Shown here piece by piece: positions 1-64,000 of a stretch of 64,000 nt of DNA (its first letter is position 1; every line of letters starts with the position of its first letter). The stretch is from positions 4,188 to 68,187 of the forward strand of contig DATMQT010000102.1 in NCBI GenBank assembly GCA_035566655.1. Direction: 5' to 3'. The position numbers were made by a program, and so were the translations under genes. Below the pieces are notes generated by a model. The model saw only the letters and a list, made by a program, of their open reading frames with translations, was not told the origin of the DNA and made no database searches. The DNA is from Candidatus Dormiibacterota bacterium. GTDB taxonomy: Bacteria > Acidobacteriota > Terriglobia > Terriglobales > Acidobacteriaceae.

Positions 1-7
1 CTGATTT

Positions 8-1681
8 ATGCACTCGTTTGCCAATTCATACTCACGCGTCGCGGCAGCAGTTCTGCTGCCGGCGACGCTGCTGCTCGCCGCCGATGTAGACACGAAGTTT
101 CACAACGCACCGGACTCGGCGCAGAAGATGAAAAATCCCTATGAAGGCGACGATGCGGCGGCACAGGCCGGCAAACCGCTGTATGCGAAGAACTGTTCGT
201 CCTGCCACGGCAAGCTGGGCAGAGGCACAGGCGAAATCCCGTCACTGGTGGATGGCAGACTCGATTCGGTTGCGCCGGGCGAAGTGTTCTGGTTCATCAC
301 CCGGGGCAGCAAGGCGAACGGGATGCCCTCGTGGGCGATCTTGCCGGGGAAGCAACGGTGGCAGATCGTCACCTATGTGACTTCAATCCTGCCTGCGCTG
401 AAAAAGGCGCCGGAAACCGCAACTCCGCCAGCTCCGCCCGACCTGAGCACGTTCAAGTTGAAGGCGGCACCGCCGACGCCGCCCTTCATCGACTTCCGTT
501 ACGAGAAGCCGGGGACCGCGCACAAGATTACGGTAAACGATCTTCCGCAGCCGTATGCGACCAAATCGTCGTTCAACGGCCCGAGCATGGTGGCGCGGCC
601 GTCCAGCGCGTGGCCGGCGGCGCCCGCCGGATTCAAGGTGCAGTTGTATGCCACGGAGCTCGACAATCCGAGAACGTTGCGCACGGCTCCGAATGGCGAT
701 ATTTTTCTTGCGGAAACCGACCCCGGACGCATCCATGTTTTTCGAGGAATGACTCGCGATGGCAAGGCTGAACAGACCGCCATCTTTACCAAGGGCTTCA
801 AGAATCCTTATGGCTTGGCTTTTTATCCGCCGGGGCCCGATCCCCAGTGGTTGTACGTGGGCAGCGAGGGCGAAGTGGTTCGCATCCCGTATCACAACGG
901 CGACCTGAAGGCGAGCGGCGCGCCGCAACATGTTGCCGATCTGTCATGGAGCTGGTTCGGGCACGGGACGCGGGCGCTGGCATTCTCCCCCGATGGCAAG
1001 AAGATGTTTGTCGCCGTGGGTTCGGGATCGAACGTGGATGATCCCGACACGCATCCCGGCGAGAAGAACCGTGCGGACATCCTGTCGTGCGATCCCTCTA
1101 ATTGTGTGCTAAGCGTATACGCCTACGGCATTCGCAACCCTGGGGGCGGAATTGCAGTGAGTCCGCAGACGGGCGAGCTGTGGTGTTCAGTGAATGAACG
1201 CGACGGGCTCGGGGACAACCTCGTCCCCGACTACATCACCCATGTGCAGGAAGGCGGTTTCTACGGCTGGCCTTGGTGGTACATGGGCGGGCGTCAGGAT
1301 CCGCGGCATAAAGGCAAGCATCCGGAATTGAAAGATAAAGTGATCGTGCCGGATGTGCTGCTCCAGGCGCACAACGCGTCCTTGGAATTTGCGTTTTATG
1401 AAGGCCAGCAATTCCCTGCCGAGTACAAGGGAGACATTTTCGCGTCCGAGCACGGCTCGTGGAACAAAGCGGTACGCGTGGGCTACGAAGTGATCCGCGT
1501 GCCTCTGCACCAGACCGGCCATGCCAGCGGCGAGTATGAAGACTTCCTCACAGGCTTCGTGCTGCCCGACGGCAACGTCTGGGGACGTCCGGTGGGCGTA
1601 ACGGTCGCCGGGGATGGTTCGCTGTTGGTGAGCGACGACGGATCGGACTCGATCTGGAGAGTCAGCTACACGGGAAAGTAG
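8..1681 (+). CDS. cytochrome c-fused PQQ-dependent sugar (glucose/sorbosone-type) dehydrogenase, secreted
   Basis: 557-aa ORF with a hydrophobic N-terminus and a CSSCH haem-c motif (nt 194-208). It continues with propeller-type motifs NGDIFLAE, GIRNPGG and GFYGWPWWY, typical of soluble aldose/sorbosone dehydrogenases. Confidence 0.8.
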   Translation: MHSFANSYSRVAAAVLLPATLLLAADVDTKFHNAPDSAQKMKNPYEGDDAAAQAGKPLYAKNCSSCHGKLGRGTGEIPSLVDGRLDSVAPGEVFWFITRGSKANGMPSWAILPGKQRWQIVTYVTSILPALKKAPETATPPAPPDLSTFKLKAAPPTPPFIDFRYEKPGTAHKITVNDLPQPYATKSSFNGPSMVARPSSAWPAAPAGFKVQLYATELDNPRTLRTAPNGDIFLAETDPGRIHVFRGMTRDGKAEQTAIFTKGFKNPYGLAFYPPGPDPQWLYVGSEGEVVRIPYHNGDLKASGAPQHVADLSWSWFGHGTRALAFSPDGKKMFVAVGSGSNVDDPDTHPGEKNRADILSCDPSNCVLSVYAYGIRNPGGGIAVSPQTGELWCSVNERDGLGDNLVPDYITHVQEGGFYGWPWWYMGGRQDPRHKGKHPELKDKVIVPDVLLQAHNASLEFAFYEGQQFPAEYKGDIFASEHGSWNKAVRVGYEVIRVPLHQTGHASGEYEDFLTGFVLPDGNVWGRPVGVTVAGDGSLLVSDDGSDSIWRVSYTGK

Positions 1682-1705
1682 CGAGAGAAGCTAACAAAAC
1701 AAGCA

Positions 1706-1738
1706 GCCCGGCCTTCGCGGCAAAGCGAGAGGCCGGGC
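1706..1738. terminator. GC-rich hairpin between convergent genes (possible bidirectional terminator)
   Basis: gcccggcc (1706-1713) pairs with ggccgggc (1731-1738). It lies in the 67-nt gap between two convergent stop codons. No strong T-run. Confidence 0.45.
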
Positions 1739-1748
1739 CACTATCCGG

Positions 1749-2588
1749 TTAGGCTGCCGCTTGTTTGCGTTGCTGGATGAATCCGAGCAGATCGGCATTG
1801 ATCTGGTCCGCGTTGGTTGTAGGCATTCCGTGCGGAAACCCCGGATACACCTTGAGCGTCGCACCCTTCACCAGCTTCGAGGATTGCAACGCCGCCGCAC
1901 CGATGGGCACGATCTGATCATCGTCGCCGTGAAGGATAAGAGTGGGCACGTCGAACTTCTTGAGATCCTCAGTGAAGTCCGTCTCGGAGAAAGCCTTAAT
2001 GCAGTCGTAACCCGCCTTCACTCCGCCCATCATCCCCTGGAGCCACCACTTGTCCCGGATGCCTTCCGATATCTTGGCGCCCGGCCGGTTATAGCCGTAG
2101 AACGGAAGAGTGATGTCCCGGTAAAACTGTGGCCGATTTTTCGTATATTGGGCTCGCAGGTCGTCGAACACCTCGATCGGCGCGCCCGCAGGATTCTTGT
2201 CGGTCTTTACCATCAGCGGCGGAACCGCGCTGATGAGAACGGCCATGGCGACCCGCTTTGAGCCGTGCCGTCCGATGTATCTCGCGACTTCTCCGCCGCC
2301 GGTGGAGTGGCCCACGTGGATCGCGTCCTTCAGATCAAGCTTTTCCGTGAGGGCGGCGAGATCGTCTGCGTACGTGTCCATGTCATTCCCATCCCAGGTC
2401 TGGGTGGAACGGCCATGACCTCGCCGGTCAGCCGCTATGACTCGATAGCCGCGCTGGCCGAAGAACATCATCTGTCCGTCCCAGTCGTCCGCGGTGAGCG
2501 GCCAGCCGTGACTGAACACTATGGGCTGTCCCTTGCCCCAGTCTTTGTAGTAAATCTGCGTGCCGTCTTTGGTGGTAAACGTGTTCAT
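1749..2588 (-). CDS. alpha/beta hydrolase (non-haem haloperoxidase / arylesterase-like)
   Basis: Start taken at ATG 2588 ([18 protein letters not shown]), preceded by GGAGGA. Motifs HGWP and GHSTGGGE (nucleophile elbow), plus C-terminal HG. The longer track ORF (to 2810) runs through a tRNA gene and is rejected. Confidence 0.88.
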
Positions 2589-2704
2589 AGGTGTTCCTCC
2601 TTCAGGTTGGCGTTCGGTGGATGTTGAGGCTGCGGCCTTAGAAGCGCCGAGCGCGCCGCTGAGGGGCAGCACGGAAACTGGTTCACACAGCTCAAGGAGA
2701 TCGA

Positions 2705-2779
2705 TGGTGGGCGCTATAGGATTCGAACCTATGACTTCCACCGTGTGAAGATGGCACTCTACCGCTGAGTTAAGCGCCC
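2705..2779 (-). tRNA. tRNA-Val (anticodon CAC)
   Basis: 75-nt cloverleaf folded by hand: GGGCGCT acceptor, anticodon stem CCATC/GGTGG, loop TTCACAC, T-arm ATAGG-TTCGAAT-CCTAT, encoded CCA. Confidence 0.9.
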
Positions 2780-2962
2780 ACTTTGATGCGGTAAGTTGAT
2801 CATTATACACAAGTTCCGGACTAGGATTCTTGCTCGTCGCCGCCCTCCATCGTGCAGGACAGGCTATGGGAATTTGGGGAAACGAAAGATTTGGTTTGCC
2901 GGCTCGGCCGCTAACGGGTAGGCAGAACCTGACCGATGGCTCCGTTAAGGAGCGATGGGCAG

Positions 2963-3424
2963 ATGGGCAGCCGGGTCTTAGTCATGCTACTGCTGGGCGG
3001 CGCGAGGGTCGCGGGCGCTCAGGGATTGCCGGATGCGCGGATATCGAAGGCGACGTGGACGACGTTTGCCGGCATCGGGGCCGAAATGGTCGCGGACAGC
3101 GTCACCACGAGAGTTCTTTACCAGAGGCGCTATGACGAACTCAATCCGCTGGTTAAGCCGTTTGTTCATGCGGGAGTACCGGGGCAGGCCGGCGGTACCC
3201 TGCTGGGTGCAGCAGCGACCGGCGGCATGTGGTTCATACTTCGACGGACGCGTCATCATCGTGCGGCAGAGTGGTTCCTGCACTTCGTCGCCGCAGGCGA
3301 AGGGGGCAACGTCGCCCGACAGTTCATGATTCTGCGGACGAGCCTGAACGATAGTCACAGGGATGGGTCAGGCCCGCCTGTTCAGGGACTAATAAGGCCA
3401 CACAGAGGACGGGGCGGGCGGTAA
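2963..3424 (+). CDS. hypothetical secreted/membrane protein
   Basis: ORF with a signal-like N-terminus [21 protein letters not shown]. No recognisable domain, and the start and C-terminal extent are uncertain. Confidence 0.35.
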
Positions 3425-3694
3425 GCTTGACCCGTCGCCGCACATGGAGTTGGTCCCGAGGGCCCGGCATTTGGCCGCCGCAACCCGCCGTGGTAGCCTA
3501 TGCTCGGCAGGGGAGAGGTAGCTTGGTCCGCCCATCACCCCTGGCCAGAGCATCCCTTCATGCCCGACCCCGCCCGGCCACTTCGACCCGCCGCATCCCC
3601 TTCATCTGGGGGAACTTCTAAGGATCCGGCAGAACCGGAAGAAGGGCAACTTTCCGCTCAACCTCGGGTTCAATCAAGTGTGAGCACTGCCGCC

Positions 3695-4342
3695 ATGAAC
3701 CGGAGCGTTCTGACGGCCTCGCTGGGGGCGCGCCCGGCAGGCGCCTTGCAACCAGTGATGGCCGGCGCCGAAAGCTATACCGACGCTGAAGTCATGCTGC
3801 GGGTGAAGGCGGGGGACCAATCCGCTTTCGACTTTCTGGTGCAGAAGTATCGCCGGCCGCTGGTGAGCTTCATGTACCGGATGGCGCGCAACACGGCCGC
3901 GGCGGAGGATCTGGCGCAGGAAGTTTTTCTGCGCGTGTACCGCTCGCGCCAGAGCTACGAAGCCAGCGCCAAGTTCACCACCTGGCTGTATCGCATTGCG
4001 ACCAACCTGGCGGTCAATCACGCGCGCGACACCCGCAAGGAGCGGCCGGAAGTGACGGTCAGCCTGGACGAGCCGGATGAGGAAACGGGCACGACCATGG
4101 ACGTGGCCGATGGCACGATCACGGTCGAAGAAGCCCTGGTGCGGCGGGAACGGATGGCGGCGATCCGGAGCAGAGTAGAGGGATTGCCGGAACGCCAGCG
4201 GCTGGCAGTGATCATGCACAAGTACCAGCAGATGGATTACAAGCAGATTTCCGAGGTATTGAAGTTGAGTGAGTCGGCGACGAAATCGTTGTTGTTCCGG
4301 GCCTACGAAACTTTGCGGGACCAGTTAAAAGAATTTGTGTGA
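3695..4342 (+). CDS. RNA polymerase sigma factor, ECF (sigma-70 group 4) family
   Basis: Region 2 (FDFLVQKYRRPLVSFMYRM...AEDLAQEVFLRVY) and region 4 (LPERQRLAVIMHKYQQMDYKQISEVL). Start chosen at ATG 3695; the upstream part of the track ORF is Pro/Arg-rich and unlikely to be coding. Confidence 0.85.
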   Translation: MNRSVLTASLGARPAGALQPVMAGAESYTDAEVMLRVKAGDQSAFDFLVQKYRRPLVSFMYRMARNTAAAEDLAQEVFLRVYRSRQSYEASAKFTTWLYRIATNLAVNHARDTRKERPEVTVSLDEPDEETGTTMDVADGTITVEEALVRRERMAAIRSRVEGLPERQRLAVIMHKYQQMDYKQISEVLKLSESATKSLLFRAYETLRDQLKEFV

Positions 4343-4380
4343 GATCCTTCGCGAGCAAAGAGCGCTCGCTCAGGATGACA
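4343..4380 (-). repeat. dispersed TGTCATYC...GGAYC hairpin element, inverted copy
   Basis: The reverse complement reads tgtcatcctgagcgagcgctctttgctcgcgaaggatc, with an internal stem gcgagc/gctcgc plus atcct/aggat. Related copies lie at 7139, 46560, 48048 and 49838. Confidence 0.65.
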
Positions 4381-4432
4381 ATTGGAATTTGGCGAAGTGA
4401 CAGGCGAAGAGAGAATTGAGGGGAGCACGGTT

Positions 4433-4921
4433 ATGAAGTGCGGAGAGATTCACGATAGGATGCCGGACCTGGCGTCCGGGTTGATGGGAATGACGCCGGA
4501 GATCGGCGGACATCTGGCTGGGTGCGGCGCGTGCGCGGGAAAGCTGGAAGAATTCCGGCAGACGATGGCCTTGCTGGACGAATGGAAGGCTCCGGAGCCG
4601 TCACCGTATTTCGACGTGCGTCTACAAGCACGTCTGCGGGAAGAGATGGCCAAGCCGCAGGCGGGCTGGTTGGCCTGGTTCCGGCGTCCGGTGCTGGCAG
4701 CGGCGCTCACGGTGCTGATGGCGATTGGCTTGGGCTTGTTCCTCAGCAAGAACGGCGGTATCTACAACTCGGGCGACGACACGCTAGCGGTAGTTGAACC
4801 TCAGGGGCCGGGTACGGCGGTCAGCGATCTGCAGGCTTTGGAAAAGAATCATGATCTGTATTCCGATTTCGATTTGCTGGATGACCTGGAAGTGCAGCAC
4901 GATGTGCAGGCGAATCCATAA
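4433..4921 (+). CDS. anti-sigma factor (zf-HC2 type), single-pass membrane protein
   Basis: HLAGCGACAGK (HxxxCxxC) near the N-terminus and one TM segment (VLAAALTVLMAIGLGLFL). It lies directly downstream of the ECF sigma gene. ATG 4433 is preceded by gaggggag. Confidence 0.75.
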   Translation: MKCGEIHDRMPDLASGLMGMTPEIGGHLAGCGACAGKLEEFRQTMALLDEWKAPEPSPYFDVRLQARLREEMAKPQAGWLAWFRRPVLAAALTVLMAIGLGLFLSKNGGIYNSGDDTLAVVEPQGPGTAVSDLQALEKNHDLYSDFDLLDDLEVQHDVQANP

Positions 4922-4974
4922 GAGCCGGGCTGAAGTGGCTGCATGAGAAGTGCGGCGAACCTAAGGCGGGGAGA

Positions 4975-5682
4975 ATGCGGCGGGCAAATTTCATGACGGG
5001 ATGGGTGGCCACGGCTGTGCTGTGGGCAGCGACCGTTGTGGTGTCTCTGTCTACCTGCCTGGCGCAGCCCGGCACATACCCCTCCGTGCAGGCACGGCAG
5101 TCATCGCCGAGTCAAAATCACCCGAATCAAAGTCATCCGAATCAGAGTCATCCGAATCAGAGTCCTCCGAATCAGAGTCGTCCAAATCAGAATCATCAGC
5201 AGCCGCCGAACCCTGGACCAGGACATGCCGGCGACTGGCTGCGCCGCTACAAGAATCTGCCGCCGGGCGAGCAGGAACGCGCGCTCCAGAGGGATCCCGC
5301 ATTCCGCCACTTGTCTCCGGCGCAGCAGCAACAGTTGCGGCAACGGCTGCAGCATTTCTCAGGGCTGCCACCGCAGCAGCAGCAGCGCGTGCTGAATCGC
5401 ATGGAAACCTGGGAACATCTGACGCCGGGGCAGAAGGAGCAGGCCCGTCAGGTTCACGGCCAGTTACAGCAACTTCCTCCCGAGAGGCAGGCCATGGTGA
5501 AAACCGCGGTGCACCATCTGAGCGCGATGCCTCCCGAACAACGGGAACAGATTATCAATTCTGAGCGGTTTAAGGGCATGTTCTCGCCGCAGGAGCGTGA
5601 AATCATGCGTGGAGCTTCGAGGTTGCCGCTCGCGCCACCGGAGAATGGCAAGCCCGGAGAAACGCCGGCGCCCGAACAGTAG
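4975..5682 (+). CDS. DUF3106-like Gln/Pro-rich secreted protein (third gene of the ECF sigma/anti-sigma operon)
   Basis: Signal-like N-terminus and repeated helical motifs (LSPAQQQQLRQRL, LPPQQQQRVLNRM, LTPGQKEQARQV, MPPEQREQIINSERFK), as in DUF3106 proteins. Confidence 0.7.
   Translation: MRRANFMTGWVATAVLWAATVVVSLSTCLAQPGTYPSVQARQSSPSQNHPNQSHPNQSHPNQSPPNQSRPNQNHQQPPNPGPGHAGDWLRRYKNLPPGEQERALQRDPAFRHLSPAQQQQLRQRLQHFSGLPPQQQQRVLNRMETWEHLTPGQKEQARQVHGQLQQLPPERQAMVKTAVHHLSAMPPEQREQIINSERFKGMFSPQEREIMRGASRLPLAPPENGKPGETPAPEQ
5110..5199 (+). repeat. 6 x 15-nt in-frame tandem repeat (pentapeptide SQNHP/NQSHP/NQSHP/NQSPP/NQSRP/NQNHQ)
   Basis: Units aatcaRagtcatccg read directly from the sequence, inside the DUF3106-like CDS. 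Confidence 0.9.
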
Positions 5683-5686
5683 GGTA

Positions 5687-5715
5687 GTTCTCGGTTTCCT
5701 GTTTTCGGTTCTCAG
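5687..5715. repeat. tandem heptamer array (gttctcg gtttcct gttttcg gttctca)
   Basis: Read directly. Lies in the convergent gap between stop 5682 and stop 5738. Confidence 0.6.
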
Positions 5716-5737
5716 AGGCTCATCCAGCTGGCCGCGC

Positions 5738-6529
5738 TTAGCGGTACTTCTCATCAAAAAAAGGAGGGAAGTCGCCGCGACGACCGGTGACTATGAGTTC
5801 AGAGCCAAAATGGCCGCCAACGTTCACTCCGAACAAGCGATGCCGAATTCGGCTTTCTTGAATAAATGGCCACCGGAGTAAAGCGCCAAATTGCTGGCGC
5901 AAGCGCTTGGGCGAGGAAGGGGCGTGAGGGCGGATGTCGTCAAACCCACAATTGAACAGAAGCGATCTCAAGTTCGAGCCGCTGAAGCCGTACTCGTGGG
6001 CGAGCGTGACATAATAACAAGAATTGGCGCAGGGTCCTTCCATATTCGGCGTTCGAAGAAAAAGCGTGCCGTCTTTCTTCAATGCCTGGTACAGTGCATC
6101 GACTATCCAGAGAAGAGAATACTTGGGGATGTGCTCAATTACGTGGGACAGATGAATGAAATCGTATTCATCGGGATGCTTCGCCAGGAACTCTCCGATC
6201 TCGCTTTCGATTCTATGTAAAGTGACATTCCACTCCCTTAAGTACGGTTTGTTCTCCGGCGCGAAATCGGCTCCGGAAATAGTTGTGTAGCCCAGTTGCA
6301 AGCAGGCAGCCATAAAGCAGCCGTCACCGAAGCCGATGTCCAGGATCGCCGCGTCTTTATTTCCAGGCAAGAAATGGCGGTATTCTTCCGCGACCTGGTC
6401 AATTCTCTGACGAGCAGGTGGCGGGTATTTCGTGTTGACATTGCGCAAGGACATGCGGCGGTAGACTTCGGCAACAAACATGTGCGGGTCCATGCCGAAG
6501 AGCATGGAGGAAGGTCGACAATCCGTCAA
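5738..6529 (-). CDS. class I SAM-dependent methyltransferase
   Basis: Motif I ILDIGFGDGCF, and later DFIHLSHVIEH. The track start is a TTG; in-frame ATGs follow 8 and 12 codons downstream. Visibly lower GC than its neighbours. Lies 43 nt downstream of dnaE2 on the same strand. Confidence 0.75.
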   Translation of the reverse strand: MTDCRPSSMLFGMDPHMFVAEVYRRMSLRNVNTKYPPPARQRIDQVAEEYRHFLPGNKDAAILDIGFGDGCFMAACLQLGYTTISGADFAPENKPYLREWNVTLHRIESEIGEFLAKHPDEYDFIHLSHVIEHIPKYSLLWIVDALYQALKKDGTLFLRTPNMEGPCANSCYYVTLAHEYGFSGSNLRSLLFNCGFDDIRPHAPSSPKRLRQQFGALLRWPFIQESRIRHRLFGVNVGGHFGSELIVTGRRGDFPPFFDEKYR

Positions 6530-6572
6530 GAGTGCAGTTCTCGTTTCTCGGCTTCTCGTTTCCAGGATTCAT

Positions 6573-9500
6573 TCAGTGAAAATCGTGCGAAACCGTCTCA
6601 GCTTTAGTGACGAACAGTGGCTGCACGCGTTCCGCTTTGACCGAGATCACGTTGTCCTGATTTTGCAGAATTCCTTCGATGGCCAGAAACCGCTCTGAGG
6701 CCAGCAGCAGGCGGTGGCGGTGAAAAAGATCAGGCGTGATGATCGCGTTAGCCACTCCGGTTTCATCTTCCAGACTGACAAACACGAAACCTTTCGCGGT
6801 CCCGGGACGCTGGCGGGTAATGACGCAACCTCCGATGCGAAGACGCTTGCCATTGGGCAAGTCGCGGAGTTCGCTGGCGCGGCGAATGCCCATGGCCTTG
6901 AGCCATTCGCGACGGTAGGCCATGGGATGCGGGCCGACGGTGAGGCCAGTGCCGTGGAAGTCGGCAACCAGCCGCTCTTCGTGGTTCATGGGTTGAAGCG
7001 GCGAAGGCGAATCGGGCTCCGGCAACTGTTCCAGCAGCGGCCCGGAACCGCGGACGGCACGTTCCACTTGCCAGAGCGCGTCGCGGCGGTGGAACTTCGA
7101 GTCCCGAGTCTCGAGTCCCAAGTCCCGAGTAAAACTTTTGTCATTCCAACCCCCGAGCGAATGCGAGGGGCTGAGGAATCTCGGGACTCGGGACTCGGGA
7201 CTCGCCACTGCATTCAGCGCTCCGATCTCCGCCAGTGTAGTGAGTTCGTCCTTGCGCAGTTCAGAAACGCGGCGGGTGAGATCGTGAATAGAACTGAACG
7301 GAGCAAGCATGCGCTCACGTACCAGAGCCTGAGCAGCTTCCTCGCGCAGCCCACGAACGTAACGCAACCCCACACGCAGCGCTGTCCCGCCGGCAGTACT
7401 GGTTTTACTGGCCACTGGCCACTGACCACTGACCACTGCTTCTAAACTGCAATTCCACTCCGACCGCATCACGTCCACGGGCAGCATTTTCAATCCATGA
7501 CGCTGCGCATCCTTGGTGATGGTCGCCGGAGAATAAAATCCCATGGGCTGGTTGTTGAGCAGGGCGGCGGTAAACGCGGCCAGGTAATGGCATTTCAAAA
7601 ACGCGCTGGCATAAGCGATGAGAGCGAAGCTGGCGGCGTGCGATTCAGGAAATCCATAGAGAGCAAACGAAGTAATCGAGAGAATAATTTTCTCCTGCGC
7701 CTCCTGGGGAATTCCATTCTGCGTCATGCCGGCGCGCAACTTGGCTTCGATTTCCTTCATGCGTGCCTGCGAGCGCTTGAGGCCCATGGCGCGGCGCAGG
7801 TCTTCCGCTTCGCCGCCGGTGAAGTTGGCAGCGATCATGGCCAGACGAAGCAGTTGTTCCTGAAAAAGCGGCACGCCGAGCGTGCGTTTAAGCACCGGTT
7901 CTAGCGAAGGATGCGGATACGTTACCTCTTCTCTTCCCTGGCGGCGTTGCAAAAAAGGGTTGACCATCTGGCCGACGATCGGCCCCGGCCGGATAATCGC
8001 GACCTGCACCACGATGTCATAAAAATGTTTCGGACGCAGGCGCGGCAGGCACGACATCTGCGCGCGGCTTTCCACCTGGAACAAACCCACGGTGTCGGCC
8101 TGCTGCAGCGCGGAATAGACCGCGGGATCATCCTGCGGAAGATGCGCCAGATCAACCTCTTCGTGATAATGCTCGCGAATGAGTTCGATGGAATCCTTGA
8201 GCACGGCCATCATTCCCAGGCCGAGCAGGTCGACTTTGATGATGCCCATGTCGGCGCAATCTTCTTTGTCCCACTGCACCACGACGCGGCCGGGCATGGA
8301 AGCGGGTTCGAGCGGAACGACCGAATCGAGTTGTCCCTGGCAGATGACCATGCCCCCGGAGTGCTGGCCGAGATGGCGCGGCATGTCCTGCACGGCGAGG
8401 CACAGCTCGTAATACTTGCGCAGGCGCGGATGTTTGAGGTCGAGCCCGGCATCGCGGAAGCGGCGGTCGAGCGCGTCGTTCTCGTCGCGGAATTCCCAGG
8501 TAGCGACTGCGGCGGAAATTTTGCCGAGCGTTTCCGGATCGAGGCCTAGAGCCTTGCCCATTTCGCGCGCCGCCATGCGGTTGCGATAAGTAATGACGTT
8601 CGCCGTCATGGCCGCGCCGCGCTCGCCATAGCGCCGGTAAACATATTGAATAACTTTTTCGCGTTCGTCGCCGCTGGGCAGGTCGAGATCGATGTCGGGC
8701 CATTCACTGCGCTCCTCAGAAAGAAAACGCTCAAAGAGAAGCTCCATGCTGACGGGATCGACGGCCGTGATGCCGAGCGAATAACAGACGGCACTGTTGG
8801 CGGCCGAGCCGCGTCCCTGCAGCAGAATGTTTTGCTCGCGGCAGAAGCGGACCAGGTCCCACACGATGAGAAAATATCCCTCAAGTTTTAGTTTTCCGAT
8901 GAGTGCGAGTTCACGCTCAATCTGGCGCCGGGCGCGGGTTTGCATGTCAGACGCAGCGCGCCCATAACGCTGCCGAAAACCTTCCCATGCACGCTCGCGC
9001 AGGAAACAGTTCATGGTTTCGCCTTCGGGAACAGGATAACGGGGAAACTCGTAGCCGAGGTCGTTAAGCGTAAATTCCAGGCGCGAAGAAAGTTCCGAGG
9101 TATTGCTGATGGCCTCAGGAAGGTCGGCGAAGAGCTGCTGCATTTCTTTTGATGATTTCAGGTGGCGCTCGGAGTTGCGCGTTAATAAACGTCCGGCTGT
9201 TGACAAGGTACGGTGATGACGGATGGCAGTAAATGCGTCGCAGAGTTCGCGATCTTTCGCGGCGGCGTAGCATGCGCCGTTGGTTGCAAGCAGAGGGAGA
9301 TTAAGTGAGCCAGCGATTGCGATGGCGGCGCGATTGCGAGTTTCTTCTTCGCGATGAAAATGCCGCTGCAATTCGATGTACACATTGCCACGGCCAAAGA
9401 TTCCAACTAATCGCTCGACTTGCTGGCGAGCTTCTTCGATGCCGCTATGTTGCAAAGCAGCGGCCAGCGGCCCATCCGCGCCGCCGGTTAGACAGATTAG

Positions 9501-9860
9501 GCCGTCCGCATGTTCTTCCAATTGTTCTTGGCAAATTGCACCTTCGCCTTTTTCCGCGCGCAACTTCATTTTGGTGATCAGGCGGCAGAGATTTTGATAG
9601 CCGGCGCGGGAGGAAACGAGGAGAGGAAGACGATATTTTTGTGACGAAGAAAGATTAGCTCTGACTTCCGCGCCGATGTGCGCCTTGATCCCAAGTTTCT
9701 TTGCTGCCAGGTGAAAGCGCGGCGCACCGTAGACCCCGTCGGTATCGAGCAATGCCATGGCGGGCATATTGAGCCGGGCGCAGGCTGTCATCAGATCCTC
9801 AGGCAGGGAAGAACCTTCGAGGAAGCTGAAAGCGGAACGGGTGTGAAGCTCGGTGTACAT
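6573..9860 (-). CDS. dnaE2: error-prone DNA polymerase III alpha-like subunit DnaE2 (ImuC)
   Basis: 1095 aa with N-terminal PHP motif MYTELHTRSAFSFLEGSS. Length and synteny with imuA-imuB fit. Carries two in-frame repeat insertions (see findings). Confidence 0.95.
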   Translation of the reverse strand: MYTELHTRSAFSFLEGSSLPEDLMTACARLNMPAMALLDTDGVYGAPRFHLAAKKLGIKAHIGAEVRANLSSSQKYRLPLLVSSRAGYQNLCRLITKMKLRAEKGEGAICQEQLEEHADGLICLTGGADGPLAAALQHSGIEEARQQVERLVGIFGRGNVYIELQRHFHREEETRNRAAIAIAGSLNLPLLATNGACYAAAKDRELCDAFTAIRHHRTLSTAGRLLTRNSERHLKSSKEMQQLFADLPEAISNTSELSSRLEFTLNDLGYEFPRYPVPEGETMNCFLRERAWEGFRQRYGRAASDMQTRARRQIERELALIGKLKLEGYFLIVWDLVRFCREQNILLQGRGSAANSAVCYSLGITAVDPVSMELLFERFLSEERSEWPDIDLDLPSGDEREKVIQYVYRRYGERGAAMTANVITYRNRMAAREMGKALGLDPETLGKISAAVATWEFRDENDALDRRFRDAGLDLKHPRLRKYYELCLAVQDMPRHLGQHSGGMVICQGQLDSVVPLEPASMPGRVVVQWDKEDCADMGIIKVDLLGLGMMAVLKDSIELIREHYHEEVDLAHLPQDDPAVYSALQQADTVGLFQVESRAQMSCLPRLRPKHFYDIVVQVAIIRPGPIVGQMVNPFLQRRQGREEVTYPHPSLEPVLKRTLGVPLFQEQLLRLAMIAANFTGGEAEDLRRAMGLKRSQARMKEIEAKLRAGMTQNGIPQEAQEKIILSITSFALYGFPESHAASFALIAYASAFLKCHYLAAFTAALLNNQPMGFYSPATITKDAQRHGLKMLPVDVMRSEWNCSLEAVVSGQWPVASKTSTAGGTALRVGLRYVRGLREEAAQALVRERMLAPFSSIHDLTRRVSELRKDELTTLAEIGALNAVASPESRVPRFLSPSHSLGGWNDKSFTRDLGLETRDSKFHRRDALWQVERAVRGSGPLLEQLPEPDSPSPLQPMNHEERLVADFHGTGLTVGPHPMAYRREWLKAMGIRRASELRDLPNGKRLRIGGCVITRQRPGTAKGFVFVSLEDETGVANAIITPDLFHRHRLLLASERFLAIEGILQNQDNVISVKAERVQPLFVTKAETVSHDFH
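7098..7204. repeat. composite insertion inside dnaE2: heptamer arms (cgagtcc x4 / ctcggga x3) around a TGTCATTCC...GGAATC element
   Basis: Left arm 7098-7130, right arm 7180-7204 (its reverse complement), nested dispersed element 7139-7180. Translated in-frame as ...SPESRVPRFLSPSHSLGGWNDKSFTRDLGLETRDSKF... Confidence 0.85.
7408..7439. repeat. tandem heptamer array (ctggcca ctggcca ctgacca ctgacca) inside dnaE2
   Basis: Same CAGTGRY word as the intergenic hairpins at 9861 and 18848. Translated as VSGQWPVAS. Confidence 0.8.
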
Positions 9861-9934
9861 CAGTGATCAGTGGTCAGTGGCCAGGAAAAGCGGAAGATTT
9901 TAACTAGCCACTGATCACTGGCCACTGGCCACTG
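9861..9934. repeat. heptamer-word hairpin (CAGTGRY) filling the imuB-dnaE2 intercistronic gap
   Basis: Left arm 9861-9884 cagtgatcagtggtcagtggccag, loop of 22 nt, right arm 9907-9934. About 19/24 complementary by hand alignment. TTTT follows on the plus strand. Confidence 0.85.
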
Positions 9935-9937
9935 TTT

Positions 9938-11515
9938 TCAGTCATAACTTCCTTCCACATACCAGCCTCCGCCGAGCAGATTGTGCACAAGGCGGTAGAG
10001 CGCGACACTGTCTGCATTTTGCAAAGCGATGTCCCACTCATCGCGCGCCCAGGCCTCCCGTTCCCACCAATCGCCGGAACTGCGCCAGGGGCCTGCCTTC
10101 CAGAGCACACTGCCCTGTACTTCTTTTTTCTTCGTACAGACCACGCGCGCCAGTTCCCCATTTTCCAGAGTCACGGTGACCCGCAGCGGCGGACGGAACA
10201 TGCGCAGGGCTGTGACTGATTGTTCTTCGCCGGAACTTTTTTGCCGATTTACTTTTGAATCTGCCTCAGGCATGAAGCGCCGCATGCGGAAGGCTTCAAC
10301 CCGATGCGTGTCCAGCAACTCCAGCGAGCCCACGCGGGCTTCGCCGACCAGTCCGGCAATGCGCGCCAGCGTGAGTTCCAGTTTTTCAGGTTCCGGCGAC
10401 GGAGGCTGAAACAGCCCGCCCTGAGCCGATCGCGGCCGCGCCGGTTCCGCCGCGAGATGAATTTTCAGGATGGGCGCGCCCGGCGGATGCGCGTTCAAAT
10501 CCAATTGCAACAGCTTAAGAAAAAGTTTGGCATCAAGCATGGGAATAGGCAGACGAAGCGTTCGATGAAACCGCTTTGGCCGGGATTGCTGATCGTTGAT
10601 TGCTGATTGTTGATTGAACGACGAGAAGCTTTCGAGTTCCAGCGTGAGCCGCAACTCCTGCGTGTTCAGAGCACGCGAAGCCAATCGTGCACAAATCTGC
10701 TCGAGCAAACGATTCAGCAGAAAGGCCAACGGCTCCAGCAACACAATGGGATATTCCAACTCGACGGCTTCTTCAAATACCGCCGGCGCTTCCACAGGAA
10801 CCAGCGTGCGGGAAGCCGCGCCCCGCGCCAGTTGCTGCAAGCGCAAGCCTTCCTGTCCCAGACGCTCGCTCAGCGCAACTTCCGGCAGCGCAGCCAGAGC
10901 GCGCAGATTGCGAATGCCCCAGCGCTCGAGAGTTGCCAGCAGGCGCGCTGATTCTTTCTGCTCATCATTGTCCTCACTTGTCCCGGTAAACAAAACTTCT
11001 ACCGGCAACGATCCCAGAGACTCGCCTTCTTCCCCCGGCGGAATCACGGTCACACCTGAAATGCCGTGGGCGGCGAGCGCGGCGGCATCGGGATACGAAG
11101 CAACGGCAACGTTCACATCAAGTCCAAGGTCTGCGGCACGGCGGAAAATGTCACAAGCAATTTCCGGCAGCGCACCAAAAAGAGATTCCATACCGGTCAG
11201 GTCAAGAATTGCCGTGTCGGCTGCGGCATCTTCCACGCACGGCGAGAAGGACTGCGCACAATCCAGAAGGGCGGCGTGTGCCGCGGATTCCTGTAGCAAA
11301 GAACGCGGACGCAGCGTCAATTCCGAACACAGTTCCGCCTGGGCTTTCGTCATACCGGGTGCGATGCCCACGCGGCCTGCGCTCTCATTCACGGCAAAAA
11401 CTTTTTCCAGCGGAGGCTTGCCTTCGAAAATGGCCACGGCCCGCGCGCGCAACTCCGGCTCGACGCGAAAAACCGCGGCCACGGGAAAATTCGGCACGAA
11501 GATGCAGGCAAACAT
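9938..11515 (-). CDS. imuB: ImuB, Y-family polymerase-like protein of the imuA-imuB-dnaE2 cassette
   Basis: N-terminus MFACIFVPNFPVAAVFRVEPELR... is typical of ImuB. Position between imuA and dnaE2. Start taken at ATG 11515. Confidence 0.9.
   Translation of the reverse strand: MFACIFVPNFPVAAVFRVEPELRARAVAIFEGKPPLEKVFAVNESAGRVGIAPGMTKAQAELCSELTLRPRSLLQESAAHAALLDCAQSFSPCVEDAAADTAILDLTGMESLFGALPEIACDIFRRAADLGLDVNVAVASYPDAAALAAHGISGVTVIPPGEEGESLGSLPVEVLFTGTSEDNDEQKESARLLATLERWGIRNLRALAALPEVALSERLGQEGLRLQQLARGAASRTLVPVEAPAVFEEAVELEYPIVLLEPLAFLLNRLLEQICARLASRALNTQELRLTLELESFSSFNQQSAINDQQSRPKRFHRTLRLPIPMLDAKLFLKLLQLDLNAHPPGAPILKIHLAAEPARPRSAQGGLFQPPSPEPEKLELTLARIAGLVGEARVGSLELLDTHRVEAFRMRRFMPEADSKVNRQKSSGEEQSVTALRMFRPPLRVTVTLENGELARVVCTKKKEVQGSVLWKAGPWRSSGDWWEREAWARDEWDIALQNADSVALYRLVHNLLGGGWYVEGSYD
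10584..10618. repeat. tandem heptamer array (gattgct gatcgtt gattgct gattgtt gattgaa) inside imuB
   Basis: Read directly. Translated as NQQSAINDQQS. Confidence 0.75.
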
Positions 11516-11537
11516 GAAGCAGTACCCAATAGAGCCG

Positions 11538-11622
11538 GGTTTCAAAGTTTCAAGGTTTCAAGGTTTCAAAAAATAATTTGCTCAACTTTGAAACCTTGAG
11601 ACATTGAAACTTTGAAACCTTG
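11538..11622. repeat. octamer-word hairpin (GTTTCAAR) at the imuA-imuB junction
   Basis: Left arm 11538-11570, right arm 11586-11622 (its reverse complement). The right arm forms the last codons of imuA (KTRFQSFNVSRFQS). TTTTTT follows on the plus strand. Confidence 0.85.
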
Positions 11623-12448
11623 TTTTTTCAGCGGAGCGAACCGGCTTGCGCTCCAGCCGGGAGCGCACCAACTCCGCCGTGATTTCCATTTCGGTTAGCA
11701 ATTGCGCGTGTGTGGGCGGCGCCGGGAATTGAGAGTTCGTGGATTCTTTTATCCACTTTCCTTGCGGCCCCAGCTTGATTAATAAGGAAGAGCAACTCCC
11801 CGCGATGGACTGCCGCTCAATCGCGAGCAGCACGGTGGGCGTATGCTCCACCGCGCGGCGGAAACGAAACCACATAGTCAACGGGATATGGCGCGCCGTC
11901 TGCGGCGGCAGATCGCCGAGATCGAGGGCGATCAATCCAAAGCCTCCGCTTTCGAGCAGCAGGTCCGCCGCGCGCAGTAGTTGTTCCAAGCACTTCTGCG
12001 GAGAACTTTCTCCGCAGCGCACCCACAGCAACCGCTCCAACTCGACCCCTGCGGCTGTGGCGGACTGCGGATCGAGAGTATCGCTGGCGTCCACCACCAC
12101 GCAGCATTCTCCGCGTCGTGTGGCCGCGGCCAGCGCGGCCAGCAGCAACGTGGTGCGCCCGGAAGAGGCCGGACCGCAAATTTCTGTCAGGCAGCCGCGC
12201 GGCAGGCCTCCAGTAAGCGCATCCATCTCGGCAATGCCGCTGGAGACCATTTCTGGCGCAGGCCGAACCGCCAACCGCGAAGCTGGGGTAACGCCTGCCA
12301 GTCTCGCATCTTTGAATGTCCCAGGAATGAACACCCCTGTAGAAATGGCAGGGACAACTCGTTGCGGCGGCCGCCCCTCGGCCACATCTTCATCAAAAGC
12401 AAAAGGGCGGCCCTGGGCCGCCGAAGTGGAAACCACTGCGGAAGACAT
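11582..12448 (-). CDS. imuA: ImuA, RecA/SulA-like protein of the mutagenesis cassette
   Basis: Start at ATG 12448 (MSSAVVS...). Degenerate P-loop region GGLPRGCLTEICGPASSGRTTLLLAALA. The upstream 153 codons of the track ORF are Arg/Trp-rich, overlap the end of the peptidase gene, and are rejected. Confidence 0.85.
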   Translation of the reverse strand: MSSAVVSTSAAQGRPFAFDEDVAEGRPPQRVVPAISTGVFIPGTFKDARLAGVTPASRLAVRPAPEMVSSGIAEMDALTGGLPRGCLTEICGPASSGRTTLLLAALAAATRRGECCVVVDASDTLDPQSATAAGVELERLLWVRCGESSPQKCLEQLLRAADLLLESGGFGLIALDLGDLPPQTARHIPLTMWFRFRRAVEHTPTVLLAIERQSIAGSCSSLLIKLGPQGKWIKESTNSQFPAPPTHAQLLTEMEITAELVRSRLERKPVRSAEKTRFQSFNVSRFQS

Positions 12449-12527
12449 AGATTCCTCGGAAAATTTCAGGGAACACCGGCGGTTGGAAGCCACCGGAGGC
12501 AATTTCGCTTTTTCTTCGCCTTTTAGA

Positions 12528-12556
12528 ATTGTGCGCCCGGCGGCTGAGATTGTCAA
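12528..12556 (-). promoter_or_regulatory. candidate sigma-70 promoter for imuA (TTGACA-17 nt-CACAAT)
   Basis: On the minus strand, TTGACA (12556-12551) and CACAAT (12533-12528), about 80 nt upstream of the imuA ATG. Pattern match only. Confidence 0.3.
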
Positions 12557-12568
12557 GCCAAGAAGGGA

Positions 12569-12592
12569 GGGCCAGCCCAAAAAGGCTGGCCC
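12569..12592 (-). terminator. hairpin downstream of the M13 peptidase gene
   Basis: gggccagcc / ggctggccc stem with a 6-nt loop, 38 nt after the stop codon. The minus-strand sense is followed by a pyrimidine-rich tract, not a clean U-run. Confidence 0.45.
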
Positions 12593-12629
12593 ATTAAGCG
12601 AGATCCTTGGTAAGCACGATCGTCTTCGC

Positions 12630-14759
12630 TCACCACACTCTGCAAGCGTTCGCCCGGACCATCTTCTGACCAGCCTTGCAGCCAAAAGCCTGGGCAAACT
12701 CCGGCATGTTTGAAACCACGTTGTCGATGCGGAAGATGGGCAGCGAGTGCGGGTTGGTAGTGACCACCATGCGCGCCACCTCCGGACGCACGGCCGAGCA
12801 CCACGAGTAAGCATAAGAAAGGAAAAAGCGCTGGCGATAAGTCCAGCCGTCCGGACCTTTGTCCTCGAGCGATTTCCCCTGCTTCTTAAGATCGGCCTCC
12901 AACGCATTCAGCGCGAGATGGAGACCGCCGTTGTCGGCCGTATCCTCACCCTGAGTGAGCAATCCATTCTGTTTGACCCCGGGCCCGGCGTCGGGAACGT
13001 CCTGCGTGTACTCGTCAGAGATGCACTTGCCGCGTTCGTCGTATTGCTTCGCGTCGTCGGCCGTCCACCAGTCGCGCAGGTTGCCGTGAGCATCGAACTT
13101 GCGCCCCTGATCGTCGAAGCCGTGCGTGAGTTCGTGACCAATGACCATGCCGATGGCGCCGTAATTCACAGAGTCATCCATGCCCTTCTCGAAGAACGGC
13201 GGCTGCAGAATGCCAGCAGGAAAATTGATGGTGTTCAGTTGCGGATCGTAGTAAGCATTGATGGTCGGCGGCGTCATGGTCCACTCGCCGCGATCCACCG
13301 GCTTGCCAATCTTGGCAATCCAGCGTTCGAACTCGAACGACGAGGCCTGCCCCTCATTGGCGAGATAACTTTCGCGTGTGATGTTTACGGTGGAATAATC
13401 GCGCCAATGCGCAGGATAGCCGATCTTGTCTTCGATTCCCTTCAGCTTGACGATGGCTTGTGCCTTGGTGGCAGGCGTCATCCAACTGACGCTGTTAATG
13501 TCATTCTGCATCGCCTGCTCGATGGCATGCACCATTTCGATGGTGCGCGCGCGGCTCTCCGGTGGAAAAGCGCGGTCCACGTAAGCCTGGCCGAGCGCCT
13601 CGCCCAGGTCGCGGTCGGCCGCCCGAGTGCAGCGCCGCCAGCGCGGAAGCTGCTCCTCCTGCCCGGCCAGCGTGTGCGCGAAGAAATCGAAATTCTCGTC
13701 GACCATCGCTTTCGTCAAGAAGGGCGCGGCCCGGTGAATCGCCTGCCAGCGCATGTAAGTCTTCCAATGCTCCAGCGGATGTTCCACCAGCAATTTATCT
13801 TCGGCGCGGAAGAACTCCGGCGCACTGACGATGTAATGTTCGCTGGCCGGGGCCTTCACCGCCTTCAGATAAACGTCCCAGTCGATGGAGGGCGTAAGCG
13901 CGCGAATCTGCGCCAGGCTCATCTTGTTGTTGATGTTCTTTGGATCGCGGCGCTTGACGTTATCCATCTGTGGTTTGGCCAGCGCAGTTTCCAGTTCAAT
14001 TACGATGCCCGCGTCGGCAGCCGCTTGCGCATCCGTCTCCCCGGCCAGCACAAACATCTTCTGCACGTGCGCGCGAAATTTCTTGAGAGTCTCCACGGAC
14101 TTTTCATCAGTTTTGATGTAGTAGTCGCGATTGGGCAGGCTCAGTCCGCCCTGATCGATCTGTGCCACCACTTTGGAAGCGTCGTCATAATCTTGCCCGC
14201 CAGCAAAACCGAAAAACGGGGCGTTCGTCTGATTGTCGTTCCCCTCCCATGCGCCGGGAAACATGTGATGGAGATGGGCGATCTCGAGCGTGATCTCTTT
14301 CTTGGATTTGAGCGCGGCGATGCGGTCTAGTTCCGGCTGTAGAGGCTTCAGTCCGGCGGCTTCGATGCCGCCTTCGTCCATGCAGGCCGCCCAGTAGTCG
14401 CCGATCTTCTGCTGCACCGCGCTGCGTTTCGGGTCGTTCTTGCTGCTCGCTTCCAGAGTCTCCCGCAGCGCGTTTTCGTTCCACAGTTCGAGGCCACTTC
14501 CCGTGCTCCAGAAGACCTGGTCGGCTGGAATCGGATTCGCCTTGAGCCACTTGTTGCAGGAGTATTTGTAGAAGTCATCGCAAGGGCTCAGCGCCGGGTC
14601 GACAAGGTTGGGATCAAAATGTTCGAGCTGGGGAGCTTTGGTTTCCCCGGCGGCTCCGGCAGTTGCAGCTGAAGAGGAATTGAAGTTTGCATTTTGCCCG
14701 AACACCGCCACGGGCAAAGTCAGAAACAGAAAACACAGGATGACTCTGGAATTAAACAT
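12630..14759 (-). CDS. M13 family metallopeptidase (PepO / endothelin-converting-enzyme-like), secreted
   Basis: HELTHGFD zinc motif, GEDTADNGG (ExxxD) motif, C-terminal CRVW. Start taken at ATG 14759 (MFNSRVILCFLFLTLPVAVFG signal). Confidence 0.9.
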   Translation of the reverse strand: MFNSRVILCFLFLTLPVAVFGQNANFNSSSAATAGAAGETKAPQLEHFDPNLVDPALSPCDDFYKYSCNKWLKANPIPADQVFWSTGSGLELWNENALRETLEASSKNDPKRSAVQQKIGDYWAACMDEGGIEAAGLKPLQPELDRIAALKSKKEITLEIAHLHHMFPGAWEGNDNQTNAPFFGFAGGQDYDDASKVVAQIDQGGLSLPNRDYYIKTDEKSVETLKKFRAHVQKMFVLAGETDAQAAADAGIVIELETALAKPQMDNVKRRDPKNINNKMSLAQIRALTPSIDWDVYLKAVKAPASEHYIVSAPEFFRAEDKLLVEHPLEHWKTYMRWQAIHRAAPFLTKAMVDENFDFFAHTLAGQEEQLPRWRRCTRAADRDLGEALGQAYVDRAFPPESRARTIEMVHAIEQAMQNDINSVSWMTPATKAQAIVKLKGIEDKIGYPAHWRDYSTVNITRESYLANEGQASSFEFERWIAKIGKPVDRGEWTMTPPTINAYYDPQLNTINFPAGILQPPFFEKGMDDSVNYGAIGMVIGHELTHGFDDQGRKFDAHGNLRDWWTADDAKQYDERGKCISDEYTQDVPDAGPGVKQNGLLTQGEDTADNGGLHLALNALEADLKKQGKSLEDKGPDGWTYRQRFFLSYAYSWCSAVRPEVARMVVTTNPHSLPIFRIDNVVSNMPEFAQAFGCKAGQKMVRANACRVW

Positions 14760-14953
14760 TTGGCCTCGTTTCCCGGAAGTAGATAAAGTTAGAGCAATGG
14801 CTTTTTGCAGGTACGCCACAAGCTAAAGGTACGCACATAAGAAGACGCAGGTTCCGCATAGCGCAGGGACGAAACGGCACACTCCAGCCTTTTCCGTAGA
14901 ACAACATACTATAGACGACCCGCAGCCCGCACGGTTAGCGGAGCGACTCACGC

Positions 14954-17845
14954 CTAGCCCGTGTTATGCAATCCTGCCGCAATACCGTTGATGGTCGCGC
15001 CCAGCGGATACTCGAGTTTCGCCAAGTCCTCCCCGCGCTGTTTGCGCCGCAAAAGCTCGACCTGGATCAAGCTCATCGGATCCACATAGGGATTGCGGAG
15101 GTGAATGGAGCGCGCCAGCACCCGGTTGCGGGCCAGCAGCTCGCGTTGACCAGAGATGCGCAAAATCATTTGCCGCGACCGCAGAAACTCCTCTTCAAGC
15201 ATAGTGAAGACGCGCGTGCGCAACCCCGCATTCTTTACCAGCCCCGAATAAACCCGAGCAATGTGAAAGTCAGCCTTGGCCATGCCGAGCTCGACGTTGC
15301 GCACCAGGTCTGAGAAGAGGGCGAATTGTTTTAACATCTGGCGCAACAACTGCTCGTGCGCCCTTCCCTTCCCTGCAAAACTATGTAGACCCTGGCCCAC
15401 TCCGTACCAGGCAGGCACGGCATGGCGGCTCTGCATCCACCCGAACACCCACGGGATGGCGCGCAGATCCTCCAGACGGCGGCCTTTGGTCCGGCGCGAT
15501 GGCCGCGAGCCGATGCGCGCGGCATCCAATTCAAGAATCGGCGTAGCCTGCTCAAAGTATTCCAGCACTTCGGCATTCTCGGCGATGTCGCGGCGGTACA
15601 CGCGGTAAGCCTCCGCCGACATTTCCTCCATGGCCTCTTCCCATCGTGCCTGATCCTTTACCTTTGCCTGCCGAATGGTCGATCGAGTAAGCGCTTCCAA
15701 ACTGGCGGCAATCATCAGTTCCAGGTTCCACTCCGCCAGCACGGCATCCGCATATTTCCAGTTGAGGACTTCCCCTTGTTCAGTGATGCGGATTCGTCCA
15801 GAAAAGCATCCCTCAGGCTGTGCGAGGATTGCCGCATGCGTAGGCCCGCCGCCGCGCCCCACGGTCCCGCCGCGCCCATGAAACAGTCGCAGCCTCACTC
15901 CACATTCTTGCGCTGCTCCATTCAGTTCCCGGTGCGCCTTGTACAGCTCCCAAGTGCTGGTCAGCATTCCTCCATCCTTATTGGAGTCGGAGTAGCCCAG
16001 CATCACCTCTTGCCAGCGTCCCCAGGAATCGAGCAGCGGCTGGTACTCCGGATGCCGCCACAGACGCCGCATCGCGCCGCCCGCCGCGCGCAAAGAATCG
16101 ATGGACTCAAACAGCGGCACCGGCATCAGGCCCGGGTCTACTAATGATGCGCTATCGCCAGCGCCATCCAGACCGACTCCACACGACTTCGCCAGCCGGA
16201 CCACGTTCAGCACATCTTCCTCAGACTCCGCACCACTGATGATGTACTGACGGATCGACTGCGCCGGATAAGTGCGCTTGAGTTCCTGGACCGTGCGGAA
16301 TGTCTCGACTAACTCCTGCGTCTGAGCAGAAACAGTTTCGCTAGTGTGAGGCAAAGCAGCCCCTACAGCCAGCTCCGGGCCGGTTTTTCTTAATTCGTCC
16401 TTTCTCAGCTTGGTCTTTCTTAGGTCCGCGTCTCTTAGTCCGATCTTGTTCAGGTCGATCTTCTTTGTACCGATTTCTTGCAGAACTGCCGCATGCACGC
16501 GGGCATGCTGGCGGACATCAAGAACCTGGAGGTGGAAACCAAAAGTTCGGAGTTGCAACAACAAGGGATCGACAAAAGCCTCCGCCAGCCGTTGCCCGCG
16601 ATTCGCCATCAGGCTTGACCGCAGCAGAACCAGATCGGATTCAAATTCCGCCGCGTCCACATACGAATCCTGGACCTTCACGCCCTCCCGGCTGCGCTGC
16701 AAGCGGTGAAGCACATAAGAAAGCAGGCGCCGGTAAGGCTCCACTGTGTTGTCCGGCCCCCAGAGCATGGCGGCTTCGGGCATCGAGCCCCTGTATTGCG
16801 CCAGGCGTGAAACAATTTCCGCCGAAGCGTTTACCTGAAGCAAGGACGAACTCAGGCAATCGCTCAGGTACTCGACTCCGCGAACGTATTCGCGAAGAAT
16901 CACCGTCCGCGCCAGTTCCAGCGCATCCTTCACACACTCCGGCTTGACCAGCGGGTTGCCATCGCGATCGCCACCAATCCAGGACCCGAAGCTCAGCAGG
17001 TTCGGCAAATCGACCACGTTGAGAACGGTGCCGTAAACTGCCTCCACCACTTCCGCCACTTCGTCGTAAATACGCGGCAGCGTTTCAAACAGCGAAAGAC
17101 GAAAGTAGCGCAGTCCCATGCGGATCTCGTCGTTCACCGTGGGCTTGGTCTGCCGCACTTCGTCGGTCTGCCAGAGCGACGCAATCTCAGCATGGATGAC
17201 TTGTTCGCATCGCAGGGCCTCACCCACGGGAAGAGGAAGCCGATCCAGCCGCGCCAATTGCTCAGCGATGCGGCGGCGTTTCAGCAAAACCGTCTGCCGT
17301 GCCACTTCCGTGGGATGGGCGGTGAACACTGGGGTCACCGCGATCTGGCGAAGGGCCGCCAGAGCCCCGTCGGCGGAGATCCCCGCTTCCTTCATGCGCA
17401 GCAGCGTCCCGTGAAAAGATCCGGGTAGGGGCGCGCGTTGCCGGTTCAACTCTCCGGCACGGCGTCGGCGCTTGCGATGGTTGGTCTCCGCCAGATTCGT
17501 CAGTTCGAAATAGATGGCAAACGCTTTCGTGACCTGGTAAGCGCGTGCCAGATCCATTTTCGAAATCATCGCCTGAGCCTTGGCCATGAGTTCCCCGCGA
17601 GCGCCGGCCGCAGGACTATACCAGACCCGCTCGCGATGCCGGATCATCAGTCGCCGCAACTCTTCGACGGTATCGAATAACTCCTGGCCCACTTGCTCCA
17701 CCAGCACCCGCCCCAGCAGGGCGCCCAGCGAGCGCACGTCCCGCCGCAGGGGTTGATCCTTGGCGGAGTCGTCCGATTGCGCCGTAAGCTCGGACAAACG
17801 GGCCTTTTGATCGTCCGCTTTCCACAATGGTTTGGATCGAGTCAT
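14954..17845 (-). CDS. ppc: phosphoenolpyruvate carboxylase
   Basis: 963 aa. Motifs VFTAHPTE, GYSDSNKDGG, FHGRGGTVGRGGGP, and C-terminal INGIAAGLHNTG. Confidence 0.95.
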   Translation of the reverse strand: MTRSKPLWKADDQKARLSELTAQSDDSAKDQPLRRDVRSLGALLGRVLVEQVGQELFDTVEELRRLMIRHRERVWYSPAAGARGELMAKAQAMISKMDLARAYQVTKAFAIYFELTNLAETNHRKRRRRAGELNRQRAPLPGSFHGTLLRMKEAGISADGALAALRQIAVTPVFTAHPTEVARQTVLLKRRRIAEQLARLDRLPLPVGEALRCEQVIHAEIASLWQTDEVRQTKPTVNDEIRMGLRYFRLSLFETLPRIYDEVAEVVEAVYGTVLNVVDLPNLLSFGSWIGGDRDGNPLVKPECVKDALELARTVILREYVRGVEYLSDCLSSSLLQVNASAEIVSRLAQYRGSMPEAAMLWGPDNTVEPYRRLLSYVLHRLQRSREGVKVQDSYVDAAEFESDLVLLRSSLMANRGQRLAEAFVDPLLLQLRTFGFHLQVLDVRQHARVHAAVLQEIGTKKIDLNKIGLRDADLRKTKLRKDELRKTGPELAVGAALPHTSETVSAQTQELVETFRTVQELKRTYPAQSIRQYIISGAESEEDVLNVVRLAKSCGVGLDGAGDSASLVDPGLMPVPLFESIDSLRAAGGAMRRLWRHPEYQPLLDSWGRWQEVMLGYSDSNKDGGMLTSTWELYKAHRELNGAAQECGVRLRLFHGRGGTVGRGGGPTHAAILAQPEGCFSGRIRITEQGEVLNWKYADAVLAEWNLELMIAASLEALTRSTIRQAKVKDQARWEEAMEEMSAEAYRVYRRDIAENAEVLEYFEQATPILELDAARIGSRPSRRTKGRRLEDLRAIPWVFGWMQSRHAVPAWYGVGQGLHSFAGKGRAHEQLLRQMLKQFALFSDLVRNVELGMAKADFHIARVYSGLVKNAGLRTRVFTMLEEEFLRSRQMILRISGQRELLARNRVLARSIHLRNPYVDPMSLIQVELLRRKQRGEDLAKLEYPLGATINGIAAGLHNTG
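16386..16475. repeat. 6 x 15-nt in-frame tandem repeat inside ppc
   Basis: Units tttcttaattcgtcc / tttctcagcttggtc / tttcttaggtccgcg / tctcttagtccgatc / ttgttcaggtcgatc / ttctttgtaccgatt. Encoded peptide KKIDLNKIGLRDADLRKTKLRKDELRKTG. Confidence 0.85.
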
Positions 17846-17889
17846 GAGGATTGACGCTTAGGACGCGATTAGACAGGATAAATCAAGGG

Positions 17890-17970
17890 GCAGTTGCCGG
17901 TTGCCAGCAAAACCAAACGTATGTGAGGGAGACTAGAACTGGCAACTGCCAACTGGCGGCTGGCGACTGC
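17890..17970. repeat. heptamer-word hairpin (CAGTTGC/CGGTTGC) between the regulator gene and ppc
   Basis: Left arm 17890-17908, 30-nt loop, right arm 17939-17970, which abuts the regulator stop codon. Confidence 0.75.
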
Positions 17971-18728
17971 TATTTAGGCGATTCGAAGCGATAGCCAATG
18001 CCGCGCAGCGTCTTCAGATACTTCGGGTGACGCGGATCGGCTTCTATCTTCTCCCGCAATCGCCGCACGTAAACGTCAATAGATCGCGGCGTTACAAAAG
18101 GAGTCTCTTTCCACACTGCATCCAGCAACTGGTCGCGCGTGAGCACGCGTCCGCAGTGCGTTGCCAGATATTCCAGCAGGCGGAATTCGCGCACGGTGGT
18201 AAGAACCGCCCTGCCCTGCACCTGCACGGTCATCGACGAAGCGTCGATTTCAAGATCGCCGATCCGCAGAACTTCCGGCGTCACCGGCGCCTGGCGCAAG
18301 CCCCGCAGGACGCTGCGCACCCGCGCCACTAGCTCCCGCGGACTGAAGGGCTTGGTAATGTAATCGTCTCCCCCCAGTTCGAGACCCTTGACGCGGTCGG
18401 CCTCGGCCGTCTTGGCGGTCAAAAAAATGATGGGTGTCGAAGAAAGAGCCGGGGTCTGCCGGATCTGGCGGCACAAATCAAAACCGTCGGCGCCGGGAAG
18501 CATCACGTCCAACAGAAAAAGCGACGGCATCTCCCGCAGGGCTTCCGACACCAGAGACGCGCCGCTGACAAAGCTCTGCACATCAAAGCCGGCGGCCTGC
18601 AAGTTGTGAGAGATCAGACGTGCAATGTCTTCCTCGTCTTCCACTACAAAGACCAGGCAGCGGGACACACCAGCCATGCCCGCATCACCGAGCGGTTCGT
18701 ACGATCCCGTGGGAGAGTGCATAGTCAC
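17970..18728 (-). CDS. OmpR/PhoB-family response regulator
   Basis: Receiver domain (VFVVEDEEDIARL...LLDVMLPGADGFDL) and winged-helix domain (REFRLLEYLATH...LRGIGYRF). The start may instead be ATG 18677. Confidence 0.9.
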   Translation of the reverse strand: MTMHSPTGSYEPLGDAGMAGVSRCLVFVVEDEEDIARLISHNLQAAGFDVQSFVSGASLVSEALREMPSLFLLDVMLPGADGFDLCRQIRQTPALSSTPIIFLTAKTAEADRVKGLELGGDDYITKPFSPRELVARVRSVLRGLRQAPVTPEVLRIGDLEIDASSMTVQVQGRAVLTTVREFRLLEYLATHCGRVLTRDQLLDAVWKETPFVTPRSIDVYVRRLREKIEADPRHPKYLKTLRGIGYRFESPK

Positions 18729-18847
18729 TTATGGTGGCGTGGTCGCGGATCCAGAGCCCTACGTCGGAGCCGGGTTCTGCATAGAATGTATGTTGGAAAT
18801 GTTGCGAGAATGTTTCCCGCGTGTTAACGAATGATGAATTTCGGAAG

Positions 18848-18945
18848 GCAGTGGCCAGTGGTCAGTGATCAGTGGCCAGAGAAAACCGTACCTATGGTCG
18901 CAGGTGGGACTGACTGACCACTGACCACTAACCACTGACCACTGC
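18848..18945. repeat. heptamer-word hairpin (CAGTGRY) between phoU and the response-regulator gene
   Basis: Left arm 18848-18879, 30-nt loop, right arm 18910-18945. About 27/32 complementary by hand alignment. TTTT follows on the plus strand. Confidence 0.9.
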
Positions 18946-18947
18946 TT

Positions 18948-19709
18948 TTAGGTCGCTGCCCGCTTCTTCGGCGCATGCCGCAGGCTGCGGCCTTCGATCA
19001 GGCTGTAAAGGTCTTCGGCGAGATTGGTGGTGTGGTCCCCGGCGCGCTCCAAAGCTTGCGCCATCAGCAGCACATCGAAGCTCGAAGGATTGTTGTCCGT
19101 GGCGTGCTCGGTGAGATGTTTCTGGAATAGCCCATGACAGACGCGATCAATGTCTTTGTCCATTTGCAGGACTTTGCGGGCGCATTCCAGATCGAGGTCA
19201 ACGAATCCCCGGTAAACCAGATCGAGCATCTCGCGCAGCGTTGCCGACATTTCCACCAGTTGGCGCACATCGGAGGCCGCCATCTTTTCCGTCCGCGACT
19301 GCACGCGCATGGCTACGCTCATCATCAGATCGCCAATCCGTTCCAGGTCCGTGGTGCACTTCAGGCTGGTCAGCAACTGCCGGGCCCGCGCCTCATTCAC
19401 GCGCGTGATGGCCGCCGGCAAGCGCTCATCAATATAGCGCTCGATGATGTCGAGTTCCTTCTCGCAGTCCTTGATGGCCAGAAACGCCATGCGCGAAGAA
19501 TGGGTAAGCAGGTCGCGCATGTTGAAGGCGGCGTCGCGGGCGATGAGGAAAGCCTTGAGCGCCGTGCGCGCCAGATCGTCGAGCGATCCGCCTCCTTTCT
19601 TGACGGATCTCCTGCCGCCCTCCTGCGTCGGAGCAGGCACCGCATCGGCGATATCAACTACGCCAGAGTTTTCAAGCGCGGCTCGCGATGGGGCAGCTTT
19701 GCGGGGCAT
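18948..19709 (-). CDS. phoU: PhoU-family phosphate signalling protein with an N-terminal extension
   Basis: Two PhoU-type helical repeats with the conserved DLERIGD and ALERAGDH motifs. An extra ~45 N-terminal residues precede them. Confidence 0.8.
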   Translation of the reverse strand: MPRKAAPSRAALENSGVVDIADAVPAPTQEGGRRSVKKGGGSLDDLARTALKAFLIARDAAFNMRDLLTHSSRMAFLAIKDCEKELDIIERYIDERLPAAITRVNEARARQLLTSLKCTTDLERIGDLMMSVAMRVQSRTEKMAASDVRQLVEMSATLREMLDLVYRGFVDLDLECARKVLQMDKDIDRVCHGLFQKHLTEHATDNNPSSFDVLLMAQALERAGDHTTNLAEDLYSLIEGRSLRHAPKKRAAT

Positions 19710-19740
19710 GTTACGCTAGTCTACCTCCCGATTGTGAACG

Positions 19741-19756
19741 GACTGTTAACACAGTC
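19741..19756. promoter_or_regulatory. inverted repeat GACTGT-N4-ACAGTC in the divergent phoU / dinB-family promoter region
   Basis: Perfect 6+6 dyad read from the sequence. The cognate factor is unknown. Confidence 0.25.
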
Positions 19757-19810
19757 TTCAATGCTTTTCCGATGATAAACTCCACGGGGACTTAAGGTTG
19801 ACTAAGAATC

Positions 19811-20281
19811 GTGACACTACTCGAACATCTGCGCCGCCAGTTCGCCTATGATGCCTGGGCGAATCGCGAAGTGCTCGCCGGGTTAAAGGCGAGCCCGCAT
19901 CCGGCTGTGCGCCAGCTGCAACTTCTGGCGCACATTCTTTCTGCCGAGCGGCTCTGGCTGGAGCGCATCCGCAAGCAACCGCAAAGCCTGCCCGTGTGGC
20001 CAGACTTCACCACCGAGCAATGCGATGAGCGAATCACCGAACTCGCACAGCTATGGCACGAATGCCTCGGCCTGCTTTCTCCCGCCGGACTCTCGAACAA
20101 GGTCGCCTACAAGAACAGCAAGGGCGAGCCCTGGATCAGCACCGTGGAAGACGTCTTGACCCATGTGCTGCTGCACTCGGCGTATCATCGGGGACAGATC
20201 GCCAGCCAGGTGCGCGACGCCGGTGTGCAGCCCGCCTATACGGACTACATCCACGCTGTGCGCCAGGGCTTGATCGAATAG
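19811..20281 (+). CDS. DinB-family (DinB/YfiT-like four-helix) protein
   Basis: FAYDAWANREVL near the N-terminus and HVLLHSAYHRGQI near the C-terminus. GTG start. Confidence 0.8.
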   Translation: MTLLEHLRRQFAYDAWANREVLAGLKASPHPAVRQLQLLAHILSAERLWLERIRKQPQSLPVWPDFTTEQCDERITELAQLWHECLGLLSPAGLSNKVAYKNSKGEPWISTVEDVLTHVLLHSAYHRGQIASQVRDAGVQPAYTDYIHAVRQGLIE

Positions 20282-20308
20282 GCCTGATTACATGAGGAGG
20301 GAAAATCC

Positions 20309-20734
20309 ATGGAAGGCCGCCCACTCTTTGCCTTTACTGTCGCGCAAATCGTGGCGGCTGCCGTAGTTCTATGGCTGATATTTTCCCAGCGCATCCCCTG
20401 GAATTTGCAGCGCTGCGTGGGCGCTGCCCTGGTGGCCGTGGGCTATGGTGGAATTGCGGCCGCACGCTACCAACTCGGCAAGTCTTTCTCCCTAACACCC
20501 CAAGCCCGCCAGCTAGTCACACGCGGGGTTTATTCCAAGATACGCAATCCGATCTATGTTTTCGGCACGGTCGCGATTGCCGGACTTATCCTGCTTTTGC
20601 GCCAGCCGTCGCTCTGGCTGCTTCTTGTGCTCATCGTAATCATCCAGACGCTGCGCGCCCGCCGCGAAGCTCAGGTTCTGGAAGCCGCATTCGGCGATGC
20701 CTACCGCGAGTATCGCCGCAAAACCTGGTTCTGA
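20309..20734 (+). CDS. isoprenylcysteine carboxyl methyltransferase (ICMT/PEMT) family membrane protein
   Basis: LVTRGVYSKIRNPIYVF motif, EEAxLxxxFGxxYxxY-like C-terminus, 3-4 TM segments. A GAGGAGGG Shine-Dalgarno sequence precedes the ATG. Confidence 0.8.
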   Translation: MEGRPLFAFTVAQIVAAAVVLWLIFSQRIPWNLQRCVGAALVAVGYGGIAAARYQLGKSFSLTPQARQLVTRGVYSKIRNPIYVFGTVAIAGLILLLRQPSLWLLLVLIVIIQTLRARREAQVLEAAFGDAYREYRRKTWF

Positions 20735-20775
20735 AGAGCTGGTTCTGAAGACCTGGTTCTGAAGACCCGGTTCGG
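20725..20775. repeat. 14-nt (2 x 7) tandem repeat ctggttc-tgaagaS, about 3.5 copies, spanning the ICMT stop codon
   Basis: ctggttctgaagag / ctggttctgaagac / ctggttctgaagac / ccggttcggaggct read directly. The TGA stop at 20732-20734 lies in the first unit. Confidence 0.85.
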
Positions 20776-20820
20776 AGGCTGGCACCTTAAATCGCGCAAT
20801 GTGGGGTAATATCTCTTGCG

Positions 20821-21864
20821 ATGAAGAAACTGCCGGTTCTTGTTGCCCTGACGCTCTGCGCCTTAATCGTGCTCGGCGCGGACGATCAAAAGAAGATCCC
20901 TTCGATGCCAGCCGCGGTCTCCGGCAACGCCGTTGCCAGTCTCAAAGACGGCCTCCAAATCTTCTCCATGATGGGTGTCGGTCCCCGCAAAACCTGGGAC
21001 GACGTTACTAATCAGGTCTACATCATGGACCTGGTGCATGCGAAGTGGACTGAAGGCCGCACCGTCCCCGGAGTCGGGGGCCGTCTAAATTCTTCCGCCG
21101 CCGGGGCCAAGGGGCTGGTCATCTTAATGGGCGGCTATGTGGTTGATAGTCAAGGAGGCGAACTCACCGTTTCCGACGTCAACGTCTATGAGCCGAACTC
21201 TCGCCGCTGGTCTCGCGGTAAGGACATACCGACGCCCGTCGATAGCGCGGTGGCTGGTGTAAGCCATGACCGCTTCATCTACTTGATTGGCGGCCGATCG
21301 CCGACTGGCCCGGTCAATTCAGTTCAGGTGTATGACGTCGAGAAGGACACTTGGAGTCAGGCGACTCCGTTCCCGGGCACTCCGGTCTTCGGCTTAGCTG
21401 GCGGGGTGGCTGACGAGAGCATCGTGATTGTAGATGGCGCAAAGCCTGGCCCCGCGGGCGGTCCGCGCTACGTGGCATCTGAGGAGTGCTGGCTGGGCAA
21501 GATCGACAAGAAAGATCACGACAAGATTGAATGGAGCAAGCTGCCCGCGCATCCCGGTGCGGCGCGCTTCGGAATCGGTGGCGGTGGCTCCAGCCACGAT
21601 CACCGGGTCTTCTTCTCCGGCGGCACCGTCGCGCCTCACGACTACAAGGGCGTTGCCTACGACGGCAAGCCTCAAGAGGGGTCCGAAGTGAGCTTCGCCT
21701 ACGACCTGCATCGCCACCAGTGGGAGACCACCAGTGATAACACCTACGACCCCCGCGCCGACAGCCGCGGCATCGTGATGACGCCCATCGGCCCCGTGGT
21801 CATGGGAGGGATGGTGAGGAATCTGGCCGTGACCGCGCGCGTGACCCAGGTACCGAGGAAGTGA
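20821..21864 (+). CDS. secreted Kelch-repeat beta-propeller protein
   Basis: Signal peptide MKKLPVLVALTLCALIVLGA. Recurrent blades with GG doublets and W/Y (IYLIGGRS, VYDVEKDTWS). Confidence 0.7.
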   Translation: MKKLPVLVALTLCALIVLGADDQKKIPSMPAAVSGNAVASLKDGLQIFSMMGVGPRKTWDDVTNQVYIMDLVHAKWTEGRTVPGVGGRLNSSAAGAKGLVILMGGYVVDSQGGELTVSDVNVYEPNSRRWSRGKDIPTPVDSAVAGVSHDRFIYLIGGRSPTGPVNSVQVYDVEKDTWSQATPFPGTPVFGLAGGVADESIVIVDGAKPGPAGGPRYVASEECWLGKIDKKDHDKIEWSKLPAHPGAARFGIGGGGSSHDHRVFFSGGTVAPHDYKGVAYDGKPQEGSEVSFAYDLHRHQWETTSDNTYDPRADSRGIVMTPIGPVVMGGMVRNLAVTARVTQVPRK

Positions 21865-22109
21865 GCGGTCACTGGGGTGGAACGAATTTGTCGAATGCCG
21901 TCGCTTCGCGATACAATCCTTGAGATTTGTTTGTAGACCCCTGCACTTCCACCTAAAGGTTCGCGCCATGGAAACGACAACGTTGTACCCGCGGTAGTTC
22001 GCCATCCTTCTGAGTCCGCTTGCTCGGACCTCTCGTTTGTCTCTGGGATTTTCATCGACGCATTCTCCCGGTTCGTCCGGAGATTAGCGTGGAAAGCTCG
22101 CAGGCATCT

Positions 22110-23525
22110 ATGGAAGTCACTACCTCTATTGCGGAGAAGCCGCACACACTCTGGGCCTCGCTGGTGGAAGCCGTTCGCGGCTCGCACCAGGACTACACGG
22201 CCGGCAGCCTGAACCGCGCCATCTTACTTTTAGCCGTCCCCATGGTGCTGGAGATGGTGCTGGAATCGCTGTTCGGGGTGGTCGACATTTTCTGGGTGGG
22301 ACGGCTGGGCGCGAACGCCGTAGCCACGATCGGCCTCACGGAGTCGATGTTGAGCCTGATCTTCGCCGTGGCCATGGGCCTGAGCTTGTCGACCACTGCC
22401 ATGGTGGCGCGCCGCATCGGAGAAAAAGATCCGGAAGGCGCGGCGGTCGCGGGAGTGCAGGCAATCGCTCTCGGGTTCATTGTTTCCCTGGCAATCGGAA
22501 TCCCTTGCGGAATCTGGGCGCCAGACCTTTTGCGGTTGATGGGCGCGTCGCCGGAGATCGTTGCGACCGGCAGCGGCTACACCAGAATTTGCCTGGGCGG
22601 AAGTTTTGCTGTGCTTCTGCTGTTTCTGAACAACGCGATCTTCCGCGGCGCCGGCGATGCCGCGATCGCCATGCGCCTGCTGTGGGTATCGAACATCATC
22701 AACCTGGTGCTCGATCCCTGCCTGATCTTTGGTTGGGGACCGTTCCCGCGCCTGGGCGTAACCGGAGCGGCTTTGGCGACGCTTACTGGCCGCAGCATCG
22801 GCGTGCTGTATCAGTTCTATCGGCTGATGAAAGGGACAGAGCGTCTCCGCATCCTGAAGAGCCAGGTTCGCATAAAGTGGAACGTGCTGTGGCGGCTGGT
22901 GCGCGTTTCGCTGACCGGGATTTTGCAGTTCGCAATCGCGCACACCAGCTGGATCGGCCTGGTCCGCATCGTCAGCATCTTTGGTGCGGCGGCGCTCGCG
23001 GGATACACCATCGCAATCCGCATCGTCATCTTCATCATTTTGCCCTCGTGGGGCTTGAGCAATGCGGCGGCCACGTTAGTGGGGCAGAACCTGGGCGCGG
23101 GGCATCCCGAGCGCGCCGAGAAAGCCGTCTGGCGCACCGGACTTTACAACGTAATTTTCCTGGGCATCGTGGGAGTGATCTTCATAACATTTCCCGAGCC
23201 CATCGTGCGGTTGTTCACGCATGATCCGGACGTGGTGCCGCTGGGAGCGGCCTGCCTGCGCATCATCAGCTACGGCAACCTGGGATACGCCTACTTCATG
23301 GTGATGATGCAGGCCTTCAACGGCGCGGGCGACACCATCACTCCCACGATCGTGAATTTCTTTGGCTTCTGGCTGCTCGAGATTCCGCTGGCTTATTCGC
23401 TAGCGATCCCTCTGCACATGAAATCGAATGGAGTTTTCGCTTCAATTGCCATTGCGGAGAGCGCCATGGCGGTGGCCAGCGCGATTTTGTTCAAGCAAGG
23501 AAAGTGGAAGAAACAGAAGATATAA
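22110..23525 (+). CDS. MATE family efflux transporter
   Basis: About 470 aa with 12 predicted TM segments and an N-terminal region typical of MATE (LLAVPMVLEMVLESLFGVVDIFWVGRLG). Start at ATG 22110. Confidence 0.9.
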   Translation: MEVTTSIAEKPHTLWASLVEAVRGSHQDYTAGSLNRAILLLAVPMVLEMVLESLFGVVDIFWVGRLGANAVATIGLTESMLSLIFAVAMGLSLSTTAMVARRIGEKDPEGAAVAGVQAIALGFIVSLAIGIPCGIWAPDLLRLMGASPEIVATGSGYTRICLGGSFAVLLLFLNNAIFRGAGDAAIAMRLLWVSNIINLVLDPCLIFGWGPFPRLGVTGAALATLTGRSIGVLYQFYRLMKGTERLRILKSQVRIKWNVLWRLVRVSLTGILQFAIAHTSWIGLVRIVSIFGAAALAGYTIAIRIVIFIILPSWGLSNAAATLVGQNLGAGHPERAEKAVWRTGLYNVIFLGIVGVIFITFPEPIVRLFTHDPDVVPLGAACLRIISYGNLGYAYFMVMMQAFNGAGDTITPTIVNFFGFWLLEIPLAYSLAIPLHMKSNGVFASIAIAESAMAVASAILFKQGKWKKQKI

Positions 23526-23531
23526 GGAGAG

Positions 23532-23566
23532 CCTAAGACCTACAACCTAAGACCTGAGACCCGAAT
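23532..23566. repeat. tandem heptamer array (cctaaga cctacaa cctaaga cctgaga cccgaat)
   Basis: Fills the 41-nt gap between the convergent MATE and phosphatase stop codons. Confidence 0.8.
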
Positions 23567-25735
23567 CTACCTTGCCCGCGCCAGCACCAACGTGATGTCA
23601 TCCGGCTGCTCGTTGTCGCCGATCCAGTCATCAACCGCCGAAGTCACGGTCTGGCTGATCTGGAGGAGGGGCAGAGTCCGGTTCGCACTCACCAGATCAA
23701 TCAATCGTTCCTCGCCAAATTCACCGAAGTCGTTCTCGGGCTCGGTGACGCCGTCGCTGTAGGCCAGGAAAAGTTCGCCGGGATGCATCTCGACCGCGCC
23801 TTCGTCGTAGGTCACGTGCTCGAATAGCCCCACGACGGTCCCGCCCGCTTCCAGCCGTCGTACCGCACCGTCTCTCCCGATCAGAATCGGCGGCAAGTGT
23901 CCTCCATTGCTGTAAGTCAGCTTGTGCGATCGCCCGTCGTAGATTCCCAGAAACAGCGTGGCGTACTTTTCCGGCGGAGTGCTCTCATAGAGCTGGTGGT
24001 TGAGCAGGCTCAGCAAAGCCCCGGGAGAAATCTCGATTCCTTCGGGCCACGCCGCCATGATTCTGCCCGCGCCCGCCACCGCGCCCACCGCCACGGGTTC
24101 GCGCATCTGCGGCAGGCTCTCTACGCTATAGGCGCGGACGGCGGAGTGGATGGTCGCCATCAGCAGTGCCGCCGAAATTCCCTTCCCGCTAATGTCGCCG
24201 ACAGCCAAAATCAGCTTGTGGGAACTGGCCGTGAGAAAGTCGTAGTAATCGCCGCTGACGGTGCGAGCAGGACGGCAGAAGCCGTGCACTTCAAGCGATT
24301 CCAGGTCCGTAACCTGCCGCGGAAACAGTTGCGCCTGCACTTCCTGTGCGATGGCGAGTTCGCCTTCCAGCCGCTGCTTTTCCTTCTGCTCGAGAATCAG
24401 CTTCTCGATGGACTCGGTCATCGAGTTGAACGACAGCGAGAGTTGCGCCAACTGGTCTTTAGATTTAACTGGAATGCGGTGGCTGAAGTCGCCGTGGTCA
24501 ACGTGCTTGGTCGCGTCATAGAGCTGCGCCACGGCCCCGGTCACTGTGCGCGTCATGCGCATGCCGATAATCAGCGCGATCAGTTCGATCAGCGCGAAGA
24601 AGATGCCAACCGCCAGCAGGATGTACTCCACACCCTGTGCGAAGTCCCCCAGCGTTGCCAACACGTGGGCGTAGAGCACCGAGGGCCGAGTCCACACCCG
24701 GATCACCGCACCGTCTCGCGCACGCTTGCCTGTTTTCCAGTCCAGCACGGGCAGCGCACCGAAGAAAGTAACTTCGCGGTCCAAACTGTTGACGGCGGGC
24801 GGCACCGTGCCCACGGTAAAGGCGGGATCCATAGGCCGTCCGCTGTCGCCGCGAATATCAAGGCCGCCTCTGTAGGCTTCCGGGTTGACTGTGGCGCTGG
24901 CTTGTACCCCTGAATTCTGCGGCGTGGACTTATTCTCTGGAACGGCGCCTCCGGAGTCGTCCGACAGGCTGATCTCGCCCATGTCCGCTGCGAGCTTCCC
25001 CACCAACTCGCGGTCGAGCGGCTCGCTGGTAACGACGACAAGTCTCTTCGATCCGACGGTAAGCAGCGTCGCTACGCGAAGGTGCAGTCCATCCTGATCG
25101 CGCGTGATTTCGCGCATGTTCTCTTTTATGAAGGTGGGAAGCACAAGCGGCGAGCGCTTGGATTCGTCGCCCAGGAGCAGAAGCTTATCGCCATGCCAGG
25201 CGCACATGCGGCGGCGTGCCCAGGCCGCATCGCGTTTCCGCAGTCCCGTCAGTGATTCGGCTGTAGGATTGTCCCCGCGCTCCAGCCGTGCCGCCAATTC
25301 GTTCCCCACGGCGGCATTCACCGCTTCCATATTGCGTAGTTGCGCGTTGATTTCCGAAGTCACGACGAAGATGGCGAACTGTCCAGCAAACCCGTAGAGC
25401 GTGATGAATGCCATCGCAATCAGCAACGCGGCTGGGATCACGCCGATGAAGACGTAGGTCACGATCAGCCGGTTGCGCAGCCGCCACAGAAGTTTTCGCT
25501 TCAGCCAGCGGAAGGCAACAACGGAAAACAGCAAAGCTGCGTCGATGACAAGAAATTTGACCCAACCTCCAAGACTATCGCTCAATTTCGGGGCAAGCAG
25601 TTTCAGTAGCATTTCCAGGGCAAAGAGAACCACCGCCAGGCCCAGGGAATAGCAGGCTCCGCGCGCGACCCAGCCTTGCGGCCACAAACCGGCCGCCAGC
25701 ATTCGTCCGCGCAACTCCAGGAAGGACTTCCTCAT
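23567..25735 (-). CDS. membrane sensor with HAMP domain and PP2C/SpoIIE-type Ser/Thr phosphatase domain
   Basis: N-terminal TM segments and a periplasmic-type region, then a second TM followed by a HAMP-like helix. Phosphatase motifs SGDYYDF, GDISGKGISAALLMA and YSDGVTE. Confidence 0.85.
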   Translation of the reverse strand: MRKSFLELRGRMLAAGLWPQGWVARGACYSLGLAVVLFALEMLLKLLAPKLSDSLGGWVKFLVIDAALLFSVVAFRWLKRKLLWRLRNRLIVTYVFIGVIPAALLIAMAFITLYGFAGQFAIFVVTSEINAQLRNMEAVNAAVGNELAARLERGDNPTAESLTGLRKRDAAWARRRMCAWHGDKLLLLGDESKRSPLVLPTFIKENMREITRDQDGLHLRVATLLTVGSKRLVVVTSEPLDRELVGKLAADMGEISLSDDSGGAVPENKSTPQNSGVQASATVNPEAYRGGLDIRGDSGRPMDPAFTVGTVPPAVNSLDREVTFFGALPVLDWKTGKRARDGAVIRVWTRPSVLYAHVLATLGDFAQGVEYILLAVGIFFALIELIALIIGMRMTRTVTGAVAQLYDATKHVDHGDFSHRIPVKSKDQLAQLSLSFNSMTESIEKLILEQKEKQRLEGELAIAQEVQAQLFPRQVTDLESLEVHGFCRPARTVSGDYYDFLTASSHKLILAVGDISGKGISAALLMATIHSAVRAYSVESLPQMREPVAVGAVAGAGRIMAAWPEGIEISPGALLSLLNHQLYESTPPEKYATLFLGIYDGRSHKLTYSNGGHLPPILIGRDGAVRRLEAGGTVVGLFEHVTYDEGAVEMHPGELFLAYSDGVTEPENDFGEFGEERLIDLVSANRTLPLLQISQTVTSAVDDWIGDNEQPDDITLVLARAR

Positions 25736-25756
25736 GATTTCGTTACGCTGGATCTA

Positions 25757-25957
25757 CTAGATCTCCGGATACAGATCGAAGAACGCTTCCAGGCTGGTGC
25801 GCAACTGCTTCTCAATCTCTTCCTTGCTGCCTTCGAGCACGTGCATGGTAACGTGCGCCTCGCGTCCGTTAGCAAGCTTTACTGGAGCCTGCCCGACTTC
25901 GGCCACATCTTCGGAAGGCAACAGGCGCATGCCGTAAACCAGTGTGAGATTCGCCAT
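25757..25957 (-). CDS. small acidic hypothetical protein (66 aa)
   Basis: ORF ends 21 nt before the phosphatase start on the same strand. Third-position GC is high by hand count (about 70%). No recognisable motif. Confidence 0.35.
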   Translation of the reverse strand: MANLTLVYGMRLLPSEDVAEVGQAPVKLANGREAHVTMHVLEGSKEEIEKQLRTSLEAFFDLYPEI

Positions 25958-25977
25958 GCCCTGAATTCTAATCGAAA

Positions 25978-26056
25978 CCAGTTCTTAGTTCTCAGTTCCC
26001 AGTTCGAAGCCACCCAAGGTTTGACCGAGAACTGAGAACTGGGAACTGAGAACTGG
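25978..26056. repeat. heptamer-word hairpin (AGTTCYY) in a divergent 5' region
   Basis: Left arm 25978-26005, 21-nt loop, right arm 26027-26056. The right arm ends 6 nt before ATG 26063. Confidence 0.85.
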
Positions 26057-26062
26057 GTCATC

Positions 26063-26845
26063 ATGGGTTATCATTCTGCCGTGACCTCAAAACTCATTCT
26101 GATCCTGGCAGTCTCTCTGCTAACGATTCCGGCGTCCGCCCAGCAGACTCCCGAGGCCCCGGCGGCCCAGCCGCAGGTGAAAGTCAATGTTTTGAATGTT
26201 TGCACGCCCTCCGCCGAGGAAGAAAAAGAAATAGCCGCGGCCCTGGCGCGCGTTCCTAAGCAGCCGCTGTTCGCCGCAGATTTTGAAATTTCCCACGGCC
26301 GCTCGACTCTGAGCGAGCCACCGAACTTCCTTCAACCCGGAAGCGCGCAAAAGTCGGACGAGACCTCGGTCGCCAACTACGTCCGCATTCGCCGCGAATT
26401 CTCAGTGCAGGCCCTGTTTTCCCGCGTTCAGTATTCTTTCAGCAACGATGGCCAGAACATGGTCGAGACTCTCGTGCTGCACGTGCGCGATCCCAAGGAT
26501 TTGATCCAGGTCTCGATGGAAGACAGCGCGTCGGCGATCAGCAGCCCTGAAACCATGGTCGCGGCGAACACTCCCGCCAGCCGCGTCCGGCTCGAACGTT
26601 TCGGAAAGTCGTCGATCGCGCTGGCCCGCTGCGCCGCCACAGAGAACGGGCCCGCACCCGACCAGAGCGCCTACGAACCACTATTCCGCAGCGCCTCCGA
26701 AGTACTTGCAAACTATCGCAGCCTGCTGGGCGTGCGGCACACCGTGCCCGCGGAACTGGCACAGATCCCGGGGGCGGGTGCGCCGGAAGCGGTGAAACCA
26801 AAATCCTCGAAACCGGCAGCCAAGCAGACACAACCAAGAAAGTGA
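26063..26845 (+). CDS. hypothetical secreted protein
   Basis: 260 aa with a signal peptide (LILILAVSLLTIPASAQQ). No motif recognised. Confidence 0.55.
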   Translation: MGYHSAVTSKLILILAVSLLTIPASAQQTPEAPAAQPQVKVNVLNVCTPSAEEEKEIAAALARVPKQPLFAADFEISHGRSTLSEPPNFLQPGSAQKSDETSVANYVRIRREFSVQALFSRVQYSFSNDGQNMVETLVLHVRDPKDLIQVSMEDSASAISSPETMVAANTPASRVRLERFGKSSIALARCAATENGPAPDQSAYEPLFRSASEVLANYRSLLGVRHTVPAELAQIPGAGAPEAVKPKSSKPAAKQTQPRK

Positions 26846-26937
26846 CAAGAATTCCTCCGCGTACTCTGCGGTTAAGATTTGCTGTTGGCTCTCGACGAAT
26901 CGAAATCTGAACTCAGCAATCTAACTTCTAGCCCATC

Positions 26938-27870
26938 ATGAGCGAAACCCGCAACGTTGTCATCATCGGTTCCGGCTGCGCCGGACACACGGCCGCACTG
27001 TACGCCGCCCGCGCCAATCTAAAACCTCTGGTAGTCGAAGGCCACGAGCCTGGCGGCCAACTCTCCCTGACCACGCTGGTAGAGAATTTTCCCGGCTTCC
27101 CCGAAGGGATCATGGGACCGCAACTGGTCGAGAACATGCGCAAGCAGGCGGAACGTTTCGGCGCCGAATACCGCATGGCACATCTCACCAGCGCCGACCT
27201 CAGCCGGCGTCCTTTTCTGCTCCATCTCGGCAAGCATCAGGTTCACACCCAAGCGCTCATCATCGCCAGCGGAGCTTCAGCCCGCTGGCTGGGCCTGCCC
27301 AACGAGCAGAAGCTGATCGGCCACGGCGTATCTTCCTGCGCGACCTGCGACGGCTTTTTCTTTTCCGGAAAAGAAATTGTAGTGGTCGGCGGCGGCGATT
27401 CTGCCATGGAGGAAGCTACGTTCCTCACGCGCTTTGCCACCAAGGTTACACTCATTCACCGCCGCGGCAGTTTTCGCGCTTCCAAGATCATGCTGGAACG
27501 TGCCCAGAAAAACCCGAAGATCGCGTTTCTCACCGACACGGTCGTCGAAGATGTCTACGATCACGACAAGGGAGAAGTCACCGGACTCAAGCTGCACAAT
27601 CTGAAGACCGGCAAAGTTTGGGACTTTCCCACGAGCGCCCTGTTTCTGGGCATCGGTCACGAACCCAACGCCAAGATATTCGCCGGCCAGCTCGACGCCG
27701 ACGCCGAGGGCTATCTCAAGACGCATAACTATGTGCACACCCGAGTGCAGGGCGTTTATGCCTGCGGCGATGTGCAGGACCGGCGCTACCGCCAGGCCAT
27801 CACCGCTGCCGGAACCGGCTGCATGGCGGCCATTGAGGTCGAGAAATTCCTGGAAGAGCACGGCGCCTGA
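26938..27870 (+). CDS. trxB: thioredoxin-disulfide reductase
   Basis: GSGCAGHTAALYAAR FAD site, CATCDG redox centre, GGGDSAMEEA NADPH site. Confidence 0.95.
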   Translation: MSETRNVVIIGSGCAGHTAALYAARANLKPLVVEGHEPGGQLSLTTLVENFPGFPEGIMGPQLVENMRKQAERFGAEYRMAHLTSADLSRRPFLLHLGKHQVHTQALIIASGASARWLGLPNEQKLIGHGVSSCATCDGFFFSGKEIVVVGGGDSAMEEATFLTRFATKVTLIHRRGSFRASKIMLERAQKNPKIAFLTDTVVEDVYDHDKGEVTGLKLHNLKTGKVWDFPTSALFLGIGHEPNAKIFAGQLDADAEGYLKTHNYVHTRVQGVYACGDVQDRRYRQAITAAGTGCMAAIEVEKFLEEHGA

Positions 27871-28012
27871 ACTTCGATAAGTTTCGCGTCCATACGATGG
27901 GAGAAATTGCCAGATGCTCTCTCCTGAAAAAATACTCGGCGCGCGTTACCGAAGTAATTTTCGTCCTGGATTAGATTTCCTTTATTCTGACTTCGCAATA
28001 ATTCATCCCCCT

Positions 28013-28345
28013 ATGAAGAATTGGATCGCGGTTGCTTTATTTGGTCTTCTGCCAATCCTGATGTTCGCCCCCAACCCGGCTGCTGCCCAGCAGTCGTCTG
28101 AAGGCGCGCGCAAAGTTGCGACGAAGGTGACTCCGCAGTACCCCACTGTCGCCCGCCGGATGAACCTGCAAGGCAGCGTAAAAGTGGAAGTGCTGGTCGC
28201 GCCGAATGGCAGCGTAAAGTCCATCGAACTCAGGGGTGGCCATCCTATCCTTGCGGAAGCTGCGCAGAGCGCCGTGCGCCAGTGGAAGTGGGAGCCCGCA
28301 CCTCGCGAGACCCAGGAATCTGTCGAAATAAAATTCGCGCCCTAG
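28013..28345 (+). CDS. TonB C-terminal domain protein (small, secreted)
   Basis: Signal peptide, then PQYPTVARRMNLQGSVKVEVLVAPNGSV...AVRQWKWEP, typical of the TonB_C fold. Start at ATG 28013. Confidence 0.75.
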   Translation: MKNWIAVALFGLLPILMFAPNPAAAQQSSEGARKVATKVTPQYPTVARRMNLQGSVKVEVLVAPNGSVKSIELRGGHPILAEAAQSAVRQWKWEPAPRETQESVEIKFAP

Positions 28346-28450
28346 CTTTTCCGTCTCTGTCTCTGCGTTGACTGGCGCTTGTGATACAACGTTCTGTGCT
28401 TGTCATCTTCATCATCGGCCGGTAGCGGCCCTTGGTTGTACAGGTGCGGA

Positions 28451-29377
28451 ATGTTAAGAACGTTTTTCGTCCGTCTTTCTGAGAACCCATCTTTACGCAG
28501 CTTTGCAGAGCGTTCCTCGCTCGGGCGCCGCGTTTCCGGACGCTTCGTTGCTGGCACGGAGATCGCCGACGCCGTCCGTGCCACTCAGGCCGTCAACCGC
28601 GCCGGCATGAGCGTGAGCATCGACAACCTCGGTGAAAACGTGACTAATCCCGACGAGGCCCGCCACAGCGCCCAACTCTATCGACAGATTCTCGACGCCA
28701 TTGCCGCCAACCAGCTCAACGCCAACATCAGCCTGAAGCTCACTCACATGGGCTTGGACGTGGACGAGCAACTGGCCCGCGACATCGTCAGCGGACTGGT
28801 CGCCAAGGCCGCATCCATGAATCCGCCCGGCTTTGTGCGCGTCGACATGGAGGGCTCGCCCTACACCCAGCGCACGCTCGATTTCGTCCACGAACTGCAC
28901 CGTATGCCTGGAAACGCCAAATCGGTGGGCACGGTGATTCAGTCCTACCTGAGGCGATCGGAAAGCGACGTCGAAAAACTTCTTTCCGGGGGGATTCGCA
29001 TCCGCCTGTGCAAAGGCGCTTACAAAGAACCCGCGGAGATCGCCTTCCCAGCAAAATCTGACGTCGACGCCAACTACGTCAAGCTGATGAAGATCATGAT
29101 GAAAAGCAGCATCTATCACGGGCTGGCTACGCACGACGAGAAAATCATTCAACAAGCTAAGGCATTTGCGACCAGTGAAAAGATTTCCCGCGACTCGTTT
29201 GAGTTTCAGATGCTTTACGGCATTCGCCGCGACCTGCAGCGAAAGCTGGCGCGCGACGGCTGGCGAGTGCGCATCTATATTCCGTTTGGCAGCGAATGGT
29301 ATCCCTACTTCATGCGGCGGCTGGGTGAGCGCCCGGCCAACGTATTGTTCATCGCGAGGAATCTGTTGCGCTCGTAA
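28451..29377 (+). CDS. proline dehydrogenase (monofunctional PutA-like)
   Basis: About 308 aa. FVAG...A and SIDNLGE motifs, RLCKGAY, and C-terminal YIPFG..WYPYFMRRLGERPANV. Confidence 0.85.
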   Translation: MLRTFFVRLSENPSLRSFAERSSLGRRVSGRFVAGTEIADAVRATQAVNRAGMSVSIDNLGENVTNPDEARHSAQLYRQILDAIAANQLNANISLKLTHMGLDVDEQLARDIVSGLVAKAASMNPPGFVRVDMEGSPYTQRTLDFVHELHRMPGNAKSVGTVIQSYLRRSESDVEKLLSGGIRIRLCKGAYKEPAEIAFPAKSDVDANYVKLMKIMMKSSIYHGLATHDEKIIQQAKAFATSEKISRDSFEFQMLYGIRRDLQRKLARDGWRVRIYIPFGSEWYPYFMRRLGERPANVLFIARNLLRS

Positions 29378-29378
29378 G

Positions 29379-29452
29379 GCAGTGGTCAATGGCCAGTGGC
29401 CGGTAAAAACGCGTTCGAACCTTTAGGACTGGTCACCGATCACCGGCCACGG
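29379..29452. repeat. degenerate heptamer-word hairpin (CAGTGGY / CGGTGAY)
   Basis: Left arm 29379-29403, right arm 29429-29452, only about 15/24 complementary. Fills the gap between the proline dehydrogenase stop and the next ATG. Confidence 0.6.
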
Positions 29453-29460
29453 ATTACTAC

Positions 29461-30642
29461 ATGCTCATCAAACTGACTCTTTCCATATATCTGACCTTCG
29501 GCGTTGCGCTGTGGGCGCAGAACCCGCCGCAACCGCAGGCCCAGTCCCAAGAGCCGATCGGCTACAAGTCTGCCGCGGATGCGGAGCAGAAAAAAACTCT
29601 GCTGCTGAAAGATTTTCAGCCTAAGTCCATGCTGCACGCGCCGGAGCACAACATCGACCGCGCCAAGTTTTACGTGATCGACGTCCATAATCACACGAAC
29701 GACGCTCAGGGGATCGACGACCACATGCCGCCGGCACGCGTCGTCGAGATCATGGATAAAACTAACGTCAAGACCGTCGTGATCCTGACTGGAATGTGGG
29801 GCGACAAGCTGCAAAAAGTGATCGACGAGATGGTCAAGCCCTATCCCCGGCGCTTCATCGTCTTCGAGCAGATTGACTGGAGCAAGATCGACGACCCGAA
29901 CTTCAGCCAGGAGATGGTGGCACAGCTCGATGACTCGGTCGCCCGCGGCGCACGCGGCTTGAAGCAGCTGAAAGATCTCGGGCTAAGCATTCGCGACAAG
30001 TCGGGAAAGCTAGTCGCAGTTGATGATCCGCGCCTTGATCCCATCTGGGAGGAGTGCGGGCGGCTCGGCATTCCAGTTTCCATTCATGTCACCGATCCCG
30101 AAGCGTTCTTTCATCCCATCGACAATACTAACGAGCGTTATGAGGAACTGACCGAGCATCCGGACTGGAGTTTCTACGGCCCGCAGTTTCCTACGAAAGA
30201 ATCGATCCTGGCGGCGCGCGACAGAATGTTCGCCAAACATCCTCACACAACGTTCGTAGCGCTGCACATGGCGAACTGGCCTGAGAATCTCGACTACGTT
30301 TCGCACCTGCTGGATACTCTGCCGAACGTGATGGTCGAATTCGGAGCGCGCCAGGCCGAACTCGGACGCCAGCCCCGCCGCGCCCGCGAGTTCTTTGTCA
30401 AGTATCAGGACCGCATCATGTTCGGCACCGACAACGGCATGGACGAAGCCATGTACCGCAACCACTTCCGCTGGCTCGAAACCGCCGACGAATATTTTGA
30501 TTACTGGGGATATCCCGGGCAGGGGCGGTGGAAAATCTATGGGTTGGAGCTTCCTGACGCAGTTCTCGAGAAGATTTATCACAAGAATGCGGAGCGGATT
30601 TTCGGGCAGTTCCGGAGCGGGAAAACCGTCCGCGCAAAATAA
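29461..30642 (+). CDS. amidohydrolase-family (TIM-barrel metal-dependent hydrolase) protein, secreted
   Basis: Signal peptide, VIDVHNH metal-binding motif near the N-terminus, and later MFGTDNG. Confidence 0.8.
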   Translation: MLIKLTLSIYLTFGVALWAQNPPQPQAQSQEPIGYKSAADAEQKKTLLLKDFQPKSMLHAPEHNIDRAKFYVIDVHNHTNDAQGIDDHMPPARVVEIMDKTNVKTVVILTGMWGDKLQKVIDEMVKPYPRRFIVFEQIDWSKIDDPNFSQEMVAQLDDSVARGARGLKQLKDLGLSIRDKSGKLVAVDDPRLDPIWEECGRLGIPVSIHVTDPEAFFHPIDNTNERYEELTEHPDWSFYGPQFPTKESILAARDRMFAKHPHTTFVALHMANWPENLDYVSHLLDTLPNVMVEFGARQAELGRQPRRAREFFVKYQDRIMFGTDNGMDEAMYRNHFRWLETADEYFDYWGYPGQGRWKIYGLELPDAVLEKIYHKNAERIFGQFRSGKTVRAK

Positions 30643-30651
30643 TTTACCTGT

Positions 30652-30693
30652 CTACGAAGATTTTCGTTGACACTACGAACACCTTCGTAGTAT
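30652..30693 (+). promoter_or_regulatory. two tandem dyads CTACGAA-N4-TTCGTWG overlapping a TTGACA / TAGTAT promoter (candidate BlaI operators)
   Basis: Dyad 1 at 30652-30669 (ctacgaagattttcgttg), TTGACA at 30667-30672, dyad 2 at 30673-30690 (ctacgaacaccttcgtag), TAGTAT at 30688-30693. The ATG is at 30705. Confidence 0.55.
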
Positions 30694-30704
30694 GGTCTCT
30701 TTCC

Positions 30705-31121
30705 ATGAAGCAAGCCCCGCAGAAACCTACCGCGTCGGAGCTGGAAATCCTTCGCGTTCTCTGGACCCGCGGCCCGTCCACGGTGCGCGAAGTACACGAC
30801 TCGCTGAACGAAAAACGGGCCATGGGCTACACCAGCGTGCTGAAGTTCCTGCAAATAATGACGGCAAAAGGCACGGTGCGGCGAAACGAAACCCAGAGGG
30901 CGCACGTCTATGAAGCATGCCTGCCGGCCGAGCAAACCAAGCGTCAGCTTGCCGGGGACATGCTGCAGCGCGTCTTCGAAGGCTCCGCCAGCCAGCTCAT
31001 GATGCATGCCCTGGCCGGCCGCAAAGCTTCGCGCGAAGAGATTGAAGAACTACGCCGCTTGCTGAATGAGCAAGAAAAGGAAGAACAAGAAATGGACGAA
31101 CACAAAAGGAGCCGGCGATGA
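30705..31121 (+). CDS. BlaI/MecI/CopY-family transcriptional repressor
   Basis: N-terminal winged helix, SELEILRVLWTRGPSTVREVHDSL...GYTSVLKFLQIMTAKG. Overlaps the next gene by 4 nt (ATGA). Confidence 0.9.
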   Translation: MKQAPQKPTASELEILRVLWTRGPSTVREVHDSLNEKRAMGYTSVLKFLQIMTAKGTVRRNETQRAHVYEACLPAEQTKRQLAGDMLQRVFEGSASQLMMHALAGRKASREEIEELRRLLNEQEKEEQEMDEHKRSRR

Positions 31122-32977
31122 CCACACTGACGAATTGGCTTTCCCCGAGCGCAATGCATTCCCTGGGCTGGACCCTGCTGCATTTTCTGTGGCAAGGAAC
31201 GGCCGTAGCGGCGCTGGCCGCGGTGCTGATGACGCTTTGCCGCCGCGCGTCTGCGCGCTACGCGCTGGCGGTGGGCGCACTCGTGCTGATGCTGGCTGCT
31301 CCGCTTGCCACATTCTTCGTTCTCACGTCGTCCGGCACAGCGGCTCCAGCGAATTCTCCCGCCGTGAAATCGGAGACGCCGATGAGCAATGTCGCAGCCA
31401 GAGCTTCGTCCGGATTCTCCCGCCTCTCACCCTCGCTCGACACTCTGCCCTGGCTGGTGGAAGCCTGGCTGCTCGGCGTCGCTTTCTTCAGCCTTCGTTC
31501 CGCCGGAGGATTCCTGCTGCTGGAACGCGAGCGCCGCAAACAGTCCGCAAGCGTGAACGATCGAGTGCTCGCGATTTGCCAGACGCTGCAACGCCAGCTT
31601 GGATTGACCCGGGCCGTCCGTTATTGCGAGTGCGCATGGCTGCAGGCGCCGGCGGTGATTGGCTGGCTCCGTCCCATCGTCCTGCTGCCCGTGACCGCCC
31701 TGACCGGACTTTCCGAGGAACAACTGCAGTTGGTGATCGTGCACGAACTGGCGCACATCCAGCGGCTCGATCCCTTTGTGAATGTTTTCCAGATTTCTGT
31801 GGAGACACTGCTCTTCTATCACCCGGCTGTGTGGTGGCTGAACAAGCGCATCCGTGCCGAACGCGAGCACTGCTGTGACGATATCGCCGTCTCTCTCTGT
31901 GGCAATCCGGTTGAATACGCCCGCGCACTCACTCTGATGGAAGAATGGCGCACCGCGCCGGCTCTGGCGATGGCGGTAAATCGTGGGCCGCTCTCCGAGC
32001 GCATCTTCCGCGTGCTCGGCCTGAAGTCGATCGGCGCCGGCACTCGCGGGATGGGGCTCACCGGTGGTCTGCTGTGCCTTACCGCTGCGCTGGTCGCAGG
32101 CAATGCCCTGCTCGGCGTCGCTTATCCAAAACCCATTGTGCACGCTGGCCAAATCGCGCTGGCACATTTTGGTTGGACCGCGCCTGCGTCACCGCAGTCA
32201 GCCCCTGCGCCCGCAGCCGCACCCACTCCGAAACCATCCCCCGCACGTCCCCAAGCCGCGCCGCTGCCAGCCGCTTCCGGCTCCTACATTGACGGCATGA
32301 AGGCCGCCGGCATTGGCGAGCTCACCGTCGACCAACTCATCGCCATGAAGATTCATAACGTCACGCCGGAATATGTCCGCGGATTCCACGAGCTGGGGCT
32401 GCATCCTGATGCTGACGAACTCGTGGCCATGCGCATCCACGGCGTGTCTCCTGAGTACGTGCACGACGTGCGCGGACTGGGCCTCAACCCTGATCAGGAT
32501 CAACTCGTCGCCATGAAGATTCATGGCATCGACGCAGAATACGTACGGGGCATGAAAGAAGCCGGGATTCACGCCGATGTCGACGAACTGGTCGCCTTGA
32601 GGATTCACGGAGCAACGCCTGGCGAAGTCCGGGGCCTTCACGAGCAGGGCTTGCAGCCCGACGCCGACAATCTGGTCGCCATGCGCATTCACAATGTAAC
32701 TCCCGAATATGTTCGGGACATCCGCGCTCTCGGGCTTAAGCCCACGGTCGACGATTTGGTCTCCATGCGCATTCACGGCGTGACGCCGGAGTACATCAAG
32801 GCTCTCCAAGCCGCGGGATTCAAGGTGGGGGTCGACGACATTGTTAGCGCCAGGATTCACGGAGTGACAGAAGATGTTATTAAAGACGCGCGCAAACATG
32901 GATTCAAGGATCTTGATCTCGACAAGCTGATCCGCCTCAAACAACTGGGAATCCTGGAATCGCCCGCTGACATTTAG
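31118..32977 (+). CDS. BlaR1-like M56 peptidase / signal transducer with a C-terminal 8 x 28-aa repeat array
   Basis: N-terminal TM segments and HELAHIQRLD (HExxH at nt 31742-31756). A further TM segment and a Pro/Ala-rich linker precede the repeats at aa 389-612. Confidence 0.85.
   Translation: MTTLTNWLSPSAMHSLGWTLLHFLWQGTAVAALAAVLMTLCRRASARYALAVGALVLMLAAPLATFFVLTSSGTAAPANSPAVKSETPMSNVAARASSGFSRLSPSLDTLPWLVEAWLLGVAFFSLRSAGGFLLLERERRKQSASVNDRVLAICQTLQRQLGLTRAVRYCECAWLQAPAVIGWLRPIVLLPVTALTGLSEEQLQLVIVHELAHIQRLDPFVNVFQISVETLLFYHPAVWWLNKRIRAEREHCCDDIAVSLCGNPVEYARALTLMEEWRTAPALAMAVNRGPLSERIFRVLGLKSIGAGTRGMGLTGGLLCLTAALVAGNALLGVAYPKPIVHAGQIALAHFGWTAPASPQSAPAPAAAPTPKPSPARPQAAPLPAASGSYIDGMKAAGIGELTVDQLIAMKIHNVTPEYVRGFHELGLHPDADELVAMRIHGVSPEYVHDVRGLGLNPDQDQLVAMKIHGIDAEYVRGMKEAGIHADVDELVALRIHGATPGEVRGLHEQGLQPDADNLVAMRIHNVTPEYVRDIRALGLKPTVDDLVSMRIHGVTPEYIKALQAAGFKVGVDDIVSARIHGVTEDVIKDARKHGFKDLDLDKLIRLKQLGILESPADI
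32282..32953 (+). repeat. coding tandem repeat, 8 units of 84 nt (28 aa, approx. YVRxhxxLGLxPDxDxLVAMRIHGVTPE)
   Basis: Units counted by hand in the translated sequence. The same unit recurs 7 times in the next gene (33345-33941). Confidence 0.85.
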
Positions 32978-32987
32978 GAAGACATTC

Positions 32988-33944
32988 ATGAGGAGAAGTT
33001 CTATGAGACTGACTCGAACCTGTGCTTTTATCGTATTCGCCTTCTGCCTGCTCTTCGCCGTGGTCAAGAACCACGCGGCAGACGTTCGCAGCGGAGACTG
33101 GACGATCCGCCACTCCGACGAAGCGGGCAAGGTTGAGTTCTCGCTGATCGAGCACCACCACGGCGGAAACTCAAACCACGAATCCGATTGGTCCATGAGT
33201 TCTTTTGCGGGCGTCGATTTCGCCAAGGCCGGCCGCCAGGATGTGCACTTCACCATTGCGCGCGACGCTGGCAAGATCGAGTGCGAGGGCTTCCTTAACA
33301 ACGGCGAAGGCGCAGGCATTTTTCACTTCCAGCCCGACCCCAACTACGCCGGCGAAATGCGCAAGATTGGATTCGACGTTGACGACGAGAAGCAGTACAG
33401 CATGGCGGTGCAGGATGTCAGCCTGGAATTTGCGCGTCAGATGAAGAACGAGCATCTCACCGATCTGGACACCGACACGCTGATCGCCTTCCGCATCTTC
33501 CGCGTGGACTCAGCCTTCATCGCAGACCTGCGCGCGGCCGGTCTCAAGATTTCGGACAGCGACAAGCTTGTCGCCTTCCGCATTCACGGCGTCACGCCGC
33601 AAATGATCCGCACTCTGCATCAAGCCGGCTACTCACCCGATGAAGACACGCTGATTGCCATGAGAATTCATGGTGCCACGCCGGAATTTGTGGAGGAACT
33701 CAAGAAACGCGGCTACGAGCACATCGACCTCGAACAGCTGATCGCCTTCAGAATCCACGGCGTTTCGCCGGACTTCATCGAAAAGCTGCAAAGTCTGGGC
33801 TACAAGCATCCGGATCCGGATGATCTGGTAGCGATGCGGATCCACAACGTCACTCCCGAATACATCAGCAACCTCCGCTCGCGCGGAATGCGCGATCTGA
33901 GCATCGACCAGCTGGTCAACATGCGGATTCACGGCATCGACTGA
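32988..33944 (+). CDS. secreted protein: His-rich N-domain plus 7 copies of the BlaR1-type 28-aa repeat
   Basis: Signal/TM segment (TCAFIVFAFCLLFAVV), an N-domain of about 90 aa (EHHHGGNSNHESDW), then LIAFRIHGV[TS]P..[IV]..L...G repeats to the C-terminus. Confidence 0.7.
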   Translation: MRRSSMRLTRTCAFIVFAFCLLFAVVKNHAADVRSGDWTIRHSDEAGKVEFSLIEHHHGGNSNHESDWSMSSFAGVDFAKAGRQDVHFTIARDAGKIECEGFLNNGEGAGIFHFQPDPNYAGEMRKIGFDVDDEKQYSMAVQDVSLEFARQMKNEHLTDLDTDTLIAFRIFRVDSAFIADLRAAGLKISDSDKLVAFRIHGVTPQMIRTLHQAGYSPDEDTLIAMRIHGATPEFVEELKKRGYEHIDLEQLIAFRIHGVSPDFIEKLQSLGYKHPDPDDLVAMRIHNVTPEYISNLRSRGMRDLSIDQLVNMRIHGID

Positions 33945-33948
33945 AGAA

Positions 33949-33968
33949 CAGTGGTCAGTGATCAGTGC
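33949..33968. repeat. short heptamer array (cagtggt cagtgat cagtgc)
   Basis: Lies in the convergent junction and overlaps the ggt stop codon. Confidence 0.6.
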
Positions 33969-35620
33969 TCCGGCACGGCGGCCCCATCGGCGCGCGCGTC
34001 TGACGCTCCGTAATTCACTTTGGCCTTCGAGTCGTGCAGAACCGCCTGGCCACGGCCCATCGCCGTCGAGTACGCATTTCGCACGTCGAGTTGATGGCCC
34101 ATCGCGGAAAGTTTCTGGCGCACTTCCGGCGGCACTCGCGACTCGATCACAATATTGCATCCGCGCTGCGGACTCACCGTGAAGCGGGCGTTCTCCATCG
34201 CCTCCTGAATGTTCATGCCGTAGTCCACAACGTTCGAAGCAAATTGCGCGTGGGCCAGCGGCTGGTTCGCTCCTCCCATGATTCCGAAGCCGATGTGCTG
34301 ATCTCCACGCTCCATGAACGCCGGGATGATGGTGTGAAACGGCCGCTTGCGCGGCGCGAGAGCATTGGGAGACGCGGGATCGAGCGAAAACAGTGCGCCA
34401 CGATCTTGCAGCGCAAATCCCATGCCGCGCACCACGATGCCCGCTCCGAACGCCTCGTAGTTGCTTTGAATCAGCGAGACAATGTTGCCCTCGCGATCGA
34501 CCACGGAAAGATAAGTCGTATCGCTAAACGGCGGCGCGCCGGCCGCAACCTCGCAGTTCGCTTTCGCAGGATCGATCAACTTTGCGCGCTGGCGGGCATA
34601 TTCCTTCGACAGCATCCCATTCACTGGAATCTTCGCAAAGCGCGGGTCAGCGTTATAGCGCCCCAAATCAGCGTAAGCCAGCTTCATGGCTTCGATCCTT
34701 TTGTGCAACTCCGCCACGCCGAGCGGGCCGTCGGGCGATGCCGAAGAAGTTTCCATAATGTTCAGCATCTCCAGAGCCGCCATGCCTTGGCCGTTGGGAG
34801 GAAGTTCGTAAACGGTCCAGTCGCGATAAATGGTGGAAATCGGCTCGACCCACTCCGGCGCAAAGTCAGCCAGATCATCCCCCGCCATTGTTCCGCCCAG
34901 ACTCTGCGATGTGCTCAGGATCGCGCGCGCGATGTCACCTTTATAAAACGCCTCGGCGCCATTCTCAGCAACCAGGCGCAAAGCCTTTGCCAGATCGTGA
35001 TTCTGGAACACTTGTCCAACCGCGGGAGGCTTGCCCCCTGGCAGATAAACCCGCCGAGCTTCCGCGTCCTGCGAAACCGTTTCGGCCGCATCCTTCCAAT
35101 ACGACGCGACAACCTCGGGAACCGGATAGCCTTCGTCCGCATAGGAAACCGCAGACGAAAACAGATCTTTCCACGCCATCTTCCCAAAGCGTTGATGCAG
35201 CGCCTGCCAGCCCGCGACCGCGCCTGGCACAGTCACGGAGTCGATACCCTCCAAGGGCATCGCGGTCGCGTCCTGGGCTTTTATGTGCGCGATGGTCAAC
35301 CCGCGCGGCGCCCATCCGCTGGCGTTCAGTCCATACAGCTTTCCTGTCTTCGCTTCCCAGTAAATCGCAAACAGGTCGCCGCCCATGCCGTTCATCATCG
35401 GTTCAGTCACGCCGAGGACGGCATTGGCGGCAATCGCCGCATCCACCGCAGAGCCTCCGCGCTCAAGAATCTTTGCGCCCGCCACAGAGGCCTGCACATG
35501 GCTGGTAGCCACAATCCCGTAGCGTGTGATCACCATCGAGCGCGCGTTGGACCGGTCTCGTGCCGACATGGAGGCTGTGAGCAGCAGCGCGGCCGCTGCA
35601 ATCCGAAGTGAAACGTTCAT
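33962..35620 (-). CDS. ggt: gamma-glutamyltransferase
   Basis: 552 aa with a signal peptide, the autoprocessing region SDTTYLSVVDREGN, and MNGMGGD and GGANQP motifs. Confidence 0.93.
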   Translation of the reverse strand: MNVSLRIAAAALLLTASMSARDRSNARSMVITRYGIVATSHVQASVAGAKILERGGSAVDAAIAANAVLGVTEPMMNGMGGDLFAIYWEAKTGKLYGLNASGWAPRGLTIAHIKAQDATAMPLEGIDSVTVPGAVAGWQALHQRFGKMAWKDLFSSAVSYADEGYPVPEVVASYWKDAAETVSQDAEARRVYLPGGKPPAVGQVFQNHDLAKALRLVAENGAEAFYKGDIARAILSTSQSLGGTMAGDDLADFAPEWVEPISTIYRDWTVYELPPNGQGMAALEMLNIMETSSASPDGPLGVAELHKRIEAMKLAYADLGRYNADPRFAKIPVNGMLSKEYARQRAKLIDPAKANCEVAAGAPPFSDTTYLSVVDREGNIVSLIQSNYEAFGAGIVVRGMGFALQDRGALFSLDPASPNALAPRKRPFHTIIPAFMERGDQHIGFGIMGGANQPLAHAQFASNVVDYGMNIQEAMENARFTVSPQRGCNIVIESRVPPEVRQKLSAMGHQLDVRNAYSTAMGRGQAVLHDSKAKVNYGASDARADGAAVPEH

Positions 35621-35663
35621 GGTATACCTGTGCGGGTGGATTTTACGCTGCGAGCGGCCTCTG

Positions 35664-38348
35664 CTACTTCTTCAGCCCCGCCGTAAAATTCGTCACCACC
35701 GTCACCGATTGGCTCACCTGCTGCGAAACCCGGTCCAGCAGGATTTTCTTGCCGTCGGGGGAGACATCGTAGAAGACATTCGGCGCGGTCCAATTAGGGA
35801 CGAGGATTTGAGCGGCGCCGAATTGCAGGGCTCCGCCGGCATCCTTCACCGGAACCGCAGAAAGAGTGAACGTGGGGTCGAGGTAGTACAGCTCCTTGCC
35901 GTCCTTGCTCCACTGCGGAGCCGTTCCACCGTTGGCTGAGAGCTGCCACTTGCCCTGCCCGCCGCGGAAGGGCACCACATATACTTCGGGTCCACCGGAT
36001 TCATCCGACGTGTAGGCCAGCCAGCGGCCGTCCGGGGAAAGGTGGGCAAAGATGCCTCGCGGCAGGATTTGCCACGGTTTGCGCTCCCCTTCCAGGGGCA
36101 AAGCCCAGATCCCAGCCTCGCCAACCGCCATGCCCCGCGAATAAATCAGGTACTTGCCGTCCCGCGACCAATCGCTGGCCACGTCGATTTGGTCGTCCGT
36201 GAACAACAGTTCTTCCGCACCACTGCCATCGGAGGGTTTCCTCATGAGGTTCGAATGCCCGTTTCGATCGGAGGTATAGGCGATCCATTTGCCGTCCGGC
36301 GACCACACCGGGAATGTATTCGAAGCCGGACCGAAGGTTAATCGCGTTTTGATCCCGCGCGCCACCTCGAGCACCCACACGTCGTTCACACCGTTATCGA
36401 TTTGGAGAGCGATGCGGTCACCTTTCGGGGAGAGACGTGCGCTTAGCAGGTTGGTGAGCTTGTCGGCTACGGGGCTAAGCTGTTTTCCGGAGCGATCCAT
36501 CCACAGCAGCTGCCAATCGCCGGTACCCCCGCTGGCAAAAACCAGCAGGCCGTCACCGGAAGCCGAGGCGTCCATATGCCAGGTGCTGATGTCGTTGGCT
36601 ACGCCTTTGGCCACGCTCTGCGGCTCTTCGCTTAACCTTCCCGTGGCAGGGTCGAAGGGTTGTCCCATTAACTGGTCCCCGCGCGCGAACAGAAGATAAC
36701 CACTCCCATAAACGGGGTTGGATTGCGAGCGCAACAGTTCACGATTTTCCCGCCCATCCAGCGACCCGTAGAACACGGTATCGTTGGCTGCTTTGGAAGG
36801 GTCATGGTTGATGGCGAGATAGAGGAAATGCTTGCCATCGGGAAGGAAAAATGGCCAGCGGTGCGAGGTGTGCTGGGTGGTTTCGATCCTGGTCACAGGA
36901 ACCGGAGTTCCACCGCTTGCGCTCACTCGCATCAAAGCCGCTTGCGTGCCCGGAGAAAACAGGATCACTCCGCCCTGTCCCCAAGCGCCTCCGCGACCAA
37001 ATGGAGCGTCGGCCACCACCTGCGCCGAGCCGCCGTTGAGGTCGATCGTCTTCAGCTTGTTGTCGGCGAAGAATCCCAGCGAGCGGCTGTCGGGCGACCA
37101 GAAGGGAAAAATCGCATTCTCGGTGCCGGGCAGCATGTGTGCGTCCGGCAAGTTCATCGGGCGCACCCAGATTGCGTTCTTGCCGTCGGCGCCGGTCGCC
37201 GCGAACGCGATGGATGCACCGTCGGGCGACAGCACCGGCGGCCCCGCGGAATCTCCGATCAGATTGAGCGTGGTTTTTGCCGGAGGGTCAATGACCGTGC
37301 GGATGGCCTGCGCCGATTGTGCGGGGCGGTGGAGTAAGAAGCCAGTCGCCGCACCTAACGCAATCGCAACCAGCAAAGCCGCACCCCAACCAGCCTTTTC
37401 TCGCGGAGACGTTCCTCGCAACACCTCCGACGCCGGCACCGCGACCGCCGATCGATCCGACGCAATCCATTTCAGTTCCAGCTTGATATCGTGCGCCGCG
37501 AGATAACGATCCTCCGGATTCTTCTGCAAACACGTGGTCACCACGTGCTCAAATGCAGGCGGCGTTTGAGGCTTGAGGGCGCCGATCGATTCCGGGTCTG
37601 CTTCGAGAATGGACGATGCAAGCGAGATTTGACTCTTCCCCGAAAACGGCCGCTTCCCTGCCACCATCTCGTAAAGCACAGCACCGAAGGCGAAGATGTC
37701 TGAACGCGCGTCCGCTTCTTTTCCTTCGATCTGCTCCGGAGACATGTACTGAATCGTGCCAATGATGCTGCCTGCGGTGGTCAGCGGACTCAATGGGCTG
37801 GGCCCGCTCATCGTAGCCGCGGCAGTAAACGAAGGCGGCGCGGATCCCGATCCAGAAGCCGGAGCCGTAGTGCCCAGCGGCTTCGCCAGACCAAAGTCCA
37901 TCAGCTTCGCGCCGCCCGCCGTGAGCATGATGTTCCCCGGCTTCAAGTCACGATGCACAATGCCGTGACGATGCGCCACGGCCAGCGCCTCGGCCACAGC
38001 AATGCCAATCTTGAAGACTTCGGCCAACGGCACCGAGCCTTTTTTCAGACGTTCGGCCAGAGTTTCCCCCTCCAGAAACTCCATCACCAGATAATCGGCG
38101 CCATTCTGCGAGCCGATGTCATACAACTGGCAAATGTGGGGATGGTTCAGCGACGAGATCGCTCTCCCTTCGCGCTCCATGCGCTGCTTCAGTTCCGGAG
38201 AAGAAGAAAGATGCGAGGCGAGAACTTTGATCGCCACGGTGCGATCGAGGCGTGTGTCCAGAGCACGGTAAACTTCTCCCATGCCGCCTGCGCCCAGCGG
38301 AGACTGGATTTCGTAGGGACCTAATTTGGTGCCAGCGGTGAGGGGCAT
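35664..38348 (-). CDS. Ser/Thr protein kinase fused to a TolB-like (WD40-like) beta-propeller
   Basis: Kinase motifs GAGGMGEVY, HRDLKPGNIM, DFGLAK and YMSPEQ. One TM segment, then repeated FSPDG/WSPDG propeller blades. Confidence 0.9.
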   Translation of the reverse strand: MPLTAGTKLGPYEIQSPLGAGGMGEVYRALDTRLDRTVAIKVLASHLSSSPELKQRMEREGRAISSLNHPHICQLYDIGSQNGADYLVMEFLEGETLAERLKKGSVPLAEVFKIGIAVAEALAVAHRHGIVHRDLKPGNIMLTAGGAKLMDFGLAKPLGTTAPASGSGSAPPSFTAAATMSGPSPLSPLTTAGSIIGTIQYMSPEQIEGKEADARSDIFAFGAVLYEMVAGKRPFSGKSQISLASSILEADPESIGALKPQTPPAFEHVVTTCLQKNPEDRYLAAHDIKLELKWIASDRSAVAVPASEVLRGTSPREKAGWGAALLVAIALGAATGFLLHRPAQSAQAIRTVIDPPAKTTLNLIGDSAGPPVLSPDGASIAFAATGADGKNAIWVRPMNLPDAHMLPGTENAIFPFWSPDSRSLGFFADNKLKTIDLNGGSAQVVADAPFGRGGAWGQGGVILFSPGTQAALMRVSASGGTPVPVTRIETTQHTSHRWPFFLPDGKHFLYLAINHDPSKAANDTVFYGSLDGRENRELLRSQSNPVYGSGYLLFARGDQLMGQPFDPATGRLSEEPQSVAKGVANDISTWHMDASASGDGLLVFASGGTGDWQLLWMDRSGKQLSPVADKLTNLLSARLSPKGDRIALQIDNGVNDVWVLEVARGIKTRLTFGPASNTFPVWSPDGKWIAYTSDRNGHSNLMRKPSDGSGAEELLFTDDQIDVASDWSRDGKYLIYSRGMAVGEAGIWALPLEGERKPWQILPRGIFAHLSPDGRWLAYTSDESGGPEVYVVPFRGGQGKWQLSANGGTAPQWSKDGKELYYLDPTFTLSAVPVKDAGGALQFGAAQILVPNWTAPNVFYDVSPDGKKILLDRVSQQVSQSVTVVTNFTAGLKK

Positions 38349-38495
38349 TCAGTGTCGGGTCATTATAGCCCCTTGCCCGTTGCATCCGCCGAGTCCCGAA
38401 ACGGGAGCACCCGGATCGGGCCCGGCCCAATCGCGTGGGAAGGGTGGGCATTCCGGTTGCGTCCGCGACGCCACGCGGGAGACAATGCAACGAGT

Positions 38496-38984
38496 ATGAA
38501 AACAAGGACTCCCCTTCTTGTCCTCGCGATCCTTGTCCCCGCGATCTTTGTTCTGGCGATCTTTGTCCTGGCGAGTTGGCCACTCGATCTTGCCACTGCG
38601 CAAGACAAGCCCGACACGACCTCAGCGAAGATTCTGGCGTTGGAGGACAAATGGAACGCGGCTTACAAGCGCGGCGACATTGCCACCATGGAATCTTTGC
38701 TGGCCGATAATTTCATTATCACGCTGGAGGACGGCAGCACCTTCAGCAAGTCTGGCTACCTCGCACACAACGGCGACCCGACCGTCCACATTGAGACGAC
38801 GGAAGGGTCGGGTCTCAGCGTCCGCATGCACGGCAACACCGCCGTCGTGACCGGTGCCTATCACGAAAAAGGCACCTCCAAGGGAAAGCCTTACGAATAC
38901 CACGACCGTTTCACCGATGTCTGGATGAACCTGAACGGGAAGTGGCAGGTGATCGTTTCGCACTACAGCATTCCTTCCAATTGA
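38496..38984 (+). CDS. NTF2-like (DUF4440/SnoaL-like) secreted protein
   Basis: ILALEDKWNAAYKRGDIATMESLLADNF... and ...WQVIVSHYS are typical of DUF4440. Start at ATG 38496. The hydrophobic leader contains a 15-nt tandem repeat. Confidence 0.75.
   Translation: MKTRTPLLVLAILVPAIFVLAIFVLASWPLDLATAQDKPDTTSAKILALEDKWNAAYKRGDIATMESLLADNFIITLEDGSTFSKSGYLAHNGDPTVHIETTEGSGLSVRMHGNTAVVTGAYHEKGTSKGKPYEYHDRFTDVWMNLNGKWQVIVSHYSIPSN
38517..38576. repeat. 4 x 15-nt in-frame tandem repeat inside the signal/TM segment
   Basis: cttgtcctcgcgatc / cttgtccccgcgatc / tttgttctggcgatc / tttgtcctggcgagt, encoding LVLAI LVPAI FVLAI FVLAS. Confidence 0.85.
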
Positions 38985-39170
38985 GGACACCGGTGAGAAC
39001 AACTGCGTCCCGGCGCCGATGCTCCGCGATCTCTGGCATCACGATTATTTCGCCTTGGACAAAGACCAGCAAAGGTGGTATTCATAAATCAAAATTCGTC
39101 TGAACCAGCAAAAAAGCCCTCGGTGAGAGAGCGCGCCCTGTCGCGAGGCTGTCCTTGAGAAAGGAGAACC

Positions 39171-40472
39171 ATGCGACACTTGACCCTCCTGGTAATCGCG
39201 ATTCTTATCCTTGCTGCGGCCGCCTTGCAGCCAACCGAAGCACCTACCGGCTTTGACAACAAGAGCAACGGCGTCGCTGATGATGCCACTCATCTGGCCG
39301 ATCAAGCCAAGTTCGAAGAAGTTGAGCAGTTGAGCGATGGCCTTGGACCGCTCTATAACGCTCAGTCCTGCCGCGAGTGCCACCAGAGTCCCGTTTCGGG
39401 TGCCGCCTCTCAGGTCTCGGAATTGCGCGTTGGCCATCAAGGGCCAGACGGACACTTCCGCAATCCAGAAATCCCGATCGCTCACGGAGCAGAAGTGATC
39501 TCCGGACGCTCTCTGGTAAATGATCGCGCGATTTGTCCCAACGCCGCTTTTCCTAACACCGAGATTCAGGAGCGGGTTCCAGATACCGAGACCATCCGGA
39601 CGTTTCGCCTGTCGTTGAATCTCCTGGGCGATGGCTTCGTCGAAGCGGTGGCCGATAAAACGCTCATCAATCTGGCCGAGCAGCAATGCAAGGCTTCGCG
39701 CCGTAAAATCTGCGGACAGGTTCTCCAGGTACCCATCGTCGAGGCCCCCGGACAGATGAGCGTCGGCAGGTTCGGTTGGAAGGACCAGCACGCAAGCCTG
39801 CTGTCATTCTCCGGCGACGCGTATCTCAATGAGATGGGCATCACAAACCGCCTTCAACCGGATGAAGTTACAAAGCTTTGCAATACAGCTACAGAACCGA
39901 ATGACACGCCAGGGTCCGACGGCCTTTCTGACATTGATCACTTCGCCCGGTTTATTCGAGCCACGAAAGCCCCTGCGCGTGATGCCCAGCTCGCAAGCAG
40001 CGCGGTTGCCATCAAGGGCAATGGCTTGTTTGCCAAGATCGGCTGCGCGACTTGCCACGTCGAAACGTTAACCACTGCTCCGGCTGGAACCAAGATCAAC
40101 GGCGGAACGTTTACCATTCCACCCGCGCTCGGCTCGATCACATTTCATCCCTATGGGGATTTCCTGATGCATGATGTCGGCACCGGCGATGGAATTCTGC
40201 AAGCGACCAGGGAACACTACGGGACCAAAGTTTTCCAGATGATGGCGGACTATCTTTCCAAACAGGACTTCGAGAGCAGCCGAAACAAAATCCGCACCGC
40301 CCCTCTATGGGGAGTGCGCTTGCGTCCGCGCTTGATGCACGATGGCGCATCCCTCACGCTTCGCGATGCGATCCTGCGGCACCACGGCGAGGCGCGCCAG
40401 GCGAGTGAGCAGTTTGAAAAACTGAAGGCAGAGGACCAGAAAGCGATCATCGAGTTCTTGAAATCTCTGTAA
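39171..40472 (+). CDS. di-haem oxidoreductase, DUF1111 family (putative peroxidase / thiol oxidoreductase)
   Basis: Two CxxCH motifs (CRECH, CATCH), FGWKDQ and LWGVR motifs. AAGGAG Shine-Dalgarno sequence. Confidence 0.8.
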   Translation: MRHLTLLVIAILILAAAALQPTEAPTGFDNKSNGVADDATHLADQAKFEEVEQLSDGLGPLYNAQSCRECHQSPVSGAASQVSELRVGHQGPDGHFRNPEIPIAHGAEVISGRSLVNDRAICPNAAFPNTEIQERVPDTETIRTFRLSLNLLGDGFVEAVADKTLINLAEQQCKASRRKICGQVLQVPIVEAPGQMSVGRFGWKDQHASLLSFSGDAYLNEMGITNRLQPDEVTKLCNTATEPNDTPGSDGLSDIDHFARFIRATKAPARDAQLASSAVAIKGNGLFAKIGCATCHVETLTTAPAGTKINGGTFTIPPALGSITFHPYGDFLMHDVGTGDGILQATREHYGTKVFQMMADYLSKQDFESSRNKIRTAPLWGVRLRPRLMHDGASLTLRDAILRHHGEARQASEQFEKLKAEDQKAIIEFLKSL

Positions 40473-40514
40473 ACTCTACGAAGGGTCTGTGAACAGAACC
40501 TCGCGGAGTCATCG

Positions 40515-41849
40515 TTGAAAGCAAGAACATCCTGGCTGGTTCTCTGCGTCGTGATCGCCGCGGGCCTCGCCTGCGCCACGGCCCAACCCGCGCCCGCCGC
40601 GGAAAACTCAACTCCGGGGGACATGCAGGCGCATCAACCGCCGCAGCAAGTCTCCGTCACCGAATACAGCCTGCCTCCCGACAAGCTGGCCAAAGCTGAA
40701 GCCCTCTACAAGACGCGCACGGTTCTTTATCTCGCCGACATGGTTTTCGGAATTGCCGTGCTCTGGGTCCTGCTCAAGCTGCGCCTAGCGCCTGCGTTCC
40801 ATGATCTCGCTGAGCGCGCCAGCACGAACACTTTTATGCAAGCGGTAATCTTCGTCCCTTTACTGACTCTTCTGATCGCCGTAACCTCCCTGCCCATCGA
40901 GATTTACGGGCATCACATTTCTCTGGCCTACGGACTCTCCGTCCAAGGCTGGGCGTCATGGGCGGGAGACTGGTGCAAGGCCCAGGCAGTCTCGCTCGTC
41001 ATCCTCGTGCCCATGGTCTTCGCGTTGTTCTGGATCATCCGCAAGAGCCCGCAGCGCTGGTGGTTCTACTTCTGGCTCCTAACGCTGCCCTTCCTGGTCC
41101 TGCTGATCTTTGTCACGCCGGTCATCCTCGACCCCATGTTCAACACCTTCGAGCCGCTGGAGAAAAAGCAGCCGCTTCTCGTGAGCGAGATCGAGAAGGT
41201 CACCCAGCGCGGCGGACTCAGCATTCCCCGCGACCGCATGTTCGAGATGGAAGCCAGCGCAAAAGTCACCACCTACAACGCCTACGTCACCGGAATCGGC
41301 GCCACCAAGCGCGTCGTGGTATGGGACAACACCTCGCGCGACCTAACCATCCCCGAAACCTTATTCGTCTTCGGCCATGAGATGGGCCACTACGTCCTGA
41401 ATCACATTTACAAAGGACTCGCGTTCGCCGCGATCATGCTGCTGCCCGGCTTCTGGCTCGGAAGCCGCGTTGTGCTGGCAATGCTGGCGCGCTGGGGAGA
41501 GGCCTGGCACATCCGCGGCATCCACGACCTGGCCGCCCTGCCCGTGCTTATGCTGACGCTCTCGCTCCTCACCTTCGCCGGCGAACCGATTGGCAATGCT
41601 TTCAGCCGCCACATCGAACACCAGGCCGATATCTACGGACTCGAAGTCACCCACGGCCTGTTCCCCAACAACAACGAAGTCGCCGCCTCGTCCTTCCAAA
41701 AACTCGGCGAGAAGAGTTACGACTATCCGAATCCGAACCCGTTGCTTGTTTTTTGGTCTTACAGTCATCCGTCGATTGCACAACGAATCCGTTTCTGTCT
41801 CGCCTACGATCCGTGGCATACTCCCGCGGGGCCAAAGTATGTGAAGTAA
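40515..41849 (+). CDS. M48 family (Ste24/HtpX-like) membrane metallopeptidase
   Basis: FVFGHEMGHYVLNH zinc motif and multiple TM segments. TTG start in the track, so the start is uncertain. Confidence 0.85.
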   Translation: MKARTSWLVLCVVIAAGLACATAQPAPAAENSTPGDMQAHQPPQQVSVTEYSLPPDKLAKAEALYKTRTVLYLADMVFGIAVLWVLLKLRLAPAFHDLAERASTNTFMQAVIFVPLLTLLIAVTSLPIEIYGHHISLAYGLSVQGWASWAGDWCKAQAVSLVILVPMVFALFWIIRKSPQRWWFYFWLLTLPFLVLLIFVTPVILDPMFNTFEPLEKKQPLLVSEIEKVTQRGGLSIPRDRMFEMEASAKVTTYNAYVTGIGATKRVVVWDNTSRDLTIPETLFVFGHEMGHYVLNHIYKGLAFAAIMLLPGFWLGSRVVLAMLARWGEAWHIRGIHDLAALPVLMLTLSLLTFAGEPIGNAFSRHIEHQADIYGLEVTHGLFPNNNEVAASSFQKLGEKSYDYPNPNPLLVFWSYSHPSIAQRIRFCLAYDPWHTPAGPKYVK

Positions 41850-41882
41850 GAATTGCCGGGAAGGGCGCCAAATAGAGGAAGC

Positions 41883-42371
41883 ATGGTCATCTTGCTGATG
41901 GGAGTATCGGGCGCGGGAAAGACGACGGTAGGACAGTTGCTGGCGTCCGAACTCGGATGGGACTTCGTAGACGGGGACGACTACCACTCACCCGCGAACG
42001 TCGAAAAAATGCGCAACGGCATTCCCCTGACCGACGCCGACCGTGCCCCTTGGCTGGAGAAGCTGCGCGCACTGATCGCCGGCTGGATTGCGTCTGGAAA
42101 AAACGCAGTACTTGCCTGTTCAGCGCTGAAGCGCGCGTACCGGGAGACTTTGCAGGTAGCACCAGAAGTAAGAATCGTGTACCTGAAGGGCACGCCGCAG
42201 CTGTTGCAGCAGCGGCTGCGCACGCGCCAGGGACACTACATGACGGAGCGAATGCTCGTGAGTCAACTCGCGGCGCTGGAACCACCGGAGAACGCGGCAG
42301 CAGTCGATGTCGATTGTTCACCCGCAGAGGTCGTGGACGAAATTCGGGCAAGCCTGGCACTACGACCCTAG
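41883..42371 (+). CDS. gntK: gluconokinase (GntK/IdnK family)
   Basis: P-loop GVSGAGKTTVG, DGDDYHSPANVEKM, VLACSALKRAYR. Start at ATG 41883. Confidence 0.85.
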   Translation: MVILLMGVSGAGKTTVGQLLASELGWDFVDGDDYHSPANVEKMRNGIPLTDADRAPWLEKLRALIAGWIASGKNAVLACSALKRAYRETLQVAPEVRIVYLKGTPQLLQQRLRTRQGHYMTERMLVSQLAALEPPENAAAVDVDCSPAEVVDEIRASLALRP

Positions 42372-42422
42372 CGCAGCTTAACTGGCGAGATCGTGACGCG
42401 CAGGCGCAAGCGGCTAGTCAAT

Positions 42423-42767
42423 CTACCGGTCTTTCAGCGCTGGCTGTTCTTGAGGGACTTCTTCTGTTGTGACGGCGATCGGTTTCGTCTTCCGATAGAC
42501 ATTTGCCACTGCCATCGTCCAAAAAGGGACCAAATCAACTCCGGGCACCAGCTTGCCAAGAAACGATGGCAGAAACTCCCAGTGCCAGCCCAGCAGAGAA
42601 ATCATCATGGCCCCGATGCCGAAGTCGAGCACATCATCCGCAGGTGACAGCGCGCCTTCGACGAACACCGGGAAAACGATCAGTTGGAGTGCGTCCGCTA
42701 CAACAGCTAGCACTATGGCGGCGCGAAAGCGCGAACCCGGCAGGATTGTGATGGCATCGTCGGTCAC
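42423..42767 (-). CDS. hypothetical small membrane protein
   Basis: 114 aa with 3 hydrophobic segments and coding-like composition. No family recognised. Confidence 0.5.
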   Translation of the reverse strand: MTDDAITILPGSRFRAAIVLAVVADALQLIVFPVFVEGALSPADDVLDFGIGAMMISLLGWHWEFLPSFLGKLVPGVDLVPFWTMAVANVYRKTKPIAVTTEEVPQEQPALKDR

Positions 42768-42787
42768 GATACTTCGCCTTGAACACT

Positions 42788-42862
42788 TGGTAGCGCTAAC
42801 GGGAATCGAACCCGTGTTTGAAGATTGAGAATCTTCCGTCCTAACCCCTAGACGATAGCGCC
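42788..42862 (-). tRNA. tRNA-Glu (anticodon CUC)
   Basis: 75-nt cloverleaf folded by hand: GGCGCTA acceptor (G-U first pair), D-arm GTCT-AGGGGTTA-GGAC, anticodon loop TTCTCAA, T-arm ACGGG-TTCGATT-CCCGT, encoded CCA. Confidence 0.88.
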
Positions 42863-43080
42863 ATCCCCGGAGTCTCGAATAAGAGCTTCGATTATAACAA
42901 AGGACTCACTCCCAATTCTCTCTACAAAGCGGGTTTCCACAGGCGCCGAAGGTTTATACTAACGTTAACTCTGCTACCACAATTTCCAGTGTTCCCTCCA
43001 CGTTGCGGGACGGGTGTATGTGGTTCGTTCAACAATTCGATTCATTCCTAAATCTGGGCATATGCAAGGAGTATCCAAAG

Positions 43081-43443
43081 ATGGCAAGGCCAAAATCTAC
43101 TTCAGGCGGCAAGTCTAGTCGTTCAAATCCTAATAAAGAGCAACCCGGTATCAGCAGTCCAGCCAACATACCCGACATGAAAACTGCCGCGGCGGCAACC
43201 GCGCCCGAACCGAAGTCCGTCGAGCCGCGGAAGTTGGAAATGGTGAAGACCGAACCCCGGGAGAAAGTGGTTCCGATCAACCGCGCTCCCATCAATCTGC
43301 CCAGCAACCTGGAAGACGAGATCCGGCGCCGCGCCTATGAACTCTACCTTCAGCGCGGGACCGCGTCCGGCAGCGAAGCCGAGGACTGGCTCACCGCCGA
43401 GCGCGAAGTGCTGCAACGCTACCAGAAACAGCAGAGCGCTTAA
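43081..43443 (+). CDS. DUF2934-domain protein
   Basis: C-terminal EIRRRAYELYLQRGTASGSEAEDWLTAEREVL is the DUF2934 signature. ATG 43081 is preceded by AGGAG. Confidence 0.7.
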   Translation: MARPKSTSGGKSSRSNPNKEQPGISSPANIPDMKTAAAATAPEPKSVEPRKLEMVKTEPREKVVPINRAPINLPSNLEDEIRRRAYELYLQRGTASGSEAEDWLTAEREVLQRYQKQQSA

Positions 43444-43645
43444 GCAAGGCCAGACGTGATCCAGACAAGCGGCGGCCGAATTCCGGCTGCAGCGTTTGCT
43501 TGGTGTGCCTGGGCGCATTCTCTGGACTCCTCCCCGGAGTGTCCTGACGTCGCCGTGTTTGATGTACTATCGACATCTCCGTGGCAGGTCTTCGTGGTTG
43601 CCTCGCAGGGGCGTTTCTGAAAAAATAGGCTGGGGTTTTCCTCGC

Positions 43646-45691
43646 ATGGCGGTGCTCGGTAGTTTCGCGCTGTATCTCGCTTTAGCGCTGAGCGTCTACT
43701 GCTTCCTCGCCGGAATCCTCGCGCTCGTTGAGGGAGCGGGCTCCGAGCGCCTCGGTGAGACCGCCCGCCGCGCCGGCATCGCTACTTTCGCCGCCGTTTT
43801 TCTCGCTTCGCTGGTCCTTGTCATCTGCGCCTTCCGCGACGACTTCACCATCGCCTACATCTTCCACCACAGCAACCGCGATCTCCCCGGTCCTTATAAG
43901 TTTGCCGTGCTGTGGTCTGGCCAGGAAGGTTCGCTGCTGTTCTGGTCGTTGTTGCTCGGTGCCTATGGATTCGTGTTGCGGCTGCGCTACAAAACTGACC
44001 CGCGCCTCTTCGCTTACGCCTCTGTGGTTTTGGCCGGCGTGCAGATTTTCTTTCTGTCTCTGCTGAATTTCGCCGCCCGACCATTCGGCCTGCTCGAAGG
44101 CCCGCTCCGGCCCGATGGTAGTGGCTTGAATCCGCTCTTGCAGTATCCCGAGATGGTGATTCATCCGCCCATGCTCTATCTCGGCTACGTCGGTTTCACT
44201 GTGCCCTTCGCGTTCGCACTGGGCGCGCTGATCATGAAGTATCCCGGCGAGAAATGGATCCACATCACCCGCCGCTGGACCATGGTCACCTGGGCCTTCC
44301 TCACCTGCGGCGTCTTTCTCGGCGCTCACTGGGCCTACTCCGTGCTCGGCTGGGGAGGCTATTGGGGATGGGACCCCGTCGAGAACGCCTCACTCATGCC
44401 CTGGCTCACCGGCACCGCATTCCTGCATTCGGTAATGATGCAGGAAAAGCGCGGCATGTTGAAGATGTGGAACATGTGGCTGGTCTTCGCCACCTTCTGG
44501 CTGGCCATCCTAGGAACATTCCTCACCCGCAGCGGCATCATCAGCTCCGTTCACGCCTTCGCGCAGTCTTCCATCGGCGACTGGTTCGCGGTGTTCCTCA
44601 TCCTCACCCTGGCTGTATTTCTCTTTTTCTTCTTCAAGAACAAGTCGCATCTGCGCAGCGAGCACAAGCTCGAATCGATCGTGTCGCGCGAGTCCAGTTT
44701 CCTGTTCAACAACCTGTTGTTCGGGATCCTCTGCCTTACCGTGCTCCTCGGAACCTGGTTTCCGAAAATCACCGAACTGGTGGAAGAAAAGAAAGTCACC
44801 GTGTCAGGACCTTATTACAACAGCGTCGCCATTCCCGTGGCCCTGCTGCTCTTGATACTCACCGCCGTAGGCCCGCTTCTCGCCTGGCGCAAGACTTCCC
44901 TCGAAAGCTTGAAGCGCAACTTCCTCTGGCCCACCATCGGAGCCATCGTGGTCGCGGTCTTCCTGATGATCACCCCCAAAAGTTGGGGCTCAGCCTTCGG
45001 CCTCAAGCCCTGGCAGGACATCTCCTACTTCTATTCCCTGATGGCCATCGCGCTCTCGGTGCTCGTGACCCTCACTGTGGCCAGCGAGTTCTACCGCGGC
45101 GGTCGCGTCATCTCCAAACACACCGGCCAGGGAATGTTCGCCTCCATGGTGCAACTCACCCATCGCAACACTCGCCGTTACGGCGGCTACATCGTCCACT
45201 TCGGCGTGGCGGTAGTCATCATCGGCTTCGCCGGAGCCGCTTTCAATCTGGACAAAGAGGCGGCGATGGCCAACGGCGATCAGATGACCATCGGCCCCTA
45301 CACCCTCATTTGCCGTTCCTACACCGAAGACGACGCCCCCAACTACGCCAGCCAATGGGCCATGCTCGACGTTTACAAGAATGGTAAGTCGATGGGCACC
45401 ATGACTCCGGTCCGCCGTTTCTACCATGCCAGCCAGCAGACCTCGACCATGCCCGACATTCGGTCCAGCCTCAACGAGGACCTTTATCTTGTCTACGAGG
45501 GCCAGGACGACAAGAATCACCCCGTCATCAAGGCCCACCTGAACGCGCTGGTGATGTGTATCTGGCTGGGTGTCTGGATCATGCTGATTGGAACGGTTCT
45601 GGCTTTGGTTCCAAACGCCCCCGCGCCAGTCCGCGTTCCCTCCCCGGCGCGGCTGAAGCAGGCACAGGCCGAACCCGTGACAGGAGACTGA
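43646..45691 (+). CDS. ccmF: cytochrome c-type biogenesis haem lyase subunit CcmF
   Basis: WWD region WGGYWGWDPVENASLMPWL and about 15 TM segments. Start at ATG 43646. Confidence 0.9.
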   Translation: MAVLGSFALYLALALSVYCFLAGILALVEGAGSERLGETARRAGIATFAAVFLASLVLVICAFRDDFTIAYIFHHSNRDLPGPYKFAVLWSGQEGSLLFWSLLLGAYGFVLRLRYKTDPRLFAYASVVLAGVQIFFLSLLNFAARPFGLLEGPLRPDGSGLNPLLQYPEMVIHPPMLYLGYVGFTVPFAFALGALIMKYPGEKWIHITRRWTMVTWAFLTCGVFLGAHWAYSVLGWGGYWGWDPVENASLMPWLTGTAFLHSVMMQEKRGMLKMWNMWLVFATFWLAILGTFLTRSGIISSVHAFAQSSIGDWFAVFLILTLAVFLFFFFKNKSHLRSEHKLESIVSRESSFLFNNLLFGILCLTVLLGTWFPKITELVEEKKVTVSGPYYNSVAIPVALLLLILTAVGPLLAWRKTSLESLKRNFLWPTIGAIVVAVFLMITPKSWGSAFGLKPWQDISYFYSLMAIALSVLVTLTVASEFYRGGRVISKHTGQGMFASMVQLTHRNTRRYGGYIVHFGVAVVIIGFAGAAFNLDKEAAMANGDQMTIGPYTLICRSYTEDDAPNYASQWAMLDVYKNGKSMGTMTPVRRFYHASQQTSTMPDIRSSLNEDLYLVYEGQDDKNHPVIKAHLNALVMCIWLGVWIMLIGTVLALVPNAPAPVRVPSPARLKQAQAEPVTGD

Positions 45692-46233
45692 TGTCCCGTT
45701 CCTCAAATCCACTCTCGAGTCCGCGCACCCCGCTTCTCGCCGGTTTTGCGAGAAGGGGGAGATTGCGCCACAAAACCGCGGGGATTGTTCTTCTCTGCCT
45801 CAGCGTCTTCGCCCTCCTCGGTGCCGGAGATCCCGCCACCCGCTTCAACGAAATCGGCCACCAGATGATGTGCATCTGCGGCTGCAACCAGATTCTTTTG
45901 GAATGCAACCACGTCGGCTGCCCGGCCTCCGACGGCATGCGCAACGAACTCATGGCAGCGGTCTCCCGCGGAGACAGCGACAGCCTGGTCGAGCAAGCCT
46001 TCGTGCAGAAATACGGCCCCCCTGTGCTGGCCGCTCCCACCACGAAAGGCTTCGACCGCGCCGCCTATATCGTGCCCCCGGTCGCTCTGGTTCTCGGCTT
46101 CGGACTGATCTTATTCGTAATTCGCTCTTGGAAAAATCGCCCCGCGCCCGCCATCGCCGACGGCCTGAGACCCGTCCGCGGCGCTGAACTAGAACAATTC
46201 CGCGACCAGGCCGGCAAGGACACTGAACTATGA
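45691..46233 (+). CDS. ccmH: cytochrome c-type biogenesis protein CcmH
   Basis: Cys-rich redox motif MMCICGCNQ, GDSDSLVEQAFVQKYGPPVL, and a C-terminal TM segment. The start overlaps the ccmF stop (TGATG). Confidence 0.75.
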   Translation: MSRSSNPLSSPRTPLLAGFARRGRLRHKTAGIVLLCLSVFALLGAGDPATRFNEIGHQMMCICGCNQILLECNHVGCPASDGMRNELMAAVSRGDSDSLVEQAFVQKYGPPVLAAPTTKGFDRAAYIVPPVALVLGFGLILFVIRSWKNRPAPAIADGLRPVRGAELEQFRDQAGKDTEL

Positions 46234-46246
46234 CGGAGAACGCCCG

Positions 46247-46543
46247 ATGACCTGGCTCATGCTTTGCGGACTGCTCCTCGTCGCGTCTCTCGTCTACGTT
46301 TTCTACCTGCCGGGAAAACTCTTTCTCGGGCCGGAGAAGACCCGCGCCGGCTATCTGCGCGAACGCAAAGATGCCGTCTACGAAAACCTGCGCGATCTCA
46401 ACTTCGAGTACAAAGCCGGCAAAGTCCCCGACGCCGATTACACTTCGCTGAAATCTTCCTTGCAGGACGAAGCCGCCACCATCCTGGCCGAAATCACCCG
46501 CCTGGAAACGCATCCCCAGCCGCAAAAAGGAACCCGATCGTGA
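46247..46543 (+). CDS. small TM protein resembling the N-terminal module of CcmI
   Basis: N-terminal TM segment MTWLMLCGLLLVASLVYVFYLP, then a helical segment VYENLRDLNFEYKAGKVPDADY similar to the CcmI pattern. Position after ccmH. Confidence 0.5.
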   Translation: MTWLMLCGLLLVASLVYVFYLPGKLFLGPEKTRAGYLRERKDAVYENLRDLNFEYKAGKVPDADYTSLKSSLQDEAATILAEITRLETHPQPQKGTRS

Positions 46544-46559
46544 ACGATTTAAACGGCAC

Positions 46560-46620
46560 TGTCATCCTGAGCGAAGTGAGTGCTTCGCGAAGCGAAGCCG
46601 TCACGCAGACGAAGGACCCC
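46560..46620 (+). repeat. dispersed TGTCATYC element (long variant)
   Basis: tgtcatcctgagcgaagtgagtgcttcgcgaagcgaagccgtcacgcagacgaaggacccc, with internal stem gcgaag/cttcgc. Confidence 0.65.
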
Positions 46621-46671
46621 TCTCAATCCGGTGCCCACCTGCGCCCGCGCAGGGAGTTTTCACGGCACTCC

Positions 46672-47997
46672 GTGTTGGTGTTCGTTCGCGCACTGGCAAT
46701 CGTCCTCCTCCTAACCTCCCTAACCTCCGCGCAAACCCTAAACGGCACCGTAAAAAACGCCACAACCGGCAAGCCCTCTGCTGGAGACGACGTCGTCCTG
46801 CTCAAACTCGGCCAAGGCATGGAAGAATCCGGCCGCACCAAGACTGACGCCAAGGGCCAGTTCACCTTCAAGCTCGACGACGCCCAGTCCCCGCACCTGG
46901 TCCGCGCCATCCATCAGGACGTCACCTACCATCGCATGGCCCCTCCCGGAACCACGTCGGTCGAAGTCGAGGTCTACGACGTCGCCAAAAAGATCGACGG
47001 CCTCGAAGTCGTCGCCGACATCGTCCGCGTCCAGGCAGAGCAGGGACAACTCGAGATCCTCCGCGAGTTCGCCGTACAGAACACCTCCAAGCCCCCGCGC
47101 ACCCAGATGAATGAGCGCAACCTGGAGTTCTACATTCCCGACGGCGCTCAGATCATTCCAGATTCCGGCAGCGCCACCACCGAACATGGCAATCCCCTGA
47201 AGTCCGCTCCTGTGCCCGAAGGCGAGAAGAACCGCTACTCATTCATCTTCCCGCTGCGCCCGGGGCTGACTCGTTTCGAGGTGGCCTACCAGCTTCCCTA
47301 CACCGGCAGCGCCAATCTCGATCCCAAGTCGGTGTATCCCCTGGAGCACTTCGTCGTTTTTCTGCCCAAAACGATGCAGTTCACTGCCTCCGCCCCGTCC
47401 GGCTTCAAGCTAACCACCTTCCCGAGCGAGCCCGACGACCTCTTGCAGGTAGCTTCCAACACCACCGTCGGCCAGAATCTCGCCTTCAAGGTTTCCGGTG
47501 AAGGCAGGCTCCAGGTTCCCCAAGAGAGCGGCAGCGGCCAGGGCCAAGCTAGCGGCAGCGCCGATGCCAATAACCGCCCCGGCGGCGGACTCGGCCCGCC
47601 CATCGACGCCCCCGACCCTCTACAGAAATATCAGTGGCTGATTCTCGGATGCCTCGCCGCAGCTTTGATCATCGGCGGAGTCTTCGTGGCCATGCGGCAG
47701 CAGTCTGCGGCCCGTGCGTTACGCCGCAGAGGCGGCTCTTCCGCGCCCGCAGGCCGGCAACGACAGCAACAGGAAGAGGATGACTACGAGCCAGCTGAAC
47801 CTCTGGCGACGAACACCGCCCACCACGGGTCAGCCCGTCCCACCTCCGCTCTGCTCGACGCCCTCAAAGAAGAACTCTTCCAACTGGAAGTCGAACGCCG
47901 CCAGGGTCAAATCTCGCAAACCGAATACGAGAAAGCCAAGTCCGCCCTCGACCAAACCCTCGACCGCGCCCTCAAGCGCGAAGCCCAGAAGGCGTGA
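46672..47997 (+). CDS. carboxypeptidase-regulatory-like (Ig/transthyretin-like) domain protein with C-terminal TM segment and coiled coil
   Basis: Signal LVFVRALAIVLLLTSLTSAQT, then LNGTVKNATTGKPSAGDDVVLLK...DAKGQFTF. The start (GTG 46672) is a guess. The upstream part of the track ORF overlaps the previous gene and a repeat element. Confidence 0.6.
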   Translation: MLVFVRALAIVLLLTSLTSAQTLNGTVKNATTGKPSAGDDVVLLKLGQGMEESGRTKTDAKGQFTFKLDDAQSPHLVRAIHQDVTYHRMAPPGTTSVEVEVYDVAKKIDGLEVVADIVRVQAEQGQLEILREFAVQNTSKPPRTQMNERNLEFYIPDGAQIIPDSGSATTEHGNPLKSAPVPEGEKNRYSFIFPLRPGLTRFEVAYQLPYTGSANLDPKSVYPLEHFVVFLPKTMQFTASAPSGFKLTTFPSEPDDLLQVASNTTVGQNLAFKVSGEGRLQVPQESGSGQGQASGSADANNRPGGGLGPPIDAPDPLQKYQWLILGCLAAALIIGGVFVAMRQQSAARALRRRGGSSAPAGRQRQQQEEDDYEPAEPLATNTAHHGSARPTSALLDALKEELFQLEVERRQGQISQTEYEKAKSALDQTLDRALKREAQKA

Positions 47998-48047
47998 GCA
48001 CGAGCTTCACTTTCTGAGGCCGGCCTCTCTTGCGGACTCAAGAATCA

Positions 48048-48094
48048 TGTCATTCCGACGCGCGAACGAAGCGAGGCAGGGGGAATCTGCTTCC
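48048..48094 (+). repeat. dispersed TGTCATTCC...GGAATC element, upstream of the GH16 gene
   Basis: tgtcattccgacgcgcgaacgaagcgaggcagggggaatctgcttcc. It is 42/47 identical to the copy at 49866-49912. Confidence 0.8.
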
Positions 48095-48229
48095 CACCGT
48101 CAGCACAAACCGCCCGCGGAACCCTTGACTCCCGCCGCGAAGGTGTGCTACCCCTGTACAAAATCGGTTTTCTAGTAAGCGAAGACCGAAACAAACGCGC
48201 ACTTGCATTCCGCGAAAAGAGGGACCCCC

Positions 48230-49828
48230 ATGAACACCCGGATGGATTTCCGTTTCATCCACCGCTCAAGATTCTTCCTCGCAATCATGATGTTGTTCCT
48301 CGCCGGAGCAGTGCGAGCCAACGCACAAGCCAGCTGTACCGGCGTTTCCAACGACACGCAGGGCGCGATCACATGGAAGCCGGCGTGGTGCGAGGAATTT
48401 AACGCGACAACGGCAGGTCCGCCCGACACCACGGTGTGGAGCTTCGATCTCGGTAACAGCGGCTTCGGCAACAATGAATTGGAAACCTATTGCGGACCTC
48501 CCGGATATCCGCAAAACCCGAGTACCTGCCCCACCACTTTCTCGACGGCGACCTCAAACGCGTACCTTGACGGCGGTGGCTCTAATGGACACCTCGTCAT
48601 TCAGGCCATAAACAATGGTACAACTTGGTTTTCGGGTCGCATGAATACCTCGGGCTTGCCAGGTTTTCAGTACGGCCGCATCGAAGCCAGCATCCAGCTA
48701 CCCGACACCACCAACCAGGGTCTGTGGCCCGCGTTTTGGTCCCTCGGTAGCAACATCAGTACAGTTAATTGGCCAACCTGCGGCGAAGTCGATTTCATGG
48801 AGGTTTGGTCCCCTCAAGCTCCGATAGTAGGACCAGGTCCCGCAGGGAACAGGACAACACTCCACACGGCTGCAACTATGGGAAACGGTCTACAACCGAA
48901 TGGCTTTTTCCCGTTCCCCTCAGGCCAAGCCAACAACACGGCGTTCCATACCTATGGCACGATTTGGTCTGCCAACATGATGCAGTTCTACATCGACAAC
49001 CCGTTGCAGCCATACTACATCGCGACGACCAGCGACCTTCCCTCCGGAGATACGTGGGCTTTCAATGCGCCACTTTTCCTGCTCACAAATATAGCCGTCG
49101 GAGGCACCTTGGGCGGAACACCTAGCGGATCAACCCCCAATCCCGGAGTCATGATGCTGGACTACGTTCGGCAATATCAACCATCTACGACTATTACCGC
49201 CCCCACGCTGGGAACCTCTGCGATCACCGTGACAGCCGGAGCGACGTCTGGCAACAGCAGCACGCTTACTCCCGTCCTCGCCGCTAACACAGGGTATGTC
49301 TATTTCTCTTGCAGCACCAACGCACCGAAAGCGTCGTGCGCGATCAGTACGAATGACCCGCTGAACAAGTTTGTCGTCAGCTCTAGCGCCACTCCCGCGG
49401 AGACCGTCACCGTCACGGTCACCACCACGGTGAACACTTCTACGGCGGGCACGACGACGGCGCAGGCAATTCCGCCTGTCTTCTTCCATCTCCCGCTTTC
49501 CTTCTTCAATCCCCCGCTTGCCTTCGTCAGTTTGAAGACGCCCGTCTGGCTGCTCATAGCATTCGCAGCGTTTCTGCTGGCGATTGTGGCCGCTGCCGGA
49601 CGCATGCGAGTCCGCGCCTGCCTCTACGGCTGCATTCTGGCCATGGGATTGATTCTTACAGGCGCCGCAAGCTGCGGTGGCGGCAGCAGCAACACTCGGG
49701 CGCTCAGCGGTGGCACGCCTCCCGGCAGCTACACGGTGACGGTTTACGCCTTCACTGAAAGCAACGTCGGCACCGGTGCCAACAGCACCGCCGACGCCAA
49801 CGTAGCCATCCCACTGACGGTGAACTAA
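48230..49828 (+). CDS. glycoside hydrolase family 16 (laminarinase-like) with an Ig-like C-terminal region
   Basis: Catalytic EVDFME (ExDxxE) at nt 48785-48802, plus GLWPAFW and TYGTIWS motifs. Signal peptide. Unusual hydrophobic insert near the C-terminus. Confidence 0.85.
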   Translation: MNTRMDFRFIHRSRFFLAIMMLFLAGAVRANAQASCTGVSNDTQGAITWKPAWCEEFNATTAGPPDTTVWSFDLGNSGFGNNELETYCGPPGYPQNPSTCPTTFSTATSNAYLDGGGSNGHLVIQAINNGTTWFSGRMNTSGLPGFQYGRIEASIQLPDTTNQGLWPAFWSLGSNISTVNWPTCGEVDFMEVWSPQAPIVGPGPAGNRTTLHTAATMGNGLQPNGFFPFPSGQANNTAFHTYGTIWSANMMQFYIDNPLQPYYIATTSDLPSGDTWAFNAPLFLLTNIAVGGTLGGTPSGSTPNPGVMMLDYVRQYQPSTTITAPTLGTSAITVTAGATSGNSSTLTPVLAANTGYVYFSCSTNAPKASCAISTNDPLNKFVVSSSATPAETVTVTVTTTVNTSTAGTTTAQAIPPVFFHLPLSFFNPPLAFVSLKTPVWLLIAFAAFLLAIVAAAGRMRVRACLYGCILAMGLILTGAASCGGGSSNTRALSGGTPPGSYTVTVYAFTESNVGTGANSTADANVAIPLTVN

Positions 49829-49837
49829 CGATGTTGC

Positions 49838-49912
49838 GTCATTGAGCGAAGCGAGACAAAACCCCTGTCATTCCGATACGCGAGCGAAGCGAGGCAGGAG
49901 GAATCCGCTTCC
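49838..49912 (+). repeat. dispersed element: partial copy plus full TGTCATTCC...GGAATC copy, downstream of the GH16 gene
   Basis: gtcattgagcgaagcgagacaaaacccc, followed by tgtcattccgatacgcgagcgaagcgaggcaggaggaatccgcttcc. Confidence 0.8.
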
Positions 49913-50279
49913 TGCTCGGCGCTGTGAGGCCGGAGGTGGATTAAAGACCAGCCCCAAAGCGCGAAAGAATCGAGTTGGGAGAAATCCACAGCCAGTTGTG
50001 ACATCTGACCTTGCGCACCCTCAGCAATCAGTTCATCATCCCAAGGCGGAGGCGGATTGTTGGATTGGCGGAAATATCATGCTAAGTTCTTTACACACGA
50101 TTTTGCCCGCAAGTGATTGATCCCAAGAGATTATTTCGCATTTTCTCGCTAACCCACTGATTCCAATATACCGGGGGGGGAGGGGTATACCTTCGAAAGC
50201 AGCATTTTCCCGAAACGGACCGCCCTGCATCGCCCCGCAGCCCGTAACATCCAATAAGATAGTTCGATCCAAACCTATT

Positions 50280-51140
50280 ATGGGAAACACCTTCAAGACT
50301 GCGTTCCTGCTGAGCGCACTAACGCTGCTGCTGATGTTCTTCGGCCAATATTTTGGCGGCCAGAATGGGATGTTCCTCGCCCTGGCCTTCGCCGCCGTCA
50401 TGAACTTCACCGCCTACTTCTTCTCCGACAAGATCGCGCTATCGATGTACCGCGCCCAGCCGGTGACGCGCGAGCAATTGCCGCGCGCCTACCAGATCGT
50501 CGAGCGCCTCACCCAGAAGATCGGCATCCCTATGCCGAAGATTTATGTCATCCCAAACGAGTCCCCGAACGCCTTCGCCACGGGACGCAACCCCAGTCAC
50601 GCCTCAGTAGCCGTCACGCATGGGATTCTGGGTTTACTGAATGACGAAGAACTCGAAGGCGTGCTGGCCCACGAACTGGGCCACGTGAACAACCGCGACA
50701 TCCTGATCAGCTCTGTAGCGGCAACCATCGCGGGCGCGATCACTATGCTGGCCAGCATGGGACGCTTCGCCATGATCTTCGGCGGCTACGGCGGAGGAGG
50801 ACGCGACCGCCGTGGTGGAGGACTCACGGCACTGTTCATGCTGATCGTGGCACCCATCGCCGCCAGCCTGATTCAGCTTGCCGTCTCACGTTCGCGCGAG
50901 TATCAGGCCGACGCCACCGGAGCGCACTTCACCGGCAATCCCTACGCCCTGGCCAGCGCCTTGCAGAAGCTCGACGCCTACTCGCGCCGCGTGCCCATGC
51001 AAGCCACGCCGTCGACCGCGCACTTGTTCATCATCCAGCCGCTGCTGGGGATAAACTTCGGCGGCCTGTTTTCAACCCATCCCCCGATCGCCAAACGCAT
51101 CGAGCGGCTGACGGGGCGCCCCGCGGAGTTCATGCAGTAG
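50280..51140 (+). CDS. htpX: zinc metalloprotease HtpX (M48B)
   Basis: HELGHVNNRD, EYQADATGA, FSTHPPIAKRIERL, 4 TM segments. Confidence 0.92.
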   Translation: MGNTFKTAFLLSALTLLLMFFGQYFGGQNGMFLALAFAAVMNFTAYFFSDKIALSMYRAQPVTREQLPRAYQIVERLTQKIGIPMPKIYVIPNESPNAFATGRNPSHASVAVTHGILGLLNDEELEGVLAHELGHVNNRDILISSVAATIAGAITMLASMGRFAMIFGGYGGGGRDRRGGGLTALFMLIVAPIAASLIQLAVSRSREYQADATGAHFTGNPYALASALQKLDAYSRRVPMQATPSTAHLFIIQPLLGINFGGLFSTHPPIAKRIERLTGRPAEFMQ

Positions 51141-51144
51141 GAAA

Positions 51145-51300
51145 GAAGCTCTTAGCCATTAGCTCTTAGCTTCATGCCTCATTGCATCGAAGTTGTTTTT
51201 TCTTGCTTGTGCAAGTCTTGTGCTTGTTCGCGTTCCAACTTTGAGTCTGGCTGGCTGTAGTTCGGTTGGAGCTAAGAGCTAAAGGCTAAAAGCTACAAGC
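51145..51300. repeat. heptamer-word hairpin (AGCTCTT/AGCCATT) with a long (about 95-nt) interior
   Basis: cttagccattagctcttagc (51151-51170) against gctaagagctaaaggctaaa (51271-51290), 18/20 complementary. Confidence 0.8.
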
Positions 51301-51335
51301 TGAAGTCCAGTGACATCGGTAACTCCGCCGTCGCG

Positions 51336-52319
51336 ATGCCAGATAGTAAAATCCATTCAATGTCGCCCGAGACTGCCATCGCTGTATCCCACAAAGCCGC
51401 CGACCTGGAAAAAGCTCTGCGCCGCGTGATTCGCGGGAAGGATGATGTCGTCCGCCTCGCGCTGGTCAGCATTTTTGCCCGCGGACACCTTTTAATCGAA
51501 GGCGTGCCTGGAGTCGGCAAGACCACGCTGGGACAGGCCCTCGCCCGCGCCGTCGATTGCACCTTCCAGCGCGTCCAGTTCACCAGCGACATGCTGCCTT
51601 CCGATGTGGTTGGGATCTCGATTTACTCCGCGATGGCGCAGGAGTTTGAGTTCAAGCGCGGCCCCGTGTTCACCAACGTGCTGCTGGCCGACGAGATCAA
51701 CCGCACCACGCCGAAGACGCAATCAGCCCTGCTCGAAGCCATGAACGAAGGCCAGGTCACGGTGGACGCGCACTCATACGAACTGCCGCAGCCGTTTCTG
51801 GTAATTGCTACGCAGAATCCGGTGGAACATCACGGAACGTATCCTCTGCCGGAGTCGCAACTCGACCGCTTCTTGATGCGGGTGCGCATGGGCTATCCCG
51901 AAGCCGCGGCCGAGCGCGAGATTCTGCGCTCGGAAGCAGGCGCAGGAGTCTTGCAGGATCTGCGGCCGGTGCTGACTGGCGCTGACGTGCTCGAGATGCA
52001 GGAAGCCGTAAAACGTATTCGCGTGGATGAATCGCTGGTGACTTACGCTCTGGAAATTGTTCAGCGAACGCGCCAGTCAGAATTCTTGTCGCTGGGAGTC
52101 TCGCCGCGCGGAGCGCAGGCGCTTTATCGCGCAGCGCAAGCGATGGCTTTCCTCAATGGCCGCAGCTTCTGCACTCCGGAAGACTTCAAGCCGCTCGCCG
52201 TGCCCGTCTTCGCCCACCGCGTGGTGGTCAACGGAGGCTACGCTTCGACGCTGAAGAAATCCGAGCAGGCCGATCAGGTGCTGAAAGAGATTGTGGAGAA
52301 CGTCGCAGTGCCAGTCTAG
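51336..52319 (+). CDS. MoxR-family AAA+ ATPase
   Basis: Walker A GVPGVGKT, Walker B LLADEINR, ATQNP sensor motif, length of about 327 aa. Confidence 0.9.
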   Translation: MPDSKIHSMSPETAIAVSHKAADLEKALRRVIRGKDDVVRLALVSIFARGHLLIEGVPGVGKTTLGQALARAVDCTFQRVQFTSDMLPSDVVGISIYSAMAQEFEFKRGPVFTNVLLADEINRTTPKTQSALLEAMNEGQVTVDAHSYELPQPFLVIATQNPVEHHGTYPLPESQLDRFLMRVRMGYPEAAAEREILRSEAGAGVLQDLRPVLTGADVLEMQEAVKRIRVDESLVTYALEIVQRTRQSEFLSLGVSPRGAQALYRAAQAMAFLNGRSFCTPEDFKPLAVPVFAHRVVVNGGYASTLKKSEQADQVLKEIVENVAVPV

Positions 52320-52321
52320 AA

Positions 52322-52351
52322 GCAGTGGTCAGTGTCCAGTGATCAGTGGCC
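52322..52351. repeat. tandem heptamer array (cagtggt cagtgtc cagtgat cagtggc)
   Basis: Lies immediately after the MoxR stop codon. No inverted partner seen. Confidence 0.75.
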
Positions 52352-52393
52352 GTCTCAAACCCTCGAACCGGAGTGACGATATAATTCTCGCCG

Positions 52394-52876
52394 ATGCCCT
52401 TCCTCCGGTTTCTCATGCTGCTTTCGCTCGTGGTTTGGATCGGTGGTTTGATCTTCTTTGCATTCGTGCTTGCGCCGACGGCGTTCTCGATCCCCGCAGT
52501 GCTGCCTAACACTCATCTTGCCGGCAACGTTGTCGGACGCGCCCTGAGCAAGCTGCATTGGATCGCCATCTTCTCCGGAGTCGTCTACCTGATCAGTTCC
52601 CTGCTCTACAGTCGCTTCACCGACGGAACCGCGCATCTGTTTGCAGCGCGCCATATTCTTCTCTGCCTCATGTTGGCGCTCACGCTGGTCTCGCAGTTCG
52701 GAATCATGCCTCGCATGGATACTCTACGCGCATCGCTCGGCGAGGTCAGTGCCGTGCCCATCGACAATCCTGAGCGCATTCAGTTCGATGCTCTGCATGT
52801 TTGGTCGACGCGCGTGGAAGGCGCTGTGCTGGTGCTGGGACTGGTAGTGGTTTATTTGACCGCGCGTAGCTTCTAG
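52394..52876 (+). CDS. DUF4149-like (TMEM205-like) membrane protein
   Basis: 160 aa, 4 TM segments, N-terminus FLMLLSLVVWIGGLIFFAFVLAP typical of DUF4149. Confidence 0.6.
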   Translation: MPFLRFLMLLSLVVWIGGLIFFAFVLAPTAFSIPAVLPNTHLAGNVVGRALSKLHWIAIFSGVVYLISSLLYSRFTDGTAHLFAARHILLCLMLALTLVSQFGIMPRMDTLRASLGEVSAVPIDNPERIQFDALHVWSTRVEGAVLVLGLVVVYLTARSF

Positions 52877-52997
52877 CCAAAACGTCTCGGCGCGCCATTG
52901 GGCATTTGCTCTTTCGATCATTTATCCTGAAGGGTTGTTTGATCATCGCAGAGGCCGCAGTGTCGATCCACTCGGGTTTCACTTCGGTGTCACAGCG

Positions 52998-53020
52998 GCT
53001 AGAAGCTAGGAGCTAGAAGC
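52998..53020. repeat. tandem heptamer array (gctagaa gctagga gctagaa gc)
   Basis: Lies directly upstream of the ychF ATG. Its AGGAG could act as the Shine-Dalgarno sequence. Confidence 0.7.
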
Positions 53021-53026
53021 TTCCTT

Positions 53027-54112
53027 ATGAAGACTGGAATTATTGGCCTGCCTCAGGTGGGCAAGACATCGCTTTTTCGGATTTTGACCAAGGCCCATCT
53101 CTCGGATCAATCGCGCGCTAACCCGCGCGAGGCGCATATCGGCGTGGCTAAAGTTCCGGACGACCGGCTTGACCGGCTGGCTGCGCTCTACAACCCGAAG
53201 AAACTAACGCATACATCCGTCGAATACGTCGACGTCGGCGCCATTGGGCAGGAGGCGCTGAAGGACACGGCTTACACCGCACACTTGCGCAGCGTGGACG
53301 CGTTCGCTCACGTGGTGCGCGTGTTTGACGATCCTTCGGTGCCGCATACGGGCGAGATCGATCCGCTGCGCGACATTAAGAATGTGGAATTCGATCTGCT
53401 GGTCAGCGATCTGGGACAGATCGAAAAACGGCTGGAGCGGTTGGAAAAAGATCTCAAGAAGATGAAGACTCCGGAACTCGAGAAGGAATTTGAGTTGCTG
53501 AAGCGGGCCAAGGTGCAGGTGGAATCTGACAAGCCATTGCGCGAAATGGAAATGACTGCCGAGGACAAGAAGCGCATCAAGGGCTTCATGTTCCTGAGCG
53601 AGAAGCCGATTTTCTATGTTCTTAACATCGGCGAGTCGACCGAACTGGGCAAGGAATTGGAAGCAGCGGTGAGCAAGTACAAGCTGACGGAAATCGCGGC
53701 GCGGCCAAACGCCGCGGCCACCGCCATCTGCGGCAAGGTGGAAGCCGAACTTGCCGAAATGAGCGACGCAGACGCGGCAGAATTTCTCTCCAGTTACGGG
53801 CTCACAGAGAGCGGCCTGGTACGGTTGATTCGGACTACGTACAAACTGCTCGGCCTGATTTCATTCTTCACCGCCGGCGAAGACGAATGCCGCGCCTGGC
53901 AAGTCCCCGCGCATTCCCGTGCGCAGGAAGCGGCTGGTGCGATTCATTCCGACCTGGAAAAGCATTTCATCCGCGCTGAAACGATTCGATGGGACCAGTT
54001 GCTGGAAGCTGGATCAGAGGCGAATGCCAGAGCGAAAGGGACCCTCAGACTCGAAGGCAAAGATTACATCGTGCAGGATGGCGACGTAATGCATATACGG
54101 CATTCCGGGTGA
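53027..54112 (+). CDS. ychF: redox-regulated / ribosome-binding ATPase YchF
   Basis: G1 motif GLPQVGKTSLF, coiled-coil insert, C-terminal TGS-like RLEGKDYIVQDGDVMHIRH. Confidence 0.95.
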   Translation: MKTGIIGLPQVGKTSLFRILTKAHLSDQSRANPREAHIGVAKVPDDRLDRLAALYNPKKLTHTSVEYVDVGAIGQEALKDTAYTAHLRSVDAFAHVVRVFDDPSVPHTGEIDPLRDIKNVEFDLLVSDLGQIEKRLERLEKDLKKMKTPELEKEFELLKRAKVQVESDKPLREMEMTAEDKKRIKGFMFLSEKPIFYVLNIGESTELGKELEAAVSKYKLTEIAARPNAAATAICGKVEAELAEMSDADAAEFLSSYGLTESGLVRLIRTTYKLLGLISFFTAGEDECRAWQVPAHSRAQEAAGAIHSDLEKHFIRAETIRWDQLLEAGSEANARAKGTLRLEGKDYIVQDGDVMHIRHSG

Positions 54113-54584
54113 CAGTACCCAGTAGCTAGTACCCAGAAAACAGCGCCTTGGATAAACTGGAATCCCGACACGGAACCAAGAAGCTGAAATCAGGGATTGT
54201 GGTCAGGGCCGGGCAACGTTTGGTTGTAAGCTGGAGCGATGGCGCAGCACTACAAAGATTTAATTGCTTGGCAGAGAGCGATGGACCTAGTCAGCGTCCT
54301 CTACGATGCAACCGACGATTTTCCCAAGCGCGAGACTTACAGTCTGACCGATCGAATGCGTCGGGCGGCCGTCTCGATCCCGAGCAACATAGCTGAAGGG
54401 CAAGCACACTTCAGTCGTCGTGAGTTTCGTCACTTTCTTCGCCACTCCTGTGGATCGCTGGCCGAACTCGGAACTCAGATACGCATGAAGTGGGCCGAAT
54501 TCTGAGCGGCCTCCTCAATTCTCTTAAAGAACAAATCCCCGCGGCGTGAGAGATTTGACTGGGTACTGGGTACTCGGTACTGTC
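54111..54584. mobile_element. 474-nt insert bounded by 26-nt imperfect inverted repeats (AGTACCC words) carrying a decayed four-helix-bundle gene
   Basis: gacagtacccagtagctagtacccag (54111-54136) against ctgggtactgggtactcggtactgtc (54559-54584), about 22/26 complementary. Calling it mobile is an inference. Confidence 0.5.
54239..54549 (+). pseudogene. four-helix-bundle protein (23S rRNA intervening-sequence protein / Avd family), internally deleted and frameshifted
   Basis: The 88-aa ORF (54239-54505) has YKDLIAWQRAMDLV...RRAAVSIPSNIAEGQA...GSLAEL.TQ. The expected C-terminus (EVGRILSGLLNSLKEQ) is readable in another frame up to TGA 54547-54549. Confidence 0.7.
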
Positions 54585-54591
54585 ATACTTC

Positions 54592-55323
54592 ATGCACCCC
54601 ATCGCTACCAGCATATTGCTCGGCCTTACTGCCGCTGTCGCCAACGTCTTCGGCGGGGCGATTATTGTGCAGCGCAGTTGGGAGCGGCGCTATCTCCGGT
54701 ACTTTGTCGCCTTGGGCGCGGGATTCATGTTGGCCACCGCCTTGGTCGAGATGGTTCCGGAAAGTTTGGAGCTGCGCGGCCGCAGCGCTGCGTTTCTGAT
54801 CCTGCTGGGCTACCTCCTCATTCATTTTTTCGAGCATACGGTCACGCCGCACTTCCACTTCGGAGAGGAGACGCATAAAGACGAGTTCATGCACTCGCAC
54901 AAGGGATACTCGGTGCTTCTGGGGCTCATCATCCACACATTTTTTGACGGCATCGCCATCGCGTCTGGATTTCTAGTGTCGAACGCGCTCGGCTGGATCA
55001 TCTTTTTCGCCATCTTCCTGCATAAGATTCCCGAGGGCTTTACGGTAAGTTCGGTGATGCTGGCCAGCGGACGCAGCCGGGGCACGGCGTGGGGCGCGTC
55101 GGTGGTCCTGGGCGGGGCAACGCTGGCGGGGGTTCTGACCATGGCGTTGTTTCGCCAACATGTGGACTCCGGGTTGCCGCTGGCGGCGGGGGTCACGATC
55201 TACGTGGCGGCTTCGGATTTAATCCCTGAGGTTAACAAAGAACCGGGTGCCAAGATGGCTCTGCTGGTTTTCGTGGGAGCCGGGGTCGTGTTTCTGCTGG
55301 ACGCGTTGTTTCACGTGCACTGA
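54592..55323 (+). CDS. ZIP-family divalent metal transporter (ZupT-like)
   Basis: HTFFDGIAIA and HKIPEGF motifs, about 8 TM segments. Confidence 0.9.
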   Translation: MHPIATSILLGLTAAVANVFGGAIIVQRSWERRYLRYFVALGAGFMLATALVEMVPESLELRGRSAAFLILLGYLLIHFFEHTVTPHFHFGEETHKDEFMHSHKGYSVLLGLIIHTFFDGIAIASGFLVSNALGWIIFFAIFLHKIPEGFTVSSVMLASGRSRGTAWGASVVLGGATLAGVLTMALFRQHVDSGLPLAAGVTIYVAASDLIPEVNKEPGAKMALLVFVGAGVVFLLDALFHVH

Positions 55324-55499
55324 TGGCAGTGGTCAGTGGAGACTCGGTCGACCTGATCGTTTTGTCAATTCAATTCTTGGTTTTGTGTTCCGAAACCGGC
55401 AGGACGTGCGGCCCAGGGGCTCCTGTCGTTAACGATAGGAAATCCGGTGGGGGCACGGCCAAAGCCGTGCCCTTCCCGAACCATTTTGTGAAACCAGCT

Positions 55500-56921
55500 C
55501 TAGTTCACCGTGATGCTTACGGCTGGCGACGGGATTCCGTTGGCGACCACTACCAAGGAACTGGCCCCGGTTTCCATGCCCGCGGGCACATCAAAGCTGG
55601 TGGAAACGACGGTGGAGCCGGTGGCTACGCCCATTGTGCTGTGGCCGTGCGTCTTGGCGTAGAAAACGTGCCCGGTACTCTTGTTGGTGATGCGCACCAG
55701 GGGATAGTTGGTCGCGGTCTGGTACTCATCTCCGAACGCGGCAGCTTGTGACAAGCCATTGAACTGGGTGCCCGTGATTTTGTAAGTCGAGCCGCGCACT
55801 ACCGTGGAGGGAACAGCGTGGATGGCTGGCGCCCACGCGGGCGAATACGTGCCTGAAGAAGTGTAGACTTCGCTGCCGCCCACCAGTACTTGGCCGGTGG
55901 GTAGGAGCATCAAGCTGCCGGGCGTGGAGGGTACGGTGGTCAGGGTGGTGCCGTTGAACTCATAGGAGGCGAATGCGCCTTCCACAAGAACGTTGCCGCT
56001 GGGCAGCAACGCAGCGAAGGAATCGCCGGCATTGTCTCCGTTGGGGAAGTCGGGGCCAACGCTCCAACCTGTGGTGGGAGAATAGACGGCGGTGTGTCCC
56101 GCGCCGCTGCCGGTGCTGGTGTAAGAGCCAGTGACGAAAACTGTGCCATCGGGCCGGAGAATCGCGGGGCCGATTTCTCCAGGCGGGTAGTAACAGAGCT
56201 TGCCTCCGGGACCATAATGCAGGCAGCCGAAAGTCGAGGGCGAGTGCAAGTCAACGATCGTGCTGCCCGCCGAGGCCCACGCGCCGGCGGAGGAAGTGTA
56301 GATCTCAGAGTTGGGAGCGTCCTTCACGTCGGCGGTGAGGACGGTACCGTTGGGCAGGAGCGTCCAGCCCTCTTCGGCGTCGAAATCAGCCTTGCCGGCG
56401 GAGGGCACAATCTGCCAGGTAAGAGTCTTCGGATTCAGCACCGCTAACTGTTTGGTGAGTTTGTTTCCCACCAGAAACTTGCCGCTGGGGAGAACCACCG
56501 CAGGGGAGTCTCCAATGTAGGACCAGGTCTTGGGAGGGGCAAGCGAGGCCCAGGTGTTGGACCCGGGATTGTAGATTGCACCCAGGTTGGTGAGGGTGAA
56601 GGCGCCGTTGTTGTATTCGCCGCCGACGATTACGAGACGGCCGTCGGCCAGCACTGCCGAGGCGAAAGCATCGGGCACGTATCCGGCAGGCAAATTGGGC
56701 AGTTGAGTCCAGGTGCCGTTGACGTAGCTTCCAGTGTTGTCGGGAGTGAGCTTATACCAATCGGAATCGCGGAAGCCTTGCGCGACCACCGTGCCGTCCG
56801 TCATCTGAAAGGTTAAGATGGCGCCGTCGGGCGGCTGATGATTGATGCGGGTCAAAGTTTGTGCGACAGATACGCTGCAAACGGCGAGCAGCAGCATTCC
56901 TGTAAGAAATTTCCTTGCCAA
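55500..56921 (-). CDS. secreted Kelch/galactose-oxidase-like propeller protein with a C-terminal Ig-like (IPT/TIG-like) domain
   Basis: Signal peptide, repeated blades with GG and W/Y (LVIVGGEYNNG, IYNPGSNTW), C-terminal beta-rich domain. TTG at 56921 or ATG at 56897 as start. Confidence 0.6.
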   Translation of the reverse strand: MARKFLTGMLLLAVCSVSVAQTLTRINHQPPDGAILTFQMTDGTVVAQGFRDSDWYKLTPDNTGSYVNGTWTQLPNLPAGYVPDAFASAVLADGRLVIVGGEYNNGAFTLTNLGAIYNPGSNTWASLAPPKTWSYIGDSPAVVLPSGKFLVGNKLTKQLAVLNPKTLTWQIVPSAGKADFDAEEGWTLLPNGTVLTADVKDAPNSEIYTSSAGAWASAGSTIVDLHSPSTFGCLHYGPGGKLCYYPPGEIGPAILRPDGTVFVTGSYTSTGSGAGHTAVYSPTTGWSVGPDFPNGDNAGDSFAALLPSGNVLVEGAFASYEFNGTTLTTVPSTPGSLMLLPTGQVLVGGSEVYTSSGTYSPAWAPAIHAVPSTVVRGSTYKITGTQFNGLSQAAAFGDEYQTATNYPLVRITNKSTGHVFYAKTHGHSTMGVATGSTVVSTSFDVPAGMETGASSLVVVANGIPSPAVSITVN

Positions 56922-57133
56922 AATACACCCCCAATCTTGATTGATGGTGAACTATTGAAGAAATGCTTTACGATCGAAGTCAGCCGGAAAGGTTACTACA
57001 CTTCGAGCAGAGGAACCGCTATCTGCGCGCGATTTAATCAACTTTTTACAATGCAGTCGTTGGTCTTCTGCGCCGAGGAGACTTTGTTCTCTAGTGCAGG
57101 AGTTGCAATCTAGAGTTTCTTGAGCCCGCGCCT

Positions 57134-58372
57134 TCAGTCCACCGTATGCTTGGCGGTGTAGCCGTCGCGGGCGACGACTTCAATCTTCACGTCCTTGCCC
57201 CTCTGGTCCTTAAACTTCAGCGGGCCGCCATCGGCCGCGACCACCTGGACTTTCAGCTTGCGGTAGGTACCGTCGAGCTTGCTGTTGGTGGGATGGTAGG
57301 AGATCGAATACTGATTGCGGATGTCGGTGGAGATATCGGCGAACAACTCCGGCATCTCGGCCTCGAAACGCGGAAAGTAGGCGCGTCCACCAGTCATGGC
57401 GGCGAAGGTGCGCATTTGATTGTCGGCCTGCGCATAGTCAATTGGTCTCAGGGGAGCGCCAAAGGTGCCATGAGGAGCAGCGCGGTTGTGCGCATCAAAG
57501 TATTCCCGGATGGCGAATCCCACGCTGATCGGGAAGATGGTCACGTCCTTCGTGGCTTTGACCTTCTTCAGAATGGTGTCCAGTGTGATCTTGCTGAAGG
57601 TATCGAGCCCGGTGGCGATAAGAATGATGTATTTCTTACCCTCCACTCGATCGAGGCGGTCGAGCGTGTCATAGAGGGCGTCGAAAATATTACTTTCAGA
57701 GAAGCCCGGAATCCGCAATGAGTTCAGCGCACCATAGATGGCATGCTTGTCCTGGGTAAAATCCACCAGGATGTGTGGCTGCATGTCGAAATAGCTCACC
57801 GCGGCCCAGTCGTCTTTCGTAAGGCTGTTGGCAAAGGCGTAGGCGCCCTGTAGAGCCTGCACCAGGAAATAGTTCGAGTAATAGTTGTTGGCGAATTCCA
57901 CCATGACCACCGCCGTGATCGGCGCTTTGGTTACGTTGAAGTTGGTGATTTGCTGTTGCGATCCGTCTTCGAAGACCCGGAAATTCTCCTTCTTCAGGCC
58001 GGGAATAAACTGCCCGTTACTTTTCGCGTTGACCAGCACATCCACATTCACGAGGGGGACGTTCACCTTTATGGAATAGTCGGACAAACCCTCGACGGGA
58101 GGGGCCGCAGCGCGCGGTGGAGGCGGCGGGGGAGCCGCTTCAGGATTCTTCTTCGGGATGGCGTAGGGACCAACGTTGTCGGTGGGACCACCCGCCTCGG
58201 CTGGGACGTCCTGCTTGGGCTTGCCGGTGTCCTGAGTCTTGTCTTGAATCTTGTCTTGCGGCGCGGCCTGCGACTGGCTCTGGGCGCAGGCTGGCGGGAC
58301 GACGCACAGCAAGGGCAGCGAAACTGCCAGCATCAGCGCGGTGCGACTGTGGAAACGCGACCACCGGTTCAT
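57134..58372 (-). CDS. VWA-domain protein of the acidobacterial VWFA-related type
   Basis: Signal peptide, Pro-rich linker, VDVLVNAKSNGQFIPGLKKENFRVFEDGSQQQI pattern, then a VWA-like core. The start may be 58393. Confidence 0.75.
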   Translation of the reverse strand: MNRWSRFHSRTALMLAVSLPLLCVVPPACAQSQSQAAPQDKIQDKTQDTGKPKQDVPAEAGGPTDNVGPYAIPKKNPEAAPPPPPPRAAAPPVEGLSDYSIKVNVPLVNVDVLVNAKSNGQFIPGLKKENFRVFEDGSQQQITNFNVTKAPITAVVMVEFANNYYSNYFLVQALQGAYAFANSLTKDDWAAVSYFDMQPHILVDFTQDKHAIYGALNSLRIPGFSESNIFDALYDTLDRLDRVEGKKYIILIATGLDTFSKITLDTILKKVKATKDVTIFPISVGFAIREYFDAHNRAAPHGTFGAPLRPIDYAQADNQMRTFAAMTGGRAYFPRFEAEMPELFADISTDIRNQYSISYHPTNSKLDGTYRKLKVQVVAADGGPLKFKDQRGKDVKIEVVARDGYTAKHTVD

Positions 58373-58583
58373 GACCATCCATTCGGCAAGCATACCAACC
58401 TCGGAGGAAAAGGACTCTTGGGAGGGTAAATTCCCTATGCTAGTATAGACGCAGGAATTCGCGATTGGGATGTTTGTGCCCGGCCCCAGGTATTTCCCCT
58501 CCTGGCAACGACTTACAATCTGGCGGAGTCTAATCTAGTATCAGTAAAGGCGGGGCCATCTGGCCTGCCGGGCGTTGGGGTTC

Positions 58584-60407
58584 ATGAAGAAGCTTGCTTT
58601 CGCGCTGCTCGTCACCAGCCTATCCTTTCCCTCTTTTGTGTGTGCCCAAACCTCTTCTGCACCCACGGCGCAAAATCCTCAAATCATTACTGTTAGCCAG
58701 ATTCACGCGGGCATGCGCGGGGTCGCCTACACGGTGTTTGAAGGGGTGAAGCCGGAGTCGATGGACGTGGAAGTGCTGGGCGTGCTGCACAACGTGAACG
58801 GGCCGAAGGGCGACATTATTCTGGTGCGGCTGCACGGGACGAAGGTCGAGTACACGGGCGTGGTGGCCGGGATGAGCGGCAGTCCGGTTTACCTGGATGG
58901 CAAACTCGCCGGGGCGCTCGCGTTTCGCATCGGAGAATTTTCCAAAGAGCCGATCGCTGGAGTTACGCCGATTGCCGACATGCTGGAAATCAACGCGCTT
59001 GATCGCTCACCCTCGGAGGAGACTTCCGCGGTCAAGCCTTCGGTGAATTCAGTCGCCGGCAAGACTGCCGCTCCTGGGGAAGCGCTGGCGTTGGCGGGCT
59101 CGGGTCAGGATTCAGCCGGGAATTTTGCGAACTACTTGAAGCCCATCGAGACTCCTCTGGTCTTCAACGGATTCTCCGAACAGGCGATTCAGCTTTTCGC
59201 GCCGCAGTTTGCCTCAGCCGGAATCGTCCCGGTCATGGGCGCGGGATCGGTTAGTAATGACAAGCAGCCGGAGCCGCTCGAAGCCGGGTCTGCCATCAGC
59301 GCCATCCTGGTGCGCGGCGACATGGACATTGCGGCTACCTGCACGGTGACTTACGTGGATCCGCAGCGGCTGCTGGCCTGCGGACACCCCCTGCTGCAAT
59401 TCGGCTCTGTCGACTTGCCCATGAACAAAGCCGAGGTTCTGGCCACGCTGCCCTCGCCACTCAACGCGTTCAAAATCGTGAACACCACTGAGGCCGTGGG
59501 GACGTTTGTCCAGGACCGCCACACCGGCATCATGGGCGTCTTCGACCGTCAGCCGCAGATGATTCCGGTTACGTTGACCATCCACAGCGGCACGGGTTCG
59601 AAAGAATTTCACTACGAAGTGTTGAACAATCCCCGGCTGACTCCGGTGGCCCTGATGGTGACGGTGTTCAACGCGCTGCACGGCGTGAACGAGTTCGGAG
59701 AAGAGATCACTTACCGGCTCGCGGGCAGCATCGGCGTAAAGGGATTCCCTGACGTGACCATGCGCAATATGTTCGCACCGGTCGAGAACGGGCAGCCGGC
59801 GGCGATGCAGGCCGCGCTCTCGCTGGGCGAGCGCTTCGGACGCATCTATGACAATCCTTATAACGCTCCCGCGATCGCGGGCGTGAAACTGGAATTCGAT
59901 CTGGTCCGCGAACGGCGCTGGGCGCGCCTGGAGAGCGCCCGCACTGATGTAACGGAAGCCCGTCCCGGCCAGGAGATTACGCTTGAGACGGTGCTCGCTC
60001 CTTACCGCGGCGAGCGCACGGTGCGGCAGATTCGCGTGAAGATTCCCACCTCGGCGAGCAAAGGCACGCTACGCATCCTGGTGAGCGACGGGGAGACCTT
60101 GGACCGCATCGGCCGCGGCAATCCGGCGTTCGGCCGCAAGCTCGATCTGGCCTCGACTATCGCGGTGCTCAACAAAGAGCACTCCAACAACCGCGTTTAT
60201 GTTTCGCTGCTCGAGGGAAATCCTGAAGCCCGCGTCGCCGACAAAGTGATGCCGACGCTTCCCATCTCGATCATGAACGTGATGGATGGCATGCGTGGCA
60301 ATCAGGAAATGGTGGTTTCGGGCGAATCGAATGTGGATGAGACGGCAACCGCTCCGCTGGATTATGTGGTGTCAGGAGCTCAGTTGCTGACGGTGACTAT
60401 CAAGTAA
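58584..60407 (+). CDS. secreted peptidase S55 (SpoIVB-like) domain protein
   Basis: Signal peptide. AGMSGSPVY serine-protease motif in an N-terminal domain resembling SpoIVB. Large C-terminal region of unknown function. Confidence 0.65.
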   Translation: MKKLAFALLVTSLSFPSFVCAQTSSAPTAQNPQIITVSQIHAGMRGVAYTVFEGVKPESMDVEVLGVLHNVNGPKGDIILVRLHGTKVEYTGVVAGMSGSPVYLDGKLAGALAFRIGEFSKEPIAGVTPIADMLEINALDRSPSEETSAVKPSVNSVAGKTAAPGEALALAGSGQDSAGNFANYLKPIETPLVFNGFSEQAIQLFAPQFASAGIVPVMGAGSVSNDKQPEPLEAGSAISAILVRGDMDIAATCTVTYVDPQRLLACGHPLLQFGSVDLPMNKAEVLATLPSPLNAFKIVNTTEAVGTFVQDRHTGIMGVFDRQPQMIPVTLTIHSGTGSKEFHYEVLNNPRLTPVALMVTVFNALHGVNEFGEEITYRLAGSIGVKGFPDVTMRNMFAPVENGQPAAMQAALSLGERFGRIYDNPYNAPAIAGVKLEFDLVRERRWARLESARTDVTEARPGQEITLETVLAPYRGERTVRQIRVKIPTSASKGTLRILVSDGETLDRIGRGNPAFGRKLDLASTIAVLNKEHSNNRVYVSLLEGNPEARVADKVMPTLPISIMNVMDGMRGNQEMVVSGESNVDETATAPLDYVVSGAQLLTVTIK

Positions 60408-60437
60408 GTACCTAGTACCCACTACCCAGTACCCAGC
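60408..60437. repeat. tandem heptamer array (gtaccta gtaccca ctaccca gtaccca)
   Basis: Lies in a convergent junction and overlaps the last codons of the CPBP gene (LKLGTG). Same AGTACCC word as the arms at 54111/54559. Confidence 0.75.
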
Positions 60438-61333
60438 TTCAGGTAGGCCAGCAGCACTGCCGCTTTCTCCATGTGCCTAAACCCATCCGTCTGCAAAGCT
60501 GCCAGTACCATCAATGTTCCGTTGTAGCCCACGTGCGCCAGAAAGCTTGAGGCCACCGACTTCGTCGCCGCCCGGACGGTCGTGAGTACGACGCCGACGA
60601 GAGAGACTATCAGCACCGCCCCCCAGGAACGATACTGCAGGTAGTGCATCAGGCCGAAGGGCATGGCGGTGAGAAGGATTCCCCAGACTACTCCCATCCG
60701 CCGGGCAATCACCGGATAGAGGAATCCGCGAAAGAAAAGTTCTTCCATCAAGGGGCCGAGAGTTACAGCGAAGGCGACGGTGAGATAAGCATCGGAAGGC
60801 TTGTCAAAGAATTGATCGAAGGGCGTGGTCTTGGGCATGGGCAGGTATCGGCCAAGAATGTCGAAGGCGAGCATGAGCACTCCTACGCCGAACATGCTCA
60901 GTCCGACGAAACCCGGCCAACTCCAGCGAATTGCCTGCCAGAAGCGCGTGTGATATTTGACTTGGACCAGCACCATCATGTACAGCGCTACGACAACATA
61001 AGAGAGTAATTGGGCCAGCAAGACAGATATGGGCTTCTGTGCAAGGTCCAGCCAAGGCACACGGGGATAGACGAAGCGGAGCACGCCCGGCGCGATGACA
61101 AGTTGCGTGACGAAAAGCATGAGCAGCGTGAGTCCGGCGATCAGCAGCACGTCCCAGCCGCTCCACACTGGGTTCTCGCCGGCTTTCGGCGCGGGCGTTT
61201 CTGGCAGGAACGCAGGCGGCGGAAAAGGGTCGGCCACCACCTGGACGGGAGCCTGCGGCTCGGCGTTCAGCGGCGTCGGGTCAAGGTGCGGATCTTCGGG
61301 TGAGGCCAAGACTTTCCCTTCGCTTAATGGCAA
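60422..61333 (-). CDS. CPBP-family intramembrane glutamic endopeptidase (CAAX protease / Abi-like)
   Basis: EELFFRGFLYP and FGLMH motifs, 6-7 TM segments. TTG start in the track, so the start is uncertain. Confidence 0.85.
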   Translation of the reverse strand: MPLSEGKVLASPEDPHLDPTPLNAEPQAPVQVVADPFPPPAFLPETPAPKAGENPVWSGWDVLLIAGLTLLMLFVTQLVIAPGVLRFVYPRVPWLDLAQKPISVLLAQLLSYVVVALYMMVLVQVKYHTRFWQAIRWSWPGFVGLSMFGVGVLMLAFDILGRYLPMPKTTPFDQFFDKPSDAYLTVAFAVTLGPLMEELFFRGFLYPVIARRMGVVWGILLTAMPFGLMHYLQYRSWGAVLIVSLVGVVLTTVRAATKSVASSFLAHVGYNGTLMVLAALQTDGFRHMEKAAVLLAYLKLGTG

Positions 61334-61428
61334 GACACAAGATTAGCATTGTTACTGCAGGATTGGTCGCGATGGATTAGCTGCGATTTTCCAGCTCGCG
61401 CATATGGCCGCAGAGTTTGCATTCTCCC

Positions 61429-64000
<2,572 letters not shown>

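Follow-up and report, generated by a model that had tools for sequence, protein, structure and literature searches.

The element studied here lies between ychF and a gene for a ZIP-family transporter in the 64,000-nt stretch of DNA that was analyzed (hereafter the window). Both neighbors had been named in an earlier sequence-only reading of the locus, and they were confirmed by matches to PF06071 and PF02535, respectively (Table 1). The 5′ arm of an inverted repeat begins with the TGA stop codon of ychF (54110-54112), as read from the sequence, and 6 nt separate the end of the 3′ arm from the ZIP start codon. According to the inverted-repeat search, the two arms (54110-54136 and 54559-54585) are 27 nt long and 89% complementary, with 422 nt between them, so the imperfect 26-nt repeats of AGTACCC words previously placed at 54111-54584 are real and extend one base further on each side. 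The heptamers CAGTACC, CAGTAGC and TAGTACC on the left face GGTACTG, GGTACTC and GGTACTG on the right, and the word AGTACCC occurs eight times in the window, compared with an expectation of 1.8. Tandem Repeats Finder (TRF) reported a period of 7 with 3.6 copies at 54558-54582, and the 5′ arm has three units; the window arms are therefore intergenic arrays of at least three tandem 7-nt units, as in STRR-type repeats. In both the minimum free energy (MFE) fold and the centroid fold, the arms form the closing stem (z -3.3).

The leader between the 5′ arm and the gene begins with AAAAC (54137-54141). This string had been described as shared by the small hairpins of the window, which was the case for the hairpins at 7131 and 18882, but the hairpin at 9885 has AAAAG. 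A GGAG at 54233-54236 had been taken as the gene's own Shine-Dalgarno sequence; it is present, but it stands only 2 nt ahead of the ATG and is not a conserved feature of the orthologs. A scan with sigma-70-type consensus sequences detected no sigma-70-like promoter inside the window cassette, and no terminator was found there on the + strand. No Rfam family matched the cassette site, and within the window Rfam matches were limited to two tRNAs.

Table 1. Coordinates of the cassette between ychF and the ZIP gene and of its flanks, in window positions.
Feature	Position	Strand	Evidence
ychF, upstream flank	54112 (end), from 53027	+	PF06071, E 4.6e-35
5′ arm, TGA CAGTACC CAGTAGC TAGTACC CAG, tandem heptamers of AGTNNNN form	54110..54136	+	Inverted-repeat search; fold
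Cassette leader, with AAAAC at its start and GGAG	54137..54238	+	Sequence; consensus promoter scan
Four-helix-bundle gene, residues 1-81, with RxxxSxxxNxxE motif	54239..54481	+	94% identical to intact ortholog P0012
Junction of the 61-nt deletion; residues 82-101 gone, frame shifted	54481..54482	+	Alignment with intact ortholog; L095 and L096
Frameshifted tail of the 88-aa ORF, MKWAEF then stop	54482..54505	+	Translation
Out-of-frame residues 102-123 and original stop	54481..54549	+	tblastn, 95% identity over 22 residues; frame-3 translation
3′ arm, CTG GGTACTG GGTACTC GGTACTG TCA, units of NNNNACT form	54559..54585	+	Inverted-repeat search; fold
ZIP-family transporter gene, downstream flank	54592..55323	+	PF02535, E 5.4e-30

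The Four-Helix-Bundle Gene Is Broken by a Single Deletion

The ORF at 54239-54505 (88 aa) matched PF05635 (E 5.8e-27, 94.5 bits, cut-off 33.8) and TIGR02436 (E 1.6e-24, 86.2 bits, cut-off 24), both above the curated cut-offs, which substantiates the earlier assignment of a four-helix-bundle (4HB) gene. Residues 42-53 of the window ORF read RAAVSIPSNIAE, an instance of the RxxxSxxxNxxE motif conserved in the PF05635/TIGR02436 family (PMC3936711). The intact ortholog P0012, in comparison, has 123 aa and scored 121.8 bits with PF05635. A pentameric relative has a solved structure (2GSC, E 2e-23). Against the Avd families, the window ORF gave a weak match to PF22296 and 25.1 bits with NF033474 (40.6 bits for P0012), for which the cut-off is 80.

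An internal deletion and a frameshift had been reported for this gene. Both are present, but they are one event and not two, as a single deletion of 61 nt relative to the 123-aa ortholog (alignment columns 403-463) accounts for them together. A TAC microhomology is found at either edge of the deleted segment in the intact ortholog. The same deletion is carried by two independent metagenome assemblies (L095 and L096), and it is therefore not an assembly error. Residues 102-123 were recovered out of frame at 54481-54546, followed by the original stop at 54547-54549, in agreement with the earlier statement that the C-terminus can be read up to 54549. The window gene falls short of a complete protein of this family, with about 115-125 aa and all four helices, and it is a pseudogene, or at best the source of a truncated 88-aa product.

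Turnover of the ychF-ZIP Junction in Relatives

P0012, the closest intact homolog, comes from soil metagenome contigs, where it too is placed between ychF and ZIP and has arms of the same type. The order ychF-4HB-ZIP was found in about 45 Terriglobales MAGs, with identities of 74-98% for ychF and 54-90% for the 4HB gene. The intact copies are under purifying selection, as judged from a dN/dS of 0.068 for the intact type-1 genes (0.029 for ychF and 0.044 for ZIP), values obtained with dS near saturation.

The junction was further sampled by a metagenome scan with the YchF C-terminus, in which no 4HB gene was required. Type-1 cassettes, with AGTACCN words, and type-2 cassettes, with AGTTCTC words and a protein 41-52% identical to that of type 1, were both recovered. 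The gene was frameshifted or truncated in L101, L104, L117 and L154, and it was inverted relative to ychF in L102, L113, L115, L147 and L174. The comparison of this gap among related genomes, as the sequence-only reading had proposed, also revealed empty hairpins of AGTTCTC words (L129, L161 and L176) and of AGTACCG words (L138), a lone 5′ arm (L122), lone 3′ arms (L135, L136, L143, L144, L149 and L155), and junctions with almost nothing, where the gap was 10-26 nt (L150, L167 and L173). Other occupants were a nested element (L168) and, in L098 and about nine other contigs, an unrelated 8-mer hairpin of the form (CACGGAGN)3 AAAAC ... GTTTT (NCTCCGTG)3. Although 99% identical to the window over the 3′-terminal 357 nt of ychF, L098 has the 8-mer hairpin at the junction.

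One of the empty hairpins was informative about their origin. L129 retains both arms and, inside them, ~20 nt from the beginning of the leader and ~36 nt from the end of the ORF, stop codon included; in an alignment with type-2 cassettes, the ~390 nt between the leader and ORF remnants are missing. Since L129 aligns as a type-2 cassette minus about 390 nt, this empty hairpin is a deletion relic, and the suggestion that short empty hairpins are relics of cassettes is thereby seen directly at this junction. The other suggestion made at the time, that hairpin loops are insertion sites, receives indirect support from the nested elements in L168 and at 7131-7179. Loss at the junction is stepwise, from a frameshift to a partial deletion, then to an empty hairpin or a single arm, and finally to nothing. 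The window copy, with its 61-nt deletion, stands at the first of these steps, early on the same path as L129.

Elsewhere in the window, gene-less word hairpins that start at stop codons were located at 9860-9934, 18849-18944, 51147-51301 and 52867-53021, and one word hairpin lies in frame within a dnaE2-like gene (7098-7209), with the nested element at 7131-7179. Single arrays were found at 60407-60436 and 52320-52350; a partner arm for the lone AGTACCC array at 60407 was searched for, and none exists. At two other hairpin sites of the window, near-identical contigs had no 4HB gene and showed only variation in unit number.

Brackets Are Specific to Four-Helix-Bundle Genes

The sample of homologs comprised 80 loci from a scan of species-representative genomes and 10 plasmid loci, and each gene was given a bracket score, defined as the best ungapped inverted repeat between 300 nt upstream and 200 nt downstream on a +1/-2 scale. 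The score was at least 14 in 70 of the 86 4HB genes (median 18), compared with a median of 8 (95th percentile, 10) for control ORFs of the same loci (n = 331). All controls that reached 14 proved to be additional 4HB genes, and the best control outside the family scored 12; the bracket is specific to 4HB genes among the ORFs of these loci. The window arm pair scored 18, against the control 95th percentile of 10.

In eight or more bacterial phyla, inverted arrays built from tandem words, 7 or 8 nt long, enclosed nearly every 4HB homolog examined. The loci sampled belong to Acidobacteriota, Planctomycetota, deltaproteobacteria, Synergistaceae, Fibrobacter and Victivallales. In isolate plasmids (Nostoc, Calothrix, Anabaena, Stanieria, Geminocystis, Picosynechococcus, Pseudanabaena and Gemmatirosa) the 4HB genes have brackets made of other 7- or 8-nt words, and they stand in the cas6-cas4 or cmr2-cmr3 interval or between nrd genes. 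Both copies of Nostoc PCC 7120 are without a 5′ arm and adjoin insertion sequences. The sequence-only reading had named two outcomes as evidence against itself, namely intact paralogs without arms and arms unrelated to the gene, and what we found is that the paralogs are bracketed, an outcome in favor of that reading.

None of the 20 non-syntenic loci lay within rRNA, and no Rfam family was matched at these 20 related loci. A tblastn search of phage genomes with the 4HB protein gave no match, and the sole match from PADLOC was a weak one, to the C-terminal portion of a UG6 reverse transcriptase.

Word Structure and Placement of the Arms

In all 78 scored loci, the units of the 5′ arm consisted of A (95%), G (100%) and T (96%) followed by four variable bases. 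There were 22 different words, including ACCC, ACCG, ACCA, GGCC, GGAT, AGGC, TGCC, TCTC and CCCG in the variable part. Within an Acidobacteriota-centered clade, all 5′ units are of the AGTNNNN form; their four variable bases vary from locus to locus, and a change in one arm is matched in the other. The 3′ arm carries the complement, with Watson-Crick pairs at 92% of the positions (1819 of 1967). Such coordinated change was evident even among orthologs, with AGTCCCG in L016, AGTTGCG in L018 and AGTACCN in the others. The invariant AGT is not explained by pairing alone. The order of the units was always 5′-AGTNNNN ... NNNNACT-3′, which is a chirality of the repeat and not an orientation relative to the gene, because an inverted repeat reads alike on both strands. 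Mismatches between arms comprised 44 G:U-compatible and 46 A:C positions, without an excess of wobble.

Between cassettes at different loci, protein identity decreased as word distance increased (Spearman -0.37 to -0.41, permutation p < 0.001). The gene and its arms have therefore been inherited or moved as one unit.

The cassettes occupy the entire gap between two genes. Of 74 loci, 64 had an upstream gene co-oriented with the cassette, as did 24 of the 30 non-syntenic ones. The stop codon of the upstream gene is usually located at -5 to +17 nt relative to where the 5′ arm begins, and it often shares bases with the first AGT (TAG-T or TGA-GT). On the other side, the distance between the end of the 3′ arm and the start of the next gene, or the stop of a convergent one, is usually about 0-20 nt. 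No target-site duplication was seen at the cassette boundaries.

Comparison With Known Repeat Systems

ORF-bearing intervening sequences (IVSs) of 23S rRNA are known from Leptospira. The cassette resembles the 23S IVSs in having a PF05635 protein encoded in the loop of an insert of about 430-480 nt, a terminal inverted-repeat stem of about 27-28 bp with tandem heptamers in the 5′ stem region, an ORF in the sense of the host transcript and prone to decay, and a variable number of repeat units. A described example is the 23S IVS of Coxiella burnetii, which has a 28-bp terminal stem, three to four tandem GACAGAT heptamers and a decaying S23p ORF, and which is cut by RNase III at the first repeat (PMC4990558). 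The window word, in contrast, is AGTACCC, and the host is an mRNA operon spacer (ychF-ZIP) instead of helix 45 or 25 of 23S rRNA. Excision by RNase III is demonstrated for the 23S IVS and predicted for the cassette. With ychF and ZIP as flanks in place of rRNA, membership of the strict 23S IVS class is ruled out. The proposal of an IVS-like layout of stem and ORF outside rRNA was supported by the intact armed orthologs at ychF-ZIP, the bracketed paralogs and the bracketed homologs of other phyla and of cyanobacterial isolates, the lack of nearby rRNA and the Coxiella parallel.

The STRR words of cyanobacteria include CCCCAGT (STRR1) and CAACAGT (STRR3). These two words and the reverse complement of TAACTGA, a heptamer that forms arrays in Beggiatoaceae and cyanobacteria (PMC4679880), conform to the AGTNNNN phase. 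Paired sites of tandem octa- or heptanucleotides have been reported in Geobacter metallireducens, with IHF/HU binding proposed by the authors, and the class-2 word TCTCCGTS among them matches the 8-mer of the L098-type hairpins (PMC2700814). Like the present arrays, all these repeats are intergenic tandem words of 7-8 nt, often in pairs on opposite strands with variable spacing. Their descriptions made no connection with 4HB genes, the tentatively suggested roles being those of regulator, IHF or translational sites; the present arrays differ in that they bracket a gene and in that at least one empty pair is the deletion product of a cassette. The element is not a named cyanobacterial STRR, as the window word is AGTACCC, its relatives are Acidobacteriota, and the cyanobacterial 4HB cassettes have other words.

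Non-autonomous hairpin repeats that are co-transcribed with genes include the Correia/NEMIS elements of Neisseria, which are cut by RNase III, the REP/BIME sequences with RAYT, and the Rickettsia palindromic elements. The window hairpins are likewise abundant palindromes at gene ends, with one in frame inside a gene (7098-7209). With repeats of its own genome standing inverted on either side, the bracketed gene further recalls a REPtron, and its deletion derivatives recall MITEs. In contrast to the Correia, REP and Rickettsia elements, there is no transposase or RAYT, and the arms are variable short tandem words and not one conserved terminal repeat. Assignment as a MITE or Correia-like element was rejected because, despite the inverted repeats, no target-site duplication was seen and a gene is carried, and the likeness to a REPtron is one of layout only, the enclosed gene being PF05635 and not a Y1 (RAYT) transposase. 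The Avd proteins of diversity-generating retroelements (DGRs) share the four-helix-bundle superfamily; a DGR Avd was excluded, as the neighbors are ychF and ZIP, no reverse transcriptase or TR/VR adjoins, and NF033474 stays below its equivalog cut-off of 80 bits.

Earlier work noted 4HB genes inside cas operons, at cmr3-cmr2 and cas6-cas4 junctions (PMC3936711). In our literature search, which reached few of the subscription journals and in which absence is no proof, no earlier description of word-array brackets on non-rRNA 4HB genes was found, and no paper in the literature searched showed that empty word hairpins are relics of 4HB cassettes.

Discussion

In this study, we conclude with moderate confidence that 54110-54585 is a decaying, promoter-less cassette of the IVS type in an mRNA operon spacer and a member of a widespread class. 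Gene and arms form one heritable unit in many phyla. We propose a plausible model in which read-through from ychF would transcribe the cassette and the arms would pair as a stem of about 25 bp, closing off the insert, by which the host transcript could tolerate it. From the precedent of the 23S IVSs, this stem may be a substrate of RNase III, and cleavage would free the 4HB mRNA and split the ychF and ZIP messages. The encoded protein is probably a pentamer that binds nucleic acid, by analogy with XCC0516 and Avd.

Three observations count against a purely RNA-level explanation. A selected sense-strand stem should tolerate G:U and purge A:C, but the mismatch spectrum lacks the RNA type of wobble bias, a comparison intended to tell an RNA stem from a DNA-level repeat that at most speaks mildly against the former. 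The invariant AGT goes beyond what pairing requires, and at the in-frame hairpin in the dnaE2-like gene efficient RNase III targets would be costly. It is possible, although somewhat unlikely, that the cassette is a DNA-level element, whose arms are inverted arrays of protein-binding sites for mobility, inversion or maintenance and whose RNA pairing is incidental; candidates for the binding protein are the 4HB pentamer itself, host proteins of the IHF/HU kind, and some recombinase. The AGT recurs unchanged every 7 nt amid positions that vary, which resembles sequence recognition more than pairing alone, the constant chirality is like that of terminal inverted repeats, and IHF/HU binding was proposed for the similar paired arrays of Geobacter (PMC2700814). 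Recombination between the arms would yield the five loci in which the gene is inverted relative to ychF, near-identical contigs differ in unit number, and the occupants of the junction turn over even at 99% identity in the 3′ part of ychF. However, neither a recombinase nor a transposase accompanies the cassette, and target-site duplication was not seen. Complementarity between the arms is kept at the variable bases, something that a model of binding sites alone would not require, and the marked preference for an upstream gene in the same orientation points to a transcription-dependent logic.

The many gene-less hairpins of the window that begin at stop codons raise another question, namely whether word hairpins at gene ends, acting in mRNA processing, stabilization or termination, are the older component and the 4HB gene is cargo that entered a preexisting loop, the loops then being insertion sites. 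The nested elements at 7131-7179 and in L168, and the unrelated 8-mer hairpin at the same junction in L098 and about nine other contigs, are consistent with this order of events. We regard it as quite unlikely, given that L129 runs the opposite way, from cassette to empty hairpin, that related proteins at different loci have related words, so that gene and arms move together, and that no ORF outside the 4HB family was encountered between such arms. Single arrays such as those at 60407-60436 and 52320-52350 might even suggest that the arms are separate hairpin halves or chance repeats unconnected with the gene. This is hardly credible in view of the window score of 18 against a control 95th percentile of 10, the brackets found in 70 of 86 homologs and in no other ORF, and the retention of both arms in the orthologs. 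An IVS-type cassette thus remains our preferred explanation.

The PF05635/TIGR02436 family, for which no function is known, is very large: a single 88-aa query gave more than 7,900 matches. Catalogs of short tandem heptamer repeats exist for cyanobacteria, Beggiatoaceae and Geobacter, with no agreed origin in the literature that we found. The present results tie 4HB genes, tandem word repeats and ORF-bearing 23S IVSs together as one class of element. The window element combines the architecture of an IVS with a host site of a new kind. As a copy it is ordinary and decayed, and the interest lies in the class that it reveals. The class is also relevant to annotation, with inserts inside operons (cas, cmr and ychF-ZIP) and one in frame in a dnaE2-like gene.

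A broader idea can be considered, which we judge unlikely at present: the tandem-word hairpins, including the STRRs, the paired sites of Geobacter and the empty hairpins of the window, might be non-autonomous footprints of 4HB cassettes, and the pentameric 4HB protein might be a trans-acting reader of the periodic words, with about one subunit per unit, that drives their spread, homogenization or maintenance. If this were true, the cassettes would constitute a system like REP/RAYT or like transposons and MITEs, built on a protein without a known catalytic fold, and the 23S IVSs would be its rRNA-resident members.

Word Hairpins and Arrays Across the Window

Tandem words like those that flank the four-helix-bundle (4HB) cassette between ychF and the ZIP gene also occur in structures that enclose no 4HB gene, and the coordinates are collected in the table below. 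Four more gene-less word hairpins were found in the window, with AGT-type words in three (AGTGGTC-type in two and AGTTCTC in one) and the 8-mer GTTTCAAA in the fourth. The AGT-type words of the gene-less hairpins recur on 4HB cassettes of related genomes, namely at loci L080 and L083 and on the type-2 (AGTTCTC) cassettes of the ychF/ZIP junction. The cassette's own word forms a single array that has no partner arm in the window, and this array borders a convergent Rce1-like gene. Word arrays occupy almost every spacer of the M48 peptidase-MoxR-DUF4149-ychF-ZIP gene row, starting at the upstream stop codon.

Tandem-word and repeat features of the window
Feature	Position	Location or remark
Period 14-15 nt, 3-6 copies	5107-5197	TRF
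AGTCCCG hairpin	7098-7209	In frame in dnaE2-like ORF
Nested palindrome	7131-7179	Within AGTCCCG hairpin
ACTGRCC array	7407-7438	Residues 808-818, HHH_6 domain
Gene-less hairpin	9860-9934	
Gene-less hairpin	11538-11622	
Gene-less hairpin	18849-18944	Downstream of PhoU
Period 14-15 nt, 3-6 copies	20723-20773	TRF
Gene-less hairpin	25979-26055	
Period 14-15 nt, 3-6 copies	38517-38574	TRF
AGCTCTT hairpin	51147-51301	M48-ZIP row spacer
Single AGTGGTC-type array	52320-52350	M48-ZIP row spacer
AGCTTCTAGCC / GGCTAGAAGCT hairpin	52867-53021	M48-ZIP row spacer; AAAAC opens loop
CAGTGGT, CAGTGGA (two CAGTGGT-type units)	55326-55340	3' of ZIP stop codon
Single AGTACCT/C array, 4.3 units	60407-60436	At stop codon of S55-peptidase-like gene

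One hairpin and a second array lie inside a coding region, the minus-strand ORF 6573-9860. Its product, a Pol III alpha subunit of the DnaE2/ImuC-like type, carries PHP, NTPase, finger, HHH_6 and OB domains. The hairpin corresponds to residues 884-921 of this protein, flanked by '..IGALN' and 'KFHRRDALW', and this arrangement resembles the Rickettsia palindromic elements, which are likewise in frame.

Variation in Array Length

Between the window and the near-identical metagenome contigs L181 and L184, one arm of the hairpin that follows PhoU changes in length by 11 nt (one heptamer and CAGT); arrays therefore vary by slippage within populations. At L108 (1650-1780), an expanded array of >15 AGTTCTC units lies immediately 3' of ychF. 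Several type-2 cassettes (L133, L139, L146) have an additional back-to-back array pair upstream of the 5' arm.

The ychF/ZIP Junction in Relatives

When L098 (2370-2512), a relative with an unrelated 8-mer hairpin at the junction, was compared with the window (54095-54592), the last 357 nt of ychF were 99% identical except for the last few codons (about 20 nt), whereas the entire junction beyond differed, as did the ZIP allele (93% amino acid identity). This pattern suggests a recombination breakpoint at the extreme end of ychF. A few bases 5' of the ZIP ATG, the motif CTGnTAT(C/T)ATCC is conserved in many relatives (L098, L123, L129, L135, L136, L143, L149, L155), with ACTGTCATACTTC as its window counterpart; the motif resembles an extended -10 element.

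The 4HB Protein and Reverse Transcriptases

P0012, the intact 123-aa orthologue of the broken window 4HB gene, weakly matched positions 702-798 of 925 of a UG6 defence reverse transcriptase in PADLOC (E 6e-4). This weak match is a second tie of the four-helix-bundle fold to reverse transcriptases, the other being Avd, the accessory protein of diversity-generating retroelements.
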